Source of the DNA: Escherichia coli phage NG_A1
DNA: 64,000 bases
Direction: 5' to 3' (one strand)
Sequence record: LC788705.1
Shown: piece by piece, positions 1 through 64,000 of the stretch
How the letters are laid out: every line of letters starts with the position of its first letter
Numbering within the stretch: the first letter of the stretch is position 1
The notes under the pieces: generated by a model
Told to the model about the DNA's origin: nothing
The model's input: the letters and a program-made list of their open reading frames with translations, nothing else
Database searches by the model: none
Made by a program: the position numbers and the translations under genes

Positions 1-1
1 A

Positions 2-1290
2 ACCTTTCGTGTTCCAGATAAGAATGGGGTGCAGGAGGGATCAATACGCGCTCTTTATGGCCGTGGAGATGGTGGGAATAGTGGTGCAAATGGGCAACTG
101 TTCGAATCCGCTGCGCCTAATATTACAGGTTTTTCACCACATATGCCTCTCAAACCTATGCCCAGGCATTAGGACATACAGGTGGTTGCTTTAGTGCAAA
201 CAATAATGCGTTTCCTGACGGAAGAGGTGACGGAATCGCTCCAGGGTCTACAGCTCTTGCTGGACGTTATAATACCTGCGACTTCAATGCCTCAATATCA
301 AGTCCGATTTACGGGGCATCAACAGATGAGATTCTTACACGAAACTTTGTCGGCGTCTGGGTAATCCGTGCTTCTGGTGGGTTCGTGGCAGCAAATACAT
401 CATGGAGTGTTATTAACGCTGATAAAACAACCCCCGATTCAGGTGTTGTTGTTTCTGGTGGTAGTGTTAAATCTGAATATAAATCTCCCAGTGCAAGTGT
501 AACAGCGGAACTAAAATCAAGTAAAGTAATTAATGGTGCATGGGGTGTTAGCTTAACTATAACAGATGATAGAGGGATCCCTGTAAGCATTAAGTATGAC
601 AGTAATGGTCAGTTTTCAACATCTCATAGGCCATCTGGAGTCGGTACTGGGAGTTCCTATACTCATTGCGCTTATCGCGCGCCAGACTGGTGGAATAACA
701 CAGCATATAGTGCCTTCGTACCAATTCTTGGAGGTGGTAGCGGTAATTCACTAAAGAACTATAGATCTTTTGCTTGTTTTGGACAAATATCTTATCCTGA
801 TTCTAGTAATAGTTATCCTAGAGCTGCAATTGCTCAAGTAAGGGATTGGGCACTACCAGATGGTGAACAAGGTAACGGCAAGAGTATTACCGTGTTTACG
901 TTTATTGATAATTCATTTGACCTTCAATATGGGTACAACGATGGTTCGCTAAACTATATTTTTTCAAAATCTCCAATTTGTGATGAAAGATTAAAGAAAA
1001 ATATTGAATCCATTGATACTAATATTGCAATAAGTAATATTAAGCAGATGTCATATAAATCATACATCTATAAAAATGACGAGAATGAACAGGTGCGCCG
1101 TGGTTTTATAGCTCAGGATTTACAGAAAATAGATCCCCAATATGTACGGGAATATGGAGATCCTGGAAGAGAGAAAACGTTGGCCATTGATGAAAACGTT
1201 ATGTTGCTTGATTCAGTTGCTGCGGTTAAGTGGCTTATTAATAAAGTTGAGGAGTTGCAAGAAGAAATAAATGTATTGAAAGCTAAGTAA
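2..1290 (+). CDS. Tail fibre protein, C-terminal part with intramolecular chaperone (peptidase S74-like) domain; 5' partial and frame-broken near 130-134
   Basis: Frame 1 is open 121..1290; the last ~120 aa (ERLKKNIESID...GFIAQDLQKIDPQYV...LINKVEELQEEINVLKAK) look like the self-cleaving chaperone domain of phage fibres. Upstream Gly/Asn/Ser-rich fibre-like sequence is in frame 2 (2..169). Confidence 0.55.
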
Positions 1291-1294
1291 AAGA

Positions 1295-1328
1295 AAACCC
1301 CAGAGGGATATCCCTCTGGGGTTTATTA
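1295..1328. terminator. Bidirectional rho-independent terminator between convergent tail-fibre and dUTPase genes
   Basis: Perfect hairpin ccccagaggga/tccctctgggg flanked by A-run and T-run. Confidence 0.75.
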
Positions 1329-1351
1329 TTATTATTTATTTGATACGTAGA

Positions 1352-1798
1352 TTATTTACTTCCTGAGCTTCCAAAGCCGCCTTCTCCACGATTAGTCTCC
1401 CCTAGTTCGTCAACGATTTCAAAATTATGGGTTGAATAGTGGGGTAGTACCACTAGCTGACAAAGTCTTTCAAAATTTTCCAAAGTTTGAATTTCAGAAC
1501 CATAGTTGAACAGGTTCATCTTAATAGTTCCACGATAGTCTGAGTCGATCACTCCTGCAGTATTTGCAATCATCAGATGGCGTTTACCTAAAGAGCTGCG
1601 TGGAACTACCAAACCGAACCAACCTCGCGGAATTTCCACCGCGACACCGGTGTCAATCATTAAGGATTTGCCTGGTGCAATAGCGCGTAAGTCTGCGGCA
1701 GGGTTAGTACCAAAGAATGCTCGCAGATCCATACCTGCGGCATCTTCGGAACCAATCTTAGGCATACAATCTGGATGAGTTAATTTAATTTTAATCAT
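1352..1798 (-). CDS. dut: dUTPase
   Basis: 148 aa; dUTPase-like motifs (AAGMDLRA, RSSLGKRH, GVIDSDYRG). Confidence 0.9.
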   Translation of the reverse strand: MIKIKLTHPDCMPKIGSEDAAGMDLRAFFGTNPAADLRAIAPGKSLMIDTGVAVEIPRGWFGLVVPRSSLGKRHLMIANTAGVIDSDYRGTIKMNLFNYGSEIQTLENFERLCQLVVLPHYSTHNFEIVDELGETNRGEGGFGSSGSK

Positions 1799-2670
1799 TG
1801 TTCTGCAATCTCCAAAATATCTTTTGTAAACTTATCTAATACATCTTGACCTACAGCAGCAATAGCATCCACACAGTAGGTAGGTAAATCAACCAGAATT
1901 AGGTTTCGATAAAGCAATTCTTCCGAAGCATTTAAATTCTGTATATATTTCTGTTTTCCAGGCAGTGGAAGCTGCTCAATAATATCCAGAACGTTACCAA
2001 ATTCACGAATAATGTTATACCCGCGTTTTGCCCCAATACCTTCAACACCACGGATATTATCCCCTAAATCACCCATAATTGCTTTTAGAGAGATAAACTG
2101 CTCTACATCATCAACATTATGATGCTCATACATATCACGAAGATGGTATTCACGACGTGTTGTGAAAGAGAAACGAGAAACTTTATCTGTTAATAAAGTA
2201 TCCCAGTCACCGTCTGTAGAGATTAACCAAACATGATCATATAGATGCCCGATCAGCTTAACAATATAAGCCGCCATATCATCTGCTTCTACACCACGAA
2301 TAGTGAAAGTTGGGAATGTAGTTTCACACAATTCGAAAGCATCTTTCAAATACTCGAAGAACTGCTCATCTAGTGCTTTCTCCTCTTCCGTACGCTGCGA
2401 GTATTTCTCATCTCGATTCCCCTTATACTCAGGGAGATGCTCTAAGCGGAATGCAGACTTCCCTTTATCCCCTAAAACTATTGTAGTTCTAGCAGAATAA
2501 GATTTTGCTAGAGACTGAATAGTGGAAACATAACTTGAGGCAAATGGTTTTTTACTGTTGTTATGTTTGAAGCGAAAGCCTAAGTTAGTTCCATCGACAA
2601 TCATTAGATTACGACGGGAAGCCATTTCAGCTTCCTCTTCTTCAATAAATTTTCCCCAGGATTTACTCAT
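1795..2670 (-). CDS. Flap endonuclease / 5'-3' exonuclease (T5 D15-like)
   Basis: 291 aa; FEN/PIN-like N-terminus (LMIVDGTNLGFR), H3TH-like region; stop overlaps dut start. Confidence 0.85.
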   Translation of the reverse strand: MSKSWGKFIEEEEAEMASRRNLMIVDGTNLGFRFKHNNSKKPFASSYVSTIQSLAKSYSARTTIVLGDKGKSAFRLEHLPEYKGNRDEKYSQRTEEEKALDEQFFEYLKDAFELCETTFPTFTIRGVEADDMAAYIVKLIGHLYDHVWLISTDGDWDTLLTDKVSRFSFTTRREYHLRDMYEHHNVDDVEQFISLKAIMGDLGDNIRGVEGIGAKRGYNIIREFGNVLDIIEQLPLPGKQKYIQNLNASEELLYRNLILVDLPTYCVDAIAAVGQDVLDKFTKDILEIAEQ

Positions 2671-3152
2671 TATTTAATTAAGTCCTCAACAGATGCATGA
2701 TGTAGCCACGGCTCAAATAAACCAATTACGATTTCCATGTCTTTCTTATTTAACACCATATGGGTACGACTCATTAAGTTGTCAACCATCTGGTCTGAGC
2801 TATCCAAAGCTATTAACCACTGTCCTCTGTCTTTCTTGAATATTAATGCAGGTTTGGAGTTCATCTGCTCACCTTCACGTGAGCACTGCTGCCACCACTT
2901 CTCTAGAGTGGATTCACCAACATTAAATAAATTACTTGATAATGCGTCATCTTTATACCACTTAACTTCGAAGCAGTATTTACTAATGTGTCCACTTTGT
3001 GGTGGAAGGTAGATGTCACCCTTCAATCCGTGGCTCTGGCCAAAAGCACCAGAACCAGGAACACGTTCCCACTCAAGACCCGTACGTTCACGTAAAATAT
3101 CTCTTACCTGATATTCACCACGTTTACCTTTCTCTCTACTATCTACAGCCAT
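2670..3152 (-). CDS. Putative Holliday junction resolvase-like nuclease (Hjc/PD-(D/E)xK type)
   Basis: 160 aa; N-terminal REKGKRGEYQVRDIL...GSGAFG...KGDIYL...FEVKWYK pattern. Confidence 0.45.
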   Translation of the reverse strand: MAVDSREKGKRGEYQVRDILRERTGLEWERVPGSGAFGQSHGLKGDIYLPPQSGHISKYCFEVKWYKDDALSSNLFNVGESTLEKWWQQCSREGEQMNSKPALIFKKDRGQWLIALDSSDQMVDNLMSRTHMVLNKKDMEIVIGLFEPWLHHASVEDLIK

Positions 3153-3155
3153 GTT

Positions 3156-4994
3156 TTATTCTAAGTAGGAAAATCCTTCTGCATCTTTTTTGACAGTAAT
3201 CTTATGAGCTAATGGATGCGTATGCCCATGAGAAACAATGATAGAATTTAGACTTTCTTCCTCATTTAATAGCTCAACGAGAGTATCAAGTCCTTTCGTA
3301 TCAATAAAGCTAATTACTTCATCAAGGAATAGAAGATTAATATTAACTTTACTAATAGATGTTAACAGCATCCGAATAGCTAACAGGGTTGCTAGATTAA
3401 TTCGACTTTGCTGACCAGTAGAGCAGTTTTCCATACTGGTACGGTTTCCATCATTGAAGATTACTACTTGTAATTTAGTTTCATCTAGTTCAAATCCAAG
3501 TGCGAATTTACCGCCAGTCATAATAGAAAGATATTTATTAATTAGCTCTTCAAATACTTTCACACTATGCTCTAGTTTATATCCAACCAGATTTTTCAAT
3601 GCAGCAATTAGAATATCGAGATCAGCAACAGCTTCTGATACTCCATCCAGTTTGGAAGTAATCTCAGACATTTCTGCCTCAGCTTTCTCAATCTGTTCTA
3701 GTTTCGCCTTATATTTTGCATTGGCTAACTCAATATTTGCATTATGTTCTTTAGCAATTGCAACCTTAGAACGTCCATCAGCTATTTCCTGTTCTAATTG
3801 TCGGATTTGCACCTGTAGGATTTGCACATTGAGTTCTTCAAAAGAAGCATCACTCATTGAATTTTTGAACTCGTCTCTAGCTACCACTGCCTTATCCAAA
3901 GCATCCTTTGCTCTAGTATACGCAACGTACTCAAGTTGTTCCTTCTTCAACTGTTCTAGCTTAGCTTCAAGAGATTGCTTCTCTTTGAACAGAGGATCAT
4001 ATTCTACTCTAGCCATATCCATTGCTTTTTGAGCAGTAGTTGTATCCAGGTGAGTACCACAAGTAGGGCATTCAGTATTTGAAGCCTCTTGCTTGAACTT
4101 CTGATAACGTTTCTTAACTTCGCTCGCACGTGAGGTCACAATCGTTAGGTCACGCGTAACACTCGAGATCTCTTCATTTTGGTCGGTGGGCGCGGGCAAA
4201 TTTTTGAAAGGTTCGAAAGATTGTTCGGCAACTTGTACAGCTTTGTCCAAATTACGCAACTTAGTAATATTAGCCTCTTGAGACTTGGCTAATGCCGCCT
4301 TAATTTTCGATTCAGTAAGTTCTTGTGCTAATGGCTCTTCATCAAACTCCGGTACTTCTACAGGTTCCTGCAAAGTTCCTAGATTATTTTTCCCATTAAG
4401 GATTTTCGTAATTACAGCCATCTGGCCCTGCAAATTATTTAAGGTATTTGCTATTTCTTTACGGTCGGCCTTAATAGTTTCCGACATTTCTTTGTATTGC
4501 TCTTGATTGAACAAGTTAACAAGAAACGCTTTACGTGTTGCATCCGTTGCTTTTAGAAAGTCTAGGTTGGAACCCACTGATTGATAAATCAGTTTGGTGA
4601 ATGTTTGAAAGTCACCACCCATAATCTCTTCAATCATCTTGTATGTTTGGGTTGCAGTATGCCCGCTAATATCTTCCCCATTCTTAATCAACGTTACTTT
4701 AGCAGTTGACTTGACAACTTTATGCAGCTCATACTCATCATCATCTTTTGAAAAGTAAGCGTGCATATCGTATTCTTTCTTGGGGGCATTCCAAGAGAAT
4801 AATGCATCTTTCTTAATACCACGTGAGTTCTTGTTATAAAACAATTCCTCGATAACCGTAGCGATGGTGGATTTCCCTAGCCCATTGCCACCAATTAGTT
4901 GAGTAACGGGATTCTTATCGAAATGAATTACGATGTCCTTACCGTAAGACATAACGTTACTAAATTTTAGTGTCTTAATTGTAATCTTTGACAT
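3156..4994 (-). CDS. SbcC/Rad50-like ATPase
   Basis: Walker A GGNGLGKST near N-terminus, long coiled coil, CPTCG zinc hook, C-terminal ABC signature; start moved to MSKITIK (track start 5075 would overlap SbcD by 100 nt). Confidence 0.8.
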   Translation of the reverse strand: MSKITIKTLKFSNVMSYGKDIVIHFDKNPVTQLIGGNGLGKSTIATVIEELFYNKNSRGIKKDALFSWNAPKKEYDMHAYFSKDDDEYELHKVVKSTAKVTLIKNGEDISGHTATQTYKMIEEIMGGDFQTFTKLIYQSVGSNLDFLKATDATRKAFLVNLFNQEQYKEMSETIKADRKEIANTLNNLQGQMAVITKILNGKNNLGTLQEPVEVPEFDEEPLAQELTESKIKAALAKSQEANITKLRNLDKAVQVAEQSFEPFKNLPAPTDQNEEISSVTRDLTIVTSRASEVKKRYQKFKQEASNTECPTCGTHLDTTTAQKAMDMARVEYDPLFKEKQSLEAKLEQLKKEQLEYVAYTRAKDALDKAVVARDEFKNSMSDASFEELNVQILQVQIRQLEQEIADGRSKVAIAKEHNANIELANAKYKAKLEQIEKAEAEMSEITSKLDGVSEAVADLDILIAALKNLVGYKLEHSVKVFEELINKYLSIMTGGKFALGFELDETKLQVVIFNDGNRTSMENCSTGQQSRINLATLLAIRMLLTSISKVNINLLFLDEVISFIDTKGLDTLVELLNEEESLNSIIVSHGHTHPLAHKITVKKDAEGFSYLE

Positions 4995-5952
4995 ATTTCG
5001 CAGCTCTAGCCAAGATTCTATCAATGTCGCCTTGAGATAGCTTCTCGACTTCACGGAAGTAAAGTTCAAGTTCACCTAACATATCAAGATCAACAAGATT
5101 TAACTTAGCGTCTTTAGTAACTCGATGGTTAATCTTCTTATCTAATAAATCAGAGTCTTTGATAGACTTTAATTGAACAACGTCACCAGTAACTTCGTAG
5201 ACTACACGATCATAATCACTAGGTTCCATCTCTTCACCAGCTCCGATTGTTTTACGAATCAGTTGTGGTAAATCACCTAGTTCAATCCATTCTACTTTTA
5301 ATGTGTCGGTATCAATGATAAAGCAACCATTTGTACCTTTTGTGCGTTCTCTATGGAACGATGTAGTTAATGGAGATCCTGGGTAGAGAAGTCTAGTAGA
5401 TCCGATAGTCTGGCTATTAGTATAAGAATGTAAATCGCCAGCAATTACAGTATCATAACAGTTGTACTTAGTTAGATCAATTTCTGGTTTTACATGTGGA
5501 GGGATTTCACCACGAACATGCGTGAAACATAGTTTTGATTCAGCAGGTTTCCACTTGGGTTTATGAATCTCATCATATGGGACAATATCAAATTCAGGGG
5601 AACGATATGGTTTGGTAATTACTTCCCATTTCCCACTAGTTACTTTATTAATAACCCCCGCATAATGATATAGACATGAAATGGTTTTAGTTAACATTTC
5701 ATGATTTCCAGTAAAGATTTTACCTGGATGGTCAAGTCTTGACATGAACTGTTCAAGCAGTTCTATTTCTTCTGACGACGGGTCGGCAACATCAAGTATA
5801 TCACCACCAGCAATATGAAGATCACAGTTATGATTATGGAATATATCATTTAACCGTTCTCCTAGCATCAGGAAGCGACGCTTCTGCCATTCCTTTGGAA
5901 CTTTATCTTGTCCTAGTTTGATATGATGATCAGCACTAAATAATATTCTCAT
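4975..5952 (-). CDS. SbcD/Mre11-like nuclease (metallophosphoesterase)
   Basis: 325 aa; MRILFSADHH...GGDILD...GNHE phosphoesterase motifs. Confidence 0.8.
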   Translation of the reverse strand: MRILFSADHHIKLGQDKVPKEWQKRRFLMLGERLNDIFHNHNCDLHIAGGDILDVADPSSEEIELLEQFMSRLDHPGKIFTGNHEMLTKTISCLYHYAGVINKVTSGKWEVITKPYRSPEFDIVPYDEIHKPKWKPAESKLCFTHVRGEIPPHVKPEIDLTKYNCYDTVIAGDLHSYTNSQTIGSTRLLYPGSPLTTSFHRERTKGTNGCFIIDTDTLKVEWIELGDLPQLIRKTIGAGEEMEPSDYDRVVYEVTGDVVQLKSIKDSDLLDKKINHRVTKDAKLNLVDLDMLGELELYFREVEKLSQGDIDRILARAAKYVKDYN

Positions 5953-5975
5953 ATGTTAAAAAGAAAGGGGCCGAA
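5950..5975 (-). terminator. Rho-independent terminator (minus strand)
   Basis: Hairpin aggggc-cgaa-gcccct with T-run on minus strand. Confidence 0.6.
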
Positions 5976-5988
5976 GCCCCTCTATTTA

Positions 5989-6762
5989 TTAGTCGTCCAG
6001 ATCACTTGCAGCTTCTTGGTCAATACCTTTCTGGGAGCCAGCATTGCTGTTACCAGATTTGGCATCATCATCTTTATTCTCACGACCTTCCATGAAGGCT
6101 TGAATTGCTTCTTTCTGCTCTTCATAGGTAGGAACCGGATAGGTTTGTTCCAGAGAAGGGACTTTCTCAAACTTAATGATGTCGCCATCTTCATCACACA
6201 TAGCTTCACCAATCAGATCTACATCTGCAGCATATTGCTTAGATTCTGCACTGTTAGGATCTTGCAGCTTAATCTGGAACTGCATAGCAGCAATCTGCTG
6301 TACATCATACTCAGTATCGAAACCTTTGCCTTTTTTCTCGATAGAAATATCAATATCAAACGGAGTTGCCAGATTCAGCTGCTTCATGATAGACTGGATG
6401 CCTTTCAGAATAGTAGCTTTGACTTCCATTACTTTCAGTTTGTTATCAGAACGGTCGATAACAAAAGCGATATAGTTTTTCTTCGGTTTCAGCGGAACGC
6501 GATTGCCATCTTTATCCAGCTCTTTCTCAAAGAAGCCCATCTCATGAACCGGATCAGCTTTACCACGAACAAAGCTCTCTTTGTCGCGGTTAAAACGGAG
6601 ACATTCGAAAGGAGCTACGCTACCTTCTTTATTAGTCAGCCAATAGACATAACGTGGAAGAACACCAGAAACGATACGAACACGAGTGATACCGTTGTTG
6701 AACTTCAGGAATTCGATTTTATCGTTAGAACCGCCAGTAGTTTCGCCCCAAGACTTAGCCAT
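5989..6762 (-). CDS. Putative ssDNA-binding protein (acidic C-terminal tail)
   Basis: 257 aa; C-terminus QEAASDLDD; position inside replication module. Confidence 0.4.
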   Translation of the reverse strand: MAKSWGETTGGSNDKIEFLKFNNGITRVRIVSGVLPRYVYWLTNKEGSVAPFECLRFNRDKESFVRGKADPVHEMGFFEKELDKDGNRVPLKPKKNYIAFVIDRSDNKLKVMEVKATILKGIQSIMKQLNLATPFDIDISIEKKGKGFDTEYDVQQIAAMQFQIKLQDPNSAESKQYAADVDLIGEAMCDEDGDIIKFEKVPSLEQTYPVPTYEEQKEAIQAFMEGRENKDDDAKSGNSNAGSQKGIDQEAASDLDD

Positions 6763-7039
6763 ATTTTATTTCCTCTTTAAAGATTAATTTCGATTTGTTA
6801 ATTGCGATTAGTGGGTTAGTGTCGATTACTAAACGTGGTATCCATACTGGAACATATTGTATGTCCAAACTAGGATCGTTTGTAAACTTGTATTCGGCAT
6901 AATTTCGTAGACTTAAAATTCCTAGATATTCTGCCAGTTGTCTATTAGACAATTTATTTGGATTATCAATTATTGTTGATTCATTCAAAATGAATGAGGA
7001 ACCGACCAATAATTGGTGAGCATCAGGCTCTGTAAGCAT
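6755..7039 (-). CDS. Hypothetical protein
   Basis: 94-aa ORF, weak RBS. Confidence 0.3.
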   Translation of the reverse strand: MLTEPDAHQLLVGSSFILNESTIIDNPNKLSNRQLAEYLGILSLRNYAEYKFTNDPSLDIQYVPVWIPRLVIDTNPLIAINKSKLIFKEEIKYG

Positions 7040-7146
7040 TCTTTTGAATAGCTTAATAATTAGGTCGGAATTTCCTCTAGCTAGTAAGTATAGCTTTTCA
7101 TAATCGAAGAATTTAATTTTTGTTTTCTCCTCGAATTTATGTATAT

Positions 7147-7176
7147 ATTATACTAGATTTCGAGAGAATTTAGCAA
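7147..7176 (-). promoter_or_regulatory. Early-type sigma70 promoter (TTGCTA-18-TATAAT)
   Basis: rc reads aaaattttagTTGCTAaattctctcgaaatctagTATAATatatacataaattcgaggag. Confidence 0.6.
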
Positions 7177-7247
7177 CTAAAATTTTTATTTTTCTGCTTC
7201 GGACTTTCTTATCAATCCGAAACTTTCTCTCTCAAATTTATGTATAT

Positions 7248-7276
7248 ATTATACATCATTTATGAGCTGTTGCCAA
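7248..7276 (-). promoter_or_regulatory. Early-type promoter (TTGGCA-17-TATAAT), tandem with the 7147 promoter
   Basis: rc reads TTGGCAacagctcataaatgatgTATAATatatacataaatttgagagag; -35 lies in the 3' end of the helicase gene. Confidence 0.55.
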
Positions 7277-8612
7277 ATGCAATTTTAGCTAATTGAACTG
7301 CTTTCTCCGGAGTCATAGTAATAGTTTTCCACCCGTTGTTACGATACACTGCCATACGTCCAGAAGCCTGTCTTAGTCCAGTGCCACCTTTCATAATTAG
7401 ATCTACAACAATAGGGTCGAGTTTGCCCTCGACAATACGTTGAACACGGCCTGCAAGCTGTTCAATGAGAGATTCATTATTAATGAGGCTTCCCATTATT
7501 AAACAAGACAGCTCATTAAGGGAAATGCCTTCAGAGAAGATACTTTGAGCTGCTGCAAGTACACAAGGCCCACCTTTTGCTATATCTTCCTGAATTTTTA
7601 ATCGATCATCAAGTGGGGTTGCGCCAATAATCTCATAGATTATGACTCCTCGCTGAGATAATGCTTCTAGTACTGTTTGGATTAACTCTGTTCTATCACT
7701 TACAATGAGTACTTTATGTCCCATATTCACATATAAATGTGCTAGGTTTATAATAGTCTCTCGATATTCGGGATGGTTATACACATCATTAGCACGTAAT
7801 GCCCACGGTACGTTTTGGTTTCCTGATAGCTCAACAGGCACGGAGTACCTATGGATTGTAGGTGCAACAGTATTATTAACCGGTGGGCTAAATATCTTAT
7901 ATCCAAAGAAATCTTTGAACATAACTTGTAAACCATCTTTTCGTTTTAGCGTACCGGATAGTCCAATTTTATAGCGAGCACATGATATTTCTAGGAAGTT
8001 AGTGAAAGTTGTAGCCACACAATGGTGAACTTCATCAACTATAACAGTACCGAATACTTTAGAAAGATTATTCGCATGTTTATTCACTGTTTGAATATTA
8101 CTGACCACAATTGGTGGATCAATATTGTATTTTCCAGAACCTATGATACCTGGTTCAAACCCAAACCATTTACGAACTTCTGCCGCCCACATTTCACGAA
8201 TAGATGTGTTGGTACAAATTACCAAAGTTTTCTGGCCAAATTTATACGCAAGTGCCAGGGCTAGGATAGTTTTGCCAAATCCAGGCTTACCATTAATAAT
8301 ACAGGTATCATCGCACTCTTCATATATTGGGAGCTGGTCTTCTTCACGCAGCTTGAACTTAGGTCTTGGTATATCTACTGGAGCTAATGTGCGTTTATCG
8401 ACTAATTCGTATTTTACTCCTTTAGCATCTAGTAAATCCAGACGCGTGATAGGAATCCACTTAATCTCTTTGGCAACAACACCACTATTCTTATACATAA
8501 TAGGGTATTTACTAGTCATTGTCTCAATGTGATAAGTGGTTTGTTTACTACAATAATCCCAAAGTTCATCATCGGGCTTGAAATAGGCTTTATTAGATAT
8601 AACAACCTTCAT
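7260..8612 (-). CDS. SF2 DEAD/DEAH-box helicase (T5 D10-like)
   Basis: 450 aa; Walker A GKPGFGKT, DEVHH box, helicase C motifs. Confidence 0.8.
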   Translation of the reverse strand: MKVVISNKAYFKPDDELWDYCSKQTTYHIETMTSKYPIMYKNSGVVAKEIKWIPITRLDLLDAKGVKYELVDKRTLAPVDIPRPKFKLREEDQLPIYEECDDTCIINGKPGFGKTILALALAYKFGQKTLVICTNTSIREMWAAEVRKWFGFEPGIIGSGKYNIDPPIVVSNIQTVNKHANNLSKVFGTVIVDEVHHCVATTFTNFLEISCARYKIGLSGTLKRKDGLQVMFKDFFGYKIFSPPVNNTVAPTIHRYSVPVELSGNQNVPWALRANDVYNHPEYRETIINLAHLYVNMGHKVLIVSDRTELIQTVLEALSQRGVIIYEIIGATPLDDRLKIQEDIAKGGPCVLAAAQSIFSEGISLNELSCLIMGSLINNESLIEQLAGRVQRIVEGKLDPIVVDLIMKGGTGLRQASGRMAVYRNNGWKTITMTPEKAVQLAKIAFGNSS

Positions 8613-9106
8613 AATTTTATTCTAAGTCTAGGAATTTCAGGCTCCTCTTGATGGACTTGGTAAATAACAGGGCTATTATTTACCAGAATATAGCTTATAT
8701 AAGCTGGAACATAGGATAATACAAATGGATATGGAACTTTAGCTACATAGCATTGGTATTTTCCGTTGTAAATTCTAGCTGAATGCAAAACTTTAGAGGT
8801 GACAACATCATAAAACGTAGTTTTCTTCCAGTTAATAAGATTTCCATCAGAATCTATAAATTGGCTACGCTTTGACCCAACTAATTGAGACAACATGGAT
8901 ATTCTGCCCCTAATAGGATAGAGCTTATATGGTAATTCTTTCCGTTTCTCAAATAGAATAAGCCTACGTTGAGAAAAAGTGCCAGGCAACTTCCTGTTAT
9001 CTAGTACATATTTATTATATCTTGTTGTAATTACGGAATAATCACCTTCTTGCTCAATTGATACAAAAGCCCGTAAAGCATATACGGGCAATTTGAAATC
9101 AAGCAC
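8609..9106 (-). CDS. Hypothetical protein
   Basis: 165-aa ORF translationally coupled between polymerase and helicase. Confidence 0.5.
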   Translation of the reverse strand: MLDFKLPVYALRAFVSIEQEGDYSVITTRYNKYVLDNRKLPGTFSQRRLILFEKRKELPYKLYPIRGRISMLSQLVGSKRSQFIDSDGNLINWKKTTFYDVVTSKVLHSARIYNGKYQCYVAKVPYPFVLSYVPAYISYILVNNSPVIYQVHQEEPEIPRLRIKL

Positions 9107-11666
9107 CGAGAATCCTTCTCACGTTATCCAAATCTTTACATACAGCAATAAACTTATCATCCTTGTATTTGCTATGATCTGGATGCTCTTTATCCATTGC
9201 AGCTAGTTTCTTATACTCGAATTCTGCATCAAGTAATACACCCTTGACATAACGAGTATATTCATCATCATCAATACAAGCGATTGATGGGTGCTGTTTC
9301 TTCATCTTACCACAAGAGTAGTCGCGAGAACCTCCAGCTTCAGAATCTGAATCAATACCAATCGGACAGCCAGGAATACTAATACCGCGGTCTTTCTGAA
9401 TATTACGAATCAGGATTTCATTGTATTGGTCGATCAAATCCTCACGAACAATAGCAACTACGGAGTCGTGAACCAGCATAACAATCTTCATCTCTTGTTC
9501 TAGGCCAAGAGAAATGATCTCATTATCTGCATCTACAGCACCTAAAAGGAGACTATCAGAAGAAGCAGACTGAATGATTGCGTTAAATCCAGAACGGATT
9601 TCTTCACCTTGAACACCACGGTCTTCGGAGTGGATATTATGCAGACGACGTTTACGACCAAAGTGACTATAGATAAATCCATGATTCTTGATCTGATCAT
9701 GGCACTTATCAATCCAACGCTTAAGCTGCGGGAACTGACCGAAGTAAGTTTCTATATACTCTTTAGCATCTGCAACCGTACACTCTACAAACGGTTCGCC
9801 TGTCTTAGCAGCCTGTTCCAGAAGAGCTTCGTTAACAGAATGAGCTACTTTAGCTGGGCCAGAACCATACAGAATACCAAAGGTGATTGCTTTAGCTGCT
9901 TGACGCAGAGCTGGGAATAACTTTTTAACATCACGAGGCTCGCATTGGAGCTTAAATACCATGTGTGCGATGTTAGAGTGGAAGTCGGGGTATTTATCTG
10001 GTTCATTTCTCATGTTGATAAATACTTGTTGCATATTTCTATCACCAGATAGAACAGCAGCATAATAAACTTCCGCAGTTGTTAAGTCCCATGCAATTAC
10101 ACGATACCCGGGAGGAGCTACTACACAACCCTTGATAATAGATTCATCACGAGGTAACTGTTGCAGGTTCAGTTTACCAGAAGAACTCAGACGACCAGAA
10201 GTAGTCATATGTTCATGGAAACCAGTACGAATGCAACCATCTGCATCAATACTCAGAAGAATCTTCTCAACATAAGTAGAGATCAGCTTAGTCAGCTTAC
10301 GAATCTCTAGTAGAGTCTTAGCAATTGGATGCTGCGTAGACAATTCGTTCAGAGCTTCTGCATCTGTAGAGTCTGCTCCAGTATCCGTCAATTTACCTGT
10401 TGGAGTTAAGCCAACATAATCAAATAGAAGAACACGGAGTTGTTTAACAGAGTTTGGGTTAAACGCTTCGTTCTGATCTTTCTCTAGCTGAACGACTTCT
10501 GGATAAGTATACAGTTTTTCACGAGCTTTATTCAGATTATGGGTTAACTGGTACTGAGCTTCTTTTAAACGATCAATAGAAATAGGTACACCACGATCCT
10601 CAACACGCTGGAGAAATACACAACCAGGCATTAGGACATCATAATACAGACTACAAAGTTTTTCATTCTTCTCAATTTTTGGTAAGAAGAAGTTGTGCAA
10701 ACGTATGGTAGCATCGGTATCTTTCGCAGCGTAAGGCCACATAATATCAAACGGAATTAAATCATAGGTGAAATCTTCTTTCTTGATTTTATGTGCTTTG
10801 CAGTAATCCTCTTTGAACTTATCTAGTTCGAAGTCATAGTCACCCATATCGGTATACTTCATTGCTAGAGATTTCAAGCCATGAGTACCACGACGTTCAT
10901 CTAGAACATAATGCTGCAACATAGTATCATGGAGCCTGCGTTCTTTATGCGCTTTATCAAAAGTAAGTCCCAGATGGTACTTATAAAAGTGCATATCAAA
11001 CTTCAGGTTGTGAAAAACAATAGTGTGGTTTTCACTATCCAGAATTTTCTGGAGATAATATACTGCAACCTCTGTGAGACAATCAGAATCGATATATACA
11101 CCCTGATACTCTTGGTGAGACATAGAAACACCAAGCAGATAACCATCTCGACAGTATAGTGCTGAGGTTTCGGAGTCGAATGCGACAGGTCCGATAACCA
11201 TATTATACACCATCTTGATATATTCTTCCGCCTCGTCAGGGTCAGTAATAGGACGGTAATCACCAGCTTTTGCAACCTTCTCACGACCATTGATAATATC
11301 GTGGATATTTTCTACTGTTGCATCGAAAACTGGTTTCATTTCAGGTTTAAAGTGTAACTGGGCTGGGCTGATACTCGCAATCCAGTTAGCATATCCATTA
11401 TACTCTACACGTTTACCAGTATAGTCACCAATGCCTTTCTTACCTGCGAAATACAGGAAAGGTTCAGCACCTACTAGTATAACAAAATCGTAATCATTCG
11501 GATCAAATGGGTTTTCTGGTGTTCCAATAGTAATGTGCTTTTTAAGCAAACGACCAGATAACTTCTCATTACACATATGGAATACATCAACTTCCTCGCC
11601 GTATAGCTGGAAATGTTTATCGTAACGAGTGTTGTTTAGGGCTTTATCAACTACTGCGATTTTCAA
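9099..11666 (-). CDS. DNA polymerase, family A (T5 polymerase-like) with 3'-5' exonuclease domain
   Basis: 855 aa; exo motif FDSETSAL, Pol A motifs (RxxAKxITFGILYG, HDS...). Confidence 0.95.
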   Translation of the reverse strand: MKIAVVDKALNNTRYDKHFQLYGEEVDVFHMCNEKLSGRLLKKHITIGTPENPFDPNDYDFVILVGAEPFLYFAGKKGIGDYTGKRVEYNGYANWIASISPAQLHFKPEMKPVFDATVENIHDIINGREKVAKAGDYRPITDPDEAEEYIKMVYNMVIGPVAFDSETSALYCRDGYLLGVSMSHQEYQGVYIDSDCLTEVAVYYLQKILDSENHTIVFHNLKFDMHFYKYHLGLTFDKAHKERRLHDTMLQHYVLDERRGTHGLKSLAMKYTDMGDYDFELDKFKEDYCKAHKIKKEDFTYDLIPFDIMWPYAAKDTDATIRLHNFFLPKIEKNEKLCSLYYDVLMPGCVFLQRVEDRGVPISIDRLKEAQYQLTHNLNKAREKLYTYPEVVQLEKDQNEAFNPNSVKQLRVLLFDYVGLTPTGKLTDTGADSTDAEALNELSTQHPIAKTLLEIRKLTKLISTYVEKILLSIDADGCIRTGFHEHMTTSGRLSSSGKLNLQQLPRDESIIKGCVVAPPGYRVIAWDLTTAEVYYAAVLSGDRNMQQVFINMRNEPDKYPDFHSNIAHMVFKLQCEPRDVKKLFPALRQAAKAITFGILYGSGPAKVAHSVNEALLEQAAKTGEPFVECTVADAKEYIETYFGQFPQLKRWIDKCHDQIKNHGFIYSHFGRKRRLHNIHSEDRGVQGEEIRSGFNAIIQSASSDSLLLGAVDADNEIISLGLEQEMKIVMLVHDSVVAIVREDLIDQYNEILIRNIQKDRGISIPGCPIGIDSDSEAGGSRDYSCGKMKKQHPSIACIDDDEYTRYVKGVLLDAEFEYKKLAAMDKEHPDHSKYKDDKFIAVCKDLDNVRRILGA

Positions 11667-11727
11667 ATTTAATCTCCTCTTGGTAAGTAAGTATAACTTC
11701 AGTGTTTCTTCTCTAACTTACCAATAT

Positions 11728-11757
11728 ATTATACCAAATCTTTAAGCGATTCAGCAA
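11728..11757 (-). promoter_or_regulatory. Early-type promoter upstream of DNA polymerase
   Basis: rc reads TTGCTGaatcgcttaaagatttggTATAATatattgg. Confidence 0.5.
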
Positions 11758-12619
11758 CTAAAATTTCAATACGTTTTGCTAACATATCAATTTCTTCTTT
11801 ATTTAAGTCACCGGGGTCTTTACCTTCGGGTAGAAGAAAGTTAGCAACTACAGGTGTTAAACGCGTTTTTGTACGAATTAACTTGGCCAATGCTTGTGCA
11901 GCCTTATTACCAGAAGCATCATTATCTAGTAAGATAACAACAACTTTTACACCAGCAATAATATAAGGGCTGAACTTATCTGCAATATTATCCGAGGTAA
12001 ACTGATGTGTACCAAAGCAACAAGAAGCATAGTCTATACCATTATCCTCTAGGTTCAGCATATCAAAGATACCTTCAACTAGAATAAGAACTGGAGTATT
12101 ATATCGTACAGGGAAAATCGGTGGTGAAACTTGTTTTGGTTTTACTAAGTATTTAGGAGGGGCAGAACTGTTTATAGAACGACCCAAAAATAGGATATTG
12201 CGTCCAACAGCATCTGTGATTGGGAATACAATTCTGCCTTCCCAGTCTGCTTGGTGTTGGAAAGCAAAATATTTCTTCAAGGTCTTAGAACTTATACCTC
12301 GGAAATCACCTTCGAAAAGGTAAGCAGATTCAGGAATTGCAAGATTTGTAGATCCATTCCTAATCTCTGAAATCTTTTTACGTACCTGCGATAGTCTTGG
12401 AGACTGTCGGTACTGAGTCTCATTAAAATAATGGTAAATGCTCGGTATACCTTTACCGAAGCCACAACTCAAGCAGTGCATAATACCTGTTTCAGGATCA
12501 ATACGCAAACTTGGATGTTTATCGTCATGATCTGGATTTAAGCAACAGATTAAAATATCTCCACCAGTATCTTTATACTCAATTCCCTTAAGATCAAGTA
12601 ATTCTGTTATTCGACTCAT
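11729..12619 (-). CDS. DnaG-like DNA primase (zinc finger + TOPRIM)
   Basis: 296 aa; CLNPDHDDKHPS...CLSCG zinc ribbon, TOPRIM-like LVEGIFDMLNL. Confidence 0.75.
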   Translation of the reverse strand: MSRITELLDLKGIEYKDTGGDILICCLNPDHDDKHPSLRIDPETGIMHCLSCGFGKGIPSIYHYFNETQYRQSPRLSQVRKKISEIRNGSTNLAIPESAYLFEGDFRGISSKTLKKYFAFQHQADWEGRIVFPITDAVGRNILFLGRSINSSAPPKYLVKPKQVSPPIFPVRYNTPVLILVEGIFDMLNLEDNGIDYASCCFGTHQFTSDNIADKFSPYIIAGVKVVVILLDNDASGNKAAQALAKLIRTKTRLTPVVANFLLPEGKDPGDLNKEEIDMLAKRIEILVAESLKDLV

Positions 12620-13137
12620 GAATTTAACTCCTCCAGTGAAGGATACTTAGTTGGATCAAAAATCTCTTGAACAGCATTTTCTCCATGTAATTGTAGACGT
12701 AGTTCATTGGCTTTAGTGACTGCAAGCTTTAGATCTGCATAATTAAAGAGCCCACCGTGAACTTTTTCTCCCATAGAATTTACTACTCTTACATGCCATT
12801 TGTGATCCCGCTTAAACCAGAAAACTCCCAAGTACCCAGATTTACTTCTAGCTGTTTTATTTCTGCTATTTTCTTGCCGGGTGGATGGCCTAATATTAAT
12901 CCATCTATTATCCCAAGTAATTCGATTAATATGGTCTACTTCCCCTGGCATATATCCTTCCATATATAGGAAGGCTAGTTGGTGTGCAAAGTATAATTTT
13001 CTATCTACCTTTATCCGTATGTATCCACTATCTAGAGTACCCGCAATACTACCAGCTTTCTGATTGCCTCTAGATACTTTTCTAGTAAACTCCCCAGTCT
13101 CTGGGGAGTAGTCAAATAGTTCTGTTATTCTACTCAT
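12616..13137 (-). CDS. HNH homing endonuclease (HNH + AP2-like domain)
   Basis: 173 aa; HQLAFLY...VDHINRITWDNRWINIR, SGYLGVFW; paralog of 36627..37175. Confidence 0.8.
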   Translation of the reverse strand: MSRITELFDYSPETGEFTRKVSRGNQKAGSIAGTLDSGYIRIKVDRKLYFAHQLAFLYMEGYMPGEVDHINRITWDNRWINIRPSTRQENSRNKTARSKSGYLGVFWFKRDHKWHVRVVNSMGEKVHGGLFNYADLKLAVTKANELRLQLHGENAVQEIFDPTKYPSLEELNS

Positions 13138-14657
13138 ATATCGCTGGCCTGTTCACCTGTTGAATTTTCAGCTTTGTCTTTCTTAGCACGTTTAGATTGA
13201 GCCGGCTTATCCTTCTCAATAGGGATAACGAACTCAGCTTCCATTTGAGATATATCTTCCATTGCTAGATTGGTAGTGTTATCCATCCGCAGGGTTTCCC
13301 AGTTCATTTTAGGCATAAACTTCACGCTATCAGAAGAACGAGTCTTAACGAAGTCAAACATAATAGCACCTTGACCATTATCAGCTTTTGCAGCATTAAG
13401 ATTAGCAGCCATGTCTGCGGAATCAAGAATCCCCTTTGACATACGTGTTCTACCATCTTGATCGATCTGGTAAGGAGCTACGCCAGCCACGTTATGTTTC
13501 TGGCAGATGGATTTGAAAGACGAGCTAACAACCATCTGTTCTTTCCAGTCATACATATCAATGGTTTTAGAATCTGGAAGTCGGGTTTGGTTAATATAGT
13601 CCAGTAAAGCTACTGTAACTTTATCACCATATCTAGCAACTAATTTATTTAATTCTACGTCAACTGTTGTAATGGACAGTTCAGGGTCATAAACGATAAT
13701 CATAGGAGTATGTAGTTCATACCCTTCTATTAGCTTACTCTCCATATCGTAGAAATCACTCATCTTAGCCATTGTATACTGTTTAACGAAGTTATCGAAA
13801 AGCTCTTCACCACCGTTGAACATTCTAGCTCTAGTTCTGGCTAATCTCAATAGAGCTGCACCTTCTAGAGTATTATTACGCATTGCTAGTGCTGATACCC
13901 CGGCTAACATGGCTAGATTACGTCTAAATACTTCATGTTCTTTCATCTCAATTGAGAAGTATGGAGCAATATCTCCATTCAAATATTGCTGAACCTGTAT
14001 GTTTGAACAGATAATGGATTTACCAGTACCACGCCAACCACCAAGCAGTAACGTTTCTGTGCGAGCTAAACCAATTTGAGCGTCGAACTCATTACAAATA
14101 CCAAGAGCGATTAAGTTCAGTTTGGTATCTTCTTCTCTCTGGAAAATACGCATGTTATCTGCGTTGAATACTTTTCCAGTATTCGTTACTTTCTCTTCTA
14201 ATTTTAAGTGAAGGGAGGCAACTCGGTTGAGAATTTCTCCCTGATCCAGCATTGTTAAATCTTGAAGCACGTCTGTTTCTAGAAGCTTCAGGAATAAATC
14301 CTGTGTATATTCAGCCTCTAGGACTTCAAGTGCCTGTTCCATGCTCACTTCTGGAATTTGAGTGTTAGCTAAGACGACTAGAGCTTGAGAAAGGCGGGCG
14401 TTCCTATTAGCTTCAAGCATAAGTGCGTCAATGGACGGCATTGTGTTATATTTTTTATAATAATTCTGGACGGCTTGGTAAATTGAGGAGAAAGCGTCAT
14501 TAAAATGATCTTTATGCAGTTTTGAGAATGTTTCCAATGCTATTTGCTTCTGTTCGGAAGCTAGAAGCATCTTCAACACTACAGCTTGCACGTTAAACAA
14601 GGTCATTCTCCTTTGCACGCTTTCGTGCCTTCTAAATGCAAAAAGGGGAAGGAGCAT
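13134..14657 (-). CDS. DnaB-like replicative helicase (RecA-fold ATPase)
   Basis: 507 aa; Walker A GGWRGTGKS; start uncertain (alternative 14606). Confidence 0.65.
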   Translation of the reverse strand: MLLPLFAFRRHESVQRRMTLFNVQAVVLKMLLASEQKQIALETFSKLHKDHFNDAFSSIYQAVQNYYKKYNTMPSIDALMLEANRNARLSQALVVLANTQIPEVSMEQALEVLEAEYTQDLFLKLLETDVLQDLTMLDQGEILNRVASLHLKLEEKVTNTGKVFNADNMRIFQREEDTKLNLIALGICNEFDAQIGLARTETLLLGGWRGTGKSIICSNIQVQQYLNGDIAPYFSIEMKEHEVFRRNLAMLAGVSALAMRNNTLEGAALLRLARTRARMFNGGEELFDNFVKQYTMAKMSDFYDMESKLIEGYELHTPMIIVYDPELSITTVDVELNKLVARYGDKVTVALLDYINQTRLPDSKTIDMYDWKEQMVVSSSFKSICQKHNVAGVAPYQIDQDGRTRMSKGILDSADMAANLNAAKADNGQGAIMFDFVKTRSSDSVKFMPKMNWETLRMDNTTNLAMEDISQMEAEFVIPIEKDKPAQSKRAKKDKAENSTGEQASDI

Positions 14658-14672
14658 AGCCCCCTCCCCTTA
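14640..14672 (-). terminator. Putative hairpin terminator
   Basis: GC-rich imperfect hairpin aggggaagg...ccctcccct followed by T-run on minus strand. Confidence 0.4.
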
Positions 14673-14688
14673 GGTTTAATTTACCAGA

Positions 14689-15456
14689 TTATTCAGCAGC
14701 CGCAGCTTTTGCATCCAGTTTAGCACGCTTAGCGGCACCATCATAGTCCTTAGCAACCAGACCACGACGAGACAGCATAGATTTAACACCGCGCTCAGAC
14801 TTACCAGTTTTCTCAGCGATCTCAGCAACAGTCATGTTAACCAGATCCAGACCTTCTAACAGATCTTCACGAGTTTTAGCACTTGAGGTTTCCTGTACCG
14901 GCATAGCAGCGATACGACCTTCACGAAGCAGGCTCAGAGCTTTACCGCGGATCTGCTTAATATTACGACCGAAGTGAGCAGCGATAGCTTCAATAGTAGC
15001 ACCAGCAACAACCTGATTAACAAAATCAGTTTCTTCATCTGGAGTGAAGGAACGAACAGCAGCAGCTTTTTCGGTTGGCTTAACAGAAGCGGTCATTTCC
15101 AGACTCAGAATCTTACCCTGTACCTGCTTAGCACCGAACTGACCACCAGCCACAGCAGCAGCGATTTCAGCATAGGTATACTGACCAGCATGAGCGTTCA
15201 GGAAATCAACCAGTTCAGCTTCCTGCTCAGGAGTCCACGGGGATTTCTGTACTTCGTTAGCTTTCTGTACTTCAAAACCTTCTTTACGCAGTTTAGAGCC
15301 AACAGAGCGAGCGGTAACATCTTTGCCAGTTTCAGCGGCCAGTTCAGCAGCGATAGCAGCTACTTGTTCTTGAGAGATTACAGCAACACCCAGAGCAGTG
15401 GCTTTTGCTTTCAGAGACTCGGTTACACCTTCTACGTTCCAGTTCAGTTTAGACAT
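14689..15456 (-). CDS. Ala-rich putative DNA-binding protein (possibly T5 D5-like)
   Basis: 255 aa, low complexity, E. coli-like high-expression codon usage. Confidence 0.4.
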   Translation of the reverse strand: MSKLNWNVEGVTESLKAKATALGVAVISQEQVAAIAAELAAETGKDVTARSVGSKLRKEGFEVQKANEVQKSPWTPEQEAELVDFLNAHAGQYTYAEIAAAVAGGQFGAKQVQGKILSLEMTASVKPTEKAAAVRSFTPDEETDFVNQVVAGATIEAIAAHFGRNIKQIRGKALSLLREGRIAAMPVQETSSAKTREDLLEGLDLVNMTVAEIAEKTGKSERGVKSMLSRRGLVAKDYDGAAKRAKLDAKAAAAE

Positions 15457-16222
15457 TATTATTTTTCTCCAATAGTTCTTTAATCGACAGGATTTCTATC
15501 CCATTCGTTTCGGCTTTCTTATAAGATGAGGAAGAACGTTTTGATTCATCCTCACAGATTAGGTATTTGACGTCTTTGGTAACGGATTTCTTAACCGTGT
15601 ATCCTAGACCTTCTAAGTAGTTTGTTGCATCCGTTCGATTTGCAAAATCTTGCAAAGATCCGGTAATACATACCGCGATTCCATTTGGCTGGGCAACTAA
15701 ATCATCAGTAACGACGGTTTTAGCTTTAGCACCAGTTGAGAATTTCCACGGTAATTCGATAACATCCTTGCCTTGTGGGGAATTTAGCCAGGCTTTATAA
15801 TTTTCTCCAGCCTTGCCGTCAGCCTTCACATCATGGAAGCTAGTGCAATTTTGGGATAATTTCTTTGCTGCAACCTCTCCAATTAGAGGGATTCCTAAAG
15901 AACCGAGAACTGAACCAAAGTCAATGTCTCCGCGAACTTTAGTATTTAATTCGCTAATTAACTTAGCGGCAACCTTGCTACCCACGGCTCTAACCAAATC
16001 TTCTTCGGTTAGGTAAAAGAGTTCTGAAATCTTCGTCAGCTCCAGCTTCTCAATAGTTTTCGGGCCAAAGCCCTTTAACTTCATTTTTGAACAGAAGTTC
16101 TCAATTAACTTACTTGATTGCGCTGGACAGTTGGACTTATTCCGACAGAATAATTGTCCGTTGACAAGATCTAGCTTAGAACCACAAGAGGGACATTGTG
16201 TTGGAATTTCGATTTTCATCAA
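15449..16222 (-). CDS. NAD-dependent DNA ligase, C-terminal half (Zn finger, HhH, BRCT)
   Basis: 257 aa; CPSCGSKLDLVNGQLFCRNKSNCPAQ zinc finger, HhH region, BRCT-like tail. Confidence 0.85.
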   Translation of the reverse strand: MMKIEIPTQCPSCGSKLDLVNGQLFCRNKSNCPAQSSKLIENFCSKMKLKGFGPKTIEKLELTKISELFYLTEEDLVRAVGSKVAAKLISELNTKVRGDIDFGSVLGSLGIPLIGEVAAKKLSQNCTSFHDVKADGKAGENYKAWLNSPQGKDVIELPWKFSTGAKAKTVVTDDLVAQPNGIAVCITGSLQDFANRTDATNYLEGLGYTVKKSVTKDVKYLICEDESKRSSSSYKKAETNGIEILSIKELLEKNNNV

Positions 16223-16249
16223 ATTTCTTCCTTATCAATTTATATAAAT

Positions 16250-16278
16250 ATTATAGCAAGTATTTAAGCATTTAGCAA
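16250..16278 (-). promoter_or_regulatory. Early-type promoter inside the ligase spacer, driving the C-terminal ligase ORF
   Basis: rc reads TTGCTAaatgcttaaatacttgcTATAATatttatataaattgataagg. Confidence 0.65.
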
Positions 16279-16421
16279 CTACAATTTTAACTAACTTTGC
16301 TTACCCTCGCCATAACTTTCTATCCCTCAACTGAATGATAATAGTATATACCTAAGCGGCGAAAATGTCAATAACCACTTTATAATTCCGATATGGTAGA
16401 TGGGTAGCAAAGGGTTATGTA

Positions 16422-17393
16422 TTAATCGTATACTCGCTCTACTATGCACGGGATTACACCACCAGCACGAATCACTCGAATTTGGCAACCGATCTCTAGA
16501 TCAAGAGAGTTAATATAATCAACGTTATTAAGAGTCGCTTTAACAATTGTAGCATCATCAATAATTACCGGTTCGAAATAACCAACTGGAGTTACTTTAC
16601 CAGAAGCCCCTACCTGCCATTCAACTTTAGTAAGAGTTGTAATCTCACCTTCTTCATCCTCTTTAATAGCGAATGCTCCACGAGGGAATTTATTAGTCCA
16701 GCCTTCTCGGAAGAACTTGTTGTTGTCGTTAATACGAACAACTTTACCGTCCGTCGGAATCCATTTAAAGAAGGAACGCACATTAACAACTGTTAAGAAG
16801 TTCTCATTCTCTAGCCAAAGCATATCTTTTAAATACGCTTCTGTAATACCTACAGATTCAGCAGAACACTGGATACCATATGCAACGAAGATTAAACCAC
16901 CTTCCCCGATACGTTGTACAAAATCATCACTATCTTTGAGGTTAATAGCACCAGAGGCAAAGTTACGTTTATTTTCTACTTCTTTTGTAATTAGAACTTC
17001 ACCAGTGATTTGAGTAGGTACTTTTTGGGAAATCTTTTTAGGGATGTTCAGCAATCTTACGTTGCTTGTGACATCATTCCCTAGAATACCATTACCACGA
17101 GTTAGTGCTTGAACAAATTCGCCATTAATATATAACAGAGAAATCGCACAACCATCTAACTTATCAGTTTCTACTTGACCTAACGGGTTAAATGGGGGTT
17201 TATCTCCACGATTATAATAAACTTTCTGTAAAGAATACATACGATACAGATGTGGAATATCACCCTTAGGTCCGATCTCTTCTTCTAACGGGAAGCGTTT
17301 TACCAGGCAATCATACTCCTCATCTGAGATTAAAGACATACCTTGATAATATGCTTCTTGGCAACGTTTAATAAAGTCTTTTACATTGGTCAT
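16422..17393 (-). CDS. NAD-dependent DNA ligase, N-terminal adenylation/OB half
   Basis: 323 aa; KxDG adenylation motif (TDKLDGCAISL), LigA Ia-like N-terminus. Confidence 0.85.
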   Translation of the reverse strand: MTNVKDFIKRCQEAYYQGMSLISDEEYDCLVKRFPLEEEIGPKGDIPHLYRMYSLQKVYYNRGDKPPFNPLGQVETDKLDGCAISLLYINGEFVQALTRGNGILGNDVTSNVRLLNIPKKISQKVPTQITGEVLITKEVENKRNFASGAINLKDSDDFVQRIGEGGLIFVAYGIQCSAESVGITEAYLKDMLWLENENFLTVVNVRSFFKWIPTDGKVVRINDNNKFFREGWTNKFPRGAFAIKEDEEGEITTLTKVEWQVGASGKVTPVGYFEPVIIDDATIVKATLNNVDYINSLDLEIGCQIRVIRAGGVIPCIVERVYD

Positions 17394-17666
17394 TTATTCT
17401 GCCTCATAGTATGTGGGTTGTCTAGTGGATCCGTGCCATGTATAATTTTTGCAAAGATGCAAATATGTAGTTTTTACTAGCCTATCTGACAACGGAGAGT
17501 ATATTTCAGCTACTAATACTTCTTTTTCGTAATGAAGTGAAATCAGCTTATACCCACTTCTAGTTTTAGTATACTTTTCTCCATTAATCTTCTCCTCCCA
17601 CATAAGTATAAGAGGCTGTCCGATGTACGGGAAAGGTTTAAGTGTACTTATACTTATCTTTTTCAC
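17394..17666 (-). CDS. Hypothetical protein
   Basis: 90-aa ORF directly downstream of a minus-strand early promoter. Confidence 0.5.
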   Translation of the reverse strand: MKKISISTLKPFPYIGQPLILMWEEKINGEKYTKTRSGYKLISLHYEKEVLVAEIYSPLSDRLVKTTYLHLCKNYTWHGSTRQPTYYEAE

Positions 17667-17696
17667 TTTGCAACCCTCTCATTAATTTATATAAAT

Positions 17697-17725
17697 ATTA
17701 TATAACAAAACTGAGTTGAAAGCAA
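17697..17725 (-). promoter_or_regulatory. Early-type promoter
   Basis: rc reads TTGCTTtcaactcagttttgttaTATAATatttatataaattaatgagagg. Confidence 0.65.
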
Positions 17726-17752
17726 GTACATTTATAAAGAAAAAGCCAAGAA

Positions 17753-18061
17753 CTAGGCATTCTTGGCTTTGAGTTCTTCAGCTCGTTTCTGTACTTCATG
17801 TAAAACCTCAGATTCGCTAAGAATCTGTGTAAACGCATAGAAAAGCTGTGATGTTGTTTCTAGGGTGTAAGGAAAAGAGAAGCCAGATTTCGTTGGAAAC
17901 CATTCATCATTAATATCAAGAAGCCAGTAACGAATACCCATGTATAGATTCCCACGAAATTCAGATACTGTTAATCTTACTTGTTCCCCCTCCTTCTCCC
18001 AAAGTATGATGGACTGGTCATCAACGTGTCCTTCATAGTTTTGATTTACCTGTTCGCTCAT
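17753..18061 (-). CDS. Hypothetical protein
   Basis: 102-aa ORF. Confidence 0.5.
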   Translation of the reverse strand: MSEQVNQNYEGHVDDQSIILWEKEGEQVRLTVSEFRGNLYMGIRYWLLDINDEWFPTKSGFSFPYTLETTSQLFYAFTQILSESEVLHEVQKRAEELKAKNA

Positions 18062-18079
18062 TTACATATCCCAAATACA

Positions 18080-18102
18080 CAAAAAGCCCCATATAGGGGC
18101 TA
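18080..18102 (-). terminator. Rho-independent terminator (minus strand)
   Basis: Hairpin agcccc-atat-aggggct with T-run on minus strand. Confidence 0.6.
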
Positions 18103-18111
18103 ATTGGTTTC

Positions 18112-18408
18112 TTATCGGCCTACTGGAGAAGCACGATCTAACTCTGATTGGAGGCTAGTCACACGACGGACTTTCTCGACAGGAATAAAACGGAAGCTAT
18201 CATTAGTACGAGAGAAGACAAGGATCTCATCATCTTTCGCTTTACGAATACGTTCACGTTTAATACGCTCAGCCAGATATTTATCTTGGGCTGGATCAAA
18301 TTCCATCGTACCCTGAAGGTACGTGGTTCCTTTCTGACGAAGTTTCTCGTAATGAAGATAAAACTCACCAAATTTTTCACATTGTGCGATAATTTCAGCT
18401 TTGGTCAT
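18112..18408 (-). CDS. Hypothetical protein
   Basis: 98-aa ORF. Confidence 0.5.
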   Translation of the reverse strand: MTKAEIIAQCEKFGEFYLHYEKLRQKGTTYLQGTMEFDPAQDKYLAERIKRERIRKAKDDEILVFSRTNDSFRFIPVEKVRRVTSLQSELDRASPVGR

Positions 18409-18444
18409 AACTGTGTTCCTTTTGTTGGTGGATTTATCTAAAAA

Positions 18445-18855
18445 TTACTTAGTGATAGCTCGGATTGCTTCTGCCAGATGAGCAGCCGCTTTACCGGTCA
18501 GTTTGTCGATAATTGCATCATCCAGAAAATCTGGTGCTAGGCCAGCATCAGAGAATGCTGAACGAAGATCGGCATGAGCTTGGGCTTTGGAAGTGCGAGA
18601 ACCACCAGAAGCTTTTTCTCCAGTAGATGCACTAGATTTAGAAGCAGAGCCAGCAGCTTTCTTGATATATACACCTGCTTTGGTCAACTTCATACGAAAA
18701 CCGTTCGGAGTTACACCATTTTCCTGAGCAATTTCGCTAACAATTTCCATGCTAACACCCGGACGTTCATCCTCTGGGAATTGCTCCATACGAGCAACGT
18801 ATTCGGAAGACATTTTTTCGAACAGTTCATCAGTCCACTGAGTTGGAGTAGTCAT
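18445..18855 (-). CDS. Hypothetical protein (Ala/Ser-rich)
   Basis: 136-aa ORF after promoter 18913..18941. Confidence 0.5.
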   Translation of the reverse strand: MTTPTQWTDELFEKMSSEYVARMEQFPEDERPGVSMEIVSEIAQENGVTPNGFRMKLTKAGVYIKKAAGSASKSSASTGEKASGGSRTSKAQAHADLRSAFSDAGLAPDFLDDAIIDKLTGKAAAHLAEAIRAITK

Positions 18856-18912
18856 ATTTTATATTTCCTTAATTAAGAATTAAACAGAATAGTTCTTTCA
18901 AACTATGAGAAT

Positions 18913-18941
18913 ATTATATCAAGAATTATAGGATTAAGCAA
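18913..18941 (-). promoter_or_regulatory. Early-type promoter
   Basis: rc reads TTGCTTaatcctataattcttgaTATAAT. Confidence 0.6.
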
Positions 18942-18958
18942 CTGAAATTTTTCTGTAG

Positions 18959-19234
18959 TTACTCCACCAGGCCAACAGCAAGCATATCATCAATGCTGGC
19001 AATCTCCCAATCGTCAGCAATAGCTTCGCATACTGTTAACGTAACAACCTCACTATAGGGATAATTACCAGCTACCCAGGTATGTTGGGTAACTACATCT
19101 GAGTCAGCGTCTAAAGTTAGTAACACTAAGCCATTATTGTCATTATCCCAGCTTCTACGATATAGAGTTTTTACTTCCCCATCTTTAAGCAAATCTGTTA
19201 GCTTACTCACGGCGTTTTCCTTTTTCTTTATCAA
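18959..19234 (-). CDS. Hypothetical protein
   Basis: 91-aa ORF. Confidence 0.4.
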   Translation of the reverse strand: MIKKKENAVSKLTDLLKDGEVKTLYRRSWDNDNNGLVLLTLDADSDVVTQHTWVAGNYPYSEVVTLTVCEAIADDWEIASIDDMLAVGLVE

Positions 19235-19907
19235 GTTTCAGGGCAGCCTTAGCAGCTTCGTTAATCAACGTAATAATTTCTTCACGAGTCCACTTATATC
19301 CTAGAGATTTTACGTCTACCCCTAACTTTTCCAGATGTTTAACAGAAGCCAGCTCGTAATTCATATAATGAACGTTCTGTTGTTTGCCTTCTGATAGAAG
19401 CCATACACGGTAACAACCAACAGGGTTATCCATTGCTTTTTTGATTTCACCGATACACTGGTATCCAGGAACCCAAACAAGCTCACCAACTGCAAATTCT
19501 TCTGCTACAGCATCATCAGGAATAATTGGAGGATTCAATGGATCTACAATATCATTCAAACGAAGCAGAGCACCATATCGTTCCAGAACAGATTTAACCA
19601 TTGCTACAGAGCGGTAATTACGATCGGCAATCTCTTCGAAAGAATCACCAGATAAATACTGCTCAATAACGTTAGCTAACTCAATGCCTTCAATGAGTGT
19701 GCCACGTTTCTTTTTCTTCATTTCGGCAACTTGAATCTGGCGGTCTTGCCATTCTTCAATCATCCTTTCCATAGTTGTGTTGGATGATACGCCAAGCATT
19801 TCACATGCTGCTTTCTTAGTACCACCGTTCTCTAGATGCTCTATAACTTTTTTAAAGACTTCATCAGGGATTTCATGGATATGTTTCTTTCTGCGAGAAC
19901 CAGCCAT
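19203..19907 (-). CDS. Helix-turn-helix DNA-binding protein
   Basis: 234 aa; N-terminal HTH-like GGTKKAACEMLGVSSNTTMERMIEEW. Confidence 0.55.
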   Translation of the reverse strand: MAGSRRKKHIHEIPDEVFKKVIEHLENGGTKKAACEMLGVSSNTTMERMIEEWQDRQIQVAEMKKKKRGTLIEGIELANVIEQYLSGDSFEEIADRNYRSVAMVKSVLERYGALLRLNDIVDPLNPPIIPDDAVAEEFAVGELVWVPGYQCIGEIKKAMDNPVGCYRVWLLSEGKQQNVHYMNYELASVKHLEKLGVDVKSLGYKWTREEIITLINEAAKAALKLDKEKGKRRE

Positions 19908-19938
19908 ATTTAAACTCCTCTCTCAAATTTATGAATCT

Positions 19939-19967
19939 ATTATACAGAAAAATTTTCCTGAAAGCAA
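19939..19967 (-). promoter_or_regulatory. Early-type promoter
   Basis: rc reads TTGCTTtcaggaaaatttttctgTATAATagattcataaatttgagagag. Confidence 0.65.
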
Positions 19968-19975
19968 ATAAATTT

Positions 19976-20434
19976 TTAATTTGGATAGAGTTCGGACTTA
20001 AAATTAGCCCTAACTTTTTTAGCCTCTTCTATAGTATTGCACTGCTGGTACTTACGAATAGACCCTTTCTGCATTAGCACACAGTATTTATCGCCCCTCA
20101 TGTAGATATTAGGCTCGCCCAACTTATTGTCTTTACGTACATTAATATTGTGCATTTGCTTAGATCTATTGGAGTCTTCTAAATTCTCTATAAAGTTGCA
20201 ATCTTTAATCCTGTTTTTGTGGTCTATCTCTTCTGGTATATACCCCTTATGATATAAGAATACCAGCTGATGCTCTCCCCAGTGCCTACGCTTAAACCCT
20301 ATTCTTATATACCCTTTATGTTTACCCCCGGCAAACTTACCTACTAGACTCTTCTGTCTTGTTTTCTTCCATTTAAGATGGCCTGTTTCAGGATCATACT
20401 CAAAAGCCTCCCTAACCTCTTCCTGTGTTATCAT
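19976..20434 (-). CDS. HNH homing endonuclease
   Basis: 152 aa; HQLVFLYHKGYIPEEIDHKNRIKDCNFIENL. Confidence 0.7.
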   Translation of the reverse strand: MITQEEVREAFEYDPETGHLKWKKTRQKSLVGKFAGGKHKGYIRIGFKRRHWGEHQLVFLYHKGYIPEEIDHKNRIKDCNFIENLEDSNRSKQMHNINVRKDNKLGEPNIYMRGDKYCVLMQKGSIRKYQQCNTIEEAKKVRANFKSELYPN

Positions 20435-20672
20435 TTTCTTTAATCAATTCTCCCAATTCTCTATAGATTTGATCTAACTCAAAAGATATACGTAATGATA
20501 TACTTTGCTTTCTCTGCTTTAGCAACCATGCGCCTATACCATTTATGGATGCTAGTCTAGCAGGAACCACCCTACATAGCTTTTCCGAAGTATCATAAAC
20601 AGGAACTTTACGTTCTTTTACTGGAAACTTCCTTGTTTCCCATTTTTTATTCTTCACTGTCATTTCTAGCAC
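20412..20672 (-). CDS. Hypothetical protein
   Basis: 86-aa ORF. Confidence 0.4.
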   Translation of the reverse strand: MLEMTVKNKKWETRKFPVKERKVPVYDTSEKLCRVVPARLASINGIGAWLLKQRKQSISLRISFELDQIYRELGELIKENDNTGRG

Positions 20673-23436
20673 CTAGCTCTGACATTGCTTCATCGTGCAT
20701 ATGTTTTTCCTCGTCAGTCATGAACTTATAAGGAATCGGCATACATTCGATTTTACAATAGGTTCTGTACCAGTCTACTATATTTTCAGTGTTCATATCC
20801 TTACCAATACCCATCATACCAAGATACATTCTTGCATATTTTGGATTAGCACTCTGACCTGTTTTAAGGAAGAAGTCCTTCTTCTTACCTTTCAGAGCTT
20901 CTATGAATGGTTTAATGGTCACATTTGAACACTTCTTAATATCTTCCCAGAACATCTCGTGCATCTTATGAAAGAATGCAGCTCGATCATTTGGTTTATC
21001 TTTGATATATTGTTCAACATGCTCAACTGTTACATCTTTAATAGACTCAAGATGATAATAGCGAACAAGAAGTAGTTTAGCTTCATACGCATCTGCATGA
21101 CGTGGGGCACAGTAATCCGGAGTTGAATGTAGGATAGCTTTGATTCGCTCTTCTGTATATTCTTTGCCTGCACCTTCGATAGTTCCCCAGCTTTCACTGA
21201 AAATATCAATAGTTGCACCCTGATCAAGCAAGTAATAACGTAAGGTACTAGTATAGTTCCTAGATTCCAGCTCCCTACGACGTGCGTATAATTGCTGTGC
21301 TAACTCCAGCCAACCCTCATCAATATTATATTGTTCAGAACCTGCGGAGAATCCACTCGTAGATTTATCAATAAAGTAATAAATGTTCTGAGCACCACGG
21401 TCGCGCCTGATTGCTTGGAAACGCATGTTTGGCGCTTGGTTGCTGGTTCTAGTAATAACGAATACGTTATCAAAATAGTTGAAGTCAACGCCACTTGTTA
21501 CGGATGGACTACATAATAAGCAATCAATTTGTTGGTCAATTAGCTCATTAGTTGTGTAATCCAGAATACGTCGAATATCTACATCGGATGTAGAATTTGA
21601 GTGGATTTCCTTAACTAACGCACCCGTATTACGACGCAATGCCATGCCCTTCTCATTCAGTTCATCCGGTCCACAGTCAGATACTAGGATAGATTTCTCA
21701 CCCATCTCTAGAGAAGTCTGAAGTGCAACCCAAATACTGGATTCATCAGGGAACTCATAAGCATGAGCTTTTGACAGCATTTTACGGTGATGATTATAAA
21801 ATGCAACTGGTTTATCAAACTCAATCAAAGAACCATATGCTTCAATTGTTTCTGCACTAATATCCCCATCAGATAATATAATGATTTTTGCAGTTGCAAG
21901 AATATCCCGAAGAACCTGAATACATTCACGACGTTGTTTAACAACCGGGGCGAATAATAGGTCGTTCATTACTGCATCACATTCATCGATAAAGATTGCA
22001 TCAATTTGACCAATAAAACTCTTGAACTTATGCAAAGAGTGAATAGTTGTGGACATACGGTCAATAGCACCACGCTTAAAATTAAGCATATCTACAGACT
22101 TATCGTATTGTCCTGCACTAAATTTCTTAGCATTTGAAGATACCAGTGCTCTAGTATTGGTAATTGCTAAAAAATTACCTTTAATAACTCCTGAATCTAA
22201 CCAACGCACAACCGCCGTGGTTTTACCTGTGCCTAAACTCGCTTTTACAAAAGTCATATAACCTTCTGGTGGCACAGTATTTAGTTTCAAGAAATTATCA
22301 GTTTCTAGAGAATTAGTTTCTAGCTTTTTAAGTGGAATACCTTTTAAAATATCGGGTATATCGCGTTTAGAATTATTAACAAACGCTTTCAGAGCCTGCT
22401 TACGACCGTTATTAAAATAATCTTGAATATTACGACTGTTATCTTTAGTTGCGATATATTCTGATAAGGCTGGACGGATTTCTTTTTCTAGCCATGCAAA
22501 ATCAACACCATCCTCTAATGCTCTATGGTATAGTTTGGGGATAATACGCAAGTACACCCCATCCTCAGCTTCTTCTAGTTCGCTGATAGTTTCCTCTACT
22601 TTATCAGAGGCAGCTTTTTTACCTTTAATTTGATCGAGTAAAGAGTAAAACTCCTCCTTAAACTCACCTCTAGTTGTTTCATAGTCAACCAGATTATTTG
22701 GTAAATTTACTTTAGAACCTTTAACAAATACCAGACGTGAAGCACCCTCCGCTTTAAACGGATCTACTATACCATCGGTAAATAACGGATCTGCAAAATA
22801 ATGGAGCTGTACGGAAGAGTAATAAGCTAAGTCGGCAATATCAAAGCCGTACTTTTGTCTACTACTTTCATTGATAGATGTAAATAAGAATTTGATTTGA
22901 CCCTGAGTTACTTTAACATTAGATTCTAGTATTAAGTGCATTCGGATACCTGGTTTTAGCCCAGCCGAAGACGATGCATGAGCGATAAACCCTGCATCAA
23001 GAGGAAACATATCCTCACTAATACTATTTAACATCCTAATAATATGTCGAGCCATGCCAACAAGATCAAACTTGTTACAACCACCTGTATCTACAATACC
23101 ATCCACGTCCATTGCAATTATATGACTTGGGTTAGATACATTAAAGTTGCCCTTCTTACGTCGCACATTATTTTTAGGTGCAAGACATCGACCTCGTACC
23201 GCAACGATATGAGGGTCAGACGTTAAACGTCTCATAAGAGGAAGCATTTCTACTAGGGTTTGAGGATCAACTTCATCAATTACATCAAACTTGAAGGGCA
23301 TTGAGGCTGGTTTACCTTCAGGATGCTTTGAGGAAAATCTTTTAGCAAAAAGATAGTCTTCTGCTTTAACTTCTCGCCAATTGCCTGTGGCTAAATCGCG
23401 ATGAAATCCTGCATGACCTTGTAGGATTGAGAACAT
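20647..23436 (-). CDS. Large P-loop NTPase, putative replication initiation / origin-binding (primase-helicase-like) protein
   Basis: Walker A SLGTGKTTAV mid-protein; start moved to MFSILQGH preceded by AGGAG (track start 23514 has no RBS). Confidence 0.65.
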   Translation of the reverse strand: MFSILQGHAGFHRDLATGNWREVKAEDYLFAKRFSSKHPEGKPASMPFKFDVIDEVDPQTLVEMLPLMRRLTSDPHIVAVRGRCLAPKNNVRRKKGNFNVSNPSHIIAMDVDGIVDTGGCNKFDLVGMARHIIRMLNSISEDMFPLDAGFIAHASSSAGLKPGIRMHLILESNVKVTQGQIKFLFTSINESSRQKYGFDIADLAYYSSVQLHYFADPLFTDGIVDPFKAEGASRLVFVKGSKVNLPNNLVDYETTRGEFKEEFYSLLDQIKGKKAASDKVEETISELEEAEDGVYLRIIPKLYHRALEDGVDFAWLEKEIRPALSEYIATKDNSRNIQDYFNNGRKQALKAFVNNSKRDIPDILKGIPLKKLETNSLETDNFLKLNTVPPEGYMTFVKASLGTGKTTAVVRWLDSGVIKGNFLAITNTRALVSSNAKKFSAGQYDKSVDMLNFKRGAIDRMSTTIHSLHKFKSFIGQIDAIFIDECDAVMNDLLFAPVVKQRRECIQVLRDILATAKIIILSDGDISAETIEAYGSLIEFDKPVAFYNHHRKMLSKAHAYEFPDESSIWVALQTSLEMGEKSILVSDCGPDELNEKGMALRRNTGALVKEIHSNSTSDVDIRRILDYTTNELIDQQIDCLLCSPSVTSGVDFNYFDNVFVITRTSNQAPNMRFQAIRRDRGAQNIYYFIDKSTSGFSAGSEQYNIDEGWLELAQQLYARRRELESRNYTSTLRYYLLDQGATIDIFSESWGTIEGAGKEYTEERIKAILHSTPDYCAPRHADAYEAKLLLVRYYHLESIKDVTVEHVEQYIKDKPNDRAAFFHKMHEMFWEDIKKCSNVTIKPFIEALKGKKKDFFLKTGQSANPKYARMYLGMMGIGKDMNTENIVDWYRTYCKIECMPIPYKFMTDEEKHMHDEAMSELGARNDSEE

Positions 23437-23935
23437 AACAATACTCCTGTGTTGGAAATAAAATAAGTTTTCTTTAGGACTATTCAGAAAGAATAGAACA
23501 ACTGTTACTGTCAATTTCTCAACAAATTAATCGCAAATACTGAAGTGGGGTGGCAACTTCCACTTTCACGCTGCGCTGCTGCTTTGCTATATCGCACAAA
23601 TCCTTGAGGATGGCCGCTAAGCCAGATTTGCTCACCTAATGCTTCATATACTAGCTCATACTAGATGCAATATAACTTACAGAATCACGTCTCGGAGTTT
23701 TTCACTCCTCCCATCTCACTTCACAACCACCTCATACTAGGTTGCTTCGAGGCCTTACCAGGGTTCCTATGGGACGCAGATCGCTAAGTATTCTATTAAC
23801 TATTTGTTTAAAAACTAACACGTAACAGTTAAAACAACCCTTAATGGGGCAGCCTAACTGTTCCGTATCGCGGATTGTAAACAAGAAAAATTAGCAAAAT
23901 CAATTTTTACTAATGTCTCTCAATTCAATATAAAT

Positions 23936-23964
23936 ATTATATCAAGATTTTGGGCATCCTGCAA
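23936..23964 (-). promoter_or_regulatory. Early-type promoter about 480 nt upstream of the NTPase gene
   Basis: rc reads TTGCAGgatgcccaaaatcttgaTATAATatttatattgaattgagagac. Confidence 0.55.
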
Positions 23965-24055
23965 GTAAAATTTTCCGGATGGTGCTATCATTGGTCTTGA
24001 GTACGGATAAAACCGAGCCAAAATGACTCGGTAATCAGAGTTCAGCTAATAAAAA

Positions 24056-24448
24056 TCATTCATCATTTAAGCCTGGAACATAAATCCCAACACGGTTTAA
24101 TTGTTCTTTAGCTTCTTTGAGAATATCTGGAGTGTACTCCCAAATATCATCTTCCACCTGTAAAAGATGGGGCGAACAACCATCATCCGACACACGACAT
24201 ATGGCCAAACCACGTGGGTGGAACAAAGAGAAATTTAGGGCAACAATTAAACCCATAGCAGACAACTCATTCCAATCCAACTCCCATTCCCCCGCGTAGC
24301 CGGATAGGAAAACACCAACACAGGGATCATCTATTTGCTGCTCCGGAAAAGTGAAGGAGGCTTGTCTTACCCCCAACCAACGTTGCAGCAGCTTCTCCCC
24401 ACGTTTCACCAAACTAGGATCAATCTGACGCCAATATACTTGTTCCAT
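24056..24448 (-). CDS. Hypothetical protein, paralog of 24458..24886
   Basis: 130 aa; shares ...GW.ELD.MGL..ALN..LF.P...PG... with its neighbour. Confidence 0.5.
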   Translation of the reverse strand: MEQVYWRQIDPSLVKRGEKLLQRWLGVRQASFTFPEQQIDDPCVGVFLSGYAGEWELDWNELSAMGLIVALNFSLFHPRGLAICRVSDDGCSPHLLQVEDDIWEYTPDILKEAKEQLNRVGIYVPGLNDE

Positions 24449-24457
24449 TCTGCCTCC

Positions 24458-24886
24458 TTAAGCAGTTAAACCTGGGATCATATACCCGAAACGTCGAAGT
24501 TTCTGAATCCCCTCATTTACTTCTTCCGGTGAGTAAGACCAACCATAACGTTCATTAACCTGAAAACCAGGAGATTCACTAGTTTTATAGTTAACAACAA
24601 GGCGATGCTTAGCAGGCATAAACAGCTTATAATTTAACGCAAAAACTAAGCCCATTTCGTCTAACTCTTTCCAGCCCACAATCTCTTCAAGACCCTCCTC
24701 TACCTGCACAATTAAACCAATACAGGGAGCCTCATCAATATCATCTTTAAAAGCAAAGGAGATTTCGTTATTCTCACACCATATTTTCAAAGAGTTAATA
24801 GCCTCATTATACAGGCTAGCTGGGAGAGTACGCCAAAAGTTAGCCAAAATTGGGTTAGCTTTTTTAGAGAATACATTATTGAACAT
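24458..24886 (-). CDS. Hypothetical protein, paralog of 24056..24448
   Basis: 142 aa. Confidence 0.5.
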   Translation of the reverse strand: MFNNVFSKKANPILANFWRTLPASLYNEAINSLKIWCENNEISFAFKDDIDEAPCIGLIVQVEEGLEEIVGWKELDEMGLVFALNYKLFMPAKHRLVVNYKTSESPGFQVNERYGWSYSPEEVNEGIQKLRRFGYMIPGLTA

Positions 24887-24888
24887 AT

Positions 24889-25395
24889 TTACACCTTAAA
24901 TTGTTGCAAGGATTTACACATTTCAAGATCTGGGCTAAATTCTAGCATATAGCTAACAGCTTTTAAATCTTGAAGATTTATCCCAGTCCTACCATTGACT
25001 ATAACCGTTGGATACTGGTACATCATAGCACCAGCGTCATCCAGAACACACCAATGTTTGAGCTTATGCTTTTCAACGAAGCGAAGAACAGAATTACCCC
25101 TAGATAATCCACCCCCAGTAAAATCCGTTGTACCAAGAAAACGATCGATAAGACCTAATCCGGTCATAATCTGAACGTTCTCCATCTCATTCCTGACAGA
25201 GAACCATGAGGATACTCCAACAATCATTATCGGAGAAGGACGAATAAAGTCCTGAAAAGCCTTGAGAAGCGGTTTGAAAACCCAATCACTTCCAAAGAAA
25301 ATCTTTTCGTCATCAGGTGCATGATGGTGGGAGATGCTCGAATTGAGCACCCCATCAATATCTAGAAAAATAATTGGAGTATTACTTATTTCCAT
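24889..25395 (-). CDS. HAD-superfamily phosphatase-like protein
   Basis: 168 aa; motif I IIFLDIDGVLNS. Confidence 0.55.
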   Translation of the reverse strand: MEISNTPIIFLDIDGVLNSSISHHHAPDDEKIFFGSDWVFKPLLKAFQDFIRPSPIMIVGVSSWFSVRNEMENVQIMTGLGLIDRFLGTTDFTGGGLSRGNSVLRFVEKHKLKHWCVLDDAGAMMYQYPTVIVNGRTGINLQDLKAVSYMLEFSPDLEMCKSLQQFKV

Positions 25396-25591
25396 TTTTG
25401 TTCCTTTCTAAGAACCTATCATACTCAACCGTATCAACATATATAACACCATAGTCATCGGATTTATAGTCCATCTCCCACAGCTCACAGCGATAGCACC
25501 AACTACCATCCGCCCATACAAATATATCATCGGGGTGTGTATACACAGATTTAACTATGGACATACCTGTTTCCCTTGCTTCTCGACACAT
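25382..25591 (-). CDS. Hypothetical small protein
   Basis: 69-aa ORF. Confidence 0.35.
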   Translation of the reverse strand: MCREARETGMSIVKSVYTHPDDIFVWADGSWCYRCELWEMDYKSDDYGVIYVDTVEYDRFLERNKNGNK

Positions 25592-26387
25592 AAGGTCTAC
25601 CCTCTAAATGAGCTTCTACACGAGCAATAAAATCAGGATCACTAAAAGCATCTACCGCACCTTTACTCCAGTAAGGGACACCACGTTCTTCCAGCTGGTA
25701 CATCTCACTACGAGTCATACCTTGATAGCCCGGTTCCGCCGCGAGGGCACTATCATAGTAGTTAACTACCATAAATTTCGCAGCAGTCCTATTAAGAACA
25801 GGAAATAATTCCCAGTAGAAGTTAATTACTTGGTTAGAGCAACCAACCACAATGATCATATCTTGACTGGTAATACCATCAAAAACATTATACATTTCTG
25901 CGTATGCAGGAGCATGCTCTCCAAAGAAGATTACATTAGGTTTAACCCATTTATAATCATCTGGATCAATAGAATTGTATCCTACATCAATAATCCGTTT
26001 ATTGCTACTATTGTAGCTATCAGCTACAACAACCTCTTTTAAATATCCGTGAATATGCAGAATGTCACTATGTGGAACGCCAGCACGCTCAATAAGGTCA
26101 TCAACGTTGGTAGTCAAGTTTACTACTTGACCTGGATATTGTTTATACCATTCACCAATACGCAAATGCGCAAGATTGGGTTCAACAGTTTTTAGCTCTT
26201 CACGACGCTTGTTGTAAAACATATGGGTTTTATGATAAAAATTACCACGAAAGGCATGAATATTACATACTTCTTCTAGATCATAGTCATCCCACAATGC
26301 TTTACCACTAGCAGTATCAGTACGGAAGGCTCGTACACCACTTTCAACACTCAAACCCGCACCACTAATAATAATTAATCTACGCAT
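25551..26387 (-). CDS. Sir2 (sirtuin)-like NAD-dependent protein, no obvious Zn module
   Basis: 278 aa; GAGLSVESGVRAFR, TTNVDDLIERAG, HIHG, NVIFFGE motifs. Confidence 0.65.
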   Translation of the reverse strand: MRRLIIISGAGLSVESGVRAFRTDTASGKALWDDYDLEEVCNIHAFRGNFYHKTHMFYNKRREELKTVEPNLAHLRIGEWYKQYPGQVVNLTTNVDDLIERAGVPHSDILHIHGYLKEVVVADSYNSSNKRIIDVGYNSIDPDDYKWVKPNVIFFGEHAPAYAEMYNVFDGITSQDMIIVVGCSNQVINFYWELFPVLNRTAAKFMVVNYYDSALAAEPGYQGMTRSEMYQLEERGVPYWSKGAVDAFSDPDFIARVEAHLEGRPYVSRSKGNRYVHS

Positions 26388-26601
26388 TTTTCACCTGTTC
26401 TCTGAAGTTTTGCCCAATACTGTCTAATAGCTCAGCTAATTCTTTATTGCCTTTCTCCATTAAGGTATTAGCAATAACTTCTAGCATAGTAGCGCAGGAT
26501 TCAACACCATCCTTATAGCCAGTTTCCCAGTGCTGCATTAATGCGTTTTCCAAAGCGGCGTTTAAACCCTTATCTGGTAGCATCGGCTTCGAGAATGCCA
26601 T
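26380..26601 (-). CDS. Hypothetical protein
   Basis: 73-aa ORF. Confidence 0.4.
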   Translation of the reverse strand: MAFSKPMLPDKGLNAALENALMQHWETGYKDGVESCATMLEVIANTLMEKGNKELAELLDSIGQNFREQVKNA

Positions 26602-26794
26602 AAAGTTTCTCCTCTAGTTCCATAACACGATTTTCATAAGAGGCACGCAACTTTTCAATTGCCAGCGCACGCACTGTAACCTCATTAGAATTAATAGCTA
26701 ACTGGGCCAGATCTTCTGTTTCCATACGTCCATTGTAAATTAAGCGATATTTAAGATGTTTTACATTCTTAGTCATTATTAAACTCCACTGCAA
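26570..26794 (-). CDS. Hypothetical protein
   Basis: 74-aa ORF, start uncertain. Confidence 0.35.
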   Translation of the reverse strand: MQWSLIMTKNVKHLKYRLIYNGRMETEDLAQLAINSNEVTVRALAIEKLRASYENRVMELEEKLYGILEADATR

Positions 26795-27149
26795 CTGTTT
26801 CTAGGTCTTCATCAGAAAAATTAGAGTATACATCTTTAAGATATTGTTTAATGCCTTCAGTAATATCTTCGTATCCCTCAGGACTACGTTGGTATACTTT
26901 TAGTACTCTATTATAAACAAATTCAATATCATACTTTATTTCACCCTCATCCTCTTCAAACAAGCAATCTGAGTTATACGGTGATACATCTAGATTTGTT
27001 TCTACCCAATCACCAATAATTGATGAATATCCAATACCCTCTAGATGGGAATAATCTCCAGTAGATGCAAAAATAGCTTCTCTAAGATCGTCTACGCCAA
27101 GATGGAAACCACCACATGTAGACTCAACTATATAGGGCTTTAATTCCAT
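26769..27149 (-). CDS. Highly acidic hypothetical protein (first gene after an early promoter)
   Basis: 126 aa, rich in D/E and aromatics. Confidence 0.5.
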   Translation of the reverse strand: MELKPYIVESTCGGFHLGVDDLREAIFASTGDYSHLEGIGYSSIIGDWVETNLDVSPYNSDCLFEEDEGEIKYDIEFVYNRVLKVYQRSPEGYEDITEGIKQYLKDVYSNFSDEDLETVAVEFNND

Positions 27150-27177
27150 ATCTTTCTCCTCTCAAATTTATAAATCT

Positions 27178-27206
27178 ATTATATATAAATTTTTGGCTGA
27201 AAGCAA
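27178..27206 (-). promoter_or_regulatory. Early-type promoter
   Basis: rc reads TTGCTTtcagccaaaaatttataTATAATagatttataaatttgagaggag. Confidence 0.65.
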
Positions 27207-27248
27207 ATAAAATAAAAGCCAGGTCGACTAGCAACCCGGCTGATTAGC

Positions 27249-29096
27249 TTATTTAGCTCGAATATCCTGATGTTTCACCCTGCCCATCACCTCGTGCTGT
27301 TTGCCAGGGTTAAATGGACGAGCACCCGGATTTCCAAGATACCCACAAACTCGACGAGTTACTTCAAGAGTTTCGGGGTCATGATTACCACAGATAGGGC
27401 ACTTAAATCCATCTTCGGATGCTATTGTTTCACCTAAGAATCCACATTTACCACAAGAATCCACTGGAGTATTAATACCGAAGTAATGAACTTTACTAGC
27501 AGCATAATTAATAACCCATTCCAGTGCATCTGGGAATCGTTTCATATCTGGTAGTTCTACATAGGAAATGCACCCACCAGAAGCAATCGGAGTAAAATTA
27601 GATTCATAATCAAATTTCACATTGGGAGCAACTTTGCGTTCTACATCAAGGTGGTGCGAGTTAGTGTAGTATCCTTTAGACAGAATATCTTCATGCTCCG
27701 GGAAATATTCACGGTCTAGACGACAAAAACGATCACATAGGGATTCTGATGGTGTAGCATACAGGCTATAACCTAACTTAGTTTCTTCCTTCTTCTGATC
27801 GACTCTATCCCGCATGTACTGCAATACACGCTGAACAAATTTGATGCAGGTCTCGGACATTGTGTCCACATCTTTGCCAAACATGAACTGTAGCATTTCA
27901 TGGCAACCAATATACCCTAGAGATACAGAAGCACGGTTATAGAAATGATCAAATACATATTCATCAGGCTCCAAGCGTAACCCAAAGGCTCCTGACATAT
28001 AGAGGATGGGTGCAGCTTTAGCTTGGATGTATTTTAAGCGATCAACTCTCCACTCCAATGCTTTTAACGCTGTATCCACACGTAGCTCAAGCAAATCAAA
28101 GAATAGATCAATATTTCCTTCAGCTTCGATAGCAATTCTAGGCAAGTTTACAGAAACAACACCTAAGTTATTACGACCGGCAGTTTCACCATCTTCTGTA
28201 GCAGCTAGGAATGAACGGCAACCCATAGAAACTTTATAGTCTCCAGTAACTTCCACAACCTTATCATAGCTGATATAATCTGGATACATACGTTCAGACG
28301 TACATTTCATAGCTAACTTCTTGATGTCATAATTAACATCTCCTGGTTTCATATTTACGCCATCACGAAGTACAAATACCAGTTTCGGGAAGATAGCTGT
28401 ACGTTTATTGATACCTAAACCATCCATGCGTACTTTCAGTATTGCTTTCTGTACTAGACGTGCTTCCCAAGAAGTTCCTAGACCAAAACCAAAGGTAATA
28501 AATGGACTCTGACCGTTAGAGTTGAACATCGTATTGATTTCATACTCTAGACCCTGACAGGCATCATAGACTTCCTTTTCAGTCATCTCCGTAGCCATTA
28601 CGGATGCTTTGGCTTCATCCTTAGTCCAACGTTTTGCAAACGCATGATTTTTGTCATATGATTTACGAACATAAGGGGCTAATACTTCATCAAGGCGGTC
28701 TACAGAAGTACCACCATACTGATGGGAGCTAACCTGAGTGATAATCTGAGCAGTAATAGCCGCCGCAGTAGTGATAGAGTTTGGAGTGCTAATTTCAGCA
28801 TTACCAACCTTCATACCATTCTTCAACATATCTTCCAAAGCTACCAGACAACAGTTAGTCATGCCTAATGCAGCATAATCAGCATCATGGAAATGAATAT
28901 CCCCAATCATATGAGCATTTCGAATCTGGATTGGCATTTCTTCTAGAATTAGATACTTACTCAATTCACCTGCAAGCATATCCCTTTGTGTAGGGAAACG
29001 TTCTGAGGGTTTATTAGCATTATTAAACAGCAGCTCTTCATCTGCTGACCCTTCGATAATCTCTTTGCAGTTTCTAATCAATTCATCTTTGTTCAT
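27249..29096 (-). CDS. nrdD: Anaerobic ribonucleoside-triphosphate reductase (class III, NrdD)
   Basis: 615 aa; C-terminal glycyl-radical motif TRRVCGYLG, Cys-rich zinc site CGKCGF...CPICG. Confidence 0.9.
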   Translation of the reverse strand: MNKDELIRNCKEIIEGSADEELLFNNANKPSERFPTQRDMLAGELSKYLILEEMPIQIRNAHMIGDIHFHDADYAALGMTNCCLVALEDMLKNGMKVGNAEISTPNSITTAAAITAQIITQVSSHQYGGTSVDRLDEVLAPYVRKSYDKNHAFAKRWTKDEAKASVMATEMTEKEVYDACQGLEYEINTMFNSNGQSPFITFGFGLGTSWEARLVQKAILKVRMDGLGINKRTAIFPKLVFVLRDGVNMKPGDVNYDIKKLAMKCTSERMYPDYISYDKVVEVTGDYKVSMGCRSFLAATEDGETAGRNNLGVVSVNLPRIAIEAEGNIDLFFDLLELRVDTALKALEWRVDRLKYIQAKAAPILYMSGAFGLRLEPDEYVFDHFYNRASVSLGYIGCHEMLQFMFGKDVDTMSETCIKFVQRVLQYMRDRVDQKKEETKLGYSLYATPSESLCDRFCRLDREYFPEHEDILSKGYYTNSHHLDVERKVAPNVKFDYESNFTPIASGGCISYVELPDMKRFPDALEWVINYAASKVHYFGINTPVDSCGKCGFLGETIASEDGFKCPICGNHDPETLEVTRRVCGYLGNPGARPFNPGKQHEVMGRVKHQDIRAK

Positions 29097-29754
29097 TAAT
29101 TATTTCCTCAATAAACCTTGCTACTACTTCTGGCTCAATACTAAAAAATTCTGTAGCACCATCAAAATCTTTATATTGACAATTATATTCCTTAAACTGT
29201 AAATGGGTTTCTCTCTCAATATGCATAGCTTTTGATCTATCTGAAAAGCTATACTCCTTAAATATTTTTAAATCATGTATGTTAGAGGAAGTTTTAATAT
29301 CTCTGAGTCTATCTTTAGTTCTGCTAGACACACCTATTTTGGTTCCCACATTACTTACTAAAATATATACGTTAGTAGGATAATTATCCTTCTCTAATAA
29401 ACATATAGGACAACCAGAATTATGATTTCTAACACTATCAAGTGTAGACTCCCATTTATGATCATTCTCACAGCTGAACATGATTTTACTCTTGGAATTG
29501 ATGTATTTACCTTCCATCTTTATTCCACGGGCAGCTAAAGATTCATTTACTTCTTTAAGATCTAAAGTACGGCTAGCACAATAAGGGCAACCTCTACCAC
29601 CTTTTACGTTATCTACTCTAGCTTCCCAACTATGCCCATTAGAGCACTTAAATATAGCCTTGGATTTAGCTGATATATACGTGCTTAGCATAACTATCCC
29701 TCTAGGAGCAAGTGCTAAGTTCACATCTTCTGTAGTTATTTTCTTTCTTACCAT
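29083..29754 (-). CDS. Zinc-ribbon repeat protein with GIY-YIG/T5orf172-like domain (putative homing endonuclease)
   Basis: 223 aa; two C-x4-H...CPxC ribbons then NVYILVSNVGTKIGVSSR. Confidence 0.45.
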   Translation of the reverse strand: MVRKKITTEDVNLALAPRGIVMLSTYISAKSKAIFKCSNGHSWEARVDNVKGGRGCPYCASRTLDLKEVNESLAARGIKMEGKYINSKSKIMFSCENDHKWESTLDSVRNHNSGCPICLLEKDNYPTNVYILVSNVGTKIGVSSRTKDRLRDIKTSSNIHDLKIFKEYSFSDRSKAMHIERETHLQFKEYNCQYKDFDGATEFFSIEPEVVARFIEEIINEQR

Positions 29755-29775
29755 TAAATTCTCCTTAATTCACAT

Positions 29776-29804
29776 ATTATACATAATTCCACCCCATACG
29801 TCAA
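29776..29804 (-). promoter_or_regulatory. Promoter (TTGACG-17-TATAAT) for the minus-strand early block
   Basis: rc reads TTGACGtatggggtggaattatgTATAATatgtg. Confidence 0.5.
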
Positions 29805-29976
29805 CTACATTTTTCTAATACTATTTGACTTTTGATTTTTATCAATTTTTATTGATGCTATACAGCATAATATCTTTACATATAAATAAATGATTATCTA
29901 GTATCATATTTCTACCTTTATAAGCAAGTAAATTTTTTATTTAAAAGCAATATCATAGGTTTATTTAAAATTATAC

Positions 29977-30005
29977 TTGCTTTTTGCTGTAAACCTTGTT
30001 ATAAT
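29977..30005 (+). promoter_or_regulatory. Early-type promoter for the plus-strand block
   Basis: TTGCTTtttgctgtaaaccttgtTATAAT. Confidence 0.6.
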
Positions 30006-30081
30006 ATATTTGTAAGTTGATAAACAAGATCTCTTTGTTGATCCTCTGTTAGAAGCGAAGTACACTATAGGAGTGTTATTT

Positions 30082-30834
30082 ATGGGAAAAGCACGTCAAA
30101 AAAGAGAGAACCGTAATGGTTCAAGAAAGCGTGGCAACAAATATGAGAATAACGTAATTCAGGCTGATTTTTCTAATGATTACGCTAACCCAGTTGCTAA
30201 ATCCCTAGTAGGTAAAAACCGCGAGCAAAAATCATATATCAATATGATCAAGAACAACACAGTGACTGTGGGTATTGGTGAGCCGGGTACTGGTAAAACC
30301 TTTATCCCGTCTGTTCTTGCAGCTCAGGAACTCGTAGACATTCACTCAGATATTGAGCAAGTGATTCTCGTACGTCCTAATGAACCTCTAGGTAAGTCTC
30401 TTGGTATGCTTCCTGGTGATCTAGCAGAAAAGCTAGAGCCTTGGTTGGAGCCAATAGCTGATGGTATGAAATGGGCCATCGGTGATCATGCCTATAAGGG
30501 ATATGTCGAACGCCAGAAAATTAAATTTTTGGCTATAGAACATGCTCGTGGCAGAACTTTCAACAACTCCTATGTAATTGTCGATGAAGCTCAGAATATT
30601 TCCGTTGAGGCAATGGTTTGTCTCCTAACTCGTGTAGGACAAGACTGCCGTTTAATTATCTGCGGAGATATAGCTCAGAAAGACATTAAAGGTGACTCAG
30701 GTCTAGCACTTCTTATGGAAGTTTATGAGAAATATGAAAATGCTCCATTCTCAATGATCGAATTGATTGATAACGTTCGTTCTGCTGAGTCTAAAGCATT
30801 CTACGATATTTTTAAAGACATGGGGAAGGTGTAA
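30082..30834 (+). CDS. phoH: PhoH-like ATPase
   Basis: P-loop GIGEPGTGKTF, DEAQN; start at ATG 30082 after AGGAG (track GTG start 30073). Confidence 0.85.
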   Translation: MGKARQKRENRNGSRKRGNKYENNVIQADFSNDYANPVAKSLVGKNREQKSYINMIKNNTVTVGIGEPGTGKTFIPSVLAAQELVDIHSDIEQVILVRPNEPLGKSLGMLPGDLAEKLEPWLEPIADGMKWAIGDHAYKGYVERQKIKFLAIEHARGRTFNNSYVIVDEAQNISVEAMVCLLTRVGQDCRLIICGDIAQKDIKGDSGLALLMEVYEKYENAPFSMIELIDNVRSAESKAFYDIFKDMGKV

Positions 30835-30835
30835 T

Positions 30836-31078
30836 ATGGGAAACGTCGTACATCTACACCGTAAAACTAAAATACATCGTACTTCACTGAGTGCTGCTAA
30901 TATGATTACACGTAAGGAAGGGGAAGAAAGTCCTAAGACTACCCTAGCGTGGAAAATTGTAACCTCAAATCCAAATCGGCCCTTCAATTATAACGAGCTG
31001 AGCACCTCCATAGATATTCTATTAAAAGAAGTAGCTAGAGCTAAAGTAATTGAACAAGCTAAAAAGCTAGACTGGTAA
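30836..31078 (+). CDS. Hypothetical protein
   Basis: 80-aa ORF from ATG 30836. Confidence 0.4.
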   Translation: MGNVVHLHRKTKIHRTSLSAANMITRKEGEESPKTTLAWKIVTSNPNRPFNYNELSTSIDILLKEVARAKVIEQAKKLDW

Positions 31079-31199
31079 TATACAGGGCCTGGGTATGAAA
31101 ATACTCGGGCCTTTTCTATCAGAAAATTTTATTTGCCTAATGACCAATAATAAAGTAGAATATTCCTTAAATCCTGATAACTATAAAAAGGAAAGCCAA

Positions 31200-33530
31200 A
31201 TGAGCCATCGCATTGAAAAAGTAATTAAACGTGACGGTACTGTAGAAGACTTTGCTCCTGAAAAACTCAATGGTTGGGCGGAGTATGGTTGCAAAACAGT
31301 TGATGTAAGTTGGTCAGCCATTACTATGGCTGCCCAAAAAACTCTGCCTAAAGGGGTTGTAGATTCCGACACTCTGATGGATGCATTAATTAAAGCTGCT
31401 GAAAGTCTTATCAAAGATAATCCAGCATACGATGTGCCAGCAAAGGAGTTACGTCTTGCGCAAATGCGTAAACGCCTTTATGATTCTTTCGAACCACCTT
31501 CTCTACGATTCTTCCATGACCATATGGTTAGCGTAGGTGCATGGGAAGACATGAGTGCATGGATTACCGATGAGCAATTTGAAGCTCTGAATCAGGTTAT
31601 CGACCATGATCGTGATCGTCTTTTTACTAGTGGTGGGCTGAAGCAGTTCTTTGATAAGTATTCCCGTCGTAACATAGCCACTGGTGAAATTTATGAAACT
31701 CCGCAGTTTGCCTACATGGGTATGGCAATGGCGATGTTATCTCAACCTAACTGGACAATTCTAGATGCAATCGACCTCTACAACGCAATGTCACTCCACA
31801 AAATCAACGTCCCTACGCCGCCACTGGTTGGTCTGCGCTCTAGTGACCGTGGATTCGCTAGTTGCTGCCTCGTGGATTCCACTGACACGTTGGATTCAAT
31901 CGATACCGCCGAGCACATCGTCTTCAAAATGGTCGCAGCCAGAGCGGGAATCGGGTATCATCTTGAAAGCCGATCAATTGCTGATCCGGTGCGAAATGGG
32001 GCATTCCCGCATTCCGGAAAACTGCCATATTATCGACACATTGACCGCTCAGTAAAGGCCAATACTCAGCAAACTCGTGGTGGTTCTGCTACAGTGTCTT
32101 ATCCATACTTCGACCCTGAAATCATTCAATTGATGCAGGTTAAGCAACAACGTGCTACAGATGAGAATAAAATCGATAAGATGGATTATTCTCTGAGCTT
32201 TAACAATCTTTTGTTAAAACGTTATCTTAAAAACGAAGATATTACGCTAATGTCATACTTCTATGCTCCAGAAGTTCATGAAGCGTTTTATAGTGATGAC
32301 GAGGCTAAATTTGAAGAAAACTACGTGGCAGCGGAGAAACGTGTGGCATCTCTTACAAAGATCGACCACGAAGGAAAAACAGTTCCAGCAGCTCCTAAAG
32401 TCTCTGCAAAAGAAATCCTAGATACTTGGCTACGTATCCGAATGGAAACAGGACGTATGTATGCGCATCACATCGGGGAATCTAATCGTCACGGTAATTT
32501 CCTTGATCCGATCCGTATGACAAACCTTTGTGTTGAGATTACTCAGCCTACACGCCCGTTCCACCATATCACGGAACTGTATAAAACAAAAGAACAACTT
32601 GATCAAACGAAGCCGGAGGATATTGGTGAAGTATCTCTGTGTAACTTAGGTGGTGTTGTACTTGGACGCATGGAATCTCTGGCCGAGTGGGAAAAAACTT
32701 GCTACATCCTCCTGAAATTCGTTGATACAATTATTGAAATTCAGGATTATCCGTTCCCAACTATGGAATATACGGCTAAGAAACGTCGTAATGTTGGTAT
32801 TGGCCTGATGAACGCAGCGGGTGCAATGGCAGCAGAAGGTCTGGCTTACGAAGGTATTGAAGCCCGTAACTGGATTCATCGTGAGGCTGAAAAACTGTCT
32901 TACTTCCTGCATAAAGCCTCCGTACGCCTAGCTAAAGAACAGGGTGCATGTGAGTGGTTTGATCGTACTAAACCATCTAAAGGAATTCTGGTAATCGACA
33001 CGTACAAGAAAACTGTTGATGAACTGGTATCCGTAGGTCTAGAAATGGATTGGGAGTCTCTGCGTGCAGATATCCTGAAATACGGTATGCGTAACTCTGT
33101 TCTGACTGCTCAGATGCCTGGAGAAAGTTCTTCTGTTCTGTTAGGTGTTACTAACTCTATCGAACCACCTCGTAAGATTGTATCTATCAAGGGTAGTGCA
33201 GTAAATAAAGTAATTGCAATTGCTCCAGGTGCAACCGATTGGGAAACGTTAATGAGCTATAAACTGGCTTATGATGTAGATCGTATCGAGTGGATCAAAT
33301 GGGTAGCAACTATGCAGAAATTCTTCAGTCAGTCTATCAGTACGAATATGTATTATGACTACACCAAGTTTGAGAATGAAATCATTCCTGGCCCAGTAGT
33401 AGTTCGTGATTTCATGACTGCTGTTAAGTATGGGTGGAAAACTTGGTATTATGCTAACTTCAATACCGCAAATGGTGGAGGTGCTGGAGAAGAAGCAGCC
33501 GGTTGTGCATCCGGTGGTTGTACTATTTAA
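31200..33530 (+). CDS. nrdA: Ribonucleotide reductase large subunit (class Ia NrdA)
   Basis: ATP-cone MSHRIEKVIKRDGTVEDF preceded by AAGGAAA; active-site NLCVEI; C-terminal CxxGGC. Confidence 0.9.
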   Translation: MSHRIEKVIKRDGTVEDFAPEKLNGWAEYGCKTVDVSWSAITMAAQKTLPKGVVDSDTLMDALIKAAESLIKDNPAYDVPAKELRLAQMRKRLYDSFEPPSLRFFHDHMVSVGAWEDMSAWITDEQFEALNQVIDHDRDRLFTSGGLKQFFDKYSRRNIATGEIYETPQFAYMGMAMAMLSQPNWTILDAIDLYNAMSLHKINVPTPPLVGLRSSDRGFASCCLVDSTDTLDSIDTAEHIVFKMVAARAGIGYHLESRSIADPVRNGAFPHSGKLPYYRHIDRSVKANTQQTRGGSATVSYPYFDPEIIQLMQVKQQRATDENKIDKMDYSLSFNNLLLKRYLKNEDITLMSYFYAPEVHEAFYSDDEAKFEENYVAAEKRVASLTKIDHEGKTVPAAPKVSAKEILDTWLRIRMETGRMYAHHIGESNRHGNFLDPIRMTNLCVEITQPTRPFHHITELYKTKEQLDQTKPEDIGEVSLCNLGGVVLGRMESLAEWEKTCYILLKFVDTIIEIQDYPFPTMEYTAKKRRNVGIGLMNAAGAMAAEGLAYEGIEARNWIHREAEKLSYFLHKASVRLAKEQGACEWFDRTKPSKGILVIDTYKKTVDELVSVGLEMDWESLRADILKYGMRNSVLTAQMPGESSSVLLGVTNSIEPPRKIVSIKGSAVNKVIAIAPGATDWETLMSYKLAYDVDRIEWIKWVATMQKFFSQSISTNMYYDYTKFENEIIPGPVVVRDFMTAVKYGWKTWYYANFNTANGGGAGEEAAGCASGGCTI

Positions 33531-33536
33531 TAAAAA

Positions 33537-33565
33537 CAAGGAGATCTTCGGGTCTCCTTTTTCTT
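33537..33565 (+). terminator. Rho-independent terminator after nrdA
   Basis: Hairpin ggagatc-ttcg-ggtctcc then TTTTTCTTT. Confidence 0.7.
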
Positions 33566-33576
33566 TGAAATTTTAC

Positions 33577-33605
33577 TTGCTAATCGCTACCAGATTTGCT
33601 ATAAT
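33577..33605 (+). promoter_or_regulatory. Early-type promoter
   Basis: TTGCTAatcgctaccagatttgcTATAAT. Confidence 0.6.
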
Positions 33606-33636
33606 ATTCCTGAAATAGTGAGAAAGAGGAAAATCA

Positions 33637-34782
33637 ATGACTACTTTACTAAACCTGAATTGGGATCATACTAACGCTGACCTTTTCCTGGGAGATTCTC
33701 TCGGTATCGCAGATTATGTACGTGTAGCACATCCAGAACTAGAACGTCTGGCACTTCTGCAACGCTCTCAATTTTGGACTGAAACTGAAATCAGTCTGGA
33801 AGCAGATAAGAAACAATGGCCTAATCTCCCACGTGAAATTCAGGAAATTACACTCCTGAACTTAGCATGGCAGACTCAAACAGATTCCTTTATCAGTCGT
33901 GCTCCTGAAGCAGCTATTATGCCGCTTGTAAGTCGTCCAGAATTGGAAGGTATGCTCAAACAGTGGAGCTATTTTGAAGACTTGCATAGTCGTGCTTATA
34001 GCAATATTATTCGTAATGTGCTGACTGATCCAGCAGAATTTATTGATTCTGTAACCAAAAACCAAGAAGCATTCGCACGCATCGCTGATTCTGTTGAACT
34101 ATTCGATGAACTGTACCAGTTAGGTCAGTATTTCATCGCAGTACGCGATCATCGTGGCGACAATACATATCCAGAAACTGAGTTCCCTGAAGTTAAACGT
34201 GAAACTCAGGCTAAACTATTAGACGCTTACTTTGCGATCTATGGTCTGGAAGCAATGCAGTTTTACGCATCCTTTGCATGTACCTTTGCATTAGCAGAGA
34301 ACGATATTCTGCAAGGTATTGCTAAAAATCTGCAATTAATCGCTAAAGATGAAGCTCTGCACACTCAGATGTCCAAAGCAATCATCCAGATTATGTTTCA
34401 GCAATTTGACAAAGATCTGGTAGATGAAGCAGTGGCTAAAGCACCAGCACAGCTCCTGAAAACTCTGAAAACTGAAATTGAATGGGGTCATTTCATTTTC
34501 AAAGGTCGTAGTCTGATTGGCTTGAATGCAGAACTTCTAGAAGAATATCTGTACTTTGTGGGGCGCAATGCATTTATGCACATCGGTGTAGAATGGCCAA
34601 GTAATCTGCCGGTAATCACCAAAAACCCTATTCCGTGGATCATGAACTGGTTGGATACCACTTCTTTACAGCCTGCTCCACAAGAAATCCAGATTGGTGC
34701 AGCATATCGTGTAGGTCAGGTAACTGAGACCTCTACTGATACTCTGAAAGATCTGGGTAATGAATTTGGAGATTTCTTATGA
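33637..34782 (+). CDS. nrdB: Ribonucleotide reductase small subunit (NrdB)
   Basis: 381 aa; di-iron ligand pattern (E..H, FACTF tyrosyl region). Confidence 0.9.
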   Translation: MTTLLNLNWDHTNADLFLGDSLGIADYVRVAHPELERLALLQRSQFWTETEISLEADKKQWPNLPREIQEITLLNLAWQTQTDSFISRAPEAAIMPLVSRPELEGMLKQWSYFEDLHSRAYSNIIRNVLTDPAEFIDSVTKNQEAFARIADSVELFDELYQLGQYFIAVRDHRGDNTYPETEFPEVKRETQAKLLDAYFAIYGLEAMQFYASFACTFALAENDILQGIAKNLQLIAKDEALHTQMSKAIIQIMFQQFDKDLVDEAVAKAPAQLLKTLKTEIEWGHFIFKGRSLIGLNAELLEEYLYFVGRNAFMHIGVEWPSNLPVITKNPIPWIMNWLDTTSLQPAPQEIQIGAAYRVGQVTETSTDTLKDLGNEFGDFL

Positions 34783-35312
34783 TTACAGCAATGTATGCAG
34801 TTGGGCCGAATGGGGAGTTCGGCCTCCGCGGTAAACTTCCATGGGGTTCCTTCAAAGAAGAACTAGATGCTTTCTATTCTCAACTGGACGTGTTGAATCC
34901 AGATAACATCATCATTGGTGCGGGTACTTATTTAGCTCTTCCATATGCCGTTAGGGAACGTATGATTGGAGCTTCTGACCTATTTATTCGTGCTGATCGT
35001 CCATTGCCAGACGATATTACACATGATATTTACACTCCCATATCAATGATAGGTGATACATTACCTACCTTTCTAAAAGATCAACAAACAGTAGTTCTAG
35101 GCGGAGCTAATCTTCTTCTAGAAATGTACCAACATGGGCATATAGAAAGTGCTTTTGTATCTACAATCTTTAGCGAACAGAAGCTAGAGGCAGATATACA
35201 CCTAGATAGTATGATACTGGATTATAACTATGAATCCACCCGATTAGTCTATGCAGTTGGCGCAAACAGTGATAACAGCCTGCGATTTGTACAGGAATTG
35301 GTTACTTATTAA
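34779..35312 (+). CDS. frd: Dihydrofolate reductase
   Basis: 177 aa; DHFR N-terminus MITAMYAVGPNGEFGLRGKLPW. Confidence 0.8.
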   Translation: MITAMYAVGPNGEFGLRGKLPWGSFKEELDAFYSQLDVLNPDNIIIGAGTYLALPYAVRERMIGASDLFIRADRPLPDDITHDIYTPISMIGDTLPTFLKDQQTVVLGGANLLLEMYQHGHIESAFVSTIFSEQKLEADIHLDSMILDYNYESTRLVYAVGANSDNSLRFVQELVTY

Positions 35313-36151
35313 TGCAACAATACTTAAAAATTTTGACAGATGTAATTTTACTAGGTGAACCCCGTAATGACCGTACAGGAACAGGCACAGTTTCAATTTT
35401 TGATTCCTATGCTAAGTTCGACCTACGTGAAGGGTTCCCGGCTGTAACTACTAAACGCCTGGCCTGGAAATCAGTAGTAGGAGAACTTTTATGGTTCTTG
35501 TCTGGTTCCACAAATCTTCATGATCTACGTGTATTCACATTTGGTCGTGACGAAGGACAGTGGACTATCTGGACTCCAAATTATGAAGACCAAGCTATAA
35601 GTATGGGTTATGATAAGGGTAATCTAGGACCAGTATATGGTAAACAGTGGCGCAACTTTGGTGGGCGAGATCAGATTCTAGAACTTATTGAAGGACTCAA
35701 GAATAATCCTCATGGCCGCAGACATCTAGTTTCTGCATGGAACGTAGCTGAACTTGATAAAATGGCATTACCACCCTGTCACTACGGCTTCCAGTGCTAT
35801 GTAAGTAACGATGGATACTTAGATCTTAAATGGACACAACGCTCTGTGGATTGTTTCCTCGGTTTACCTTTCAATATTGCTAGTTATGCTTTATTAACAC
35901 ATATATTAGCAAAACTGACAGGATTAAAACCTCGTTATCTTATCTTTAGTGGCGGTGATACTCATATCTATAATGACCACATGGAACAGGTAGAAGAACA
36001 GGTAAAACGCAAGCCACGCCCTCTGCCAACTCTAGTAATGCCAGAGTTTGTAGATCTCTACGATTTACTGGAGAATAATACTGTAGCTTGGTCATTCCAT
36101 TTAGAGGGGTACGATCCTCACCCAGCTCTTAAAGCTAAGATGTCTTCTTAA
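35312..36151 (+). CDS. thyA: Thymidylate synthase
   Basis: 279 aa; active-site PPCHYGFQCYV, R.L..W. Confidence 0.9.
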   Translation: MQQYLKILTDVILLGEPRNDRTGTGTVSIFDSYAKFDLREGFPAVTTKRLAWKSVVGELLWFLSGSTNLHDLRVFTFGRDEGQWTIWTPNYEDQAISMGYDKGNLGPVYGKQWRNFGGRDQILELIEGLKNNPHGRRHLVSAWNVAELDKMALPPCHYGFQCYVSNDGYLDLKWTQRSVDCFLGLPFNIASYALLTHILAKLTGLKPRYLIFSGGDTHIYNDHMEQVEEQVKRKPRPLPTLVMPEFVDLYDLLENNTVAWSFHLEGYDPHPALKAKMSS

Positions 36152-36156
36152 TTTAA

Positions 36157-36180
36157 ATAGCCCTTCGGGGCTATTATATT
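36157..36180 (+). terminator. Rho-independent terminator after thyA
   Basis: Hairpin atagccc-ttcg-gggctat then T-rich tail. Confidence 0.65.
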
Positions 36181-36222
36181 TGAAATTGTACTTGCTTATT
36201 AAGTACAATTTCAAATATAATA
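36172..36222. repeat. 51-bp near-perfect palindrome (22-bp arms, 7-bp centre) overlapping promoter 36192..36221
   Basis: Hand-aligned: 36172-36193 is the exact reverse complement of 36201-36222. Confidence 0.8.
36192..36221 (+). promoter_or_regulatory. Early-type promoter embedded in the palindrome
   Basis: TTGCTT-18-TATAAT. Confidence 0.55.
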
Positions 36223-36250
36223 TACTCAATAAGTACAAAAGGATAATAAA

Positions 36251-36634
36251 ATGAGTAAAGAAATTGAATTAGAACAAGCCCTTCTGAATTACTCCAATTA
36301 CTTGCAGGGTGATAAAGAAACTATTACTAAGGAACAGGTATTACTAATACTAGACTCTATCACTTCTAAATTCAGGACTTTAGAAGACTACTACTCTGTA
36401 GGCAATGGAGATGAGAAGATAGAGTTATGTCTAAATCTCCTAGAAGATATGGGCTGGAATGTGGAAGATCAAGTAGGATATTTAGGTATATCTACAGAAA
36501 TTCTAGAAAATACAGAGCATGAAAATATACTTGAAGTAAAGAGCAGAAGTGCTATTCGGTATAATACTTATGGTACAGGTATTACAGGAATAAAAGCATT
36601 ACTTAGTATAGATATAGGATGGTTAGATGAATAA
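36251..36634 (+). CDS. Hypothetical protein
   Basis: 127-aa ORF. Confidence 0.5.
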   Translation: MSKEIELEQALLNYSNYLQGDKETITKEQVLLILDSITSKFRTLEDYYSVGNGDEKIELCLNLLEDMGWNVEDQVGYLGISTEILENTEHENILEVKSRSAIRYNTYGTGITGIKALLSIDIGWLDE

Positions 36635-37175
36635 AAAGTTACCTAGCCAAGAAAGATTAAAAGAATTATTAATCTATGATCCAGATACCGGTATATTTAC
36701 TAATAAGGTAAGTCGTGGTAGGGGAGGAAAAGCAGGTTCACCCGCTGGATACCTAAGAAAAGATGGCTATATAACTATTAAGATAGATAAAATAGATTAT
36801 TTAGCACATAGACTAGCCTTTCTATACATGACAGGATCAATACCAGATTTAATAGACCACAAAAATAGGATTAGGTCAGATAATAGGTGGATAAACCTAA
36901 GAGAAGCTACAAGCCAGTCTAATAATAGAAACTGTACCGCATCGAGTAAATCTGGATATCTAGGTGTACACTGGAACAAACAACTACAGAAATGGCAAGT
37001 ACAGGTGATTGATAATAAGGGTAAAAATATTTATGGGGGTGTTTTTGACTACTTAGACCTAGAAAGTGCGGTCATAAAGGCTAATGAACTGAGAAAAACA
37101 CTTCATGGTAGCGAAGCAGTTATAGAAGATTTCTATACTAACTATTACCCACCAGTAGAGGAACTTAATAAGTGA
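36627..37175 (+). CDS. HNH homing endonuclease (HNH + AP2-like domain)
   Basis: 182 aa; HRLAFLYM...IDHKNRIRSDNRWINLR, SGYLGVHW; paralog of 12616..13137. Confidence 0.75.
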   Translation: MNKKLPSQERLKELLIYDPDTGIFTNKVSRGRGGKAGSPAGYLRKDGYITIKIDKIDYLAHRLAFLYMTGSIPDLIDHKNRIRSDNRWINLREATSQSNNRNCTASSKSGYLGVHWNKQLQKWQVQVIDNKGKNIYGGVFDYLDLESAVIKANELRKTLHGSEAVIEDFYTNYYPPVEELNK

Positions 37176-37648
37176 GCGTTTTCCACATTTACACAGATGG
37201 TGCTTGTAAGTCTAACCCAGGTCCAGGTGCTTGGGGATTTATTGTCTATGATGATAACGATGATCGTTTAGGTTCTAAATCTGGATATAGTCCTAAAACT
37301 ACAAATAATGAGATGGAACTCACGGCTATTGTAGAGGCTCTACGTTGGTCAGTTAAAAAAGATAATAGACCAATTGTTATCTATACTGATTCTGCTTATT
37401 GCAAAAATGGTATGGAAAGTTGGATGTTTTCTTGGCAAAGGAAAGGCTGGAAGAAAGCAGATGGTGAAGTTCCTCTTAATCTAGAACTTTGGCAGGAAGC
37501 ATTTAAATTAACACAACAGTATATCAACTTTCATAATACTAATCCTACCTTTATTAAGGTTAAAGGACATTCTGGTATTAGTGGTAATGAAGCTGTAGAC
37601 GCCTTATGTAACACAGTTATTACTGAAGCTGAAATGGCTGAGATGTGA
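37172..37648 (+). CDS. rnh: Ribonuclease H
   Basis: 158 aa; YTDGACKSNPGPGAWGF, NNEMELTA, TDS motifs. Confidence 0.85.
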   Translation: MSVFHIYTDGACKSNPGPGAWGFIVYDDNDDRLGSKSGYSPKTTNNEMELTAIVEALRWSVKKDNRPIVIYTDSAYCKNGMESWMFSWQRKGWKKADGEVPLNLELWQEAFKLTQQYINFHNTNPTFIKVKGHSGISGNEAVDALCNTVITEAEMAEM

Positions 37649-37669
37649 TAAATAAATTAAAAAATTTTC

Positions 37670-37698
37670 TTGCTTAAAGCCCTCTAATTTAGTATAAT
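37670..37698 (+). promoter_or_regulatory. Early-type promoter; spacer complementary to the downstream RBS
   Basis: TTGCTTaaagccctctaatttagTATAAT; aaagccctc (37676-84) is rc of gagggcttt (37717-25). Confidence 0.6.
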
Positions 37699-37725
37699 AT
37701 TCGTATTGAAAGTGAGGAGGGCTTT

Positions 37726-38004
37726 ATGAGAATTTATAACTCAAATTCATTAGGATTTAAACCGTTGAGAAAACGTGCACAATCACCTCGTCAAATAAGA
37801 AAGGCTAATATTGGTGAGCCAGAAACACGTCTTCCACCTCCTCCGGAACAGCGTTTAGTTTATCTGGATGAAGAATTAGCTGAACGCGAAAGAAAAGCTC
37901 AAGAAGAGATTGAGCGTAAGAAAATGTGTACTGCTCCAGCGTATAATAAAGGAGCATATCAATATGTTTCCGATGCAGAACAAGCCAAGATGGTTGGTAG
38001 ATAA
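37726..38004 (+). CDS. Hypothetical protein
   Basis: 92-aa ORF. Confidence 0.4.
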   Translation: MRIYNSNSLGFKPLRKRAQSPRQIRKANIGEPETRLPPPPEQRLVYLDEELAERERKAQEEIERKKMCTAPAYNKGAYQYVSDAEQAKMVGR

Positions 38005-38020
38005 TTTTTAAAAAATTCAT

Positions 38021-38049
38021 TTGCTAAACGCTTCAAATTCTCGTATAAT
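38021..38049 (+). promoter_or_regulatory. Early-type promoter
   Basis: TTGCTAaacgcttcaaattctcgTATAAT. Confidence 0.65.
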
Positions 38050-38087
38050 ATACTTCATAAATTGATAAACAAAAAGGAAAATAAATA

Positions 38088-38603
38088 ATGGCTAAGCAGA
38101 AAAACGCAAAAACTCAAGCAGCCCCGGCAGTTAAAACTTTCCCTCAGACTGAGGCTAACCGCAAAGCTCGTCTGGAACGCCACCTGCGCAAGCACCCTAC
38201 TGATGCTCAAGCTGCACAGGCACTGAATCGTCCGGCTCCGATTCGTCAAAAGCCGAAGGCTAAGAATGCCACTCGTTCTGTAGCCCGCCTTGTGACCTAT
38301 GTACAGGGTTATGGTCACAAATCTGTTCCAGTAGCACTGAGTTTCAATGCTGGAGCAGAATTGTTCCCTCGTAATGGCATGTCCATGAAAGATTACGAGA
38401 AAGCAGTTAACCAGAAACGCAAACCAACGGCAGATGTATTGCGTGATACTCGTGGACAGTTTGGTTCTGTTAAGCCAAATATCTTTGGCGTAGAGTATAG
38501 TAAAGATAATGTTCGTGCTCTGTGTTACGGTGTAGGTATTAAGTTCACGGGTGATTCTGCTCGTAAATCTGCTAAACCAGCTCATAAGCGTAAAGCGAAG
38601 TAA
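38088..38603 (+). CDS. Highly basic hypothetical protein (putative nucleic-acid-binding)
   Basis: 171 aa, K/R-rich at both termini; E. coli-like high-expression codon usage. Confidence 0.5.
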   Translation: MAKQKNAKTQAAPAVKTFPQTEANRKARLERHLRKHPTDAQAAQALNRPAPIRQKPKAKNATRSVARLVTYVQGYGHKSVPVALSFNAGAELFPRNGMSMKDYEKAVNQKRKPTADVLRDTRGQFGSVKPNIFGVEYSKDNVRALCYGVGIKFTGDSARKSAKPAHKRKAK

Positions 38604-38610
38604 TAGATAA

Positions 38611-38635
38611 ATAGGGGCGAGAGCCCCTACAATCT
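38611..38635 (+). terminator. GC-rich hairpin (weak terminator or RNA-stability element)
   Basis: aggggc-gaga-gcccct, no clear U-tract. Confidence 0.35.
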
Positions 38636-38667
38636 ACTGATTCTCTAACTAATCAAGGATATTTTTT

Positions 38668-38883
38668 ATGTTCTCTAAGAAACCACGTTCCGTTACTGAA
38701 ATCGTTGCTTCCTTTACCACTATCACTGATGAGCTTCAAGCTCGTATTGAGGCTGATCAAAAAATTGCTGCGGATATTCAGAAACAGCAGGAAGAGCTCG
38801 CTTTAAAGTTGGCTGAAACCAACAAGAGTGAAAAATCTGCCCAAACTATTATGGAAAATATCCTTAAACTGCTGGGCAAGTAA
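38668..38883 (+). CDS. Hypothetical protein
   Basis: 71-aa ORF. Confidence 0.4.
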   Translation: MFSKKPRSVTEIVASFTTITDELQARIEADQKIAADIQKQQEELALKLAETNKSEKSAQTIMENILKLLGK

Positions 38884-38924
38884 TTTAAATTAGGGGGCGA
38901 AAGCTCCTCTTATTTGGAGAAACT

Positions 38925-39161
38925 ATGCGTAATTTTGTAGCAAAGAATGATTTTAACCGTGCTAGCACCCATAAGTCAGTTAGGGATTATACACGACTTT
39001 CTAGTCATGAGGTAATGGATACCTGTTATGAAGAGCTGGAAGGTAGCTGGGATGAATGGCCCGACTTCTCTATGGAAGAGAACTGGGATGTCAGTGAGGA
39101 TATGCTTCCTGGTTTTAAAGACCCCAAGAAGTGGGAGTCTATTAAAGAGCTGTCTCTTTAA
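38925..39161 (+). CDS. Acidic Trp-rich hypothetical protein
   Basis: 78-aa ORF. Confidence 0.4.
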   Translation: MRNFVAKNDFNRASTHKSVRDYTRLSSHEVMDTCYEELEGSWDEWPDFSMEENWDVSEDMLPGFKDPKKWESIKELSL

Positions 39162-39189
39162 TAGTTTTCTACACAATAAAGGATAAGTT

Positions 39190-39891
39190 ATGAAAGTAAA
39201 ACCATTTGGTATGCTAGATATTGAATCTCTGGGAACTCCAGGAGATTGTGGTACTACTCATATCGCAATGCCTTCTTTCGCTTTTGTGGCTATGCATGGA
39301 ATTGATAAAGACCCTGATCTAATATTTGTTACTTTGGATGTACAAGATCAGCTTAATTCTGGTGCCAAAGTTACAGCATCTACTCTAGCATTCTGGATGG
39401 ATCAAGCTAAAAATAGCCCGTCTGCTATCCACATTATGGAAGCTATGAAGGAACGTAATCCAAAACTGATTGCCTTCCAAAATGGTAAACATCATTGCAC
39501 TAATAAATTAGGCTCAAACTATGCTGCCTTCTCTATGGCTCAAAATATTATGGAGTTGGCTCTAGGCGAAAATGCTTTGTATTACGGCAATGGCCCAGAG
39601 TTTGATATGACTATCTACTCTGCAAACACGTTCCATGCTGGAACCAATGAAGAGGTAGTTCCGTGGAAATTCTGGAATTTAGGCAATGTTCGATCTCTTC
39701 GTAATCTCTGGATGCAAGCTGGTTATAGTTACAAAGATCTAGAGGCTGAAGGTATTAGCTGGGCAATAGCTAAAATGGAGAAGATGGACACTATTCGTTA
39801 TGGGATCTATCCGGCTAAGCACGACCCAGCATTTGATGCCTTAGTTGAGAGCTATTGTGTTGCAGCTATGATCGAAAAAATGAAAATTTGA
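39190..39891 (+). CDS. DEDD-family (DnaQ-like) 3'-5' exonuclease-like protein
   Basis: 233 aa; Exo I-like LDIESLG and Exo III-like HDPAFDA. Confidence 0.45.
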   Translation: MKVKPFGMLDIESLGTPGDCGTTHIAMPSFAFVAMHGIDKDPDLIFVTLDVQDQLNSGAKVTASTLAFWMDQAKNSPSAIHIMEAMKERNPKLIAFQNGKHHCTNKLGSNYAAFSMAQNIMELALGENALYYGNGPEFDMTIYSANTFHAGTNEEVVPWKFWNLGNVRSLRNLWMQAGYSYKDLEAEGISWAIAKMEKMDTIRYGIYPAKHDPAFDALVESYCVAAMIEKMKI

Positions 39892-39892
39892 T

Positions 39893-39921
39893 TTGCTTCC
39901 GGCTCCAAAATTCTGTATAAT
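39893..39921 (+). promoter_or_regulatory. Early-type promoter
   Basis: TTGCTTccggctccaaaattctgTATAAT. Confidence 0.6.
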
Positions 39922-39961
39922 ATATTCATAAATTTGAGAAAACAATAAAAGGAAAACAAAT

Positions 39962-40144
39962 ATGCCAGTATCTAAAAATATTCGTAAAAATGGTAAGAAA
40001 GCTACTCGTAATCTGGGTATCCGTCGTATGGCTGAACGTCAATCAGGTATCCAGAAAATCTTTGATCTGTTAAATCGTGCTAATCCTAAAATTGATAACA
40101 GTAATGATACTGTTCTGCGCACTCTGCTGGCAATTGGTCTGTAA
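39962..40144 (+). CDS. Small basic hypothetical protein
   Basis: 60-aa ORF. Confidence 0.4.
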   Translation: MPVSKNIRKNGKKATRNLGIRRMAERQSGIQKIFDLLNRANPKIDNSNDTVLRTLLAIGL

Positions 40145-40197
40145 TAGATCAAATTTAAACAAATTCAAATCTCAAACTTCATATAAGGAAGCAAATA

Positions 40198-40836
40198 ATG
40201 ACTACTCGTATTTCTAAAACTCGCGCTCTGGCAACTATCAAATCTCTGGAAGCTAAAATCCGTAAAGCTACTGAACAACAGCTTCTGATCGCTGTTGGTG
40301 AAGGTAAGGATAAAAATAAGGTTGTAGTTGGCGCTGCAATCGAAGTAGACGATCTATCTGCTCGTATTAAGGCAGATTTCCAATCTCTCCTAGATATGAT
40401 GTCCCAGCGTGATCGTATCAAAGCTGCTCTGATTAAGAGCAATGCGGAAACAATCGTTGAGATTGGCTCTTGTAAGATGACTGTTGCGGAAGCAATTGAA
40501 GCTAAGCGTTCTATGGAGCTTAAAGCTCAGCTGCTGGCTAACATGCGTAAGCAGTTCCATGCCGCTACGGTTAAGTTTAATACGCAGAAAGCACAGTTTG
40601 ATGCTAAATATGAGCGTTTGCAGGATAGCATGGCTACTCGCGATAAGAAAACTTCCGAAGATGAAGTTAAAATGCAGCTCAACCTGCTGGAACTCAAGAA
40701 TACTCCATTCTTGATTGATCCGCTGGAACTGGAGAAGCTGATTAAGCAGCATGACGAGGAATACCAGGACTTTGCAACAAATGTTGACTTTGTTCTGTCC
40801 GAGTCTAACGCCTCTACCTTCATTGAAGTAGAGTAA
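40198..40836 (+). CDS. Hypothetical coiled-coil protein
   Basis: 212-aa ORF. Confidence 0.5.
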   Translation: MTTRISKTRALATIKSLEAKIRKATEQQLLIAVGEGKDKNKVVVGAAIEVDDLSARIKADFQSLLDMMSQRDRIKAALIKSNAETIVEIGSCKMTVAEAIEAKRSMELKAQLLANMRKQFHAATVKFNTQKAQFDAKYERLQDSMATRDKKTSEDEVKMQLNLLELKNTPFLIDPLELEKLIKQHDEEYQDFATNVDFVLSESNASTFIEVE

Positions 40837-41219
40837 TAATTTAAAAGCTAGTAAATCGGTAGACGAAAGCCCAAGCATCTTACCTCGCAGCAGCGGTTGA
40901 AATACGAGGTTAAATAAGACCGCTGACCATACTATAAAGTATAATCTATTGGAGATTATGTTTATTACACCAGCCTTTTAAGCTGACACGTAAGAACAAA
41001 GCGTCGTTGATATTACCGACACAACTTCAAAGATCAACATTTAAGTATGAAAGCTGAAAAGTTTAAAGAACTCAAACTTCTAAACTTCTAAAGCTAAAAG
41101 ATGCAAAGTATTCGTTGATGATTCAAACCCTAGATCAAAGGTACATGGCTCGTAAGATATGGCCTGTGGCGCCTCTAGGCTGTTTATCGGTTTACTAGTT
41201 TCACAATTTAAAAATGTAT

Positions 41220-41248
41220 TTGCTAATTTATTAAGTTTTCTGTATAAT
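41220..41248 (+). promoter_or_regulatory. Early-type promoter
   Basis: TTGCTAatttattaagttttctgTATAAT. Confidence 0.65.
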
Positions 41249-41278
41249 ATATTTTTAAATTGATGAAACGAGGCTATT

Positions 41279-41596
41279 ATGACTTTTCATATTTTGATTG
41301 ATGATGTGCGTAATCTTCATGGAATGGACATTATCATTCGAACCCCAGAAGCCGCTGTCGAGTTTCTGAATAAAACTGATACCACAGGCCACTTTGTTTA
41401 TATGGATAATGACTTGGCTGTAGATGGTATGGAAGGTTATCAAATTCTTCGTTTACTCTTAGAATTTGGGCAGAGACCAAAGAAAGTGGTACTAGTAACC
41501 TCGAATCCCGTAGCTAAGCAAACTATGCGTAATGATTTGCTTGACTTAGGGTATAAAGAAAATCCCAATCGTGTCGAATATGATTGGCAGGAGTAA
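41279..41596 (+). CDS. Small protein with receiver (CheY-like REC) domain-like pattern
   Basis: 105 aa; HILIDD...VYMDNDL.VDGMEGYQILRLL...VVLVTSN. Confidence 0.35.
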   Translation: MTFHILIDDVRNLHGMDIIIRTPEAAVEFLNKTDTTGHFVYMDNDLAVDGMEGYQILRLLLEFGQRPKKVVLVTSNPVAKQTMRNDLLDLGYKENPNRVEYDWQE

Positions 41597-41601
41597 AAAG
41601 A

Positions 41602-42051
41602 ATGAAGACAGCTTTGCTTTTAGTAGCTGCCCTTACCTTCAGCTTTAGTAGTCAGGCATCGCACGATGCAAAAGAAATAGATTGCATTGCTAAAAATATC
41701 TATTTCGAAAGTCGTGGTGAGGGCATAAAGGGAATGACGGCGATTGCACATGTTACTAAAAACCGTGTAAACTCCGGTAAATTCCCAGATTCCTACTGTA
41801 AAGTAGTATATCAGTCTAACCAGTTCTCTTGGGTATCTAAGAGACCAAAAGTTGATAAAACTGATGAGGCTTGGCAAACCGCCAAGAATTTAGCTAGAGT
41901 GATATACTACGTTGATTTACCACAAGATCCTACACATGGAGCTTTATACTTCCATAGTGGTAAAGATAAACCATACTGGACAAAGAAGTTTAAGAAAACA
42001 ACTAAGATTAAGGGACATACATTTTATAAGCCTGTTGTCACTAAAACTTAA
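41602..42051 (+). CDS. SleB-like cell-wall hydrolase with signal peptide
   Basis: Signal peptide MKTALLLVAALTFSFSSQA; IAKNIYFESRGE...AIAHVTKNRV...NQFSW; start at ATG 41602 after GGCAGGAG. Confidence 0.65.
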   Translation: MKTALLLVAALTFSFSSQASHDAKEIDCIAKNIYFESRGEGIKGMTAIAHVTKNRVNSGKFPDSYCKVVYQSNQFSWVSKRPKVDKTDEAWQTAKNLARVIYYVDLPQDPTHGALYFHSGKDKPYWTKKFKKTTKIKGHTFYKPVVTKT

Positions 42052-42059
42052 AAATTTAT

Positions 42060-42088
42060 TTGCTTAAATACTTAAACTTCTGTATAAT
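42060..42088 (+). promoter_or_regulatory. Early-type promoter
   Basis: TTGCTTaaatacttaaacttctgTATAAT. Confidence 0.65.
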
Positions 42089-42119
42089 ACTTTCATAAAT
42101 TAATGAGGGGAAGCGAAAT

Positions 42120-42290
42120 ATGAAATCAGTTGTAATTATTGGTGTTAATACTCGCGGTATTCGTACTACGAAAACTGTTAAAACTTCCAACGTTGCTGAG
42201 ATCACTACGAACCCTAAAAAGTTTGATTTCGCCAAAGTCTCAGCAGTTATGACAGAACAATCTTTTAACCAAGCGTTAGGAATGAAATAA
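42120..42290 (+). CDS. Small hypothetical protein (56 aa)
   Basis: ATG 42120 after GAGGGGAAG; below track cut-off. Confidence 0.3.
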   Translation: MKSVVIIGVNTRGIRTTKTVKTSNVAEITTNPKKFDFAKVSAVMTEQSFNQALGMK

Positions 42291-42733
42291 TGGAAGAGGA
42301 TATTTTAGATGTTTTGCGTAGAGCTTTGCAGGATTCTAAGTTTAATGGTTCTGATAAAGAAGTCGCTAAAAGCTATCAGACCATAATCGGGGATCTTCAG
42401 CGTATTAATAAAGATTTCATCACTTCTGAACAATTTGTGTCTTATCTCAAAGCTCAACTAAAAAGCATTAACCAGATGAAAGCTAAACTTCATGGTCAAG
42501 ATCTTGATAGTTATAGCTTGCAGTCCGCTCAGTATGAATACATTCTAAATAAGTGGTTGCAGGAGTATCTGCCCTCTCAGTTATCTGATACTGAGATTCG
42601 TAAATACTTTGCAGAATTAGTTAAGCTAAACCCTGGAATTACAAAAGGTATGCTGATGAAAGCGATCAAGGAAGAATTTCCTGGGCGTTATGATGGTGGT
42701 ACTGCTGCTCAGATTGCTGGCGAATTTAATTAA
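42290..42733 (+). CDS. GatB/YqeY-domain protein
   Basis: 147 aa; LQEYLPSQLSDTEI...GMLMKAIKEEFPGRYDGGTAAQIAGEF matches YqeY/GatB C-terminal domain pattern. Confidence 0.65.
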   Translation: MEEDILDVLRRALQDSKFNGSDKEVAKSYQTIIGDLQRINKDFITSEQFVSYLKAQLKSINQMKAKLHGQDLDSYSLQSAQYEYILNKWLQEYLPSQLSDTEIRKYFAELVKLNPGITKGMLMKAIKEEFPGRYDGGTAAQIAGEFN

Positions 42734-42741
42734 AAATTTAT

Positions 42742-42770
42742 TTGCTAAATGCTTATAAATTCTGTATAAT
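42742..42770 (+). promoter_or_regulatory. Early-type promoter at the head of the tRNA region
   Basis: TTGCTAaatgcttataaattctgTATAAT. Confidence 0.65.
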
Positions 42771-43007
42771 ATATTCATAAATTAGAGAACAGCGAGCCGA
42801 TTACGCTGAACTTGTCTTAATGTAAGATGCGTCGAGCACTAAGATTCGTTGAATAGAGTCGGTGGGTTAGTTGTAAAACTAGTACACAGGGGGCGGCAAT
42901 CCCGGTTAGTGGCTAGAACGTGTAAAATGAGGCGTCTGAAACCTCTCCCCTAAACTCTTCTCTAATTTATAAATAGTGGGGTGTGGAAATCACTTATGTA
43001 GTAACAC

Positions 43008-43080
43008 TGCCGTCCTAGTATAATTGGTATTATCAAGCCGTAACTGGTGGAAGATGTAGGTTCGAATCCTACGGTCGGTA
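43008..43080 (+). ncRNA. tRNA-like element (canonical T-arm, imperfect acceptor pairing)
   Basis: T-arm gtagg-ttcgaat-cctac at 43056-43072, D-loop-like aattggta; no 7-bp acceptor helix found. Confidence 0.25.
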
Positions 43081-43589
43081 AGAACTGGATAACTGATGCT
43101 TTTAATGTAAAAGCTTCCGAGGTTAGTTGCGCACTGCCTAAACCACGCGGTAGTTGGTTCCAGACTAACCAACCAGTCTGCTGAATAGTTTTATTACGAT
43201 TTAACTATGTCCAGGCTAAAGAAGAACTTTAGAAGGTATTCTAGGATAGTGAAGTTCTTTCTCCATATCGGAGTAGTTTTTCAAGCTATCCACAAAGTGG
43301 GAAATGCTGACATGAGAGATGTCACTAATGGTGCACAATAGCACAGGTAATTCGCGATAACTCCTGTTGAGTAGCAGCAAAAGGTGGGAAGTCATGACCC
43401 CAAGCCTAACCGAGTCCTCAATATACCGCAGGACATAACTACTAAGTCACCCTGACTTAAACTGGAAAATAATAGACGTTACTGTATTTTGTCTTGAAAT
43501 ACTTAATGAGTGAGACTTATGACTCTCCCGGTATCGTCTGTATTTTTAAGAGTTTTTACGAGAGTTCTTAAAAATACTTAAACGGGGTG

Positions 43590-43657
43590 TAGTCTAAGGG
43601 AGAGGCAGGAGTCTTCTAAATTCCTTTATGCAGGTTCGAATCCCTTGTCACGCACCA
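43590..43657 (+). ncRNA. tRNA-like element ending in CCA
   Basis: ggttcgaatcc T-loop at 43633-43643 and ...cgcaCCA 3' end; stems imperfect. Confidence 0.25.
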
Positions 43658-43689
43658 AATTTGATGGTCAGAGTAAATTAAACCTACTA

Positions 43690-43733
43690 TCTCGGTTGAG
43701 CTGTTTTAATGGGTTCGAATCCCAGCGAGGCGT
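43690..43733 (+). ncRNA. tRNA-like minihelix (T-arm plus short acceptor-like stem)
   Basis: ctcg...tggg-ttcgaat-ccca-g-cgag. Confidence 0.2.
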
Positions 43734-43782
43734 AACTGCCTGGTGTGATAGAGGCATCATTCCACTAACATTGGAAAAACTA

Positions 43783-44013
43783 ATGAAACGAAAATTAAAA
43801 AAGTCTTATATAATTAAGATAAATAAGCTACGAAGTAGGGCAAAAGGATGGCCACTTCGAATATTAATTGCGGATAACCATACTAGATACCATGCGGAAC
43901 AACGTCATTACAAACAGTGGGAGTCATACTGCCGCTCAAAAGCAGGTCGTTTAGATGGATCTTATGAGTTTCTATTTGGTAAAAAGCCTACTAGAGTAGC
44001 TTTAGGTAATTAA
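43783..44013 (+). CDS. Small basic hypothetical protein in the tRNA region
   Basis: ORF from ATG 43783 (track ORF 43645..44013 begins inside tRNA-like sequence). Confidence 0.3.
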   Translation: MKRKLKKSYIIKINKLRSRAKGWPLRILIADNHTRYHAEQRHYKQWESYCRSKAGRLDGSYEFLFGKKPTRVALGN

Positions 44014-44018
44014 TACTT

Positions 44019-44109
44019 GGAAGAGCAAATCGAATTGGCGACGAAAACCGCTTGGAAAGTGGCTGACTGGTAAAACGGCTTGAGAGTTCAAATCTCTCCT
44101 CTTCCGCCA
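44019..44109 (+). tRNA. Type II tRNA, probably tRNA-Ser (anticodon GGA tentative)
   Basis: 7-bp acceptor ggaagag/ctcttcc, discriminator G, CCA; T-arm gagag-ttcaaat-ctctc; 91 nt with long variable arm. Confidence 0.5.
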
Positions 44110-44121
44110 AACAATTTATAT

Positions 44122-44216
44122 GGTAGGTCAATCCAACGGCTGGCGCTGGACTCCGACTTGAAATCGGTTGATCGTAGTGATACGGTGTAAGGGTTCGATC
44201 CCCTTACCTACCTCCA
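44122..44216 (+). tRNA. tRNA-Ser (UGA), type II
   Basis: Acceptor ggtaggt/acctacc, CCA; anticodon loop cTTGAaa on stem ccga/tcgg; T-arm aaggg-ttcgatc-ccctt. Confidence 0.55.
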
Positions 44217-44221
44217 AATCT

Positions 44222-44352
44222 TGGAATATGCCGGAATTGGTAGACGGGACTGCCGAATAGGTTTACTAGGAACATCCACTCCTAGAAATATACCTTAAAA
44301 GCGGTTGAGTTAAATGGTCTAACTCATGAAGGTTCAAGCCCTTCTATTCCTT
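44222..44352 (+). ncRNA. Atypical tRNA-like element, about 131 nt
   Basis: Leu/Tyr-type D-arm ccggaattggtagacgg, T-arm gaagg-ttcaagc-ccttc, acceptor-like tggaata/tattcct, but about 80 nt between D- and T-arms. Confidence 0.3.
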
Positions 44353-44581
44353 GATACATCAATGGCTCAAAGTGTAACGGTGCTATTTGATGCTCTTGGA
44401 AAGACTTTCCCGACATGCGTTCGGGGGTAAGCTTCTGAGGCTAGAATAGAAGAGTTTCTGAGAGCCGCCACAATTGAAAATTCGTACTCGTCTTGAGCTG
44501 CATGCAATAGGAGATAACTTGATTAGTATTCTAGAACATGCTAATTGAGGATGGTTTCGCTAACCCTGCGAGTTTTCAATT

Positions 44582-44659
44582 GTGGCTATATCATAATTGG
44601 TTAATGATCCTGATTGTGAATCAGGCCTATGTGGATTCGAATTCCACTAGCCACCCCCA
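44582..44659 (+). tRNA. tRNA-His (GUG)
   Basis: Acceptor gtggcta/tagccac, D-stem tcat/atga, anticodon loop ttGTGaa on stem cctga/tcagg, T-arm gtgga-ttcgaat-tccac, 3' CCCCA. Confidence 0.65.
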
Positions 44660-44684
44660 AATTAACTTAAATAGGAAATAAAAT

Positions 44685-44879
44685 ATGGCTGATTTCTGCA
44701 AACAATGCTCCATTGATATGTGGGGCAGAGATACTGGTGATCTTTCTGGGCTGATTACAGAAGCCGAAGTCAAAGAAGGTTATGGTGCAGTTGTGGTTTG
44801 TGAAGGATGCGGAGTCATTCGAGTAGATCATGAGGGTAAGCGCCTTGAAGAACCTGAGCCAGTTACCCTATTTCCCTAA
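44685..44879 (+). CDS. Small Cys-rich (zinc-ribbon-like) protein
   Basis: 64 aa; CKQC...CEGCG. Confidence 0.4.
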   Translation: MADFCKQCSIDMWGRDTGDLSGLITEAEVKEGYGAVVVCEGCGVIRVDHEGKRLEEPEPVTLFP

Positions 44880-44892
44880 AGTAAAGAATTAT

Positions 44893-44968
44893 TGGGATGT
44901 AGATCAATTGGCAGATCGTCGGCCTCTGACTCCGAAGGTTCCACGTTCGATCCGTGGCATCCCAGCCA
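44893..44968 (+). tRNA. tRNA-Gln (CUG)
   Basis: Acceptor tgggatg/catccca (U1:A72), D-stem gatc/gatc, anticodon loop ctCTGac, T-arm ccacg-ttcgatc-cgtgg, G+CCA. Confidence 0.7.
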
Positions 44969-44974
44969 AATACT

Positions 44975-45050
44975 TGGAGAGTAGTGTAACGGTTAGCACA
45001 ACGGCCTTTGACTCCGTTAATGGTAGGTTCGATTCCTCCTTCTCCAGCCA
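44975..45050 (+). tRNA. tRNA-Gln (UUG)
   Basis: Acceptor tggagag/ttctcca (U1:A72), anticodon loop ctTTGac, T-loop ttcgatt, G+CCA. Confidence 0.7.
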
Positions 45051-45057
45051 AATTAAT

Positions 45058-45132
45058 GCGTGATTAGTTCAGTGGCTAGAATAACTGGCTTCCAACCAGT
45101 AGACACGAGTTCGACTCTCGTATCCCGCACCA
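45058..45132 (+). tRNA. tRNA-Gly (UCC)
   Basis: Acceptor gcgtgat/atcccgc (one mismatch), anticodon stem actgg/ccagt with loop ctTCCaa, T-arm acgag-ttcgact-ctcgt, A+CCA. Confidence 0.7.
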
Positions 45133-45146
45133 AATAAGGAAACACT

Positions 45147-45398
45147 ATGCACGTTTTTGAGTTTCGTAATAAAAGTACTGATAAGCGAGTTATCATTATT
45201 GGAGAAACATATCGAGCATATGAACAAACTGATGGCTCTGTTATCTTGAATGATGAGAAAGGAGGTTTTAGCTTTTATCCAGAAGAACCTTATGAAGAGT
45301 TTCGAAAACAATTTAACCTAGACTGGAGAAAGCATTTAAACACTGTTGCTTCATCTGTAGTATTGCCAACTACCAGTACTGTACTCTCTAATGGCTGA
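45147..45398 (+). CDS. Hypothetical protein
   Basis: 83-aa ORF after AAGGAAA. Confidence 0.4.
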   Translation: MHVFEFRNKSTDKRVIIIGETYRAYEQTDGSVILNDEKGGFSFYPEEPYEEFRKQFNLDWRKHLNTVASSVVLPTTSTVLSNG

Positions 45399-45555
45399 CA
45401 ACCTAAAAGTAAAGATTGATAAACAAAAGAAACGTGTAGAAGTAGAGATTGGTGAAGAACGTGTTGCCTTTACTTTTGAATTTCTACAGCAAATGGCAAT
45501 GGCAGTTATGACTGATAAGTCTCCTGTTATTGAAAAAGAAATCCCGTTGAAATAA
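45391..45555 (+). CDS. Small hypothetical protein (54 aa)
   Basis: ATG 45391 overlapping previous ORF end; hairpin 45541-45565 follows. Confidence 0.3.
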   Translation: MADNLKVKIDKQKKRVEVEIGEERVAFTFEFLQQMAMAVMTDKSPVIEKEIPLK

Positions 45556-45565
45556 CGGGATCATC

Positions 45566-45640
45566 GCTCCTAAAGCATTGCTGGCGATGCAGTTGCCTTG
45601 TAAGCATCTGAACCGGGTTCGATTCCTGGTGGGAGCACCA
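45566..45640 (+). tRNA. tRNA-Thr (UGU)
   Basis: Acceptor gctccta/tgggagc, D-stem gcat/atgc, anticodon loop ctTGTaa, T-arm ccggg-ttcgatt-cctgg, A+CCA. Confidence 0.65.
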
Positions 45641-45655
45641 AATTTAAAAATTCAT

Positions 45656-45684
45656 TTGCCTTCTCTCTTATTTATTGTTATAAT
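45656..45684 (+). promoter_or_regulatory. Early-type promoter
   Basis: TTGCCTtctctcttatttattgtTATAAT. Confidence 0.6.
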
Positions 45685-45714
45685 ATTTATATAAATTAAT
45701 GAGAGGGAAACCAA

Positions 45715-46005
45715 ATGAAACGTTATCTTTCTATTGTATTCCAAACTGGTGGTCAAAGATATACCTATGAATTTCCATCTTCTTGGAAAATCAAAGAAGG
45801 TGATCAAGTAGTAGTGTTAACACCGCGTGAAGGGTATAAAGTAGTAATGGTTAAACAAGTATTCCCAAAAGATCATGAACCAGCTAAAGGCATTCGCTAT
45901 AAGATGATTCATGGTGTGGTCCGTCAAGTACCACGAACTGAGGTAGAAGTAGATAAGACTGGAGAAACTAAATTCCATTATACTTCTTACTTAGATAGTG
46001 TGTGA
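45715..46005 (+). CDS. Hypothetical protein
   Basis: 96-aa ORF with GAGAGGG RBS. Confidence 0.5.
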   Translation: MKRYLSIVFQTGGQRYTYEFPSSWKIKEGDQVVVLTPREGYKVVMVKQVFPKDHEPAKGIRYKMIHGVVRQVPRTEVEVDKTGETKFHYTSYLDSV

Positions 46006-46020
46006 TGTAAATATTCTAAT

Positions 46021-46097
46021 ACTTCGGTAGCTTAGCGATCTAAAGCACCCGGCTGATAACCGAGAGATCGGGGGTTTAAATCCCTCCCGGAGTACCA
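46021..46097 (+). tRNA. tRNA-Ile (GAU)
   Basis: Acceptor acttcgg/ccggagt, D-stem gctt/aagc, anticodon loop ctGATaa, T-arm ggggg-tttaaat-ccctc, A+CCA. Confidence 0.6.
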
Positions 46098-46193
46098 AAT
46101 TTAGGAATTAAGACTATGCGTCCAGGAAAGTTTAAAAAAGCTAATTGGTCTAAAGAGTATAAAGAATACTTACTTAGTCTAGTAAAACATAAC

Positions 46194-46269
46194 AGTTAGT
46201 TGGCAGAGTGGTTATGCACCTCCTTCATACGGAGCGACTACAGTGGTTCAAATCCACTACTAACTACCA
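46194..46269 (+). tRNA. tRNA-Met (CAU); could be initiator or a lysidine-modified Ile isoacceptor
   Basis: Exact acceptor agttagt/actaact, anticodon loop ttCATac, T-arm agtgg-ttcaaat-ccact, A+CCA. Confidence 0.6.
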
Positions 46270-46306
46270 TTAAAAGAGCTAGAGATAGCTAAATTTAGGA
46301 GCAGCT

Positions 46307-46501
46307 ATGTTAACAATTAAAATAATGTCAGCCAAGAATGGTGAACATATCCATACAGGCAAAAGTGTAAGCTTTAATCCTAGAAATAAAAGATTGGCTA
46401 TAGTTGGAGTAGACCAAGCCATCTTTTTAAAAGAAGATGAAGTAGCATATGTCATGAACCAAACTGGTAAGACAGTTTCCGTATACTATGGAAAAGTATA
46501 A
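46307..46501 (+). CDS. Hypothetical protein
   Basis: 64-aa ORF. Confidence 0.4.
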   Translation: MLTIKIMSAKNGEHIHTGKSVSFNPRNKRLAIVGVDQAIFLKEDEVAYVMNQTGKTVSVYYGKV

Positions 46502-46543
46502 AGAATAAATAGCTGAGCCAAATTCTAACATCGGGGAGATCTA

Positions 46544-46912
46544 ATGAAAGCATATCAAAGTCTTAAATCTGGCGTAATTAACCTTGTTCATGAAAATCAG
46601 ATTATTCAGCTATACTCCGACAACGGTGAACTTAAACAGAAAGTTCTAGTTGAAGATCTAGAAGGTATCACACCACAATTCGATCCCGAAGCCTTCCGTG
46701 AAGTCAAAGTGGAAGTCGCCCCTCAAATCGAAGGTGGTCAGCACCTAAATGTCAATGTGTTAAGCCGTGATCAGCTTTTGGATGTGCAGAAACATCCTGA
46801 AAAATATCCTCAGTTGACCATCCGTGTCTCTGGCTACGCTGTTCGATTTAACGCACTGACTCGTGAACAACAGAACGACGTTATTAGTCGTACATTTACT
46901 CAGGCGATGTAA
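46544..46912 (+). CDS. grcA: GrcA/YfiD-like autonomous glycyl-radical cofactor protein
   Basis: 122 aa; [11 protein letters not shown]...[31 protein letters not shown] matches the glycyl-radical domain of GrcA/PFL. Confidence 0.8.
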
Positions 46913-46993
46913 TGGGGTTTGGATACGATTTCTCCCAGCTACGCAAGGTAGTCGAGCAAACTCCGTTTATCTCCCAAGTTTTAGGAGAAATGG

Positions 46994-47308
46994 GTGGATC
47001 GAGCATTAAGACGCCATCACCGGCAACGTGTGAAGAACAACCGCAAGAAGTATTGGACAGTCTTTCCACATGAAGAAAGCCCTAAGCGGTTAGGTATTAT
47101 CACTACTACTCCTTGCATCTGTTCTTGCTGGATGTGTGGGAACCCTCGCAAATATTATAAGAATAGTAAAGCAGGTATGAAAACCTCGGAGATTAGGAAA
47201 ATGGAAGCAATGATTACGGATATTTCAAATGATGAATTTGATGGCTTTGTAGGATTCGGAGAAGGAATTAGCTCAGGCTGTTTCGAAGATGTACGCCCCG
47301 ATTTGTAA
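46994..47308 (+). CDS. Hypothetical Cys-containing protein
   Basis: 104-aa ORF, start uncertain. Confidence 0.35.
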   Translation: MDRALRRHHRQRVKNNRKKYWTVFPHEESPKRLGIITTTPCICSCWMCGNPRKYYKNSKAGMKTSEIRKMEAMITDISNDEFDGFVGFGEGISSGCFEDVRPDL

Positions 47309-47317
47309 TTAATAACA

Positions 47318-47355
47318 AACCCCAGCTATTGAATAGGTAGTCTGGGGTTTTTCTG
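47318..47355 (+). terminator. Rho-independent terminator
   Basis: ccccag...ctgggg hairpin then TTTTTC. Confidence 0.7.
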
Positions 47356-47429
47356 TATACAGGTAGATAATTTATGTATAATAAAATTCATCCACATTAG
47401 GTTAATTTAAAAAACTTAATGGAGGTAAT

Positions 47430-47777
47430 ATGAGCCGTACTTATCGTAAACAATCTGGTGATCAGTGGTGGAAGTCTAAAGAACAATTCTCTCAAGAATA
47501 TTCTTTCATCAAAGAAAATGGATACTGGATTCGTGTTATTTATGCCAAATCTTGGGACGACATCAAAAAAGAAATGAAGGAAGCAACCATTCGTAATGAG
47601 AAAAAGGATGGTTATAACTGGAATTCTATTAGCAAGAATGTTAAGTGGCATTCTAATAAAATGGTTCGTCAAGGAAATCGTCAAGAACTCCACCGCGTGA
47701 TGAAAGATCCAGAAAATTACGACTATAATCGCGATCATGACATGCGTAAGCGTGGATTATGGTGGTGCTATGACTAA
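47430..47777 (+). CDS. Hypothetical Trp-rich protein
   Basis: 115-aa ORF after GGAGG. Confidence 0.5.
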   Translation: MSRTYRKQSGDQWWKSKEQFSQEYSFIKENGYWIRVIYAKSWDDIKKEMKEATIRNEKKDGYNWNSISKNVKWHSNKMVRQGNRQELHRVMKDPENYDYNRDHDMRKRGLWWCYD

Positions 47778-47794
47778 TTTCTGAAATAATTCAT

Positions 47795-47823
47795 TTGCTA
47801 AACCTCTCTTTTCTTGTTATAAT
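47795..47823 (+). promoter_or_regulatory. Early-type promoter; spacer complementary to the downstream RBS
   Basis: TTGCTAaacctctcttttcttgtTATAAT; aaacctctct (47800-09) is rc of agagaggttt (47842-51). Confidence 0.65.
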
Positions 47824-47853
47824 ATTTATATAAATTGATGAGAGAGGTTTGAA

Positions 47854-48135
47854 ATGAAAACTCGTCTAGACTGTGCTATTCACGTTGTCGAGCATAGTGT
47901 TGTTGGAACCTGTATGTCTTACCATGAAGCAGGTCGTTTAATTAAAGAACGTGTGGCAGATGTGTGTGGATTGAAGATTACTGCTGAGGAATCTGATGAT
48001 CTTTTAGGTCAAGCACTGGAGAAAACCGAAATGTTCCTCTGCGATTCTTGTTCTTGGTGGTGTGAAGCTCACGAACGTTCTTTCAATGATTATGATGTAT
48101 GTCGTGATTGTAGTGGGGAGGATGAAGATGAATAA
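47854..48135 (+). CDS. Small Cys-rich acidic protein
   Basis: 93 aa; C-terminus CRDCSGEDEDE. Confidence 0.5.
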   Translation: MKTRLDCAIHVVEHSVVGTCMSYHEAGRLIKERVADVCGLKITAEESDDLLGQALEKTEMFLCDSCSWWCEAHERSFNDYDVCRDCSGEDEDE

Positions 48136-48427
48136 GTTTATTATTGCACTGATGATCTCCGCAGTTAGTTTCGGTTCTCTGGCATCTACCAAAGTTTCTA
48201 TGAAAAATGGTAATGTTAAAGTCCAACAGAACGGCATTATTACCGAGTATGGTAAAGTTCGTGATGTTAAGGAACGTAATGGTAAAGTAGAAATATATAC
48301 TAATAAAAACTTCACTACTCCAGCCGTTACTATTAGCAAACGTGGTGAGATAACTACTCAACGTACTAATAGCTCTAGTTCTTTTACTTGTCGTTATGAT
48401 TGCGACTTTGAAGGTGAAGATGAATAA
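48128..48427 (+). CDS. Small secreted protein (signal peptide)
   Basis: MNKFIIALMISAVSFGSLAS signal peptide; C-terminus CRYDCDFEGEDE; start after GGGGAGGA. Confidence 0.5.
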   Translation: MNKFIIALMISAVSFGSLASTKVSMKNGNVKVQQNGIITEYGKVRDVKERNGKVEIYTNKNFTTPAVTISKRGEITTQRTNSSSSFTCRYDCDFEGEDE

Positions 48428-48839
48428 TTTAGATCCTAGAATTAATTTTGCTATTACAGAAATCCAAGATCAAATTGATGAGGACTTCACTGTTTGGTCA
48501 AGGTCTGGCAATGGAGAGTATTGCCAGCTTTATAGCATGAAAATGGGTATCTCAATTGAGCTTAATATCAACTCTGAAGGTAGAGTAGAAGCCCAGCCCA
48601 TGTTCAGTGTTCCAGGCTTCTCTGGATTTGTTGCAGGTATAAAATTGTGTCTACCAAATAACCATCTTCATCGAGTTATTTGTCAGCTAGTGACTATTAA
48701 GCATTTCTTGCCAGAAGGTAATATTAATGACTACTACCACGAAGTTGTAGCAGCTCATATGATGAAAGAACGCAAACGTCGGAGAGAAGAACGTGAAAAG
48801 ACTAAACATCAACAGCACAGTGCAGATTCCAGCAACTAA
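48420..48839 (+). CDS. Hypothetical protein
   Basis: Start ATG overlaps upstream stop (GAAGATGAATAA). Confidence 0.45.
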   Translation: MNNLDPRINFAITEIQDQIDEDFTVWSRSGNGEYCQLYSMKMGISIELNINSEGRVEAQPMFSVPGFSGFVAGIKLCLPNNHLHRVICQLVTIKHFLPEGNINDYYHEVVAAHMMKERKRRREEREKTKHQQHSADSSN

Positions 48840-49089
48840 GGATGTTTTAATATTCCTACGTAGTGAGAATACCCAGTTTTGGCATGACTATATTCAGGAA
48901 AATAAAAATAATCCAGACATAGTTGCTTTTGCCAAGAAACGTATTGGTGAATATAAAGATCCAGAGATTAAAGATGGGATGATTACCATGCAGTTATGGA
49001 TAGCTATGAAAACCTTTGGACCCACTATGAGTCTAGGATTTACTCCGCTGTTTACTAATATTCTAATTAATGAAAAGGATCTGAAATGA
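48793..49089 (+). CDS. Hypothetical protein
   Basis: 98-aa ORF, start uncertain. Confidence 0.35.
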   Translation: MKRLNINSTVQIPATKDVLIFLRSENTQFWHDYIQENKNNPDIVAFAKKRIGEYKDPEIKDGMITMQLWIAMKTFGPTMSLGFTPLFTNILINEKDLK

Positions 49090-49337
49090 TTATCTCTCCA
49101 TTTGCTCTTTGGTTCATCATTGGATCTGTAGTTGCTATTTACAGCTTGGTTGATGATCTGTATATTTCTAAGAATAAAGATGTAATATTATACGTTATAC
49201 ATAAAACTCGACCGTTAGATCTGCCACCTCTTGATGATAAAACATTACTCAGATGTGCTAGATCTGTGATATTTATTGTGGATATTCTTCTAGGCCCAAC
49301 ATCTGTGTTTTTCTTTATAGAAAAACTCGTAATATGA
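49086..49337 (+). CDS. Small membrane protein
   Basis: 83 aa with N-terminal hydrophobic helix. Confidence 0.4.
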   Translation: MIISPFALWFIIGSVVAIYSLVDDLYISKNKDVILYVIHKTRPLDLPPLDDKTLLRCARSVIFIVDILLGPTSVFFFIEKLVI

Positions 49338-49443
49338 AAAAATTTAAAGCTGAAATGCAGAATACTTAAAGAACTCGCGTAGGACCGAGTTGCGTCACCT
49401 GCAACTGTTACGGATAAGGGAGTCGTGCCCCTTAGTGCGGTAA

Positions 49444-49824
49444 GTGGTGAGGTGGCTGCTAGCCCTAACTGGAGATAATATGACTATATTACTAATTCTT
49501 GTTACAACTTGGTTTTTAATCGGTGCTGGATATGCGATAGCTATTATTAGACATTTGGACGAACATTCTGCTGAATGGTTTGTTAAGTATCTACGTATTG
49601 ATGATCAAGAACAGAAGTTTAAAGATGAAAAGCAGAAAAAAGCAGTAAATAATATGACAGCCAAAGAATGCTTGTTCTACATGCGTATTGTAGGGTTCTT
49701 TGGACTATTAGTTGCTGGCCCAATTGGTTCTACCATTGCTCCATATAAAGAAACAGTTGCTGACATCAAATTGTGGAGAAATGCAGGGGTACTACGCAAA
49801 GCTAGAGAAACTAATATTACATAA
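49444..49824 (+). CDS. Small membrane protein
   Basis: 126 aa, two hydrophobic segments. Confidence 0.4.
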   Translation: MVRWLLALTGDNMTILLILVTTWFLIGAGYAIAIIRHLDEHSAEWFVKYLRIDDQEQKFKDEKQKKAVNNMTAKECLFYMRIVGFFGLLVAGPIGSTIAPYKETVADIKLWRNAGVLRKARETNIT

Positions 49825-49867
49825 GATTGACACTAAGTCAGCTTACTAGCAAAAGCAAATAATGACA

Positions 49868-49905
49868 AAGCCCAGCCTGCACTTTTGCGACTGGGCTATT
49901 TTTAT
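49868..49905 (+). terminator. Rho-independent terminator
   Basis: agcccag...ctgggct hairpin then ATTTTTAT. Confidence 0.65.
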
Positions 49906-49918
49906 AATAAAATTTTAG

Positions 49919-49947
49919 TTGCTTAGATGCCCAAACTTTTGTATAAT
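49919..49947 (+). promoter_or_regulatory. Early-type promoter
   Basis: TTGCTTagatgcccaaacttttgTATAAT. Confidence 0.65.
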
Positions 49948-49978
49948 ATGTTTATAGATTGAGGCAAGAGGATTAAAT

Positions 49979-50677
49979 ATGAGGATTATTTCTAAGTTCG
50001 CCGATGTGTATGATTTGCAGAACAGTTTGTTCGACCCAGATCGTGTGTGGGAACGTAAAACCGAGGAGTTGCTGGTTAAAGTAACCGATGATGCAGAAAA
50101 GAACATTGTGCATACTCGCCAGGTATTTCGTGATGGTTCGCTATCTTTCCGTGGTGATTTCGAATACTTTGTAAACCCACTATTTGTTGCGGGTGAAGTT
50201 TACTGGTTACACGAGCTGTACTGCTGGCATCCAACATTTAGCTTCAAAACGTTCGACCTCGACACTATGTTCGATAAAATGGAAGAGATGGGATTGCATG
50301 CTCGCTCTTACTTAATGGATAAGAGTCGTGGAGATGTTCGTGAAACAATGCGTGATCTGCTCGCTGAAGCAAAACCTAAAGCAGAACGTATCTTATCCGA
50401 ACTGCGTGTACCGATTGCATATGTGAAAGGTATTAAAAAGAACGATAACGATGATGTTCGTAACTTCGTAATTCAGACTAACATTCGTTTCCATCAGTCC
50501 GGTATTCCGTGGCAGGAAATTGAAAGTAACTTATACCGTTTACACCAAGTTCTCGAACAGTATATCTTCGGTGTACTAGGAACTGGTGAGCCTGATATGA
50601 TTAAAGTATCAGATAAAGACAGGTTAGCAGCGCATGGATTTGATACAAAAACTTCTTTCAGGAATATGGCACGGTAA
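49979..50677 (+). CDS. Hypothetical protein
   Basis: 232-aa ORF. Confidence 0.5.
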   Translation: MRIISKFADVYDLQNSLFDPDRVWERKTEELLVKVTDDAEKNIVHTRQVFRDGSLSFRGDFEYFVNPLFVAGEVYWLHELYCWHPTFSFKTFDLDTMFDKMEEMGLHARSYLMDKSRGDVRETMRDLLAEAKPKAERILSELRVPIAYVKGIKKNDNDDVRNFVIQTNIRFHQSGIPWQEIESNLYRLHQVLEQYIFGVLGTGEPDMIKVSDKDRLAAHGFDTKTSFRNMAR

Positions 50678-51083
50678 GTGGTATATCCTGGGAGCAGGTC
50701 TAGCGATAGGCATCGGGTTCGGTGCTTATCACTTAGTAGATAAAGTGGAGACTTTAGCAGGAGATCTTGCGGTAGCTACTAAAAAGATTTCTTCTCTAGA
50801 GACTTCCCTCAATAAGGTGAAAGGTGAAAGCGAACTTCGTGAGACTAGAATGAATCAGTATTTCACAATGAATAATATTTCGCAAGCAGATCTAGACAAA
50901 AAGATTAAGCAGTTAGACAAAGCTCTTAGTCGCCAAGATATTATAGCTGCAAAGCCTGGATTGGTAACATTAATTGCTAAAAAGCAGAGTAAAGAGTTCG
51001 AGGAAAGATTAGCATGTTTAACTGGAAACTTGGAATACTGCTCGCAGCCGCAATCACAATCACAGGCTGTGCAGAAGAAATAA
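50634..51083 (+). CDS. Putative i-spanin (Rz-like)
   Basis: N-terminal TM helix WYILGAGLAIGIGFGAY, coiled-coil periplasmic part, overlapped by lipoprotein gene. Confidence 0.5.
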   Translation: MDLIQKLLSGIWHGKWYILGAGLAIGIGFGAYHLVDKVETLAGDLAVATKKISSLETSLNKVKGESELRETRMNQYFTMNNISQADLDKKIKQLDKALSRQDIIAAKPGLVTLIAKKQSKEFEERLACLTGNLEYCSQPQSQSQAVQKK

Positions 51084-51367
51084 AACCAGAGCCATCTCAT
51101 GAGTTAAAGCAAGCTCATGTAGACTGGCCTAAAGGACTTCAACCTTGTAGCTTTGACTTTAAGTTTGAAAAGAAAGTAGCTACAAATGGAGAAGATGGCG
51201 TAGTAGTTGTTGTACCATATAAAGATTGGAATATGTTGGCAAAATGCCGTGAGGCAGAATATTCATATATTTCACGACTGACAAGTATGGTTTGCTTCTA
51301 TCGCCAAGATTTACAAGAAAAACGTTGCTTAGTTTACTATCCACCCATTACAAATAGGAAAGATTAA
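51014..51367 (+). CDS. Putative o-spanin (Rz1-like lipoprotein)
   Basis: Lipoprotein signal LAAAITITGC; starts inside the 3' end of the i-spanin gene. Confidence 0.5.
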   Translation: MFNWKLGILLAAAITITGCAEEIKPEPSHELKQAHVDWPKGLQPCSFDFKFEKKVATNGEDGVVVVVPYKDWNMLAKCREAEYSYISRLTSMVCFYRQDLQEKRCLVYYPPITNRKD

Positions 51368-52119
51368 TGTCAGTATTAGTCGGTTTACATGGTGAAGCTG
51401 GTTCGGGAAAAGATACCGTTGCAAAATTAATTATCGATTGGTGTAATGACACGTATCCAACGTGTTTACCCCGTCGTTATAGTTTTGCTAAGCCCGTTTA
51501 TGAACTTGCATCCGTAATCCTCGGTGTAACTCCGGAGTTTCTAGGAGAGCGCAGGGGAAAAGAGGTTGACCAATGGTTTACGGTCACACAATCTCAATTG
51601 GAGCGAGCCAGAGATGTGTGGTTTAAGTATGGTATCGATAAGTTTGAAGACTTCTCGTACGTTTGGCCTATTTTTGAGGAAAAATATCTTAATCCTCAAC
51701 AACTTATCTCAGAGAGTAAAAAAGACGGACTTTATAGTTTATTTATTTCTCCGAGAAAAATGTTACAGCTCGTAGGGACAGAGCTAGGAAGGCAGCTGGT
51801 GCATGAACGCATTTGGCTCATAATTCTGGAGCAATCCATCGCTAAAGACGACCCAGATGTCGCCGTAATAACAGATGTTAGATTCCCCAATGAAGGAGAG
51901 TTACTCAGAGAAACAAACCATTTAGATATGGATTCTTTGATAGTAAATGTAGTACCCGCTGAGCAGAAGTTCACTATTAAATCAGATCATCCATCTGAAA
52001 GTGGTATTCCTGCAAAATATATTACTCACGAATTAGTTAATAAATTCGATGGTATCAATAACCTTAAACTAGAAGTTTATAACTTCTGTGACTTAGAGCT
52101 AGAACCACTAGTTGGATAA
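51367..52119 (+). CDS. Deoxynucleoside monophosphate kinase-like P-loop kinase
   Basis: 250 aa; Walker A GLHGEAGSGKDT. Confidence 0.65.
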   Translation: MSVLVGLHGEAGSGKDTVAKLIIDWCNDTYPTCLPRRYSFAKPVYELASVILGVTPEFLGERRGKEVDQWFTVTQSQLERARDVWFKYGIDKFEDFSYVWPIFEEKYLNPQQLISESKKDGLYSLFISPRKMLQLVGTELGRQLVHERIWLIILEQSIAKDDPDVAVITDVRFPNEGELLRETNHLDMDSLIVNVVPAEQKFTIKSDHPSESGIPAKYITHELVNKFDGINNLKLEVYNFCDLELEPLVG

Positions 52120-52131
52120 TCAAGGATCACT

Positions 52132-52731
52132 ATGACTAATAAAAAAGAAGAAAAGACTAACCTGTTTCACTCCATTCGCCAATCTAATGAGTATACCTTT
52201 TTCTTTGATGAAGAATTAGGCCCGCCGGATGAATACCGTGATTTATCAATGGTACTTATGCAAGCAAATGAGGACGACGAAATTAATCTGATGATTAATG
52301 GCCCTGGTGGTTATGTTGATACTGCTGCACAGTTATCTAACTTAATTGCTAATTGCCGTGGAACAGTTATAGGACATCTGGTTGGTCCTAGTGCTTCTGC
52401 TTACTGCACAATTTTCCTATCCTGTCATGGGTGGGTAGTACATCCACATGCTACGCTAATGGGACACACGTTCTCTGGCGGATTCTGTGAGAAGGGTCAA
52501 GAAATCAAGAAAGCCTATGAATCTTACAACAAGTTCGTAGAAGATATGATGCTAGATGTCTACTATCCGTTTTTCTCAATAGACGAAATCGATGAGATGG
52601 TAAAAGACAACAAAAATATCTATCTAGATAGCAAAGAAATCCATAAGCGTATTGAAATCTTGGCAAAATATCGATCTGAGCAGTATAATAAAGCCCAGTT
52701 ACCTCAATCAGAGGAGCATAAAGAAGAGTAA
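52132..52731 (+). CDS. ClpP-like serine peptidase
   Basis: 199 aa; INGPGGYV...GPSASAYC...MGHTF resembles the ClpP Ser/His region. Confidence 0.55.
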   Translation: MTNKKEEKTNLFHSIRQSNEYTFFFDEELGPPDEYRDLSMVLMQANEDDEINLMINGPGGYVDTAAQLSNLIANCRGTVIGHLVGPSASAYCTIFLSCHGWVVHPHATLMGHTFSGGFCEKGQEIKKAYESYNKFVEDMMLDVYYPFFSIDEIDEMVKDNKNIYLDSKEIHKRIEILAKYRSEQYNKAQLPQSEEHKEE

Positions 52732-52740
52732 GTAGTTTTA

Positions 52741-52773
52741 AGCCAGGGTTTAACGACCCTGGCTTTTCTTTTA
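52741..52773 (+). terminator. Rho-independent terminator
   Basis: agccaggg...ccctggct hairpin then TTTTCTTTT. Confidence 0.7.
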
Positions 52774-52887
52774 TCTAAAATTCTTCTTGACAACGACAAA
52801 ATTTTGTGCTCCAAAGAAAATCTTTAAAAACACATTGTAATTTTCCTCCAAAATTAGTATAATGGTACTGGTTAGAGGAGGTTACAA

Positions 52888-53544
52888 TTGGAAAAGTTCT
52901 TACAATTATTAACGGTACTGCTCCAAGAAGCGAAAGATCCAGCATCGCTTCTTAAACGTCTGCTAACTATCTTAGTTGCTGTCATTATTTTCTTATTTGT
53001 TAGTAATACTAGCGAGGTGATGTCATTCTTAAAGACTTTCTCCACGTCTGCGGTTCTACAGGATGTTCAAACTCAAAGGATAGATAACTTTCCTAATGTA
53101 GCTAGAGAAAAGAGCATGGTACTCTTTTCTCAAACGGGTGCGGATGCTGTTTTTGTAGTCAAGTATAAACCCGATGCCATTAATGATTATTCTAACATTA
53201 TTGCATGGGAAAGCAATGCGCAATTAGATAGGGCTGACTTGGCCGATAAAGCAGTAAATAAAACGTCTGAGCTATACAGACGTCACTTAGAGGGCTTTAA
53301 CTACGCATCGGATTTAAGTGTAAGAGTAAATAAATATACGGGGTTAAATATACCTGCGTTTAAGAACGTTACTTTTAATTACATATACACTTGTCCATAT
53401 TTCAATCTAAACAATATCTATGCTGGATATATTGGTATTGCTTGGAAAGATAATCCTGTAGATGCAGCCGATTCTGAGAAATTTAAGGAATATTTAACAA
53501 AGCTCTGTTCCCCACAACAGAGATCTTTAGGTAGATCAATATGA
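52888..53544 (+). CDS. Putative holin (218 aa, TTG start)
   Basis: AGGAGG RBS, N-terminal TM segment, immediately upstream of and coupled to endolysin. Confidence 0.5.
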   Translation: MEKFLQLLTVLLQEAKDPASLLKRLLTILVAVIIFLFVSNTSEVMSFLKTFSTSAVLQDVQTQRIDNFPNVAREKSMVLFSQTGADAVFVVKYKPDAINDYSNIIAWESNAQLDRADLADKAVNKTSELYRRHLEGFNYASDLSVRVNKYTGLNIPAFKNVTFNYIYTCPYFNLNNIYAGYIGIAWKDNPVDAADSEKFKEYLTKLCSPQQRSLGRSI

Positions 53545-53954
53545 GTTTTAAATTTGGTAAAAATAGCGAAAAACAATTAGCTACCGTTAAGCCAGAGCTA
53601 CAAAAAGTAGCTCGTAGAGCTTTAGAATTATCTCCATATGATTTCACGATCGTACAGGGTATTCGTACAGTAGCACAAAGTGCCCAGAATATTGCTAATG
53701 GTACTTCATTTTTAAAAGATCCTAGTAAAAGCAAGCATATTACTGGGGATGCCCTTGATTTTGCTCCATACATTAATGGCAAAATTGATTGGAATGATTT
53801 AGAAGCATTTTGGGCAGTTAAAAAGGCTTTTGAACAAGCGGGTAAAGAACTAGGCATTAAACTTCGTTTTGGTGCTGATTGGAATGCTTCGGGAGATTAT
53901 CACGACGAAATAAAACGTGGTACCTATGATGGCGGTCATGTCGAACTAGTTTAA
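53541..53954 (+). CDS. Endolysin (putative zinc peptidase type, T5 Lys-like)
   Basis: 137 aa; size and position match the T5 endolysin as recalled; H/D-containing segments (HITGDALDF, GGHVE). Confidence 0.65.
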   Translation: MSFKFGKNSEKQLATVKPELQKVARRALELSPYDFTIVQGIRTVAQSAQNIANGTSFLKDPSKSKHITGDALDFAPYINGKIDWNDLEAFWAVKKAFEQAGKELGIKLRFGADWNASGDYHDEIKRGTYDGGHVELV

Positions 53955-53963
53955 TTAATAACT

Positions 53964-53989
53964 GAGGCGGGAATATTCCCGCCTTTTTA
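53964..53989 (+). terminator. Rho-independent terminator
   Basis: ggcggga-atat-tcccgcc then TTTTT. Confidence 0.75.
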
Positions 53990-54031
53990 GGCAAAGGGGG
54001 CTTTAATAATTTTTGAAGATAGGAGAAAGCC

Positions 54032-54448
54032 ATGTTTGCAGAACTATTCACTATGATGCTGCTAGGTATCTGGAAAATAAGTCTAGTAGTATTCGTTTTA
54101 ATGATAGTCTTTACTATCATTGCATTAACTACCCGAAATAGCTTATTAATAAAGGTTATTCACGGACTAGAGTATATAATTATGGGTTCATTCGGCGTTT
54201 GTAAATGCAATTGCCATAGAGATACGAAATATTGTTGGTTATGGATGGAACTAGAGAATCCTATATCCATAGCTTTGGCTGTTTCATTCGGTATGATTCT
54301 TATGGCCCTTACTCTAGCATTAATACCTTTGATGTTAGCTGGGGGAGTTACAGCGTATTTCACCCTTTTCTCCCCGATACTTATGTACTCAATTTACCCA
54401 ATAACTATGTATCTAGTTAGGAAAAAATTTATACATACAGTAGATTAA
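54032..54448 (+). CDS. Small membrane protein
   Basis: 138 aa, multiple hydrophobic helices. Confidence 0.4.
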   Translation: MFAELFTMMLLGIWKISLVVFVLMIVFTIIALTTRNSLLIKVIHGLEYIIMGSFGVCKCNCHRDTKYCWLWMELENPISIALAVSFGMILMALTLALIPLMLAGGVTAYFTLFSPILMYSIYPITMYLVRKKFIHTVD

Positions 54449-54461
54449 GATAAAAAAGTAG

Positions 54462-54490
54462 TTGACTTTTAGCCCTAGTTATTATATAAT
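54462..54490 (+). promoter_or_regulatory. Early-type promoter
   Basis: TTGACTtttagccctagttattaTATAAT. Confidence 0.65.
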
Positions 54491-54523
54491 ATATACATAA
54501 ATTAGTTAAGAGAGGTATATATT

Positions 54524-54955
54524 ATGTCTGATCGTTTCTATACTCAAATGGCGGAACATTTTCGTATACCACATTACGAGCTAAACATTGCACTCCGTGA
54601 TCATGACTCTCCTGAGTACAAAAAGCTCGAAAAGAAAGCGGAAAAATCTATTGATACAAAGGTAGGTGCATCTATGTCTAAGGGCAAAAAGTTAACTCGT
54701 CTTGATCTTAATAAAATTTTAACTGAACTTTTGGGTACTGATATTGAAGGTGCTAAATTACCGCTTCTTGTACTAGAGACTATGATTAAAAAGGTCAAAA
54801 ATAAAGAATATAAGAAGGTAGAAGTCCCGGAAGGCAGATTAAAAGCTCCTTATCAGGAAGCATTAACCGAGTGTTTGGGTGTAAATCTTGATCTAAGCAC
54901 CGCAACCGTAAAAACTATGAAAAACTTCTTAGAGGCCATTAATAACTATGAGTAA
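54524..54955 (+). CDS. Hypothetical protein
   Basis: 143-aa ORF with GAGAGG RBS. Confidence 0.5.
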   Translation: MSDRFYTQMAEHFRIPHYELNIALRDHDSPEYKKLEKKAEKSIDTKVGASMSKGKKLTRLDLNKILTELLGTDIEGAKLPLLVLETMIKKVKNKEYKKVEVPEGRLKAPYQEALTECLGVNLDLSTATVKTMKNFLEAINNYE

Positions 54956-55238
54956 ATTAGTATATCTATTGAAAGGTTCCACTTGCAATCCTTGCAAAAT
55001 GTTTGAGCCAGTATTTGATAAAGTAGTCAATGACTATAATTTGGAAATCCATAAAGAGACTGATAATACAGAATTAATGCAGAAATTTGGTGTGCGCCAA
55101 GTTCCTGTAGTAGTTCTGGCAGATCGCTTACCTAATGGTCGAGTAGAAGCTAATCATATTCTGATTGGACGTCAGCTTCGTAAAGAAACTATGCACGAAG
55201 CTATTAAAAATTTCCTGGATGATAATCCAGAGGACTAA
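54948..55238 (+). CDS. Thioredoxin/glutaredoxin-like protein
   Basis: 96 aa; CNPC redox motif near N-terminus. Confidence 0.55.
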   Translation: MSKLVYLLKGSTCNPCKMFEPVFDKVVNDYNLEIHKETDNTELMQKFGVRQVPVVVLADRLPNGRVEANHILIGRQLRKETMHEAIKNFLDDNPED

Positions 55239-55245
55239 TAAACAA

Positions 55246-55277
55246 AGCCTGATCTTAGCGGATCAGGCTTTTATTTT
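55246..55277 (+). terminator. Rho-independent terminator
   Basis: agcctgatc...gatcaggct hairpin then TTTTATTTT. Confidence 0.75.
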
Positions 55278-55279
55278 AC

Positions 55280-55308
55280 TTGCTTTTTGCTAAAAATTTT
55301 GGTATAAT
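55280..55308 (+). promoter_or_regulatory. Early-type promoter
   Basis: TTGCTTtttgctaaaaattttggTATAAT. Confidence 0.65.
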
Positions 55309-55335
55309 ATTTATATAAATTGATCGGAGGATTAA

Positions 55336-55581
55336 ATGTTAGCGGAACAGGCAAAACGTTTAGCCAGAATAAATAGAGCTGCACTTCTTAAAAGCAGAAA
55401 GAAACAATATAAGTATGTTAAAAAGAGAATAGTTTCTTCTGTGGGGATTGGAGGTTCTTTTGTACAGTTTAATCGTGATGAAATTGGTTATGAAGCTATA
55501 AAAGCCCTCTATAAAGAGGGTTATACCCTCCAACTATCTAATGATTATGGCACAACTATTTTAACTGTTATTTGGGAATAA
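55336..55581 (+). CDS. Hypothetical protein
   Basis: 81-aa ORF. Confidence 0.4.
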   Translation: MLAEQAKRLARINRAALLKSRKKQYKYVKKRIVSSVGIGGSFVQFNRDEIGYEAIKALYKEGYTLQLSNDYGTTILTVIWE

Positions 55582-56447
55582 TTATGAAAAAAGAATTTAA
55601 TGTACATAAAACTCTAGTAGTGCCGGATGATGCCAACTTGTTTTTCGTTGGTGATATTCATGGGTGCAACGATTTGCTAGAAGATGCGTTAAAATTAGCT
55701 GGGTATAATAGCAAAAAAGATTGCGTAGTATGTGTTGGTGACTTAATTGACCGAGGCACACAAAACTTACAAGTTTTAGCCAAATTCCTGTATAATCCAC
55801 GCTTTATCAGTGTCCGTGGCAATCATGACCAATTTATGATTGTGGGAGATTGGGCTAACTGGATGTATAATGGTGGTATGTGGGCCATGAATGAACTAGA
55901 TGCTGACACCATTAAAAATATTGCCGAAGATATGGCTGAAAAAATGCCAGTATTCCTAACTGTTAGACATCGTGGTAAGAAGTTTGGTGTTGTTCATGGT
56001 GGTATACCTTTTACATACAAAGAATGTGGTAATGAAGTAGAAACCCCAGTATGGGATAATCTTATTGCACAAGTAGAAGCAACTAAGGAAGACCCACATG
56101 ACCATCCGGGATACCATGTTGAACCATATTTATGGGATCGAGATGTAATCCAAGAAATAGGCTTCTACTTGTCCAAAAATGGTGAGGAACACCCATATTT
56201 CCAGCGTTATGCAGGATTTAAAGAAAAATACATGGTAGAAGTGCCTGAAGTTAAAGGGGTAGATTTCGTGTTTCACGGGCATACTGGGGTCCCTTACCCA
56301 CTTCTTTATAAAAACCGTGTTTATCTTGATACTGGCGGTGTTTTCAACGGGCAGTTGACGGTTGCGCAGGTTAATGATGAAACGGGCAAAATCACCACAT
56401 TTACTACACTCCGGGAAGATAGCTGTGGTGTACAGAGGATTCTTTAA
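55572..56447 (+). CDS. Ser/Thr protein phosphatase (calcineurin-like metallophosphoesterase)
   Basis: 291 aa; GDIHG, GDLIDRG, GNHD, HGG motifs. Confidence 0.8.
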   Translation: MGIIMKKEFNVHKTLVVPDDANLFFVGDIHGCNDLLEDALKLAGYNSKKDCVVCVGDLIDRGTQNLQVLAKFLYNPRFISVRGNHDQFMIVGDWANWMYNGGMWAMNELDADTIKNIAEDMAEKMPVFLTVRHRGKKFGVVHGGIPFTYKECGNEVETPVWDNLIAQVEATKEDPHDHPGYHVEPYLWDRDVIQEIGFYLSKNGEEHPYFQRYAGFKEKYMVEVPEVKGVDFVFHGHTGVPYPLLYKNRVYLDTGGVFNGQLTVAQVNDETGKITTFTTLREDSCGVQRIL

Positions 56448-56734
56448 TGAATGATAGAATGAAAGAAGTACGAGAAGAATTACGAGCAATGCGTATTGAT
56501 GCCCTTCGTTGGAGGGCATTAGTTAATGCTTTCGTCAAAGGAGATACTGGGGTAATATATTCTGGGATAGCAGTCAATTTTTGTTTTAATTCTCCTGCTG
56601 AAATAGAGATAGAAACAAGGCTTACTACCTACCTTAATGAGGTAGACCTTAAGGAAGGAGAGACTCCAGAGGAGTTTAAAACTAGAGTATTAACTACCTG
56701 GGTTGATAATTTAATACAAAAAAGGAGTAAGTGA
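56447..56734 (+). CDS. Hypothetical protein
   Basis: 95-aa ORF. Confidence 0.45.
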   Translation: MNDRMKEVREELRAMRIDALRWRALVNAFVKGDTGVIYSGIAVNFCFNSPAEIEIETRLTTYLNEVDLKEGETPEEFKTRVLTTWVDNLIQKRSK

Positions 56735-57324
56735 TGAAGGTTAAATTCTGGTCAGACTTGCACTTAGACCACCCTGGAGCACTACGTTTCCGTCCGTGGT
56801 TTAAGAACATGAAAGAGCACGATGAGTATATTCTAGATACTTTGTCCAAGCATATTGGTAAACGAACAAAACTTATTTTGCTAGGAGATATTGCAGTAGG
56901 TCGTGAAGGTCTGGCCAAGTTAAAGTCGGTTATCCACAATGTCCCTAATCAACTCATTATGGGTAATCATGATGCGGAGCGTCAAGGACTGAGTATTAGG
57001 GACTTAGCGGAAGTTTATGACGATATTCAAGCTCTAGGCAAACAGACTGGAGGTGGCAAAAAGTTTTGGCTATCTCACTGCCCTTTGCATCCCAATGAAC
57101 TTCGTGGCAAACTAAATATTCACGGACATGTACATACTACTTCTTTACGTGACCCACGTTATATTAATGTCTCATTTGAAATGAGTAGAACTCCAATTCC
57201 ACTAGAGGATATTGTGTCTGGTAAGTTTACTAGTTACGATAGAGTGGTTAATTGTACTACCGGCGAGGTATTACAAATAGGAGAAGACGTAGCTGCTGTA
57301 TTGCGTGGCGATATAAATGTCTAA
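56731..57324 (+). CDS. Metallophosphoesterase
   Basis: 197 aa; SDLHLDH, GDIAVG, GNHD, HGHVH motifs. Confidence 0.7.
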   Translation: MMKVKFWSDLHLDHPGALRFRPWFKNMKEHDEYILDTLSKHIGKRTKLILLGDIAVGREGLAKLKSVIHNVPNQLIMGNHDAERQGLSIRDLAEVYDDIQALGKQTGGGKKFWLSHCPLHPNELRGKLNIHGHVHTTSLRDPRYINVSFEMSRTPIPLEDIVSGKFTSYDRVVNCTTGEVLQIGEDVAAVLRGDINV

Positions 57325-57432
57325 GTATATAGCTGAGGTTATTATTAAACGAATCATACAGGCGATAGCAATACTTATAATCATTTGTATTGCTGTTGGC
57401 ACAGGATTAGGCATTTTAATTAAAAGTTTTAT

Positions 57433-57461
57433 TTGCTAAAATGCTTAAGTTTCTGTATAAT
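57433..57461 (+). promoter_or_regulatory. Early-type promoter
   Basis: TTGCTAaaatgcttaagtttctgTATAAT. Confidence 0.65.
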
Positions 57462-57491
57462 TACTGTATAAATTGATGAGAAGGAATCAAA

Positions 57492-57923
57492 ATGAACAAA
57501 GTTGATAAAGCTCTAGTTTTTGCAGCAGCAGATAAGTTTGAACAAGTTAAAGCTACTTTCAGAACCCTGTTTCAGTCCTACGTTCAGGATAAGTCTAATC
57601 CTATTTCTGAACGCTTGATGGTTTGGGAGTGTCATGCTTGTAATGCCCTGCTAATTGCTGATTACCGTAGTGATATAGATAAAGATCTTTGTGAAATCCT
57701 TATCCCCGAGGAAGCAGAACGTTATCAGTTAATCTCTTTTCAAGATTTAGCAGAACACATCATCCCAGATGATCTTTGGGACAAGTATTATGGTGATCCT
57801 GAAGACGAAGGAATGGCTCCAGAAGCATGTATTGAGTTAATCTGTAAAGATCATCCTGAAATTGCAGAAAAATTTGAAAAAGTTTTTGCTTCTGAGTTCT
57901 CAGGTTTCGTTAACGATTGGTAA
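57492..57923 (+). CDS. Hypothetical acidic protein
   Basis: 143-aa ORF. Confidence 0.5.
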   Translation: MNKVDKALVFAAADKFEQVKATFRTLFQSYVQDKSNPISERLMVWECHACNALLIADYRSDIDKDLCEILIPEEAERYQLISFQDLAEHIIPDDLWDKYYGDPEDEGMAPEACIELICKDHPEIAEKFEKVFASEFSGFVNDW

Positions 57924-57940
57924 GTAATTAAAAAATTCAG

Positions 57941-57969
57941 TTGCTTTAAGCCTTAAAATTCTGTATAAT
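57941..57969 (+). promoter_or_regulatory. Early-type promoter
   Basis: TTGCTTtaagccttaaaattctgTATAAT. Confidence 0.65.
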
Positions 57970-58001
57970 AAGTTCATAAATTAATGAGAGAGGAAATTCT
58001 A

Positions 58002-58253
58002 ATGGAAAACATGACTAAAAATGAAATGGCTAACGTTCTGGCAATTCTCCTCGACATGCAAGGATTTGAGGGGCAACTGATGAAAATGTCTATTCCGGCG
58101 ATGAAGAAGATGTATGATTCCCTGAATAAGAATGCTATGGCATTCAACCTTGCAAAACAAGAAGCACGTTTTGCTAAAGAGCATCAGGCAACTGCCGAAC
58201 GTCGTGCAGCATCTTTTGAGCGTGAAGTTAAGCAACTGAAAGGTAAGAAATAA
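58002..58253 (+). CDS. Hypothetical protein
   Basis: Start moved to ATG 58002 after GAGAGAGG (track start 57984 is too close to the -10). Confidence 0.4.
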   Translation: MENMTKNEMANVLAILLDMQGFEGQLMKMSIPAMKKMYDSLNKNAMAFNLAKQEARFAKEHQATAERRAASFEREVKQLKGKK

Positions 58254-58275
58254 GGACTAAGGGAGTATATAATTA

Positions 58276-58557
58276 ATGTTGATTGAAATTCTTATTGGGT
58301 TACTAGTTCTTACTACGCTAGTAGCGATTGGCGGAGTTATTGGGATTGTGAATGCACGAAAAAGCATGGAAAATATGCTTATTACTAATGATGGACTACA
58401 CCACCGTTTGCTAGAGCAAGAGCAGGATATTGAATTAGCACAAAGACGCTCGGATATTCTTAAGGAAAAATTAAATAATATAGAAGCAGTAGTTGGGAAT
58501 AATAAATTACCTGCTAAAGTAATGCGTACACAGATAATCACGGAGATTAAAAAATGA
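58276..58557 (+). CDS. Small membrane protein
   Basis: 93 aa, N-terminal TM helix. Confidence 0.4.
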   Translation: MLIEILIGLLVLTTLVAIGGVIGIVNARKSMENMLITNDGLHHRLLEQEQDIELAQRRSDILKEKLNNIEAVVGNNKLPAKVMRTQIITEIKK

Positions 58558-58725
58558 TGATGTTTATCCTAGCATTTTATTTGATTGTGGTAGGGGTTCT
58601 AGTTACTAAGTACCACATATAGGCACCAAATAATGTAGGTAAGGTAGCACTGTTTGTTATCCCAGTTCCACTTATTATACTTTCTATGTTACTGGTGATG
58701 TTAATAGGTAAAGTAACAAAAACAG

Positions 58726-59115
58726 ATGTTAAGCGCATTGCTGACGAATTGCAACAGTCCTGTGATATGGTTGAGGATATTCTTAAAGATGAAGTTTAAT
58801 TTTAATGAATTAAATACCTTACATGAGATATTACAGTTTGTGAATAATAATATTAGTATTCCAGATGATACACTAGAAGTTCTCATGTTAATCGAGAAAA
58901 AGGTAGGAATTGAAATTGAGGATTCTTGGAAACCACTTTCTGTATTAACACCTCTTAATATGAAAGTGATAGTTAAAAATATTGATACTGGTGAAGAGTG
59001 TGAAATGATTCGTAAAGAACTAGCTGATAGCTACTCACCAAAGTCTGTAGTAATGTACCATGATGATACCGCTAAGACTCTACAGACAGCTAATTACGTA
59101 TGGCGTCTCCCATGA
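58726..59115 (+). CDS. Hypothetical protein
   Basis: 129-aa ORF, start uncertain. Confidence 0.35.
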   Translation: MLSALLTNCNSPVIWLRIFLKMKFNFNELNTLHEILQFVNNNISIPDDTLEVLMLIEKKVGIEIEDSWKPLSVLTPLNMKVIVKNIDTGEECEMIRKELADSYSPKSVVMYHDDTAKTLQTANYVWRLP

Positions 59116-59214
59116 TTAATTTAGTACCAATTACTGCGTGGCTAATAGCACTATTAGTGCTCGCAGTTTTTATTATTGTGGAGCAGGCCAAAGTAATAAG
59201 GAGACTTAAAAACA

Positions 59215-59415
59215 ATGATAAAACGTCTTGTTTATCAGGCACCAAAGATTGTAACTGAGTATTTTGTATTACTGCCTCAGATTGTATTTCTAACAGCATT
59301 ATTTAATATACTTTTTCGACATCTAGGAATAACGGAAAATATCTTCTACACTTCTGGACTACTTCCTTTTATGTACGAAGGCATTATCGTGGCAATTAAC
59401 GGAGTTCGTAAATGA
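59215..59415 (+). CDS. Small hydrophobic protein
   Basis: 66-aa ORF. Confidence 0.35.
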   Translation: MIKRLVYQAPKIVTEYFVLLPQIVFLTALFNILFRHLGITENIFYTSGLLPFMYEGIIVAINGVRK

Positions 59416-59873
59416 CAGCACTACAACAACTACAGAATTACTGGTTTGATAACCAATTTAACGATCTTTTCATCCAGTTGTTTGTCGAAACGAACGGACG
59501 CTTCAACTACCGATTCTTTAACAAGTTTCACGAAACAAAATTCTCGCATACAGAAATTAATGCAGCGATCCAAGACCTAACTGGTTCTAAAGTAGTTCAA
59601 TATCGTGAAGTAGACTTTACACCAGATTGTTTTGGGTTTGAGTTGTTTAAGAAAGCATATAAATTTGGTAAGTTTGAGTATGCTCGTCAATGGGTTCATG
59701 ATTTCTGGTACAACACTGATATTGTTCCTAGTCGTGTACTGATTCTTAACTGGATTGCTAAACAACATCCGCCTAAAGCTCAATCATCCTTCTTACCAAC
59801 TGACACAGGAAACCTCTACCATGACAGAAAAGAAAAATCCATTATTGGAGCAGATGAAGGAGTGGGAGAGTAA
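59412..59873 (+). CDS. Hypothetical protein
   Basis: 153-aa ORF. Confidence 0.5.
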   Translation: MTALQQLQNYWFDNQFNDLFIQLFVETNGRFNYRFFNKFHETKFSHTEINAAIQDLTGSKVVQYREVDFTPDCFGFELFKKAYKFGKFEYARQWVHDFWYNTDIVPSRVLILNWIAKQHPPKAQSSFLPTDTGNLYHDRKEKSIIGADEGVGE

Positions 59874-60192
59874 TATTGAATCTGGTCTAGTAGACGGAGA
59901 AGATATTGTTAACTCCATGCTAGAAGTAACAGTAGATAATATTAATCCTATTTTGGCCAAAGAAACCTCCGATCTTATAGGACTCTCTAGCACATTTGAT
60001 TCTTTAGCTAAATTAGCCTTAGATGACGAAGAGATAACCAAAGAAGATCTCGCCTCAGCTATGAATATGGCTATTAACGCTTACATTGGTAAACGTACCG
60101 ATGAACTTGGTAAACAGATCAATAAGCGTGATGCTACGCTAGGTCTTATGGAAACGGCCACTATGTTAAGAAGTGGTAAACAACTTCATTAA
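59821..60192 (+). CDS. Hypothetical protein
   Basis: Start moved to internal Met (MTEKKNPL) to reduce overlap. Confidence 0.4.
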   Translation: MTEKKNPLLEQMKEWESNIESGLVDGEDIVNSMLEVTVDNINPILAKETSDLIGLSSTFDSLAKLALDDEEITKEDLASAMNMAINAYIGKRTDELGKQINKRDATLGLMETATMLRSGKQLH

Positions 60193-60197
60193 TTCTA

Positions 60198-60228
60198 GAG
60201 GCCAGGACTTAATTGTTCTGGCCTTTTG
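60198..60228 (+). terminator. Rho-independent terminator
   Basis: ggccag...ctggcc hairpin then TTTT. Confidence 0.65.
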
Positions 60229-60251
60229 AGTACATATAAAAGGAGACTATA

Positions 60252-60485
60252 GTGGAAATTGTATTAGTTATTCTTGCAATAGCACTATTATTCGCAATCA
60301 GCGTATCTATTAAAAAGACTCGTGATCTTAATAGGACTATAGATGATAACAGAAAACTACGTGGTGAAAAGGCTAGGCTTAACCTACAACATGAAGCTCT
60401 GAAGTTATTTGTAGTTCAGGGCAATAGAAACCATACTCCTGAAGACTTTATTAAACAGCTTAAAAAGCACTTAGGGCTCAAATAA
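60252..60485 (+). CDS. Small membrane protein
   Basis: 77 aa, N-terminal TM helix. Confidence 0.4.
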   Translation: MEIVLVILAIALLFAISVSIKKTRDLNRTIDDNRKLRGEKARLNLQHEALKLFVVQGNRNHTPEDFIKQLKKHLGLK

Positions 60486-60670
60486 TGGAAACTCTTTTTC
60501 TTTTAATGCTCGTAGGTTCTCTGTTACTAATACTAGCACTTCTACTAATCTGCAATATTCTTAATAATAAGAATCTAGAGCTAAAGTGTGAGAACCAAAT
60601 CCTTAACCGTGAACTTAAACAATATAATCTAGCAGCCTATAAACTGTTAGACAAACTGGAGAATAAATAA
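60485..60670 (+). CDS. Small membrane protein
   Basis: 61 aa, TM helix, coupled to previous. Confidence 0.4.
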   Translation: METLFLLMLVGSLLLILALLLICNILNNKNLELKCENQILNRELKQYNLAAYKLLDKLENK

Positions 60671-61272
60671 TGACTTTTAATGCGCAACAATCTATTCAAG
60701 TAGTGCCAGATCATGAACTGAACACATGGGATTATAGCTTTAAAGATTTAACCGCTACTGTACAATTTAAATCTATGAAGCTAACATTTGCACACACTGA
60801 CCTTAGAGCATGTAAAGGTCTTGAGGATAAGCTCGAAGATGCTCGCAAGATTTTTGGTAAGGCTCGCATCCCAGCTGATAATCTAATTAACGCATTAATC
60901 GATGCAGGGTACAAACTTGTGAAGACTGAGGTGAACCGCCCTAGTACTCCAGTGACTATTAGAGATCCGTGGCAGTCAGGGACAATCGCAATGCTGAATA
61001 AATCATCGGATTTGCACAATGTTCCTTGTGGGGGTGTGATAAGTAGTACGCAGTCATATAAGTTTGGGGAAGATTACGGCCCTTCTGTACAGTTGAAACA
61101 TACTCAAGAAGCTTTTGAATCTGATATGCGAAGCGTAGCACCTGCGGATGCTGAAGGTTTTAGAAGTCCCATCTATGTTACTCACTTTAATAATCTTAGG
61201 CCTGGGAGTATAAATGATGCTATCCTTGAAGCGTTGGGAGCTGCTATTAATGAAGATAAGAGGGGTAATTAA
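60670..61272 (+). CDS. Hypothetical protein
   Basis: 200-aa ORF. Confidence 0.5.
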   Translation: MTFNAQQSIQVVPDHELNTWDYSFKDLTATVQFKSMKLTFAHTDLRACKGLEDKLEDARKIFGKARIPADNLINALIDAGYKLVKTEVNRPSTPVTIRDPWQSGTIAMLNKSSDLHNVPCGGVISSTQSYKFGEDYGPSVQLKHTQEAFESDMRSVAPADAEGFRSPIYVTHFNNLRPGSINDAILEALGAAINEDKRGN

Positions 61273-61997
61273 TGAGTATAAAAAAGAATTTAGCAGAGAT
61301 TATTAAGTTAGCTAGAGCTTGTAATGGAAAATGTGTTTCTCAGCTTAATGAACTAGAAGCACATGCAGTAGCATTTTGTGCAGAGTTTTATCCTGCATAC
61401 CTTAATGCTAGTGGGCAACCTAAATATAATAAGGATGCCGAAGAAGTTACGTTAGCTCCTTCATATATTAGCTTGCGTCGTTTAATTCAAACCGTTGATC
61501 CTACTATTAAAGGATTCTCAGCAGATTCATTCCACGTCTTTGCAGATAAAGAACTCCCGTATTTTAAAGAAGGAAATGCAAAGTCATGTTTAGAATGTTA
61601 TCCTAATATACTGATGATTCCTCAAAAGCAATGTAAATACGATCATCTTCCTAGACTTACAAAGAAAGTAGCACCACCTTATTCTTCTCTATCTGAATTA
61701 AAGCTAGGAATTGTATCTACACTTGCGCAGATTCATCTAAGTATAGTTGACGACTCAACAACATCTAACCCTATTCTAGATGCTGCTCACTTTGAAATTT
61801 TACGTGATCCTGAACAAGCTAGAAAAGTTGCTAAGTCTGTTAAGTTTGATATATCAACAATTCTTGACACTAAACAAGAAACTAGACCTAGAGGAAGTGT
61901 AGATTATTCTGCGCTAAATTCCGAGTCATCTTACTTAGCAACATTCCTTTTCATGGCGTCAAAAGGGGTTATTCTAAAGGTTAATAAAGATGGATGA
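61272..61997 (+). CDS. Hypothetical protein
   Basis: 241-aa ORF. Confidence 0.5.
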   Translation: MSIKKNLAEIIKLARACNGKCVSQLNELEAHAVAFCAEFYPAYLNASGQPKYNKDAEEVTLAPSYISLRRLIQTVDPTIKGFSADSFHVFADKELPYFKEGNAKSCLECYPNILMIPQKQCKYDHLPRLTKKVAPPYSSLSELKLGIVSTLAQIHLSIVDDSTTSNPILDAAHFEILRDPEQARKVAKSVKFDISTILDTKQETRPRGSVDYSALNSESSYLATFLFMASKGVILKVNKDG

Positions 61998-62718
61998 TTT
62001 ACGTGCTGAAATTAATAAAAAGTTACGAGAGGAAGCCCGGAGGTTTCCTCTTAAAAACTTTTTGAAGTCAAATGGCTCTACTAATATAACGAAGATTAGG
62101 CAACTTCACCCTGACTTCCAACAAGAGGCCTTAAACCTTATCTTTATTAGGAAAGCTTTAAAAGTCCAGAAAGAAGAGTATGGGTATGAAAGAGTTAATT
62201 ATAAGACAGCCAATCAGTTAGTAGAGATATGGTGCTATAAACATAAAGGATACTTTATGCAAACTGCTAGATCTCACCTAGATGGGCACGGTTGTTTACA
62301 ATGTGCTAGGGAAAGCAACCTAAATACACCTATCGAGAAACCGGAGGTAGAAGAAGATGTTCAGTCCCCCACATATCTCTATATCTTCTCTAATAAAGAT
62401 CAGTCTAGGAAGAAATTAAAGACAAAGATTGGGGTTTCTAGAGAGCCACATCAAAGGTTTAAGAATCTAGAGTATGATAAATTGCGTGTGCCGGGTTTTG
62501 AAGATATGGAAGTATTTGGTATCTACCAGTATAAGAAAGGATCGAAAGAACTCGCTTACAAAATAGAACACCAAGCACATAAATTTTTCGAGAATAAATT
62601 TGCTAACCATTATAAATTCGATGGAGCAAAAGAGATATTCAACATTAAAGCTGTAGAGGCAGAAGAATATCTATTAAGTCAAGGTTGCATAAAAATTTAC
62701 CCAACTCCAAACTCATGA
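61990..62718 (+). CDS. Zinc-ribbon + GIY-YIG/T5orf172-like protein (putative homing endonuclease), paralog of 29083..29754
   Basis: 242 aa; GHGCLQC ribbon then YLYIFSNKD...KIGVSREPHQRFKNL. Confidence 0.45.
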   Translation: MDDLRAEINKKLREEARRFPLKNFLKSNGSTNITKIRQLHPDFQQEALNLIFIRKALKVQKEEYGYERVNYKTANQLVEIWCYKHKGYFMQTARSHLDGHGCLQCARESNLNTPIEKPEVEEDVQSPTYLYIFSNKDQSRKKLKTKIGVSREPHQRFKNLEYDKLRVPGFEDMEVFGIYQYKKGSKELAYKIEHQAHKFFENKFANHYKFDGAKEIFNIKAVEAEEYLLSQGCIKIYPTPNS

Positions 62719-62745
62719 CAAAAATTTAAAAGTAACGAAATCTGC

Positions 62746-62775
62746 TTGACATTCGTGAGAATAATGTGTTATAAT
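62746..62775 (+). promoter_or_regulatory. Consensus sigma70 promoter (TTGACA-18-TATAAT) reading into the terminal repeat region
   Basis: ctgcTTGACAttcgtgagaataatgtgtTATAATaatc; no ORF of 60 aa or more for about 700 bp downstream. Confidence 0.55.
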
Positions 62776-63116
62776 AATCTCATAGATTAAAAACATCAAC
62801 TTGTTTTTACCTCTAGGCCGTAGATTTACATCATTCCTCGTAGGAAAACACTTGATGACGGTTCTGCTCGCAGGTTCTCGTCAATTGTTCTTCCACACCG
62901 AGACTTAGGAGGATGTATCAAATCGCACGCGCCTAGAGGGGCTAACTCTCATGAAATGGGGGTATATTTACTTTTAAATAACTAAAAAATATTTAAAGGC
63001 AATATCTGTGTTCAAGATGATACACCTGTTGCCGCTCTCCATCTCTAGGATCACATACACTTTCCTAGAAACTCCAGAGTTCTCACTAAATACTCACGAA
63101 ATATCACACTTCTAGT

Positions 63117-63196
63117 GGGCGGTTCTCCTAAGTTTCTAGGAACATATACTAGGCGGTTTAATACAGGGCGGTTAATATAGGGCGGTTAATATAGGG
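63117..63196. repeat. Five copies of GGGCGGTT, four of them as exact 14-bp-period tandem repeats (unit GGGCGGTTAATATA)
   Basis: GGGCGGTT at 63117, 63142 (ggcggtt), 63156, 63170, 63184. Confidence 0.85.
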
Positions 63197-63236
63197 CGGT
63201 TATTTCTAGGAGACATTTTTCCAAAACACATTTCCA

Positions 63237-63836
63237 GAAATTACTATCGGATTTGCACATTGTGTTTCTAGAAATTTATGGTCGGATTTGCACAAACGCC
63301 TAAGTTTTTAGGAACTCTTACTCCCCTGAAAATGGCAGCATTATTTCGGGCCGAAGGCCCATAATTGCCTGAGTTTTTAGAGCCACAAGAATTTTCACTT
63401 GTCAAGCTATTTTGCCACCTTTAGCAAATAAAATTTTACTTTATCTCCACTAATCTCAAATTAACCCAAATCTTCTCAACTCTTCCCCAAAAACGCAGCA
63501 AATCAGGCGTTGCACGCCACCCATGCTGCTCCTCCAGTTTCTCCCCTTATTTTCTCTCGCTCTCTCAACTTCTCCCCAAACCTATACAATCACATACCCT
63601 CCAATCGAAGTCACAAAAATCTTGTCGGATTCGCACATCTTAATCCTAGAAAAACCGTGTCGGATTTGCACATACCCCACAGGATTCGAACGCAGTTCGT
63701 GATTGCTGGAGTTTTTAGGAAAATTCATTGTCGGATTTGCACACTATAAAAATTTTTCGGGTCGGATTTGCACACTACCAAAAATTGTCGGATTCGCACA
63801 TACACGCCCGCACGTAACACCCGTGGAGCAATGTCG
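63237..63836. repeat. Eight same-orientation copies of the 14-bp motif GTCGGATT(T/C)GCACA
   Basis: Copies at 63237, 63271, 63614, 63649, 63720, 63751, 63777, 63823; irregular spacing (26-343 bp). Confidence 0.85.
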
Positions 63837-63841
63837 GATTT

Positions 63842-63859
63842 GCACAAAAGCGCAGGGCA
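63842..63859. repeat. 18-bp perfect palindrome GCAGGGCAATTGCCCTGC
   Basis: gcagggcaa is the reverse complement of ttgccctgc. Confidence 0.85.
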
Positions 63860-63866
63860 ATTGCCC

Positions 63867-64000
63867 TGCTCGCCTGAATGCGAATGATAATGAGAATGAT
63901 TCTCATTTAAAAAGCGGAATGAGAATGATAATAATTCGCATTTAAGAATGGAAGTGAGAATTATTCAGGAAGTGAAACGATTCTCATTTAAAAAGCAGAA
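63867..64000. repeat. Cluster of palindromes and direct repeats at the window edge (GAGAATGATTCTC, ATTCTCATTTAAAAAGC x2, GCGAAT/ATTCGC)
   Basis: tgagaatgattctca palindrome at 63881-63895; attctcatttaaaaagc at about 63888 and 63969; array may continue beyond the window. Confidence 0.7.

What the first reader, a model, noticed from the sequence alone, without database searches (positions are those of the whole stretch)
42290..42733. GatB/YqeY-domain protein encoded immediately upstream of the tRNA gene cluster
The C-terminal half matches the YqeY/GatB-C domain (EYLPSQLSDTEI...GMLMKAIKEEFPGRYDGGTAAQIAGEF), a fold that binds tRNA in the GatCAB amidotransferase. Its position just before the phage tRNA array suggests a role in tRNA handling, for example protecting or stabilising phage tRNAs or countering host anticodon nucleases.
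Basis: partly seen in the sequence, partly recalled or inferred. Interest (0 to 1): 0.5.

Follow-up and report, generated by a model that had tools for sequence, protein, structure and literature searches.

The report
Phage YqeY-like protein beside tRNA genes
The ORF is a real, already-annotated T5-family phage gene for a small non-catalytic YqeY-family protein that repeatedly sits in or beside tRNA gene arrays in unrelated large phages, which points to an untested helper role with tRNAs; it is dispensable in the laboratory.

Summary
ORF 42290..42733 (+), 147 aa, lies in a T5-like phage (Tequintavirus, 98.6% identical to known phages). It is the orthologue of T5 gene T5.081 (PHROG 1460, E=1.8e-46). 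The whole protein, not only its C-terminal half, is a stand-alone YqeY homologue:
- profile-profile comparison with cellular YqeY gives 97% probability over 135 columns;

It lacks the GatB catalytic domain, so the database name "tRNA amidotransferase" is a misnomer.

The tRNA-handling idea is supported only by association. In 45 phage lineages carrying this phage-type YqeY (signature G-x-Y-D-G-K), 15 have a tRNA within 2 kb and 8 are embedded in arrays. The figure is 0 of 17 for thymidylate-synthase-anchored control loci (Fisher p=0.006). RNA ligases and ArfB-like genes recur nearby.

Against a vital role, the viable T5 st0 mutant has lost the C-terminal 90 codons. The protein is mildly acidic. 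A YqeY-fold protein also serves as a complex I subunit. Nothing supports the anticodon-nuclease idea specifically. A 2017 paper already noted the tRNA adjacency and speculated on tRNA charging. This is an ordinary, known feature of unknown function.

The parts
42290..42733 (+). Gene for a 147-aa stand-alone YqeY-family protein. It is the orthologue of T5 T5.081/T5p079 and a member of PHROG 1460. It has an N-terminal helical domain (about residues 1-93) and a C-terminal three-helix tail (about 94-147) carrying the EYLPSQLS and G-R-Y-D-G motifs.
42120..42290 (+). 56-aa ORF of family DUF7616 (PHROG 5077). Its stop codon overlaps the YqeY start codon (TAATG), so the two genes form one bicistronic unit, as do T5.082 and T5.081 in T5.
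   Evidence: the same 171-nt ORF precedes the YqeY-like gene in Pantoea phage AAS21
42060..42088 (+). Promoter-like site (TTGCTT, 17 nt, TATAAT, preceded by AAAAATTTAT) upstream of the DUF7616/YqeY pair. By position it corresponds to the annotated T5 promoter P-D/E 33.
   Evidence: read from the sequence; T5 annotation; the scan did not list it because the -35 hexamer matches only 3 of 6
42742..42770 (+). Promoter-like site (TTGCTA, 17 nt, TATAAT) 9 bp after the stop codon, in a block nearly identical to the upstream one. It corresponds to T5 promoter P16-17, which drives RNAX and tRNA-Arg. No terminator-like site separates the gene from the tRNA region.
43009..43080 (+). tRNA-like element. 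The acceptor, D and T arms fit the tRNA model but the anticodon arm does not. It lies inside the region homologous to the T5 stable RNA 'RNAX'.
   Evidence: Rfam 35.5 bits, gathering score 29; not called by ARAGORN; annotated tRNA-OTHER in related phages
43582..43657 (+). First ARAGORN tRNA call (Arg, TCT). Here it is a hybrid: the 5' part comes from tRNA-Arg and the 3' part from tRNA-Leu(TAG), joined in the shared GGTTCGAATCC of the T arm. Probably not functional.
   Evidence: (Rfam only 21.2 bits)
44582..46269 (+). Remaining tRNA array (His, Gln x2, Gly, Thr, Ile, Met) interspersed with small ORFs, on the same strand as the YqeY gene.

Best explanation
The gene encodes a small, non-catalytic, all-helical YqeY-family protein. 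YqeY is the free-standing relative of the helical-plus-tail module that GatB, GatE and Deinococcus GlnRS use to hold the D-loop/elbow region of tRNA. It is transcribed from its own early-type promoter together with a 56-aa DUF7616 protein, at the entrance of the phage tRNA region. Shown here: its identity, its fold, the absence of any amidotransferase catalytic domain, its conservation across Demerecviridae, a phage-specific signature (G-x-Y-D-G-K-x-A-S where cellular YqeY has G-x-A-D-G or G-Q-M-D-F), and recurrent embedding in tRNA arrays of unrelated large phages. Inferred: it acts as an accessory tRNA-elbow-binding adaptor that helps phage-encoded tRNAs be matured, charged or used, probably by working with a partner enzyme or the ribosome rather than alone. 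Its E. coli host is said to lack a yqeY gene of its own (PMC13374519). It improves fitness in nature but is dispensable in laboratory culture.
For: Identity and fold. No catalytic domain: all 147 aa align to YqeY, whereas the S. aureus GatB cradle domain is residues 1-294 (PMC2811023). Homologous modules bind tRNA: the GatB tail is essential for tRNA-Gln binding and is docked on the D-loop and variable loop, and the YqeY domain of D. radiodurans GlnRS enhances tRNA-Gln affinity. Synteny within the family: T5, Baret, Pantoea phage AAS21, and divergent T5-like contigs L069-L072 whose arrays of 13-19 tRNAs start 0.65-2 kb downstream. Beyond the family: of 45 lineages, 15 have a tRNA within 2 kb, 8 have tRNAs on both sides within 5 kb, and 16 have at least 7 tRNAs within +-10 kb. 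ThyA-anchored controls give 0 of 17 within 2 kb and at most 5 tRNAs; Fisher p=0.006. RNA ligases (6 lineages) and RF-1/ArfB-like genes (3 lineages) lie within 4 kb. A cREC_REC RNA-repair-associated domain lies two genes upstream in the window. E. coli is stated to lack yqeY (PMC13374519). The family is large: 837 50%-identity clusters at E<=1e-3, nearly all 130-155 aa.
Against: No binding or functional data exist for any phage YqeY; literature searches found none. The function of free cellular YqeY is still unknown. The free YqeY domain could not act in trans on truncated GlnRS. The protein is mildly acidic, pI 5.5, with no basic excess, and it lacks the Lys-rich KxGKxK motif and extra helix of the GatB tail. 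The YqeY fold also serves as a protein bridge in Pichia complex I, so the fold does not imply tRNA binding. T5 st0 is a viable mutant that keeps only the first 54 codons. 19 of 45 lineages have no tRNA within 10 kb, and in phiCbK the nearest tRNA is about 17 kb away. The control family is not matched for phage type. tRNA regions are plastic accessory regions, which could by itself enrich for small accessory genes.
Confidence: 0.45

Rival explanations
1. It is a general translation or ribosome cofactor. The phage supplies a YqeY function that its enterobacterial host lacks, acting on ribosomes or initiation as suspected for cellular YqeY co-transcribed with bS21, with no special relation to phage tRNAs.
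For: Cellular yqeY lies immediately downstream of rpsU in 9 of 80 sampled bacterial loci, and this link is noted in PMC1865053 and PMC13374519. E. coli is stated to lack yqeY. RF-1/ArfB-like genes occur near phage YqeY in 3 lineages.
Against: No bS21 homologue lies within +-10 kb of any of the phage YqeY loci or anywhere in the window. The phage clade has its own signature (YDGK), which suggests a diverged specificity. The enrichment next to tRNA arrays is not explained.
Confidence: 0.2
2. It is a protein-protein adaptor or other accessory protein unrelated to tRNA. It sits near tRNAs only because tRNA regions are the plastic, deletable cargo regions where non-essential genes accumulate.
For: The T5 tRNA region is deletable and the gene is destroyed in viable T5 st0. 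The window itself carries a 7.2-kb deletion in this region. The YqeY/Aim41 fold is a structural bridge subunit of complex I. The protein is acidic. No neighbouring gene is constant across lineages. 19 of 45 lineages have no nearby tRNA.
Against: The gene is retained at the same place across Demerecviridae down to about 26-38% identity, while neighbouring small ORFs vary. It is embedded inside arrays in 8 unrelated lineages. The residues best conserved between the phage and cellular clades lie in the tail that contacts tRNA in GatB.
Confidence: 0.2
3. It is an anti-defence factor. It shields phage or host tRNAs from host tRNA-targeting nucleases (PrrC/RloC-type anticodon nucleases, PARIS, retron-associated nucleases), or acts as a decoy for them.
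For: Only circumstantial. It is an early gene at the tRNA array. It is dispensable on laboratory K-12-type hosts, as anti-defence genes typically are. RNA ligase and 2H/Acb1-like repair or anti-defence genes lie nearby in some lineages. A cREC_REC domain gene lies nearby.
Against: The homologous tail domain is docked on the D-loop and variable loop of tRNA, not the anticodon loop that these nucleases cut. No experimental or literature support was found.
Confidence: 0.1
4. It is a genuine tRNA-dependent amidotransferase, as many database records name it.
For: The name 'tRNA amidotransferase' appears in PHROG 1460 and in RefSeq records.
Against: The 147 residues align end to end with non-catalytic YqeY. 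There is no GatB cradle domain (residues 1-294 in S. aureus GatB). No GatA or GatC gene is annotated in the surrounding 14 kb of related phages. From general knowledge, E. coli makes Gln-tRNA and Asn-tRNA directly and has no GatCAB.
Confidence: 0.01

Closest known systems
Stand-alone bacterial YqeY (B. subtilis 1NG6; C. jejuni 8XJE; V. parahaemolyticus 8XJG; Pfam PF09424)
   Different: Only 14-20% identical. The score is just below the Pfam gathering cut-off. It carries the phage-clade signature G-x-Y-D-G-K-x-A-S in place of G-[RK]-A-D-G or G-Q-M-D-F. It sits in tRNA arrays rather than next to rpsU.
GatB (and GatE) helical plus tail domains of tRNA-dependent amidotransferases
   Same: Homologous module. 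The tail is a three-helix bundle with a conserved pocket, formed by the helix-loop-helix that carries the G-x-A-x-P / G-x-x-D-G motif, which is modelled onto the tRNA D-loop (PMC2811023).
C-terminal YqeY domain of Deinococcus radiodurans GlnRS
   Same: A YqeY module with a demonstrated effect on tRNA affinity (PMC1865053).
   Different: There it is fused to the synthetase and works only in cis. The phage protein is free-standing.
T5 gene T5.081 (T5p079) and other members of PHROG 1460; Pseudomonas phage pf16 gp65
   Same: [quoted passage not shown]
   Different: Nothing substantive; none of them has been characterised.
Aim41 / GatB-YqeY superfamily bridge subunit of Pichia pastoris complex I
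   Different: It acts as a protein-protein bridge in a respiratory complex (PMC12487887), which shows that the fold is not restricted to tRNA binding.

Membership tests
Stand-alone YqeY family (Pfam PF09424) | Match to the family profile at or above the curated threshold | tested here: inconclusive
   26.2 bits against a cut-off of 27, E=9.4e-6, C-terminal part only. Close homologues (P0001, P0009, P0013 and others) carry a precomputed PF09424 hit. 36 of 42 more distant relatives reached by the family profile match PF09424.
Stand-alone YqeY family (Pfam PF09424) | Full-length homology: a protein of about 145 aa with an N-terminal helical domain and a C-terminal helical tail | tested here: met
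Stand-alone YqeY family (Pfam PF09424) | Conserved sequence motifs YLPxQL and G-x-A-D-G in the tail | tested here: inconclusive
   EYLPSQLS is present. The second motif is G-R-Y-D-G, with Tyr where cellular proteins have Ala, Met, Leu or Ile. The Tyr is invariant in the phage clade.
GatB subunit of GatCAB (tRNA-dependent amidotransferase) | Catalytic cradle domain (residues 1-294 in S. aureus GatB) | tested here: not met
   The protein has 147 aa, all accounted for by the YqeY alignment. Domain boundaries are from PMC2811023.
GatB subunit of GatCAB (tRNA-dependent amidotransferase) | Lys-rich KxGKxK motif and an extra helix in the tail domain | tested here: not met
   The tail is predicted as three helices (100-113, 119-129, 136-145) joined by NPGITKG, with no KxGKxK. 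The feature is described.
GatB subunit of GatCAB (tRNA-dependent amidotransferase) | Partner subunits GatA and GatC encoded by the phage or host | not tested
   None is annotated in the 14-kb neighbourhoods of related phages. The whole window was not scanned for them. That E. coli lacks GatCAB is general knowledge, not tested here.
tRNA-binding YqeY/GatB tail modules (functional class) | Physical binding to the tRNA D-loop/elbow | not testable with these tools
   Only indirect evidence: genomic association with tRNA arrays.
PHROG 1460 ('tRNA amidotransferase') | Full-length profile match | tested here: met
   E=1.8e-46, residues 4-146 against profile positions 2-139 of 140. The family name is a misnomer.

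The most novel reading that the evidence does not exclude
The phage-type YqeY clade (signature G-x-Y-D-G-K) could be a dedicated virus-encoded tRNA escort. On this reading it recognises the elbow of phage-encoded tRNAs and channels them to processing, charging or the ribosome, or keeps them away from host tRNA-targeting immunity. That would be the first assigned function for any free-standing YqeY protein and a new layer of phage control over translation.
Probability: 0.15. Interest if true: 0.65.

Novelty: already known. Interest (0 to 1): 0.3.

Why it matters
YqeY is a widespread protein. It has had a crystal structure since 2003 and still has no known function. Large phages carry their own diverged version, often inside their tRNA gene arrays. 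T5 is a tractable model in which the gene is non-essential and the E. coli host is said to lack a yqeY homologue (PMC13374519). If the phage protein binds tRNAs, T5-like phages would give a clean genetic system for finding out what YqeY proteins do and how phages manage their own tRNAs. As it stands, the finding is a correct re-discovery of an annotated gene. The main practical point is that the common label "tRNA amidotransferase", and the label "recombination related exonuclease" used in some records, are wrong.

Tried and rejected
- NCBIfam gave no hit.
- The search for related loci with the broad alignment A2 on viral contigs, and with A3 on genome contigs, failed for lack of a conserved stretch. 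Narrower alignments were used instead.
- Literature searches for 'tRNA amidotransferase' plus 'T5-like', for 'bacteriophage T5' plus 'RNAX', and for T5.081/T5p079/T5.082 returned nothing.
- A link to ribosomal protein bS21, as in bacteria, was tested and rejected. There is no bS21 homologue within +-10 kb of the phage loci or in the window.
- A search for a constant neighbouring gene found none. Only lineage-restricted recurrences appeared: RNA ligases, RF-1 domain, NadR-like, 2H/Acb1-like, SleB-like hydrolase.
- No particular tRNA isoacceptor consistently flanks the gene.
- The 'true amidotransferase' reading was rejected on architecture.
- The nearest-tRNA distance conditional on having an array inside the 20-kb window was considered as a test and dropped. 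Extended arrays make short distances likely under the null, so a comparison with ThyA-anchored loci was used. That control is not matched for phage type.

Full report
**What is there**

The window is a T5-like phage of the genus Tequintavirus (Demerecviridae). The 2.5 kb around the finding is 98.1-98.6% identical to NBEco001, Baret, mar004NP2, SPLA5b and many other phages.

ORF 42290..42733 (+) codes for 147 aa and contains both quoted peptides. It is a real gene:
- PHROG 1460 matches at E=1.8e-46 over the full length.
- tblastn finds it in 453 phage records, from 98.6% down to about 44% identity.
- A protein search returns 51 clusters.

GenBank and RefSeq records name it variously 'tRNA amidotransferase', 'YqeY domain-containing protein', 'recombination related exonuclease' or 'hypothetical protein'. 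In T5 the orthologue is T5.081 (NC_005859 41617..42051), also called T5p079.

**What kind of protein it is**

Pfam YqeY (PF09424) matches residues 90-142 at E=9.4e-6. The score is 26.2 bits, against a gathering cut-off of 27. The homology nevertheless runs the whole length of the protein:
- A profile of 31 T5-like homologues (A1) aligns B. subtilis YqeY (1NG6) over 9-138 against 7-141.
- hhalign of A1 against 20 cellular YqeY proteins taken from bacterial genomes gives 97.2% probability, E=3.4e-11, 135 columns.
- A broader phage clade (A3) gives 99.9% and E=1.8e-31.
- The AlphaFold2 model is confident (pLDDT 92) and has seven helices.
- Its only strong Foldseek matches are the YqeY crystal structures 8XJE, 1NG6 and 8XJG.

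An exhaustive profile search finds 837 50%-identity clusters at E<=1e-3. Nearly all are 130-155 aa and align end to end, and 36 of 42 sampled members hit Pfam YqeY.

So the protein is a stand-alone YqeY. YqeY is the free relative of the helical-plus-tail module of GatB (PMC2811023). It has no GatB cradle (catalytic) domain, no Lys-rich motif and no extra tail helix. 'tRNA amidotransferase' is therefore a misnomer.

The phage clade carries its own signature. At the motif that is G-[RK]-A-D-G or G-Q-M-D-F in 79 of 80 cellular loci, every phage sequence examined has G-x-Y-D-G-K-x-A-S. By alignment, the Tyr falls at the position of Ala459 in the conserved pocket of the S. aureus GatB tail, which is modelled onto the tRNA D-loop. 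That positional equivalence is my inference.

**Local anatomy**

- A promoter-like site (TTGCTT, 17 nt, TATAAT; 42060-42088) precedes a 56-aa DUF7616 ORF (42120..42290).
- The stop codon of that ORF overlaps the YqeY start codon as TAATG.
- Nine bases after the YqeY stop codon, a near-copy of the same promoter block (42742-42770) opens the tRNA region.
- T5 annotates these two sites as promoters P-D/E 33 and P16-17. The second drives the 719-nt stable 'RNAX' and tRNA-Arg.
- No terminator-like site lies between the gene and the tRNAs.
- A tRNA-like element follows at 43009..43080, and then eight ARAGORN tRNA calls between 43582 and 46269, all on the + strand.
- Upstream lie a SleB-like hydrolase (41584..42051) and a cREC_REC domain protein (41279..41596).

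**Is the position meaningful?**

Within Demerecviridae the arrangement is conserved. It is the same in T5, Baret and Pantoea phage AAS21. Two divergent T5-like lineages from IMG/VR (L069-L072) have 13-19 tRNAs beginning 0.65-2 kb downstream.

Outside the family, tblastn with a distant member finds YqeY-like genes in large phages of Ralstonia, Pseudomonas, Vibrio, Aeromonas, Caulobacter, Yersinia and Sinorhizobium.

A scan of IMG/VR gave 66 loci. After dereplication at 70% identity these form 45 lineages:

| Nearest tRNA to the YqeY-like gene | Lineages (of 45) |
|---|---|
| within 500 bp | 7 |
| within 2 kb | 15 |
| within 10 kb | 26 |
| tRNAs on both sides within 5 kb | 8 |
| at least 7 tRNAs within +-10 kb | 16 |

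Almost all of these tRNAs are on the same strand as the gene.

The control was loci anchored on thymidylate synthase from the same collection:
- 0 of 17 lineages have a tRNA within 2 kb (0 of 35 when clustered at 85% identity).
- 5 of 17 have one within 10 kb.
- No control locus has more than 5 tRNAs.
- Fisher p=0.006, or 7e-5 against the 85% clustering.

Within 4 kb of the phage YqeY genes, some families recur in subsets of lineages. These are two RNA-ligase families (6 lineages), RF-1/ArfB-like proteins (3), NadR-like enzymes (5) and 2H/Acb1-like phosphoesterases (3). No partner is constant.

The association is real but facultative. 19 of 45 lineages have no tRNA within 10 kb, and in phiCbK the nearest tRNA is about 17 kb away.

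Three caveats apply:
- The sampling was restricted to loci matching the motif.
- The control is not matched for phage type.
- tRNA regions are plastic cargo regions, which could enrich for accessory genes on their own.

**What is known that bears on function**

- The GatB tail is essential for tRNA-Gln binding and is docked on the D-loop and variable loop.
- The YqeY domain fused to D. radiodurans GlnRS raises tRNA-Gln affinity, but only in cis.
- The function of free YqeY was still called poorly understood in 2026, and E. coli is stated to lack the gene.
- In bacteria yqeY often follows rpsU. I saw this in 9 of 80 loci. No bS21 gene accompanies the phage genes.
- A YqeY-superfamily protein is a structural bridge in Pichia complex I, so the fold does not prove tRNA binding.
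- The window protein is mildly acidic, pI 5.5.
- T5 st0 is a viable deletion mutant. Its 8.2-kb deletion starts inside T5p079 and leaves only 54 codons, and the record annotates the gene as non-functional. The gene is therefore dispensable in the laboratory.
- The tRNA adjacency and a speculated role in tRNA charging were already noted for Pseudomonas phage pf16 gp65 (PMC5587285).

**Most likely mechanism**

Identity is close to certain (about 0.95). The functional reading is inferred (about 0.45). On that reading the protein is a non-catalytic adaptor that binds the tRNA elbow. It is made early together with the phage tRNAs and assists their maturation, charging or use, probably through a partner protein. 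It gives a fitness benefit in nature but is not essential.

The rivals are:
- a general translation or ribosome cofactor (0.2);
- a protein adaptor unrelated to tRNA whose location reflects the plastic region (0.2);
- an anti-defence factor against tRNA nucleases (0.1);
- a true amidotransferase (rejected).

**Verdict**

The feature is an already-annotated core gene of T5-like phages. This analysis adds four things:
- the demonstration that the usual name is wrong;
- the phage-specific YDGK signature;
- a first rough quantification of the association with tRNA arrays across unrelated phages;
- the link to the st0 deletion.

Interest is low to moderate.

Noticed in passing
window 43582..43657 (junction in GGTTCGAATCC at about 43634-43644): The 'tRNA-Arg(TCT)' is a chimera. 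Its 5' part is tRNA-Arg and its 3' part, with the downstream flank, is tRNA-Leu(TAG). Relative to the closest relative mar004NP2 (25180 joined to 32374), about 7.2 kb is missing: 12 tRNA genes, the band-7 lipoprotein gene and a primase-like gene. The loss apparently arose by recombination within the 11-nt T-arm sequence shared by the two tRNAs. None of the 505 matching phage records covers 80% of the 4.2-kb query spanning this junction in one place. Rfam scores the hybrid at only 21.2 bits (gathering score 29), so it is probably non-functional. This is a deletion analogous to the T5 st mutants.
   Followed up: yes
window 43009..43080 (+): A tRNA-like element with good acceptor, D and T arms but no recognisable anticodon arm (Rfam 35.5 bits; not called by ARAGORN). 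It is conserved as 'tRNA-OTHER' directly after the YqeY gene in Baret and in Pantoea phage AAS21. It lies inside the region homologous to the 719-nt T5 stable RNA 'RNAX', whose function is unknown.
   Followed up: partly
window 41279..41596 (+): A 105-aa protein with a cREC_REC domain (PF20274, cyclic-phosphate processing receiver domain, E=1.4e-14; PHROG 1479). From my own knowledge, not tested here, this domain is associated with RNA-repair systems. It lies two genes upstream of the YqeY gene.
   Followed up: no
window 42120..42290 (+): A 56-aa DUF7616 protein (PHROG 5077) that is translationally coupled to the YqeY gene (TAATG overlap). The pair is conserved in T5 (T5.082/T5.081) and in Pantoea phage AAS21. 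It is absent from the more divergent T5-like contigs L069 and L071, where the SleB-like hydrolase directly precedes the YqeY gene.
   Followed up: partly
window 41584..42051 (+): A SleB-like cell-wall hydrolase (PF07486, E=2.4e-25) that many records annotate as 'endolysin'. It has a signal-like N-terminus and is conserved next to the YqeY gene in T5-like phages and in one unrelated contig, L052.
   Followed up: no
window 42051-42090 and 42735-42770: Two nearly identical promoter blocks (AAAAATTTATTTGCT[T/A]AAT...CTGTATAAT) bracket the DUF7616/YqeY unit. They correspond to the annotated T5 promoters P-D/E 33 and P16-17.
   Followed up: partly
loci L153-L232 (bacterial genomes): In Kitasatospora, Streptomyces and related Actinobacteria, the cellular yqeY gene lies 1.1-2.2 kb from a tRNA gene. 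In Firmicutes and some Betaproteobacteria it lies 21-305 bp downstream of rpsU.
   Followed up: no
locus L006 (Caulobacter phage phiCbK) and T5 / locus L001: A band-7/SPFH lipoprotein gene occurs beside tRNA-Arg in T5-like phages. One also occurs in phiCbK, in the same 40-kb region as its YqeY-like gene, an RtcB-like gene and a peptidyl-tRNA hydrolase gene.
   Followed up: no

What the first reader, a model, noticed from the sequence alone, without database searches (positions are those of the whole stretch)
42780..43760. tRNA-like elements with canonical T-loops but non-canonical acceptor stems at the head of the tRNA cluster
Three perfect GGTTCGAATCC T-loops (about 43059, 43633, 43712) sit within 1 kb downstream of promoter 42742, yet no standard 7-bp acceptor helix could be drawn by hand around them. 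43590-43657 ends in CCA, and 43690-43733 looks like an acceptor plus T-arm minihelix. These may be unusual tRNAs, tRNA fragments or tRNA-mimic small RNAs. T-even phages are known to encode small stable RNAs in their tRNA regions.
Basis: partly seen in the sequence, partly recalled or inferred. Interest (0 to 1): 0.5.

Follow-up and report, generated by a model that had tools for sequence, protein, structure and literature searches.

The report
T5-type tRNA-like relics and deletion scar
The three perfect tRNA "T-loops" are three different things in a T5-like phage: a tRNA-shaped domain inside a large stable RNA of unknown function, a broken hybrid tRNA left by a 7.2-kb deletion, and a small conserved structured spacer.

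Summary
GGTTCGAATCC occurs exactly three times, at 43059, 43633 and 43712, against 0.04 expected by chance. The window is a T5-like phage (Tequintavirus), not a T-even phage.

- **T-loop 1 (43059):** It belongs to a 72-nt tRNA-like domain, 43009-43080. The domain lacks a 7-nt anticodon loop and an encoded CCA. It caps a covarying 12-bp helix inside the homologue of T5 "RNAX". GenBank annotates RNAX as a roughly 720-790-nt "stable RNA with unknown functions", and it has no Rfam match. Covariation across several Demerecviridae genera shows that RNAX is structured.
- **T-loop 2 (43633):** It is the crossover point of a 7,193-bp deletion. That deletion fused the 5' three-quarters of tRNA-Arg(UCU) to the 3' strand of tRNA-Leu(UAG). 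This explains the mismatched T and acceptor stems. The deletion also removed at least 12 tRNA genes and an anti-defence locus.
- **T-loop 3 (43712):** It lies in an unannotated structured spacer of about 100 nt, 43663-43761, downstream of tRNA-Leu1. The spacer is conserved, with compensatory changes, in three Demerecviridae lineages.

None of the three is a normal decoding tRNA. Interest is moderate: RNAX is an under-studied large structured phage RNA, and the rest is ordinary.

The parts
42742..42770 (+). Sigma-70-type promoter (TTGCTA-17-TATAAT), homologous to T5 promoter P16-17. It drives RNAX and the tRNA genes downstream.
   Evidence: 10 of 12 consensus matches. (aligns with the annotated P16-17 of T5 and phage 5). 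No + strand terminator-like site lies between it and 44328.
42784..43582 (+). Homologue of T5 rnaX (RNAX, 'stable RNA with unknown functions'). It is a non-coding transcript of about 800 nt that ends at the 5' end of tRNA-Arg.
   Evidence: 95.5% identity to phage 5 RNAX over the whole length; T5 aligns from 42953 on (91-98%) and lacks 42789-42952. Conserved islands occur in Epseptimavirus, Sugarlandvirus, Pantoea AAS21 and Yersinia phiR2-01. Covarying helices are shown. No Rfam family other than tRNA matches.
42989..43002 (+). 5' strand of the helix that encloses the tRNA-like domain. It pairs with 43084-43097.
   Evidence: 12 pairs, 100% paired in 28 distinct sequences, 6 pairs with compensatory changes. 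The mismatches C42993*C43093 and G42998*G43088 are invariant.
43009..43080 (+). tRNA-like domain carrying T-loop 1. It has an acceptor stem (G.U pair, U.U mismatch), a D-arm with GG, and a T-arm GUAGG-UUCGAAU-CCUAC. In place of the anticodon arm it has a 3-bp stem with a 6-nt loop. It encodes no CCA.
   Evidence: Rfam tRNA 35.5 bits. ARAGORN makes no call here and gives inconsistent anticodons in relatives: Ser-ACU, SeC-UCA, Ser-AGA, '???' and Ser-CGA. The T, D and acceptor stems covary. The variable arm has a long form in Klebsiella phages and in contig L064. The 3' end reads ...GGTCGGTA|agaa, whereas the real tRNA genes read CCA|aat.
43084..43097 (+). 3' strand of the enclosing helix.
43098..43114 (+). 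Conserved hairpin GCUUUU-AAUGU-AAAAGC immediately 3' of the enclosing helix.
   Evidence: helix 8. Compensatory variants are GCUUCU/GAAGC, GCUUAU/AUAAGC, GGUUCU/GAACC and GGUUAU/UAACC.
43296..43480 (+). 3' structured domain of RNAX, with several hairpins closed by GUGG/CCAC.
   Evidence: 97.3% of cells paired against 32-49% in slid controls; 9 pairs with changes on both sides against 0-4 in the controls.
43539..43578 (+). Hairpin of 17-18 bp ending 4 nt before tRNA-Arg. It is conserved from Tequintavirus to the Klebsiella and Yersinia T5-like phages.
   Evidence: island e; 18 bp, 96% paired.
43583..43657 (+). Hybrid tRNA gene. Positions 43583-43632 are tRNA-Arg(UCU) specific, 43633-43643 is the shared T-loop, and 43644-43657 is the 3' T-stem strand, acceptor strand and CCA of tRNA-Leu1(UAG). 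The T and acceptor stems are mismatched.
   Evidence: three-way alignment with Baret tRNA-Arg and tRNA-Leu. (21.2 bits against 49.3 for the intact Arg gene). (the 5' 61 nt are identical to T5 tRNA-Arg).
43633..43643 (+). Crossover interval of the 7,193-bp deletion (T-loop 2). It is the 11-nt stretch shared by the two parental tRNA genes.
   Evidence: The junction is absent from 50,697 phage records and from IMG/VR.
43663..43761 (+). Structured spacer between tRNA-Leu1 and tRNA-Ser2. It has a closing stem 43663-43668/43756-43761, a T-arm 43710-43724 (T-loop 3), and an adjacent 7-position hairpin 43725-43744.
   Evidence: It is 98-100% conserved in Tequintavirus. It is 72-78% identical in Pectobacterium phage DU_PP_V and in Klebsiella Sugarlandvirus, with compensatory changes in the T-stem (UGGG/CCCA, CGGG/CCCG, CAGG/CCUG) and in the hairpin (A-U to G-C). 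It is unannotated in the BF23 and phage 5 records.
43783..44013 (+). 76-aa ORF of unknown function. It is inserted after the spacer, where T5 carries the homing endonuclease gene hegC.
   Evidence: and (phrog_7065, E = 3e-36, unknown function). No Pfam match.

Best explanation
The window is the start of the tRNA gene region of a T5-like phage (Tequintavirus). The three identical T-loops belong to three unrelated objects.

1. **43009-43080 is a tRNA-shaped domain.** It has acceptor, D and T arms, but a short variable hairpin replaces the anticodon arm and no CCA is encoded. It caps a conserved 12-bp helix formed by its own flanking sequences. It lies inside the roughly 800-nt RNAX transcript made from the P16-17-type promoter. 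RNAX is a conserved multi-domain structured non-coding RNA of T5-like phages. The domain cannot decode. I infer that it gives RNAX a tRNA-like elbow and acceptor surface, recognised by tRNA-handling proteins for processing, stabilisation or binding of a partner.

2. **43583-43657 is a hybrid gene.** It arose when a 7,193-bp segment was deleted by recombination within the 11-nt T-loop identity shared by tRNA-Arg(UCU) and tRNA-Leu1(UAG). The product has the Arg body with the Leu 3' strand, so the T and acceptor stems no longer pair. It is most likely a dead tRNA.

3. **43663-43761 is a conserved structured spacer of about 100 nt, co-transcribed with the tRNAs.** A T-arm is followed directly by a hairpin, which resembles an acceptor/T minihelix, and the whole is closed by a 6-bp stem. 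It is probably a tRNA-derived processing or stability module.

Shown here: the identities, the deletion, the conservation and the base-pair covariation. Inferred: expression, processing and function.
For: **Phage identity.**

**RNAX homology and annotation.**

**The tRNA-like domain:**
- It scores 35.5 bits on the Rfam tRNA model.
- It is conserved in Tequintavirus, Epseptimavirus, Sugarlandvirus, Pantoea AAS21 and Yersinia phiR2-01.
- ARAGORN's anticodon calls in relatives are mutually inconsistent.
- It has no encoded CCA, whereas eight of the ten real tRNA genes checked in the window end in CCA followed by A.
- In 28 sequences, 90.1% of cells pair, against 34-40% in slid controls. Nineteen pairs show compensatory changes, against 1-6 in the controls and 0 of 500 shuffles reaching 19.
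- The enclosing helix is 100% paired, with 6 covarying pairs.

**Other RNAX domains.**

**RNAX conservation.** It is about as conserved as the neighbouring yqeY-like coding gene.

**The deletion:**
- Window 43633-44600 equals Baret 73335-74302 at 99.8% identity. The sequence up to about 43643-43651 equals the Baret tRNA-Arg region.
- The three-way alignment places the switch inside GGTTCGAATCC.
- The intact Arg gene scores 49.3 bits and the chimera 21.2 bits.
- T5 deletion variants in this region are known to be viable (PMC11464382).
- Another T5-like record carries microhomology deletions at tRNA 3' ends.

**The spacer.**
Against: - I have no expression or end-mapping data. 'Stable RNA' is only the wording of the T5, BF23 and phage 5 GenBank records, and I found no paper on RNAX.
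- Single-sequence folding energies are not unusual: z = -1.24 for RNAX and -0.5 to -0.9 for the three elements.
- The covariation rests on perhaps 5-7 independent lineages, so the counts are inflated by shared ancestry.
- RNAX is modular. T5 lacks 42789-42952. Some phages carry an HNH ORF in place of the 5' domain, or an ORF inserted before tRNA-Arg. Eps7 has no recognisable tRNA-like domain. So not every part is essential.
- The hybrid tRNA might still be processed or partly functional. ARAGORN can draw a frame-shifted cloverleaf for it.
Confidence: 0.8

Rival explanations
1. All three are ordinary functional tRNAs that hand-folding missed.
For: ARAGORN calls 43582-43657 tRNA-Arg(tct). Rfam's tRNA model passes its gathering score at 43009-43080. 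Several GenBank records label the homologues tRNA-Arg, tRNA-OTHER or tRNA-Sec.
Against: The 'tRNA-Arg' is demonstrably half Arg and half Leu, with only 2 or 3 Watson-Crick pairs in each affected stem, and scores 21.2 bits against 49.3 for the intact gene. Element 1 has a 6-nt or otherwise variable loop, inconsistent anticodon calls, no CCA, and sits on a conserved helix formed by its flanks. Element 3 matches only the T-loop.
Confidence: 0.03
2. Elements 1 and 3 are decaying tRNA pseudogenes in transcribed spacer DNA, and RNAX has no function of its own. The conservation would simply reflect the recent common ancestry of T5-like phages.
For: The T5 tRNA region is full of tRNA-derived remnants and is prone to deletions and insertions. 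Parts of RNAX are missing or replaced in some phages. Folding energies are unremarkable.
Against: Compensatory substitutions keep helices paired across genera whose intervening sequence cannot be aligned: 19 and 9 double-change pairs, far above the slid and shuffled controls. Mismatches and linker nucleotides around the tRNA-like domain are invariant. RNAX is as conserved as the adjacent coding gene. The spacer is conserved in three deep Demerecviridae lineages.
Confidence: 0.1
3. The tRNA-like domain is excised from RNAX by RNase III at the flanking helix, followed by RNase P and 3' trimming, and then CCA-tailed. It would act as a free small tRNA mimic, for example a decoy for host tRNA-targeting defence nucleases, or a ligand of the phage YqeY-like protein encoded just upstream.
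For: The topology is that of a pre-tRNA, with a 6-nt 5' linker, a discriminator A and a helix formed by its flanks. T5 tRNAs are documented counter-defences: tRNA-Lys against PARIS (PMC11464382) and tRNA-Tyr against a retron (PMC10644984). The yqeY-like gene is syntenic in most relatives.
Against: There is no anticodon loop for anticodon nucleases to target. The T5 record treats RNAX as a single stable RNA. The helix is only 12 bp with two conserved mismatches, which is short for RNase III. Klebsiella relatives keep the domain without an adjacent yqeY gene. No data on RNA ends are available.
Confidence: 0.15
4. The Arg/Leu junction is an assembly or engineering artefact rather than a natural deletion.
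For: The junction is unique among 50,697 phage records and IMG/VR.
Against: An 11-nt repeat is too short to collapse a modern assembly. Both flanks are collinear with relatives at more than 99% identity up to the same 11-mer. Viable T5 deletion variants in this region are well documented, and a second T5-like record shows similar microhomology deletions.
Confidence: 0.05

Closest known systems
T5 rnaX / RNAX (misc_RNA T5s08 in NC_005859; also annotated in BF23 NC_042564 and phage 5 AJ604531)
   Same: Same locus, promoter, orientation and sequence: 95.5% identity to phage 5 RNAX over the whole length; T5 aligns from 42953 on at 91-98%. It ends at the 5' end of tRNA-Arg and contains the same tRNA-like domain.
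   Different: The GenBank records give no structure and no function, and do not mention the embedded tRNA-like domain. The window's copy has the 5' domain 42789-42952 that T5 itself lacks.
Hybrid tRNA genes made by unequal recombination between phage tRNA genes (phage T4, McClain and Foss, 1980s; recalled from memory, not checked here), and T5 tRNA-region deletion mutants (Glukhov et al. 2018, as cited in PMC11464382)
   Same: A multi-kilobase deletion inside a phage tRNA cluster, with the crossover in a short conserved tRNA segment, leaving a fused gene. The phage remains viable but loses tRNAs.
   Different: This particular Arg/Leu junction is not in the phage databases searched. The hybrid here has mismatched stems and is probably inactive.
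GOLLD and ROOL RNAs (large phage-associated structured RNAs found next to tRNA genes; PMC12286853, PMC5737381 listed; details from memory)
   Same: Size of 0.6-0.9 kb, phage-encoded, adjacent to tRNA genes, multi-domain conserved secondary structure, unknown function. From memory, some GOLLD RNAs carry an embedded tRNA.
   Different: No match to either Rfam model even at E up to 10. The host range is Enterobacterales T5-like phages. Nothing is known about oligomerisation.
T5 tRNA-like stable RNAs RNA1, RNA2 and RNA3
   Same: They lie in the same gene region, are tRNA-derived with T-arm motifs, and are annotated as stable RNAs of unknown function. RNA1, RNAI and RNAIII homologues lie at 44216-44581 in the window.
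   Different: The spacer element at 43663-43761 is not annotated in any record examined. In T5 proper it is absent, and hegC occupies that interval.
Bacterial Y-RNA-like YrlA and other tRNA mimics (from memory)
   Same: A T-arm and D-arm elbow mimic embedded in a larger RNA that does not decode.
   Different: In YrlA the anticodon side opens into the long stem. Here the acceptor end is joined to the enclosing helix and the 'anticodon' arm is a closed variable hairpin. No Rfam family other than tRNA matched.

Membership tests
Canonical tRNA (Rfam RF00005 / ARAGORN), element 1 (43009-43080) | Score at or above the curated threshold, and a cloverleaf with acceptor, D and T arms. | tested here: met
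   35.5 bits against a gathering score of 29. The acceptor, D and T stems covary.
Canonical tRNA, element 1 | A 5-bp anticodon stem with a 7-nt loop giving a consistent anticodon, and a 3' CCA (encoded in most real tRNA genes of this phage). | tested here: not met
   It has a 3-bp stem with a 6-nt loop. Arm length varies among relatives. ARAGORN makes no call here and gives five different anticodon calls in relatives. No CCA is encoded.
Canonical tRNA, element 2 (43583-43657) | A 7-bp acceptor stem and a 5-bp T stem; score at or above threshold. | tested here: not met
   21.2 bits, below 29. The T stem has 2 Watson-Crick pairs plus 1 G.U. The acceptor has 2 of 7 pairs in register. The cause is the Arg/Leu fusion.
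Canonical tRNA, element 3 (around 43712) | Any cloverleaf beyond the T-arm. | tested here: not met
   Only a 15-nt T-loop match to the tmRNA model, at 10.9 bits. ARAGORN makes no call.
T5 RNAX | Sequence homology and synteny: P16-17 promoter, then RNAX, then tRNA-Arg. | tested here: met
T5 RNAX | Accumulates as a stable RNA in infected cells. | not testable with these tools
   Only the wording of the GenBank annotation is available.
GOLLD / ROOL | Match to the family covariance model. | tested here: not met
   No hit at E up to 10 over 42760-43800, and none at E up to 1 over 41500-47500.
tmRNA (including permuted forms) | A tRNA-like domain plus a tag reading frame; an ARAGORN or Rfam call. 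| tested here: not met
   ARAGORN finds none. Rfam matches only the 15-17-nt T-loop.
Hybrid tRNA gene formed by deletion | The left part is identical to one parental tRNA and the right part to another, the switch lies inside a shared segment, and the intervening DNA is missing. | tested here: met
   (7,193 bp missing; 11-nt shared segment).

The most novel reading that the evidence does not exclude
RNAX would be an unclassified family of large (about 0.6-0.9 kb) structured RNAs of Demerecviridae that acts as a whole. In it, an anticodon-less tRNA-shaped domain is displayed on a conserved helix with invariant C*C and G*G mismatches. On this reading it works as a tRNA mimic that engages a tRNA-binding partner rather than as a tRNA precursor. 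The partner could be the phage YqeY-like protein, a host processing enzyme or a tRNA-directed defence factor. The Leu1-Ser2 spacer would be a second, smaller module of the same kind.
Probability: 0.25. Interest if true: 0.7.

Novelty: new member of a known kind. Interest (0 to 1): 0.4.

Why it matters
- **Annotation.** Tools label the chimera 'tRNA-Arg' and the RNAX domain 'tRNA-OTHER', 'tRNA-Sec' or 'tRNA-Ser'. Neither is a decoding tRNA, so tRNA counts for T5-like phages are inflated.
- **Phage biology and therapy.** The 7.2-kb deletion removes at least 12 tRNA genes, including both tRNA-Lys copies. T5 tRNA-Lys neutralises PARIS (PMC11464382). The deletion also removes the TOPRIM 'primase' gene, whose T5 counterpart is reported to be the anti-retron factor Rad (PMC10644984). 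This phage is therefore predicted to be sensitive to those defences.
- **RNA biology.** RNAX is a long, promoter-proximal, covariation-supported structured RNA. It is present in hundreds of sequenced T5-like phages, is absent from Rfam, and has no known function. That makes it a tractable candidate in a classic model phage.

Tried and rejected
- **Known RNA families.** tmRNA (including permuted forms), GOLLD, ROOL, group I introns and every other Rfam family gave no hits apart from tRNA and chance-level matches.
- **Coding explanation for 42780-43580.** Only ORFs of 44-60 aa are present. Relatives differ by 1-nt indels inside them, and the substitutions are compensatory in stems.
- **More distant RNAX homologues.** Motif scans of IMG/VR and of metagenomes returned almost only the same T5-like phages plus chance hits, for example L051 in an unrelated phage.
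- **The junction elsewhere.** There were 0 hits in IMG/VR, and no phage record covers the junction.
- **Literature on RNAX.** Nothing was found. The key paper on T5 tRNA-region deletions (Glukhov 2018, PMID 29512629) is not held.
- **Thermodynamic evidence.** Single-sequence folding was uninformative, with z-scores between -0.06 and -1.44.
- **A circularly permuted tRNA reading of the spacer.** I considered it, but the linker lengths and the missing D-arm do not fit. This was my own inspection.
Full report
**Observation.** GGTTCGAATCC occurs exactly three times in the window, at 43059, 43633 and 43712, all on the + strand. Shuffles give a mean of 0.04 matches. A strong sigma-70-type promoter lies at 42742-42770. 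ARAGORN calls only one gene in 42780-43760, tRNA-Arg(tct) at 43582-43657. Rfam's tRNA model passes its threshold at 43009-43080 (35.5 bits against 29) but not at 43587-43651 (21.2 bits). At 43712 only the T-loop itself matches. Its own refutation test, that all three fold as ordinary tRNAs, did not come true.

**Context.** The window is a T5-like phage (Tequintavirus, Demerecviridae), not a T-even phage. The curated T5 record annotates this locus as follows:
- promoter P16-17;
- misc_RNA rnaX, "RNAX, stable RNA with unknown functions", 719 nt;
- tRNA-Arg, immediately downstream of RNAX.

The phage 5 and BF23 tRNA-region records say the same, with RNAX at 785 nt. The T5 tRNA region also lists seven other "stable" or "tRNA-like" RNAs. 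Homologues of RNA1, RNAI and RNAIII lie at 44216-44581 in the window.

**T-loop 2 is a deletion scar.** Homology with most relatives stops at the 3' end of "tRNA-Arg". The sequence from 43633 to 44600 is 99.8% identical to phage Baret about 7.2 kb further downstream.

A three-way alignment shows the following:
- The window follows Baret tRNA-Arg up to GGTTCGAATCC.
- After that it follows Baret tRNA-Leu(UAG).
- The 11-mer is the only stretch the two genes share at that point.
- The missing segment is 7,193 bp.

The intact Arg gene folds canonically and scores 49.3 bits in eleven relatives. The hybrid has the Arg 5' strands facing the Leu 3' strands. That leaves about 2 Watson-Crick pairs plus 1 G.U in the T stem, and 2 of 7 pairs in register in the acceptor stem. 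This is exactly why no acceptor helix could be drawn.

No record among 50,697 phage genomes spans the junction, and IMG/VR holds no copy of it.

The deletion removes several genes:
- the SPFH/"lipoprotein" gene;
- the TOPRIM "primase" gene;
- at least 12 complete tRNA genes (Ser, Met, Leu, Glu, Phe, Cys, Asn, Asp, Lys, Pro, Met, Lys).

Viable T5 variants with large deletions here are documented. They become sensitive to PARIS because tRNA-Lys is lost (PMC11464382). The T5 TOPRIM gene is reported to be the anti-retron factor Rad (PMC10644984). A second T5-like record, OR896837, carries two other deletions in this cluster, with 5-nt and 14-nt microhomologies at tRNA 3' ends. Short conserved tRNA segments therefore seem to be recurrent deletion endpoints.

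**T-loop 1 is a domain of RNAX.** The 72-nt element 43009-43080 is conserved in Tequintavirus, Epseptimavirus, Klebsiella Sugarlandvirus, Pantoea AAS21 and Yersinia phiR2-01.

Its features are:
- The T stem covaries (GUAGG/CCUAC, GUGGG/CCCAC, GCAGG/CCUGC).
- The D stem and the acceptor stem also covary.
- The "anticodon arm" is a 3-4-bp stem with a 4-6-nt loop. In Klebsiella phages and in metagenomic contig L064 it is a much longer arm.
- ARAGORN assigns Ser-ACU, SeC-UCA, Ser-AGA, "???" and Ser-CGA to different relatives.
- Eight of the ten real tRNA genes checked in the window end in CCA followed by A. This element has no CCA.

RNAalifold on 28 distinct sequences found that the flanks 42989-43002 and 43084-43097 form a 12-bp helix enclosing the element. 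Counting on the structure-blind MAFFT alignment gave these results:

| Measure | Observed | Controls |
|---|---|---|
| Cells paired, whole structure | 90.1% | 34-40% (partners slid) |
| Pairs with changes on both sides | 19 | 1-6 (slid); 0 of 500 shuffles reach 19 |
| Enclosing helix | 100% paired, 6 covarying pairs | - |

Two internal mismatches, C42993*C43093 and G42998*G43088, are invariant. So are the linkers AACACU and AAGA.

**The rest of RNAX.** It is also structured.
- A hairpin at 43098-43114 has five compensatory variants (helix 8).
- The domain 43296-43480 is 97.3% paired, against 32-49% in slid controls, with 9 double-change pairs against 0-4.
- The region 43218-43290 has two covarying pairs.
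- A hairpin of 17-18 bp at 43539-43578, just before tRNA-Arg, is conserved as far as the Klebsiella and Yersinia phages.
- In the 5' domain, a GCCGA...UCGGU pairing becomes GCUGA...UCAGU in AAS21.
- RNAX is about as conserved as the neighbouring yqeY-like coding gene.
- No Rfam family other than tRNA matches.

RNAX is modular. T5 lacks 42789-42952. Some phages have an HNH ORF in place of the 5' domain, or a 170-aa ORF inserted before tRNA-Arg. Eps7 has no recognisable tRNA-like domain.

**T-loop 3 is a structured spacer.** Positions 43655-43760 are the spacer between tRNA-Leu1 and tRNA-Ser2. It is unannotated in the curated BF23 and phage 5 records. In T5 proper the homing endonuclease gene hegC occupies this interval.

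The spacer is 72-78% identical in Pectobacterium phage DU_PP_V (Mccorquodalevirinae) and in Klebsiella Sugarlandvirus. RNAalifold gives three helices, and 5 of the 23 predicted pairs show compensatory change:
- a closing stem, 43663-43668 with 43756-43761;
- the T-arm, 43710-43724, with UGGG/CCCA, CGGG/CCCG and CAGG/CCUG;
- a directly abutting hairpin, 43725-43744, with A-U changing to G-C.

With only three lineages this evidence is suggestive rather than strong.

**Mechanism.** These points are shown:
- the identity of each element;
- the deletion and its crossover;
- the conservation and the base-pair covariation.

These points are inferred:
- Transcription from the P16-17-type promoter runs through RNAX into the tRNA genes, because no + strand terminator is found.
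- The tRNA-shaped domain cannot decode. It gives RNAX a tRNA-like elbow and acceptor surface for tRNA-handling proteins, whether for processing, stabilisation or binding a partner.
- The hybrid tRNA is inactive.
- The spacer is a tRNA-derived processing or stability module.

Whether the domain stays within RNAX or is excised as a small mimic cannot be decided without RNA end-mapping.

**Comparison and novelty.**
- RNAX is already annotated, but only as a name. Its structure, its embedded tRNA-like domain and its spread across Demerecviridae are not in Rfam or in the literature I could search.
- Hybrid tRNA genes from unequal recombination are a known kind in phage T4 (from memory), and T5 tRNA-region deletions are known. 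This junction is a new instance.
- RNAX resembles GOLLD and ROOL in size, phage origin and tRNA neighbourhood, but it fails their covariance models.

**Verdict.** This is a new member of known kinds, of moderate interest. The most novel reading that remains open is that RNAX is a new class of large tRNA-mimicking phage RNA.

Noticed in passing
window 44019-44110 and 44122-44216: There are two long-arm tRNA genes that ARAGORN does not call. They correspond to T5/BF23 tRNA-Ser2(GGA) and tRNA-Ser1(UGA). The second scores 38.3 bits on the Rfam tRNA-Sec model, below its threshold. Both end in CCA followed by A.
   Followed up: partly
window 44216-44581: This stretch holds homologues (96.9% identity) of the T5 stable RNAs RNA1 (tRNA-like, with a GGTTCAAGCCC T-arm), RNAI and RNAIII. 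All are of unknown function, and they lie directly before tRNA-His.
   Followed up: partly
L005 8284-8360 (Baret); L018 527-603 (BF23): tRNA-Leu1(UAG) is only 77 nt long, with a 5-nt variable region instead of the long arm typical of bacterial tRNA-Leu. Even so, the BF23 record says an anticodon swap turns it into an effective amber suppressor.
   Followed up: no
L079 (OR896837, 98.7-kb mar004NP2 variant) 5371-5483: Relative to Baret there are two further deletions in the tRNA cluster, of about 1.3 kb and 2.0 kb. Their junctions have 5-nt and 14-nt microhomologies at or next to tRNA 3' ends.
   Followed up: partly
L015, L007, L011 417-899; L007 1487-1996; L012 1731-2240: Mobile-looking ORFs sit inside RNAX in some relatives. 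An HNH endonuclease gene replaces the 5' domain just after the promoter. A 170-aa ORF is inserted between the conserved RNAX 3' hairpin and tRNA-Arg.
   Followed up: partly
window 42290-42733: The gene immediately upstream of the RNAX promoter encodes a YqeY-like protein (Pfam YqeY 26.2 bits, just under the cut-off of 27; PHROG 1460 'tRNA amidotransferase'). It is syntenic with RNAX in Tequintavirus, Epseptimavirus, AAS21 and phiR2-01, but not in the Klebsiella phages. It is a possible tRNA-binding partner, untested.
   Followed up: partly
L064 8490-8680 (metagenome contig, 112 kb): This RNAX is otherwise of the Tequintavirus type, yet it carries the long 'anticodon-arm' form of the tRNA-like domain seen in Klebsiella Sugarlandvirus. 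That suggests exchange of this sub-module between lineages.
   Followed up: no
window tRNA genes 44582-46269: Most real tRNA genes in the window encode CCA followed by AAAT or AAT (His and Met are the exceptions). The shared CCAAAT(T) tail is the microhomology used in one of the OR896837 deletions.
   Followed up: partly
window 43783-44013: A 76-aa ORF (phrog_7065, unknown function, no Pfam match) occupies the position where T5 has the homing endonuclease gene hegC. Some relatives lack any ORF there.
   Followed up: partly

What the first reader, a model, noticed from the sequence alone, without database searches (positions are those of the whole stretch)
44222..44352. 131-nt element with tRNA D-arm and T-arm separated by an ~80-nt insert
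A Leu/Tyr-type D-arm (ccggaattggtagacgg) and a T-arm (gaagg-ttcaagc-ccttc) are flanked by an acceptor-like pairing (tggaata/tattcct), but are too far apart for a normal tRNA. Candidates are a tRNA with an insertion or intron, a tRNA pseudogene, or two overlapping RNA structures.
Basis: seen in the sequence. Interest (0 to 1): 0.45.

Follow-up and report, generated by a model that had tools for sequence, protein, structure and literature searches.

The report
T5-phage RNA1, a tRNA-like RNA
The flagged 131 bases are this phage's copy of "RNA1", a small RNA of T5-like phages that was annotated about twenty years ago and still has no known function; it keeps the upper half of a leucine tRNA but carries a long, conserved structured arm in place of the anticodon arm, so it is neither an intron-containing tRNA nor a dead gene.

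Summary
Window 44222-44352 (+) holds a class II (Leu-type) D-arm, a T-arm and a 7-position acceptor pairing, 80 nt further apart than in a normal tRNA. The window is a T5-like phage. The element is the orthologue (95% identical, same neighbours) of "rna1/RNA1", which curated T5-group GenBank records annotate as a "tRNA-like RNA with unknown functions". Standard tools miss it. Intron-aware ARAGORN calls tRNA-Leu(UAA) with a 40-nt intron, but in homologues from four phage genera the same program calls Phe(AAA) or Val(AAC). The CUUAAAA "anticodon loop" is therefore specific to the window/T5 type. The "intron" is the best-conserved part: three covarying helices capped by an invariant 8-nt loop, ACAUCCAC. 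A second invariant loop, AAUGGUC, caps the enlarged variable arm. Over the whole structure 95% of cells pair and 15 pairs show compensatory changes, against 1-3 in slid controls. Unlike all ten neighbouring tRNAs it encodes no CCA, and it has a U1·U72 mismatch and a U discriminator. Best reading: a non-decoding, tRNA-Leu-derived small RNA, cut from the tRNA operon by tRNA-processing enzymes, that acts through its two invariant loops on an unknown partner. The function is inferred, not shown. It is already known and of modest interest.

The parts
44222..44352 (+). Whole RNA1 orthologue (tRNA-like RNA): 131 nt from acceptor position 1 to the discriminator
   Evidence: ARAGORN -i call at exactly these coordinates. 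Model R1 scores 152 bits. 95% identical to the annotated T5 rna1.
44222..44228 (+). Acceptor stem, 5' strand (UGGAAUA); U1 faces U72
   Evidence: Pairs 2-7 are kept through compensatory changes in 5 of 7 pairs. Pair 1-72 is U.U in 20 of 24 sequences and G.U in 4.
44231..44247 (+). Class II (Leu-type) D-arm: 3-bp stem CCG/CGG and loop GAAUUGGUAGA containing G18 G19
   Evidence: Nearly invariant in the alignment; the one change keeps the stem paired (G-C to G-U). T5 and T4 tRNA-Leu are the best-scoring ordinary tRNAs against the model.
44249..44253 (+). Long arm, helix a, 5' strand (ACUGC); the anticodon-stem equivalent, pairs with 44301-44305
   Evidence: 3 of 5 pairs show compensatory changes; 99% of cells paired.
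44254..44293 (+). The 40 nt that ARAGORN labels 'intron'; in fact internal loops plus helices b and c and the apical loop
44259..44262 (+). Long arm, helix b, 5' strand (AGGU), pairs with 44292-44295 (ACCU)
   Evidence: 2 of 4 pairs show compensatory changes.
44266..44271 (+). Long arm, helix c, 5' strand (CUAGGA), pairs with 44280-44285 (UCCUAG)
   Evidence: 4 of 6 pairs show compensatory changes.
44272..44279 (+). Apical 8-nt loop ACAUCCAC, invariant in all 24 distinct sequences of the alignment
   Evidence: Invariant columns A51-C58. One T5 record, not in the alignment, reads ACAUCCGC.
44294..44300 (+). CUUAAAA, the pseudo-anticodon loop that makes ARAGORN call Leu(UAA). Its first two bases are paired in helix b. 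Not conserved outside the T5/window type.
44301..44305 (+). Long arm, helix a, 3' strand (GCGGU)
44307..44325 (+). Enlarged variable-arm hairpin: 6-bp stem GAGUUA/UAACUC and invariant 7-nt loop AAUGGUC (44313-44319)
   Evidence: 100% of cells paired; pair 90-102 occurs as A-U, U-A and C-G; loop invariant.
44328..44344 (+). T-arm GAAGG-UUCAAGC-CCUUC, with T54, psi55, C56 and A58 equivalents invariant
44345..44352 (+). Acceptor stem, 3' strand (UAUUCCU) and discriminator U. No CCA follows (next bases are GAU).
   Evidence: Sequence. All neighbouring tRNAs encode CCA.

Best explanation
The element is this phage's orthologue of T5 'RNA1'. It is a small structured RNA derived from a class II tRNA-Leu that no longer decodes. 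Shown here: it keeps a complete tRNA upper half (acceptor stem, Leu-type D-arm, T-arm, and the nucleotides that form the tRNA elbow). Its anticodon arm is replaced by a three-helix arm about 40 nt longer, ending in an invariant ACAUCCAC loop. Its variable arm is enlarged and ends in an invariant AAUGGUC loop. All helices are maintained by compensatory substitutions across four phage genera. Inferred: it is transcribed with the early tRNA cluster. Its tRNA-like frame lets host RNase P and the 3' tRNA-processing nucleases cut it out and keep it stable. It does not serve as an elongator tRNA, because it has no usable anticodon, no encoded CCA, a U1.U72 mismatch and U73 where LeuRS needs A73. The two invariant loops are contact surfaces for an unidentified partner. 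The leading speculation is a tRNA-binding host or phage protein, for example a tRNA-targeting defence nuclease for which it would act as a decoy. This last step is the least supported.
For: Identity: the window is 99.8% identical to T5-like phages. The element is 95% identical to the stretch annotated rna1 in T5 AY692264, and homologous to the 'RNA1: tRNA-like RNA with unknown functions' of AJ604531, with the same order tRNA-Ser, RNA1, RNA I, RNA III, tRNA-His. Structure: 95.0% of cells paired against 39-50% when partners are slid. 15 pairs have changes on both sides against 1-3 in slid controls, and 0 of 500 shuffles reach the observed values. Helices b and c, inside the 'intron', show compensatory changes in 6 of 10 pairs. 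RNAalifold independently finds the same arms apart from the D-arm. Not decoding: ARAGORN -i gives Leu-taa, Phe-aaa or Val-aac depending on the homologue. U8, A14, A15, G18, G19, the T-loop and both extra loops are invariant, but the internal-loop strands are not. tRNA-Leu origin: T5 tRNA-Leu (41 bits) and T4 tRNA-Leu (41.6 bits) are the best ordinary tRNAs against model R1. Tandem-tRNA context: the element starts 6 nt after the CCA of tRNA-Ser. There is one promoter-like site upstream and no convincing terminator. Selection independent of neighbours: RNA1 is present without RNA I and RNA III in EPS7-type, Klebsiella and Pectobacterium phages, and it is kept in this phage's very reduced tRNA cluster. 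No ORF spans it. It is phage-restricted: 0 matches in 185,579 bacterial and archaeal genomes.
Against: No expression, end-mapping or binding data were available, so the processing route and the trans-acting role are inferences. The alignment holds only about five independent sequence types, so the cell counts overstate the number of evolutionary events. The terminal helix can continue beyond the acceptor stem: 2-3 bp after a tandem U.U in T5 types and 7 bp in Klebsiella types. That would hinder RNase P, or could mean the mature ends lie elsewhere; the GenBank annotation starts 2 nt earlier and ends 11 nt later. The window/T5 type does carry a perfect CUUAAAA loop next to a 5-bp stem. No complementary target for either loop was found in the window, and no host tRNA look-alike was found by BLAST, so no partner is identified.
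Confidence: 0.7

Rival explanations
1. It is only a processing or punctuation element. The tRNA-like fold exists to direct RNase P and 3' nucleases so that neighbouring RNAs (tRNA-Ser upstream, RNA I, RNA III and tRNA-His downstream, or small ORF mRNAs) are released. The excised piece has no function of its own.
For: It sits in a tightly packed array with spacers of 6-12 nt. tRNA-like handles used purely for processing are well established elsewhere (mascRNA, gammaherpesvirus TMERs; own knowledge). No partner or target was found.
Against: A cleavage handle needs only the acceptor/T-arm half. Yet the two extra apical loops are invariant across four genera while the stems beneath them have turned over by compensatory change. 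The flanks it would have to process differ between lineages: RNA I and RNA III are absent in EPS7, Klebsiella and Pectobacterium types, and an ORF replaces tRNA-Ser upstream in phage 5.
Confidence: 0.15
2. It is a real tRNA-Leu(UAA) gene interrupted by a 40-nt intron. The intron is removed after transcription to give a 91-nt class II tRNA that reads UUA, at least in the T5/window sequence type.
For: ARAGORN -i finds a canonical 5-bp stem plus a CUUAAAA loop once 44254-44293 is removed. T5 and this phage have no other tRNA-Leu(UAA). A second, unrelated phage contig has an insert of similar size at the same place.
Against: The homologues yield Phe(AAA) or Val(AAC) with non-canonical loops, so no consistent mature tRNA exists for the family. 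By outgroup comparison (Pectobacterium and Klebsiella types) the CUUAAAA arrangement looks derived. The insert is far too short for a group I intron and there is no RF00028 hit at E<=10. The internal loops are 5/5-6 nt and 3/6 nt, not a bulge-helix-bulge. No tRNA-splicing endonuclease is known in Enterobacteria (own knowledge). There is no encoded CCA, a U1.U72 mismatch, and U73 instead of the A73 that LeuRS needs (identity rule from own knowledge).
Confidence: 0.07
3. It is a decaying tRNA pseudogene that picked up a random insertion and is drifting, with no function.
For: Standard tRNA finders reject it. It has a 1-72 mismatch and no CCA. Most genome records leave it unannotated.
Against: It is conserved in 492 phage records in at least four genera. 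15 of 36 pairs are kept by compensatory substitutions, and two loops are invariant. It is retained in a phage that has lost most of the T5 tRNA set.
Confidence: 0.05
4. It is two separate adjacent or overlapping RNAs, or two ordinary tRNAs, that only look like one element.
For: Rfam gives a weak tRNA alignment to the 3' 69 nt alone (21.6 bits).
Against: That alignment is below threshold (29 bits) and uses a mis-registered acceptor strand. The outermost helix, 44222-28 with 44345-51, covaries and encloses everything. ARAGORN finds one gene, not two.
Confidence: 0.02

Closest known systems
T5-group 'RNA1' (gene rna1) as annotated in GenBank AY692264 (T5 st0) and AJ604531 (Salmonella phage 5): 'tRNA-like RNA with unknown functions'
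   Same: Same locus, same neighbours (tRNA-Ser ... RNA1, RNA I, RNA III, tRNA-His). 95% identity to the T5 copy. Same structure by covariance model.
   Different: Nothing essential; this is an orthologue. The GenBank feature is drawn slightly longer (144-145 nt, from 2 nt upstream to the start of RNA I). In this phage tRNA-Ser, not a small ORF, lies directly upstream.
Class II tRNA-Leu (host and phage)
   Same: 3-bp D-stem with a GGAAUYGGUAGAC loop, a UUCAAGY T-loop, a long variable arm, the tertiary nucleotides U8, A14, A15-U48, G18, G19. Phage tRNA-Leu genes are the top-scoring ordinary tRNAs against the RNA1 model.
   Different: The anticodon arm is replaced by a three-helix arm of about 57 nt with no conserved anticodon. 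The variable arm has a 7-nt invariant loop. U1.U72 mismatch, U73 discriminator, no encoded CCA. Fails the Rfam tRNA threshold.
Phage T4 species 1 RNA (rnaC), a stable RNA of unknown function beside the T4 tRNA cluster
   Same: A phage-encoded RNA of about 140 nt at the edge of a tRNA cluster. Its 3' two-thirds can be drawn as a class II, Leu-like tRNA-like domain with a very long extra arm. Its function is likewise unknown.
   Different: No detectable homology: 15.4 bits against R1, below every class of real T4 tRNA. In rnaC the extra sequence is a 45-nt 5' extension, not an elongated anticodon arm.
tRNA-Leu(UAA) genes with a group I intron (cyanobacteria, plastids)
   Same: A tRNA-Leu(UAA)-like gene interrupted in the anticodon loop; this is what the ARAGORN call resembles.
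   Different: Those introns are over 200 nt, self-splicing, with a P1-P9 core, and sit between U34 and A35. Here the insert is 40 nt, has no group I signal, sits at 32/33, and the 'exon' loop is not conserved.
Virus- or cell-encoded tRNA-like processing handles and mimics (MHV68 TMER vtRNAs, mascRNA, bacterial YrlA, the tmRNA tRNA-like domain); comparison from own knowledge
   Same: A tRNA-shaped module that recruits tRNA-processing or tRNA-binding factors, joined to a non-tRNA functional module; not used for decoding.
   Different: Different topology and no homology. In YrlA the ends lie in the Ro-binding stem. tmRNA lacks a D-stem and carries an ORF. Neither ARAGORN nor Rfam sees tmRNA or Y RNA here.

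Membership tests
T5-group RNA1 (rna1) tRNA-like RNA | Sequence homology to the annotated rna1 of T5 / Salmonella phage 5 | tested here: met
   95.4% identity over 131 nt to T5 (L039 1516-1646, inside annotated rna1 1505-1648). 86% over 120 nt to phage 5 rna1. R1 scores of 152 bits (window), 152 (T5) and 156 (phage 5).
T5-group RNA1 (rna1) tRNA-like RNA | Position in the tRNA cluster: downstream of the two tRNA-Ser genes, upstream of RNA I, RNA III and tRNA-His | tested here: met
   Window order is tRNA-Ser 44019-44109, tRNA-Ser 44122-44216, RNA1 44222-44352, RNA I 44364-44470, RNA III 44475-44581, tRNA-His 44582-44657.
T5-group RNA1 (rna1) tRNA-like RNA | Shared secondary structure supported by covariation | tested here: met
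   36-pair structure, 95% of cells paired, 15 pairs with compensatory change, controls far lower.
T5-group RNA1 (rna1) tRNA-like RNA | Accumulates as a discrete RNA in infected cells | not testable with these tools
   No RNA data available. GenBank calls RNA I, III, IV and 2H 'stable RNA' but calls RNA1 only 'tRNA-like RNA'.
Canonical decoding tRNA (Rfam RF00005) | Reaches the curated covariance-model threshold | tested here: not met
   Best hit 21.6 bits against a gathering score of 29. It covers only 44284-44352 with a mis-registered acceptor. The Klebsiella-phage copy scores 22.5 bits.
Canonical decoding tRNA (Rfam RF00005) | Acceptor, D and T arms, with the nucleotides that build the L-shape (U8, A14, G18 G19, T54-psi55-C56, A58) | tested here: met
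   All of these are invariant columns of alignment A1, and the arms pair in every sequence.
Canonical decoding tRNA (Rfam RF00005) | 5-bp anticodon stem closing a 7-nt loop with U33 and an anticodon conserved among orthologues | tested here: not met
   The stem is followed by about 47 nt of helices and loops. After notional intron removal the anticodons are UAA, AAA or AAC depending on the homologue, mostly without U33.
Canonical decoding tRNA (Rfam RF00005) | 3' CCA encoded, as in the other tRNA genes of this cluster | tested here: not met
   The acceptor is followed by U-GAU. Both tRNA-Ser genes and the Arg, His, Gln (x2), Gly, Thr, Ile and Met genes all end in CCA.
tRNA gene with a group I intron | Self-splicing intron with a group I core (over 200 nt, RF00028) | tested here: not met
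   The insert is 40 nt. No Intron_gpI hit even at E<=10 with permissive filters.
tRNA gene with a protein-spliced (bulge-helix-bulge) intron | Two 3-nt bulges on opposite strands separated by a 4-bp helix at the exon-intron junctions | tested here: not met
   The covariation-supported fold has roughly symmetric internal loops of 5/5-6 nt and 3/6 nt flanking helix b.
tRNA gene with a protein-spliced (bulge-helix-bulge) intron | Splicing endonuclease present in host or phage | not tested
   Not searched here. From general knowledge, no EndA/Sen-type enzyme is known in Enterobacteria or in T5.
T4 species 1 RNA (rnaC) | Homology to rnaC | tested here: not met
   R1 scores rnaC at 15.4 bits, below T4 tRNA-Leu (41.6), Ser (33.8), Gln (19.9) and Thr (17.8).
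tmRNA | tRNA-Ala-like domain plus a tag ORF, detected by ARAGORN or RF00023 | tested here: not met
   ARAGORN reports no tmRNA. The only RF00023 hits in the region are fragments of about 10 bits elsewhere.

The most novel reading that the evidence does not exclude
RNA1 is an active tRNA mimic, not a by-product. Its intact tRNA-Leu upper half gets it processed and recognised as a tRNA. The rebuilt anticodon arm and variable arm, with their two invariant loops, let it bind and neutralise, or else hijack, a tRNA-binding factor. The most attractive candidate is a tRNA-cleaving antiphage nuclease of the kind now known to act on T5 (PMC13056530). It may also be one example of a wider, unrecognised class of phage RNAs built on a tRNA-Leu frame with lineage-specific replacements of the anticodon arm: T5 RNA1, the 276-kb-contig RNA in L042, L057, and perhaps T4 species 1 RNA.
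Probability: 0.2. Interest if true: 0.75.

Novelty: already known. Interest (0 to 1): 0.3.

Why it matters
Phage tRNA clusters are being re-read as counter-defence arsenals against tRNA-cleaving bacterial immunity, and T5 is a main model for that work. RNA1 is a strongly conserved gene in that cluster, found in hundreds of sequenced T5-like phages. It is absent from Rfam and usually left unannotated, or is mis-annotated as tRNA-Phe or an intron-containing tRNA or hidden under spurious ORFs. The practical value of this analysis is threefold. It shows that the 'intron' call is an artefact. It gives a covariation-supported structure. And it identifies two invariant loops as the obvious targets for mutagenesis. 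If RNA1 proved to be a tRNA decoy or a hijacker of a tRNA-binding enzyme, that would be a new type of phage counter-measure. If it is only a processing handle, it is ordinary.

Tried and rejected
1. Default ARAGORN and Rfam at gathering threshold returned nothing at the locus. Permissive Rfam scans of the cluster, of the element alone, and of three homologous loci gave only a sub-threshold, mis-registered tRNA hit.

2. The intron reading was tested by running ARAGORN -i on eight homologues. The anticodons were inconsistent, so it was rejected as the family-wide explanation.

3. The RNAalifold consensus predicted an alternative D-arm (8-12 with 17-21). I replaced it with the canonical class II D-stem by homology to tRNA-Leu. 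The D-arm shows no covariation that discriminates between the two.

4. The first IMG/VR pattern scan brought in two chance matches, L020 and L034, which are not homologues and were discarded.

5. T4 rnaC and rnaD were tested as possible homologues and are not.

6. I searched for an antisense target of either invariant loop in the 64-kb window. Only the element itself matched, at or below chance expectation.

7. BLAST of the notional spliced 91-mer against 5,426 E. coli genomes found no match, so it is not a close copy of a host tRNA.

8. The pattern scan of 185,579 bacterial and archaeal genomes gave 0 matches.

9. A protein-coding explanation fails: no ORF spans the element, and the longest overlapping ORF is 34 aa.

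10. Literature searches for T5 RNA1, stable RNAs, tRNA-like RNAs and T5 transcriptomes found nothing on this RNA in the open-access library. The T4 genome review was not held, and no supplementary tables were held for the T5 RNA-end-mapping paper.

11. L040, L047 and L056 share the D-arm sequence but could not be resolved into a convincing tRNA-like fold and were left aside.

Full report
**What is in the sequence.** Window 44222-44352 (+) reads UGGAAUA-UG-CCG GAAUUGGUAGA CGG-G-ACUGC ... The acceptor has six Watson-Crick pairs plus a U.U at 1-72, and the D-arm end and T-arm start are 80 nt apart. The element lies in a cluster of tRNA genes on the + strand. Default ARAGORN finds eight tRNAs from 43582 to 46269 but not this one. 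Rfam at its curated thresholds also skips it. At permissive thresholds Rfam gives only a 21.6-bit tRNA hit (cut-off 29) to the 3' 69 nt, in a wrong register. With introns allowed, ARAGORN calls tRNA-Leu(UAA) at exactly 44222-44352: a 91-nt class II tRNA with a 40-nt 'intron' (44254-44293) between positions 32 and 33. That setting is not noisy, giving one intron-type call in 20 dinucleotide-shuffled copies of the 64-kb window.

**Where the window comes from, and what the locus is called.** The region is 99.8% identical to several T5-like phages (Tequintavirus, Demerecviridae). The element alone has homologues in 492 phage records from Salmonella, Escherichia, Klebsiella, Citrobacter, Shigella, Yersinia and Pectobacterium phages. 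Most records leave it unannotated. A few place hypothetical ORFs over it, and one calls it a 135-nt 'tRNA-Phe(aaa)'. Two curated records from the Pushchino T5 group do annotate it. AJ604531 (Salmonella phage 5) has misc_RNA rna1, 'RNA1: tRNA-like RNA with unknown functions', 145 nt. It is followed by RNA I, RNA III ('stable RNA with unknown functions') and tRNA-His. AY692264 (T5 st0) has the same series rna1, rnaI, rnaIII, tRNAH. The window copy is 95.4% identical to the T5 copy and sits in the same order, with RNA I at 44364-44470 and RNA III at 44475-44581. The finding is therefore an orthologue of a named RNA gene whose function has never been assigned.

**Intron or structured arm?** I extracted homologues from GenBank phages and from IMG/VR and metagenome contigs. 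They fall into about five sequence types, representing Tequintavirus, Epseptimavirus, Sugarlandvirus and Hongcheonvirus. ARAGORN -i 'splices' them to Leu(UAA) in the window/T5 type, Phe(AAA) in the phage 5, EPS7 and Klebsiella types, and Val(AAC) in the Pectobacterium type. The canonical CUUAAAA loop of the window (44294-44300) is therefore not a family feature. The corresponding strand reads CUCAUAAA, CCGAAAAC or CUCGACGG elsewhere. The part ARAGORN discards is the most constrained. In a 24-sequence, 132-column alignment the 8-nt apical loop ACAUCCAC and its closing pairs are invariant.

I tested an explicit structure on this alignment: acceptor; canonical 3-bp class II D-stem; long-arm helices a (5 bp), b (4 bp) and c (6 bp); a 6-bp variable-arm hairpin; and the T-stem. 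The results were:
- 95.0% of cells form standard pairs, against 39-50% when the 3' partners are slid by 1-3 columns.
- 15 pairs have changes on both sides, against 1-3 for the slid versions.
- None of 500 shuffles reaches the observed pairing, double-change or covariation values.
- Compensatory changes occur in the acceptor (5 of 7 pairs), helix a (3 of 5), helix b (2 of 4), helix c (4 of 6) and the variable-arm hairpin (1 of 6).

RNAalifold finds the same arms independently, except for the D-arm. In this fold the 'C32 U33' of the supposed anticodon loop are paired in helix b. The caveat is that only about five independent sequence types contribute, so cell counts overstate the number of events. 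Even so, whole stems have been rewritten. Examples are the acceptor UGGAAUA/UAUUCCU against GAUGCCG/CGGGGUU, and helix c CUAGGA/UCCUAG against GCAGA/UCUGC.

**What kind of tRNA it came from, and why it no longer looks like a working one.** The tertiary-interaction nucleotides U8, A14, A15, U48, G18, G19, the T-loop U-U-C and A58 are all invariant, so a real tRNA elbow is expected. Against the covariance model built from the family (R1), the best ordinary tRNAs are T5 tRNA-Leu(UAG) at 41 bits and T4 tRNA-Leu at 41.6 bits, ahead of T4 tRNA-Ser at 33.8. The frame is therefore Leu-type. Four features argue against an elongator role:
- There is no conserved anticodon.
- No CCA is encoded, whereas both tRNA-Ser genes and the Arg, His, two Gln, Gly, Thr, Ile and Met genes of the cluster all encode it.
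- The first pair is U.U in 20 of 24 sequences and G.U in the other 4.
- The discriminator is U. From the established identity rules for E. coli LeuRS (own knowledge), A73 is required. Only the Klebsiella-phage type has A.

The insert also fails the tests for known intron types. It is 40 nt with no group I signal, and its internal loops are 5/5-6 and 3/6 nt, not a bulge-helix-bulge.

**Context.** The element begins 6 nt after the CCA of tRNA-Ser(UGA), which is the usual inter-tRNA spacing here. There is one good sigma-70-like site upstream (42742-42770). The only terminator-like matches nearby are the T-arm itself and a hairpin inside RNA III, and the count is no higher than in shuffles. Co-transcription with the cluster and release by tRNA-processing enzymes is the natural inference. 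U at -1 fits RNase P preference (own knowledge). The terminal helix can, however, continue past the acceptor: C-G, U-A and sometimes A-U after a tandem U.U in T5 types, and seven further pairs in Klebsiella types. The true ends therefore need experimental mapping. RNA1 is not tied to its neighbours. RNA I and RNA III are missing next to it in EPS7-type, Klebsiella and Pectobacterium phages. This phage keeps RNA1 even though its tRNA cluster (about 43.0-46.3 kb in the window) lacks the dozen or more tRNA genes that lie between Arg and Ser in T5. No ORF spans the element. The pattern is absent from 185,579 bacterial and archaeal genomes.

**Mechanism.** Shown: a conserved, covarying, five-arm tRNA-like fold with two invariant extra loops. 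Inferred: it is excised and stabilised through its tRNA frame, it does not decode, and the invariant loops are recognition surfaces. I found no partner. There is no complementary site for either loop in the window beyond chance. There is no close host tRNA look-alike. Rfam has no matching family. Because stems drift while the loops stay fixed, I rank a trans-acting role above a pure processing-handle role. tRNA-cleaving defences do act on T5, on both host and phage tRNAs, in the anticodon arm (PMC13056530). A decoy or inhibitor role is the most interesting possibility, but it is speculation.

**Comparison with known systems.** Membership in the T5 RNA1 family is met on sequence, synteny and structure. 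Membership in canonical tRNA, group I-intron tRNA, BHB-intron tRNA, tmRNA and T4 species 1 RNA fails on tested defining features (see the membership table). T4 rnaC is an analogue. It is a stable RNA of unknown function at the edge of a tRNA cluster, and under relaxed ARAGORN settings its 3' two-thirds form a Leu-like class II tRNA-like domain. It is not homologous by R1, scoring 15.4 bits.

**Related elements found on the way.** A 276-kb metagenomic phage contig (L042) encodes, just upstream of two ordinary tRNAs, a 122-127-nt RNA with the same D-arm and T-stem and an encoded CCA, but a different elongated arm in place of the anticodon arm (49.5 bits). Another contig (L057) has the same frame around an insert of roughly 100 nt (37.8 bits). 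These hint at a wider class but were not pursued.

**Verdict.** The intron, pseudogene and two-RNA readings are not supported. The element is the already-annotated but functionally unknown T5 RNA1. Novelty: already known. Interest is modest (0.3). The upside is that the structure and the invariant loops defined here make the function directly testable.

Noticed in passing
window 44364-44470 and 44475-44581 (+): Orthologues of the T5 stable RNAs 'RNA I' and 'RNA III' (92-99% identical to the annotated phage 5 and T5 genes). Both are of unknown function and neither matches any Rfam family. They accompany RNA1 only in a subset of Tequintavirus genomes.
   Followed up: partly
window 44467-44484 and 44569-44586: An 18-nt inverted repeat, 94% complementary (GCCACAATTGAAAATTCG / CGAGTTTTCAATTGTGGC). 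It closes the whole of RNA III, and its 3' arm overlaps the first 5 nt of tRNA-His (GTGGC). In the precursor, RNA III folding and tRNA-His acceptor-stem folding are therefore mutually exclusive.
   Followed up: no
window 44019-44109 and 44122-44216 (+): Two class II tRNA-Ser genes (GGA and UGA anticodons by homology to annotated relatives). Default ARAGORN and Rfam's tRNA model both miss them. One scores only as sub-threshold tRNA-Sec (38.3 against 47 bits). The Wang et al. T5 record flags them as pseudogenes, while the Pushchino records treat them as functional.
   Followed up: partly
window about 43000-46300: This phage's tRNA cluster is much reduced compared with T5. The genes that lie between tRNA-Arg(UCU) and the tRNA-Ser pair in T5 (Ser-AGC, Met, Tyr, Glu, Phe, Cys, Asn, Asp, Pro, fMet, Lys, Val, Ala, Leu) are absent, yet RNA1, RNA I and RNA III are kept.
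   Followed up: no
window 43009-43080 and 43582-43657 (+): Two marginal tRNAs on which the tools disagree. 43009-43080 passes Rfam (35.5 bits), but ARAGORN finds it only at a relaxed threshold, as an odd 'Ser(act)'. tRNA-Arg(UCU) at 43582-43657 is called by ARAGORN but scores only 21.2 bits in Rfam and has several acceptor and T-stem mismatches.
   Followed up: no
L042 615-736 (- strand; IMGVR_UViG_3300021166_000052, 276-kb contig): A tRNA-like RNA with the same D-arm and T-stem as RNA1 and an encoded CCA. Its acceptor is 7 or 8 bp, and a different extension of about 37 nt replaces the anticodon arm. It lies next to two ordinary tRNAs. This could be a second lineage of the same design.
   Followed up: partly
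L057 51-198 (+; Ga0315277_10672458): An AT-rich metagenomic contig with the RNA1-type D-arm, a T-arm and an acceptor-like closing helix around an insert of roughly 100 nt (R1 37.8 bits). ARAGORN finds nothing there.
   Followed up: no
L044 1909-2047 (- strand; phage T4 rnaC, species 1 RNA): Under relaxed ARAGORN settings the 3' 94 nt of T4 species 1 RNA fold as a class II, Leu(UAA)-like tRNA-like domain with a 10-bp extra arm. This makes it a structural analogue of T5 RNA1 without detectable homology.
   Followed up: partly
L041 992-1122 (IMG copy of a T5 genome): One T5 record reads ACAUCCGC instead of the otherwise invariant ACAUCCAC apical loop. This is either a strain difference or a sequencing error.
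   Followed up: no
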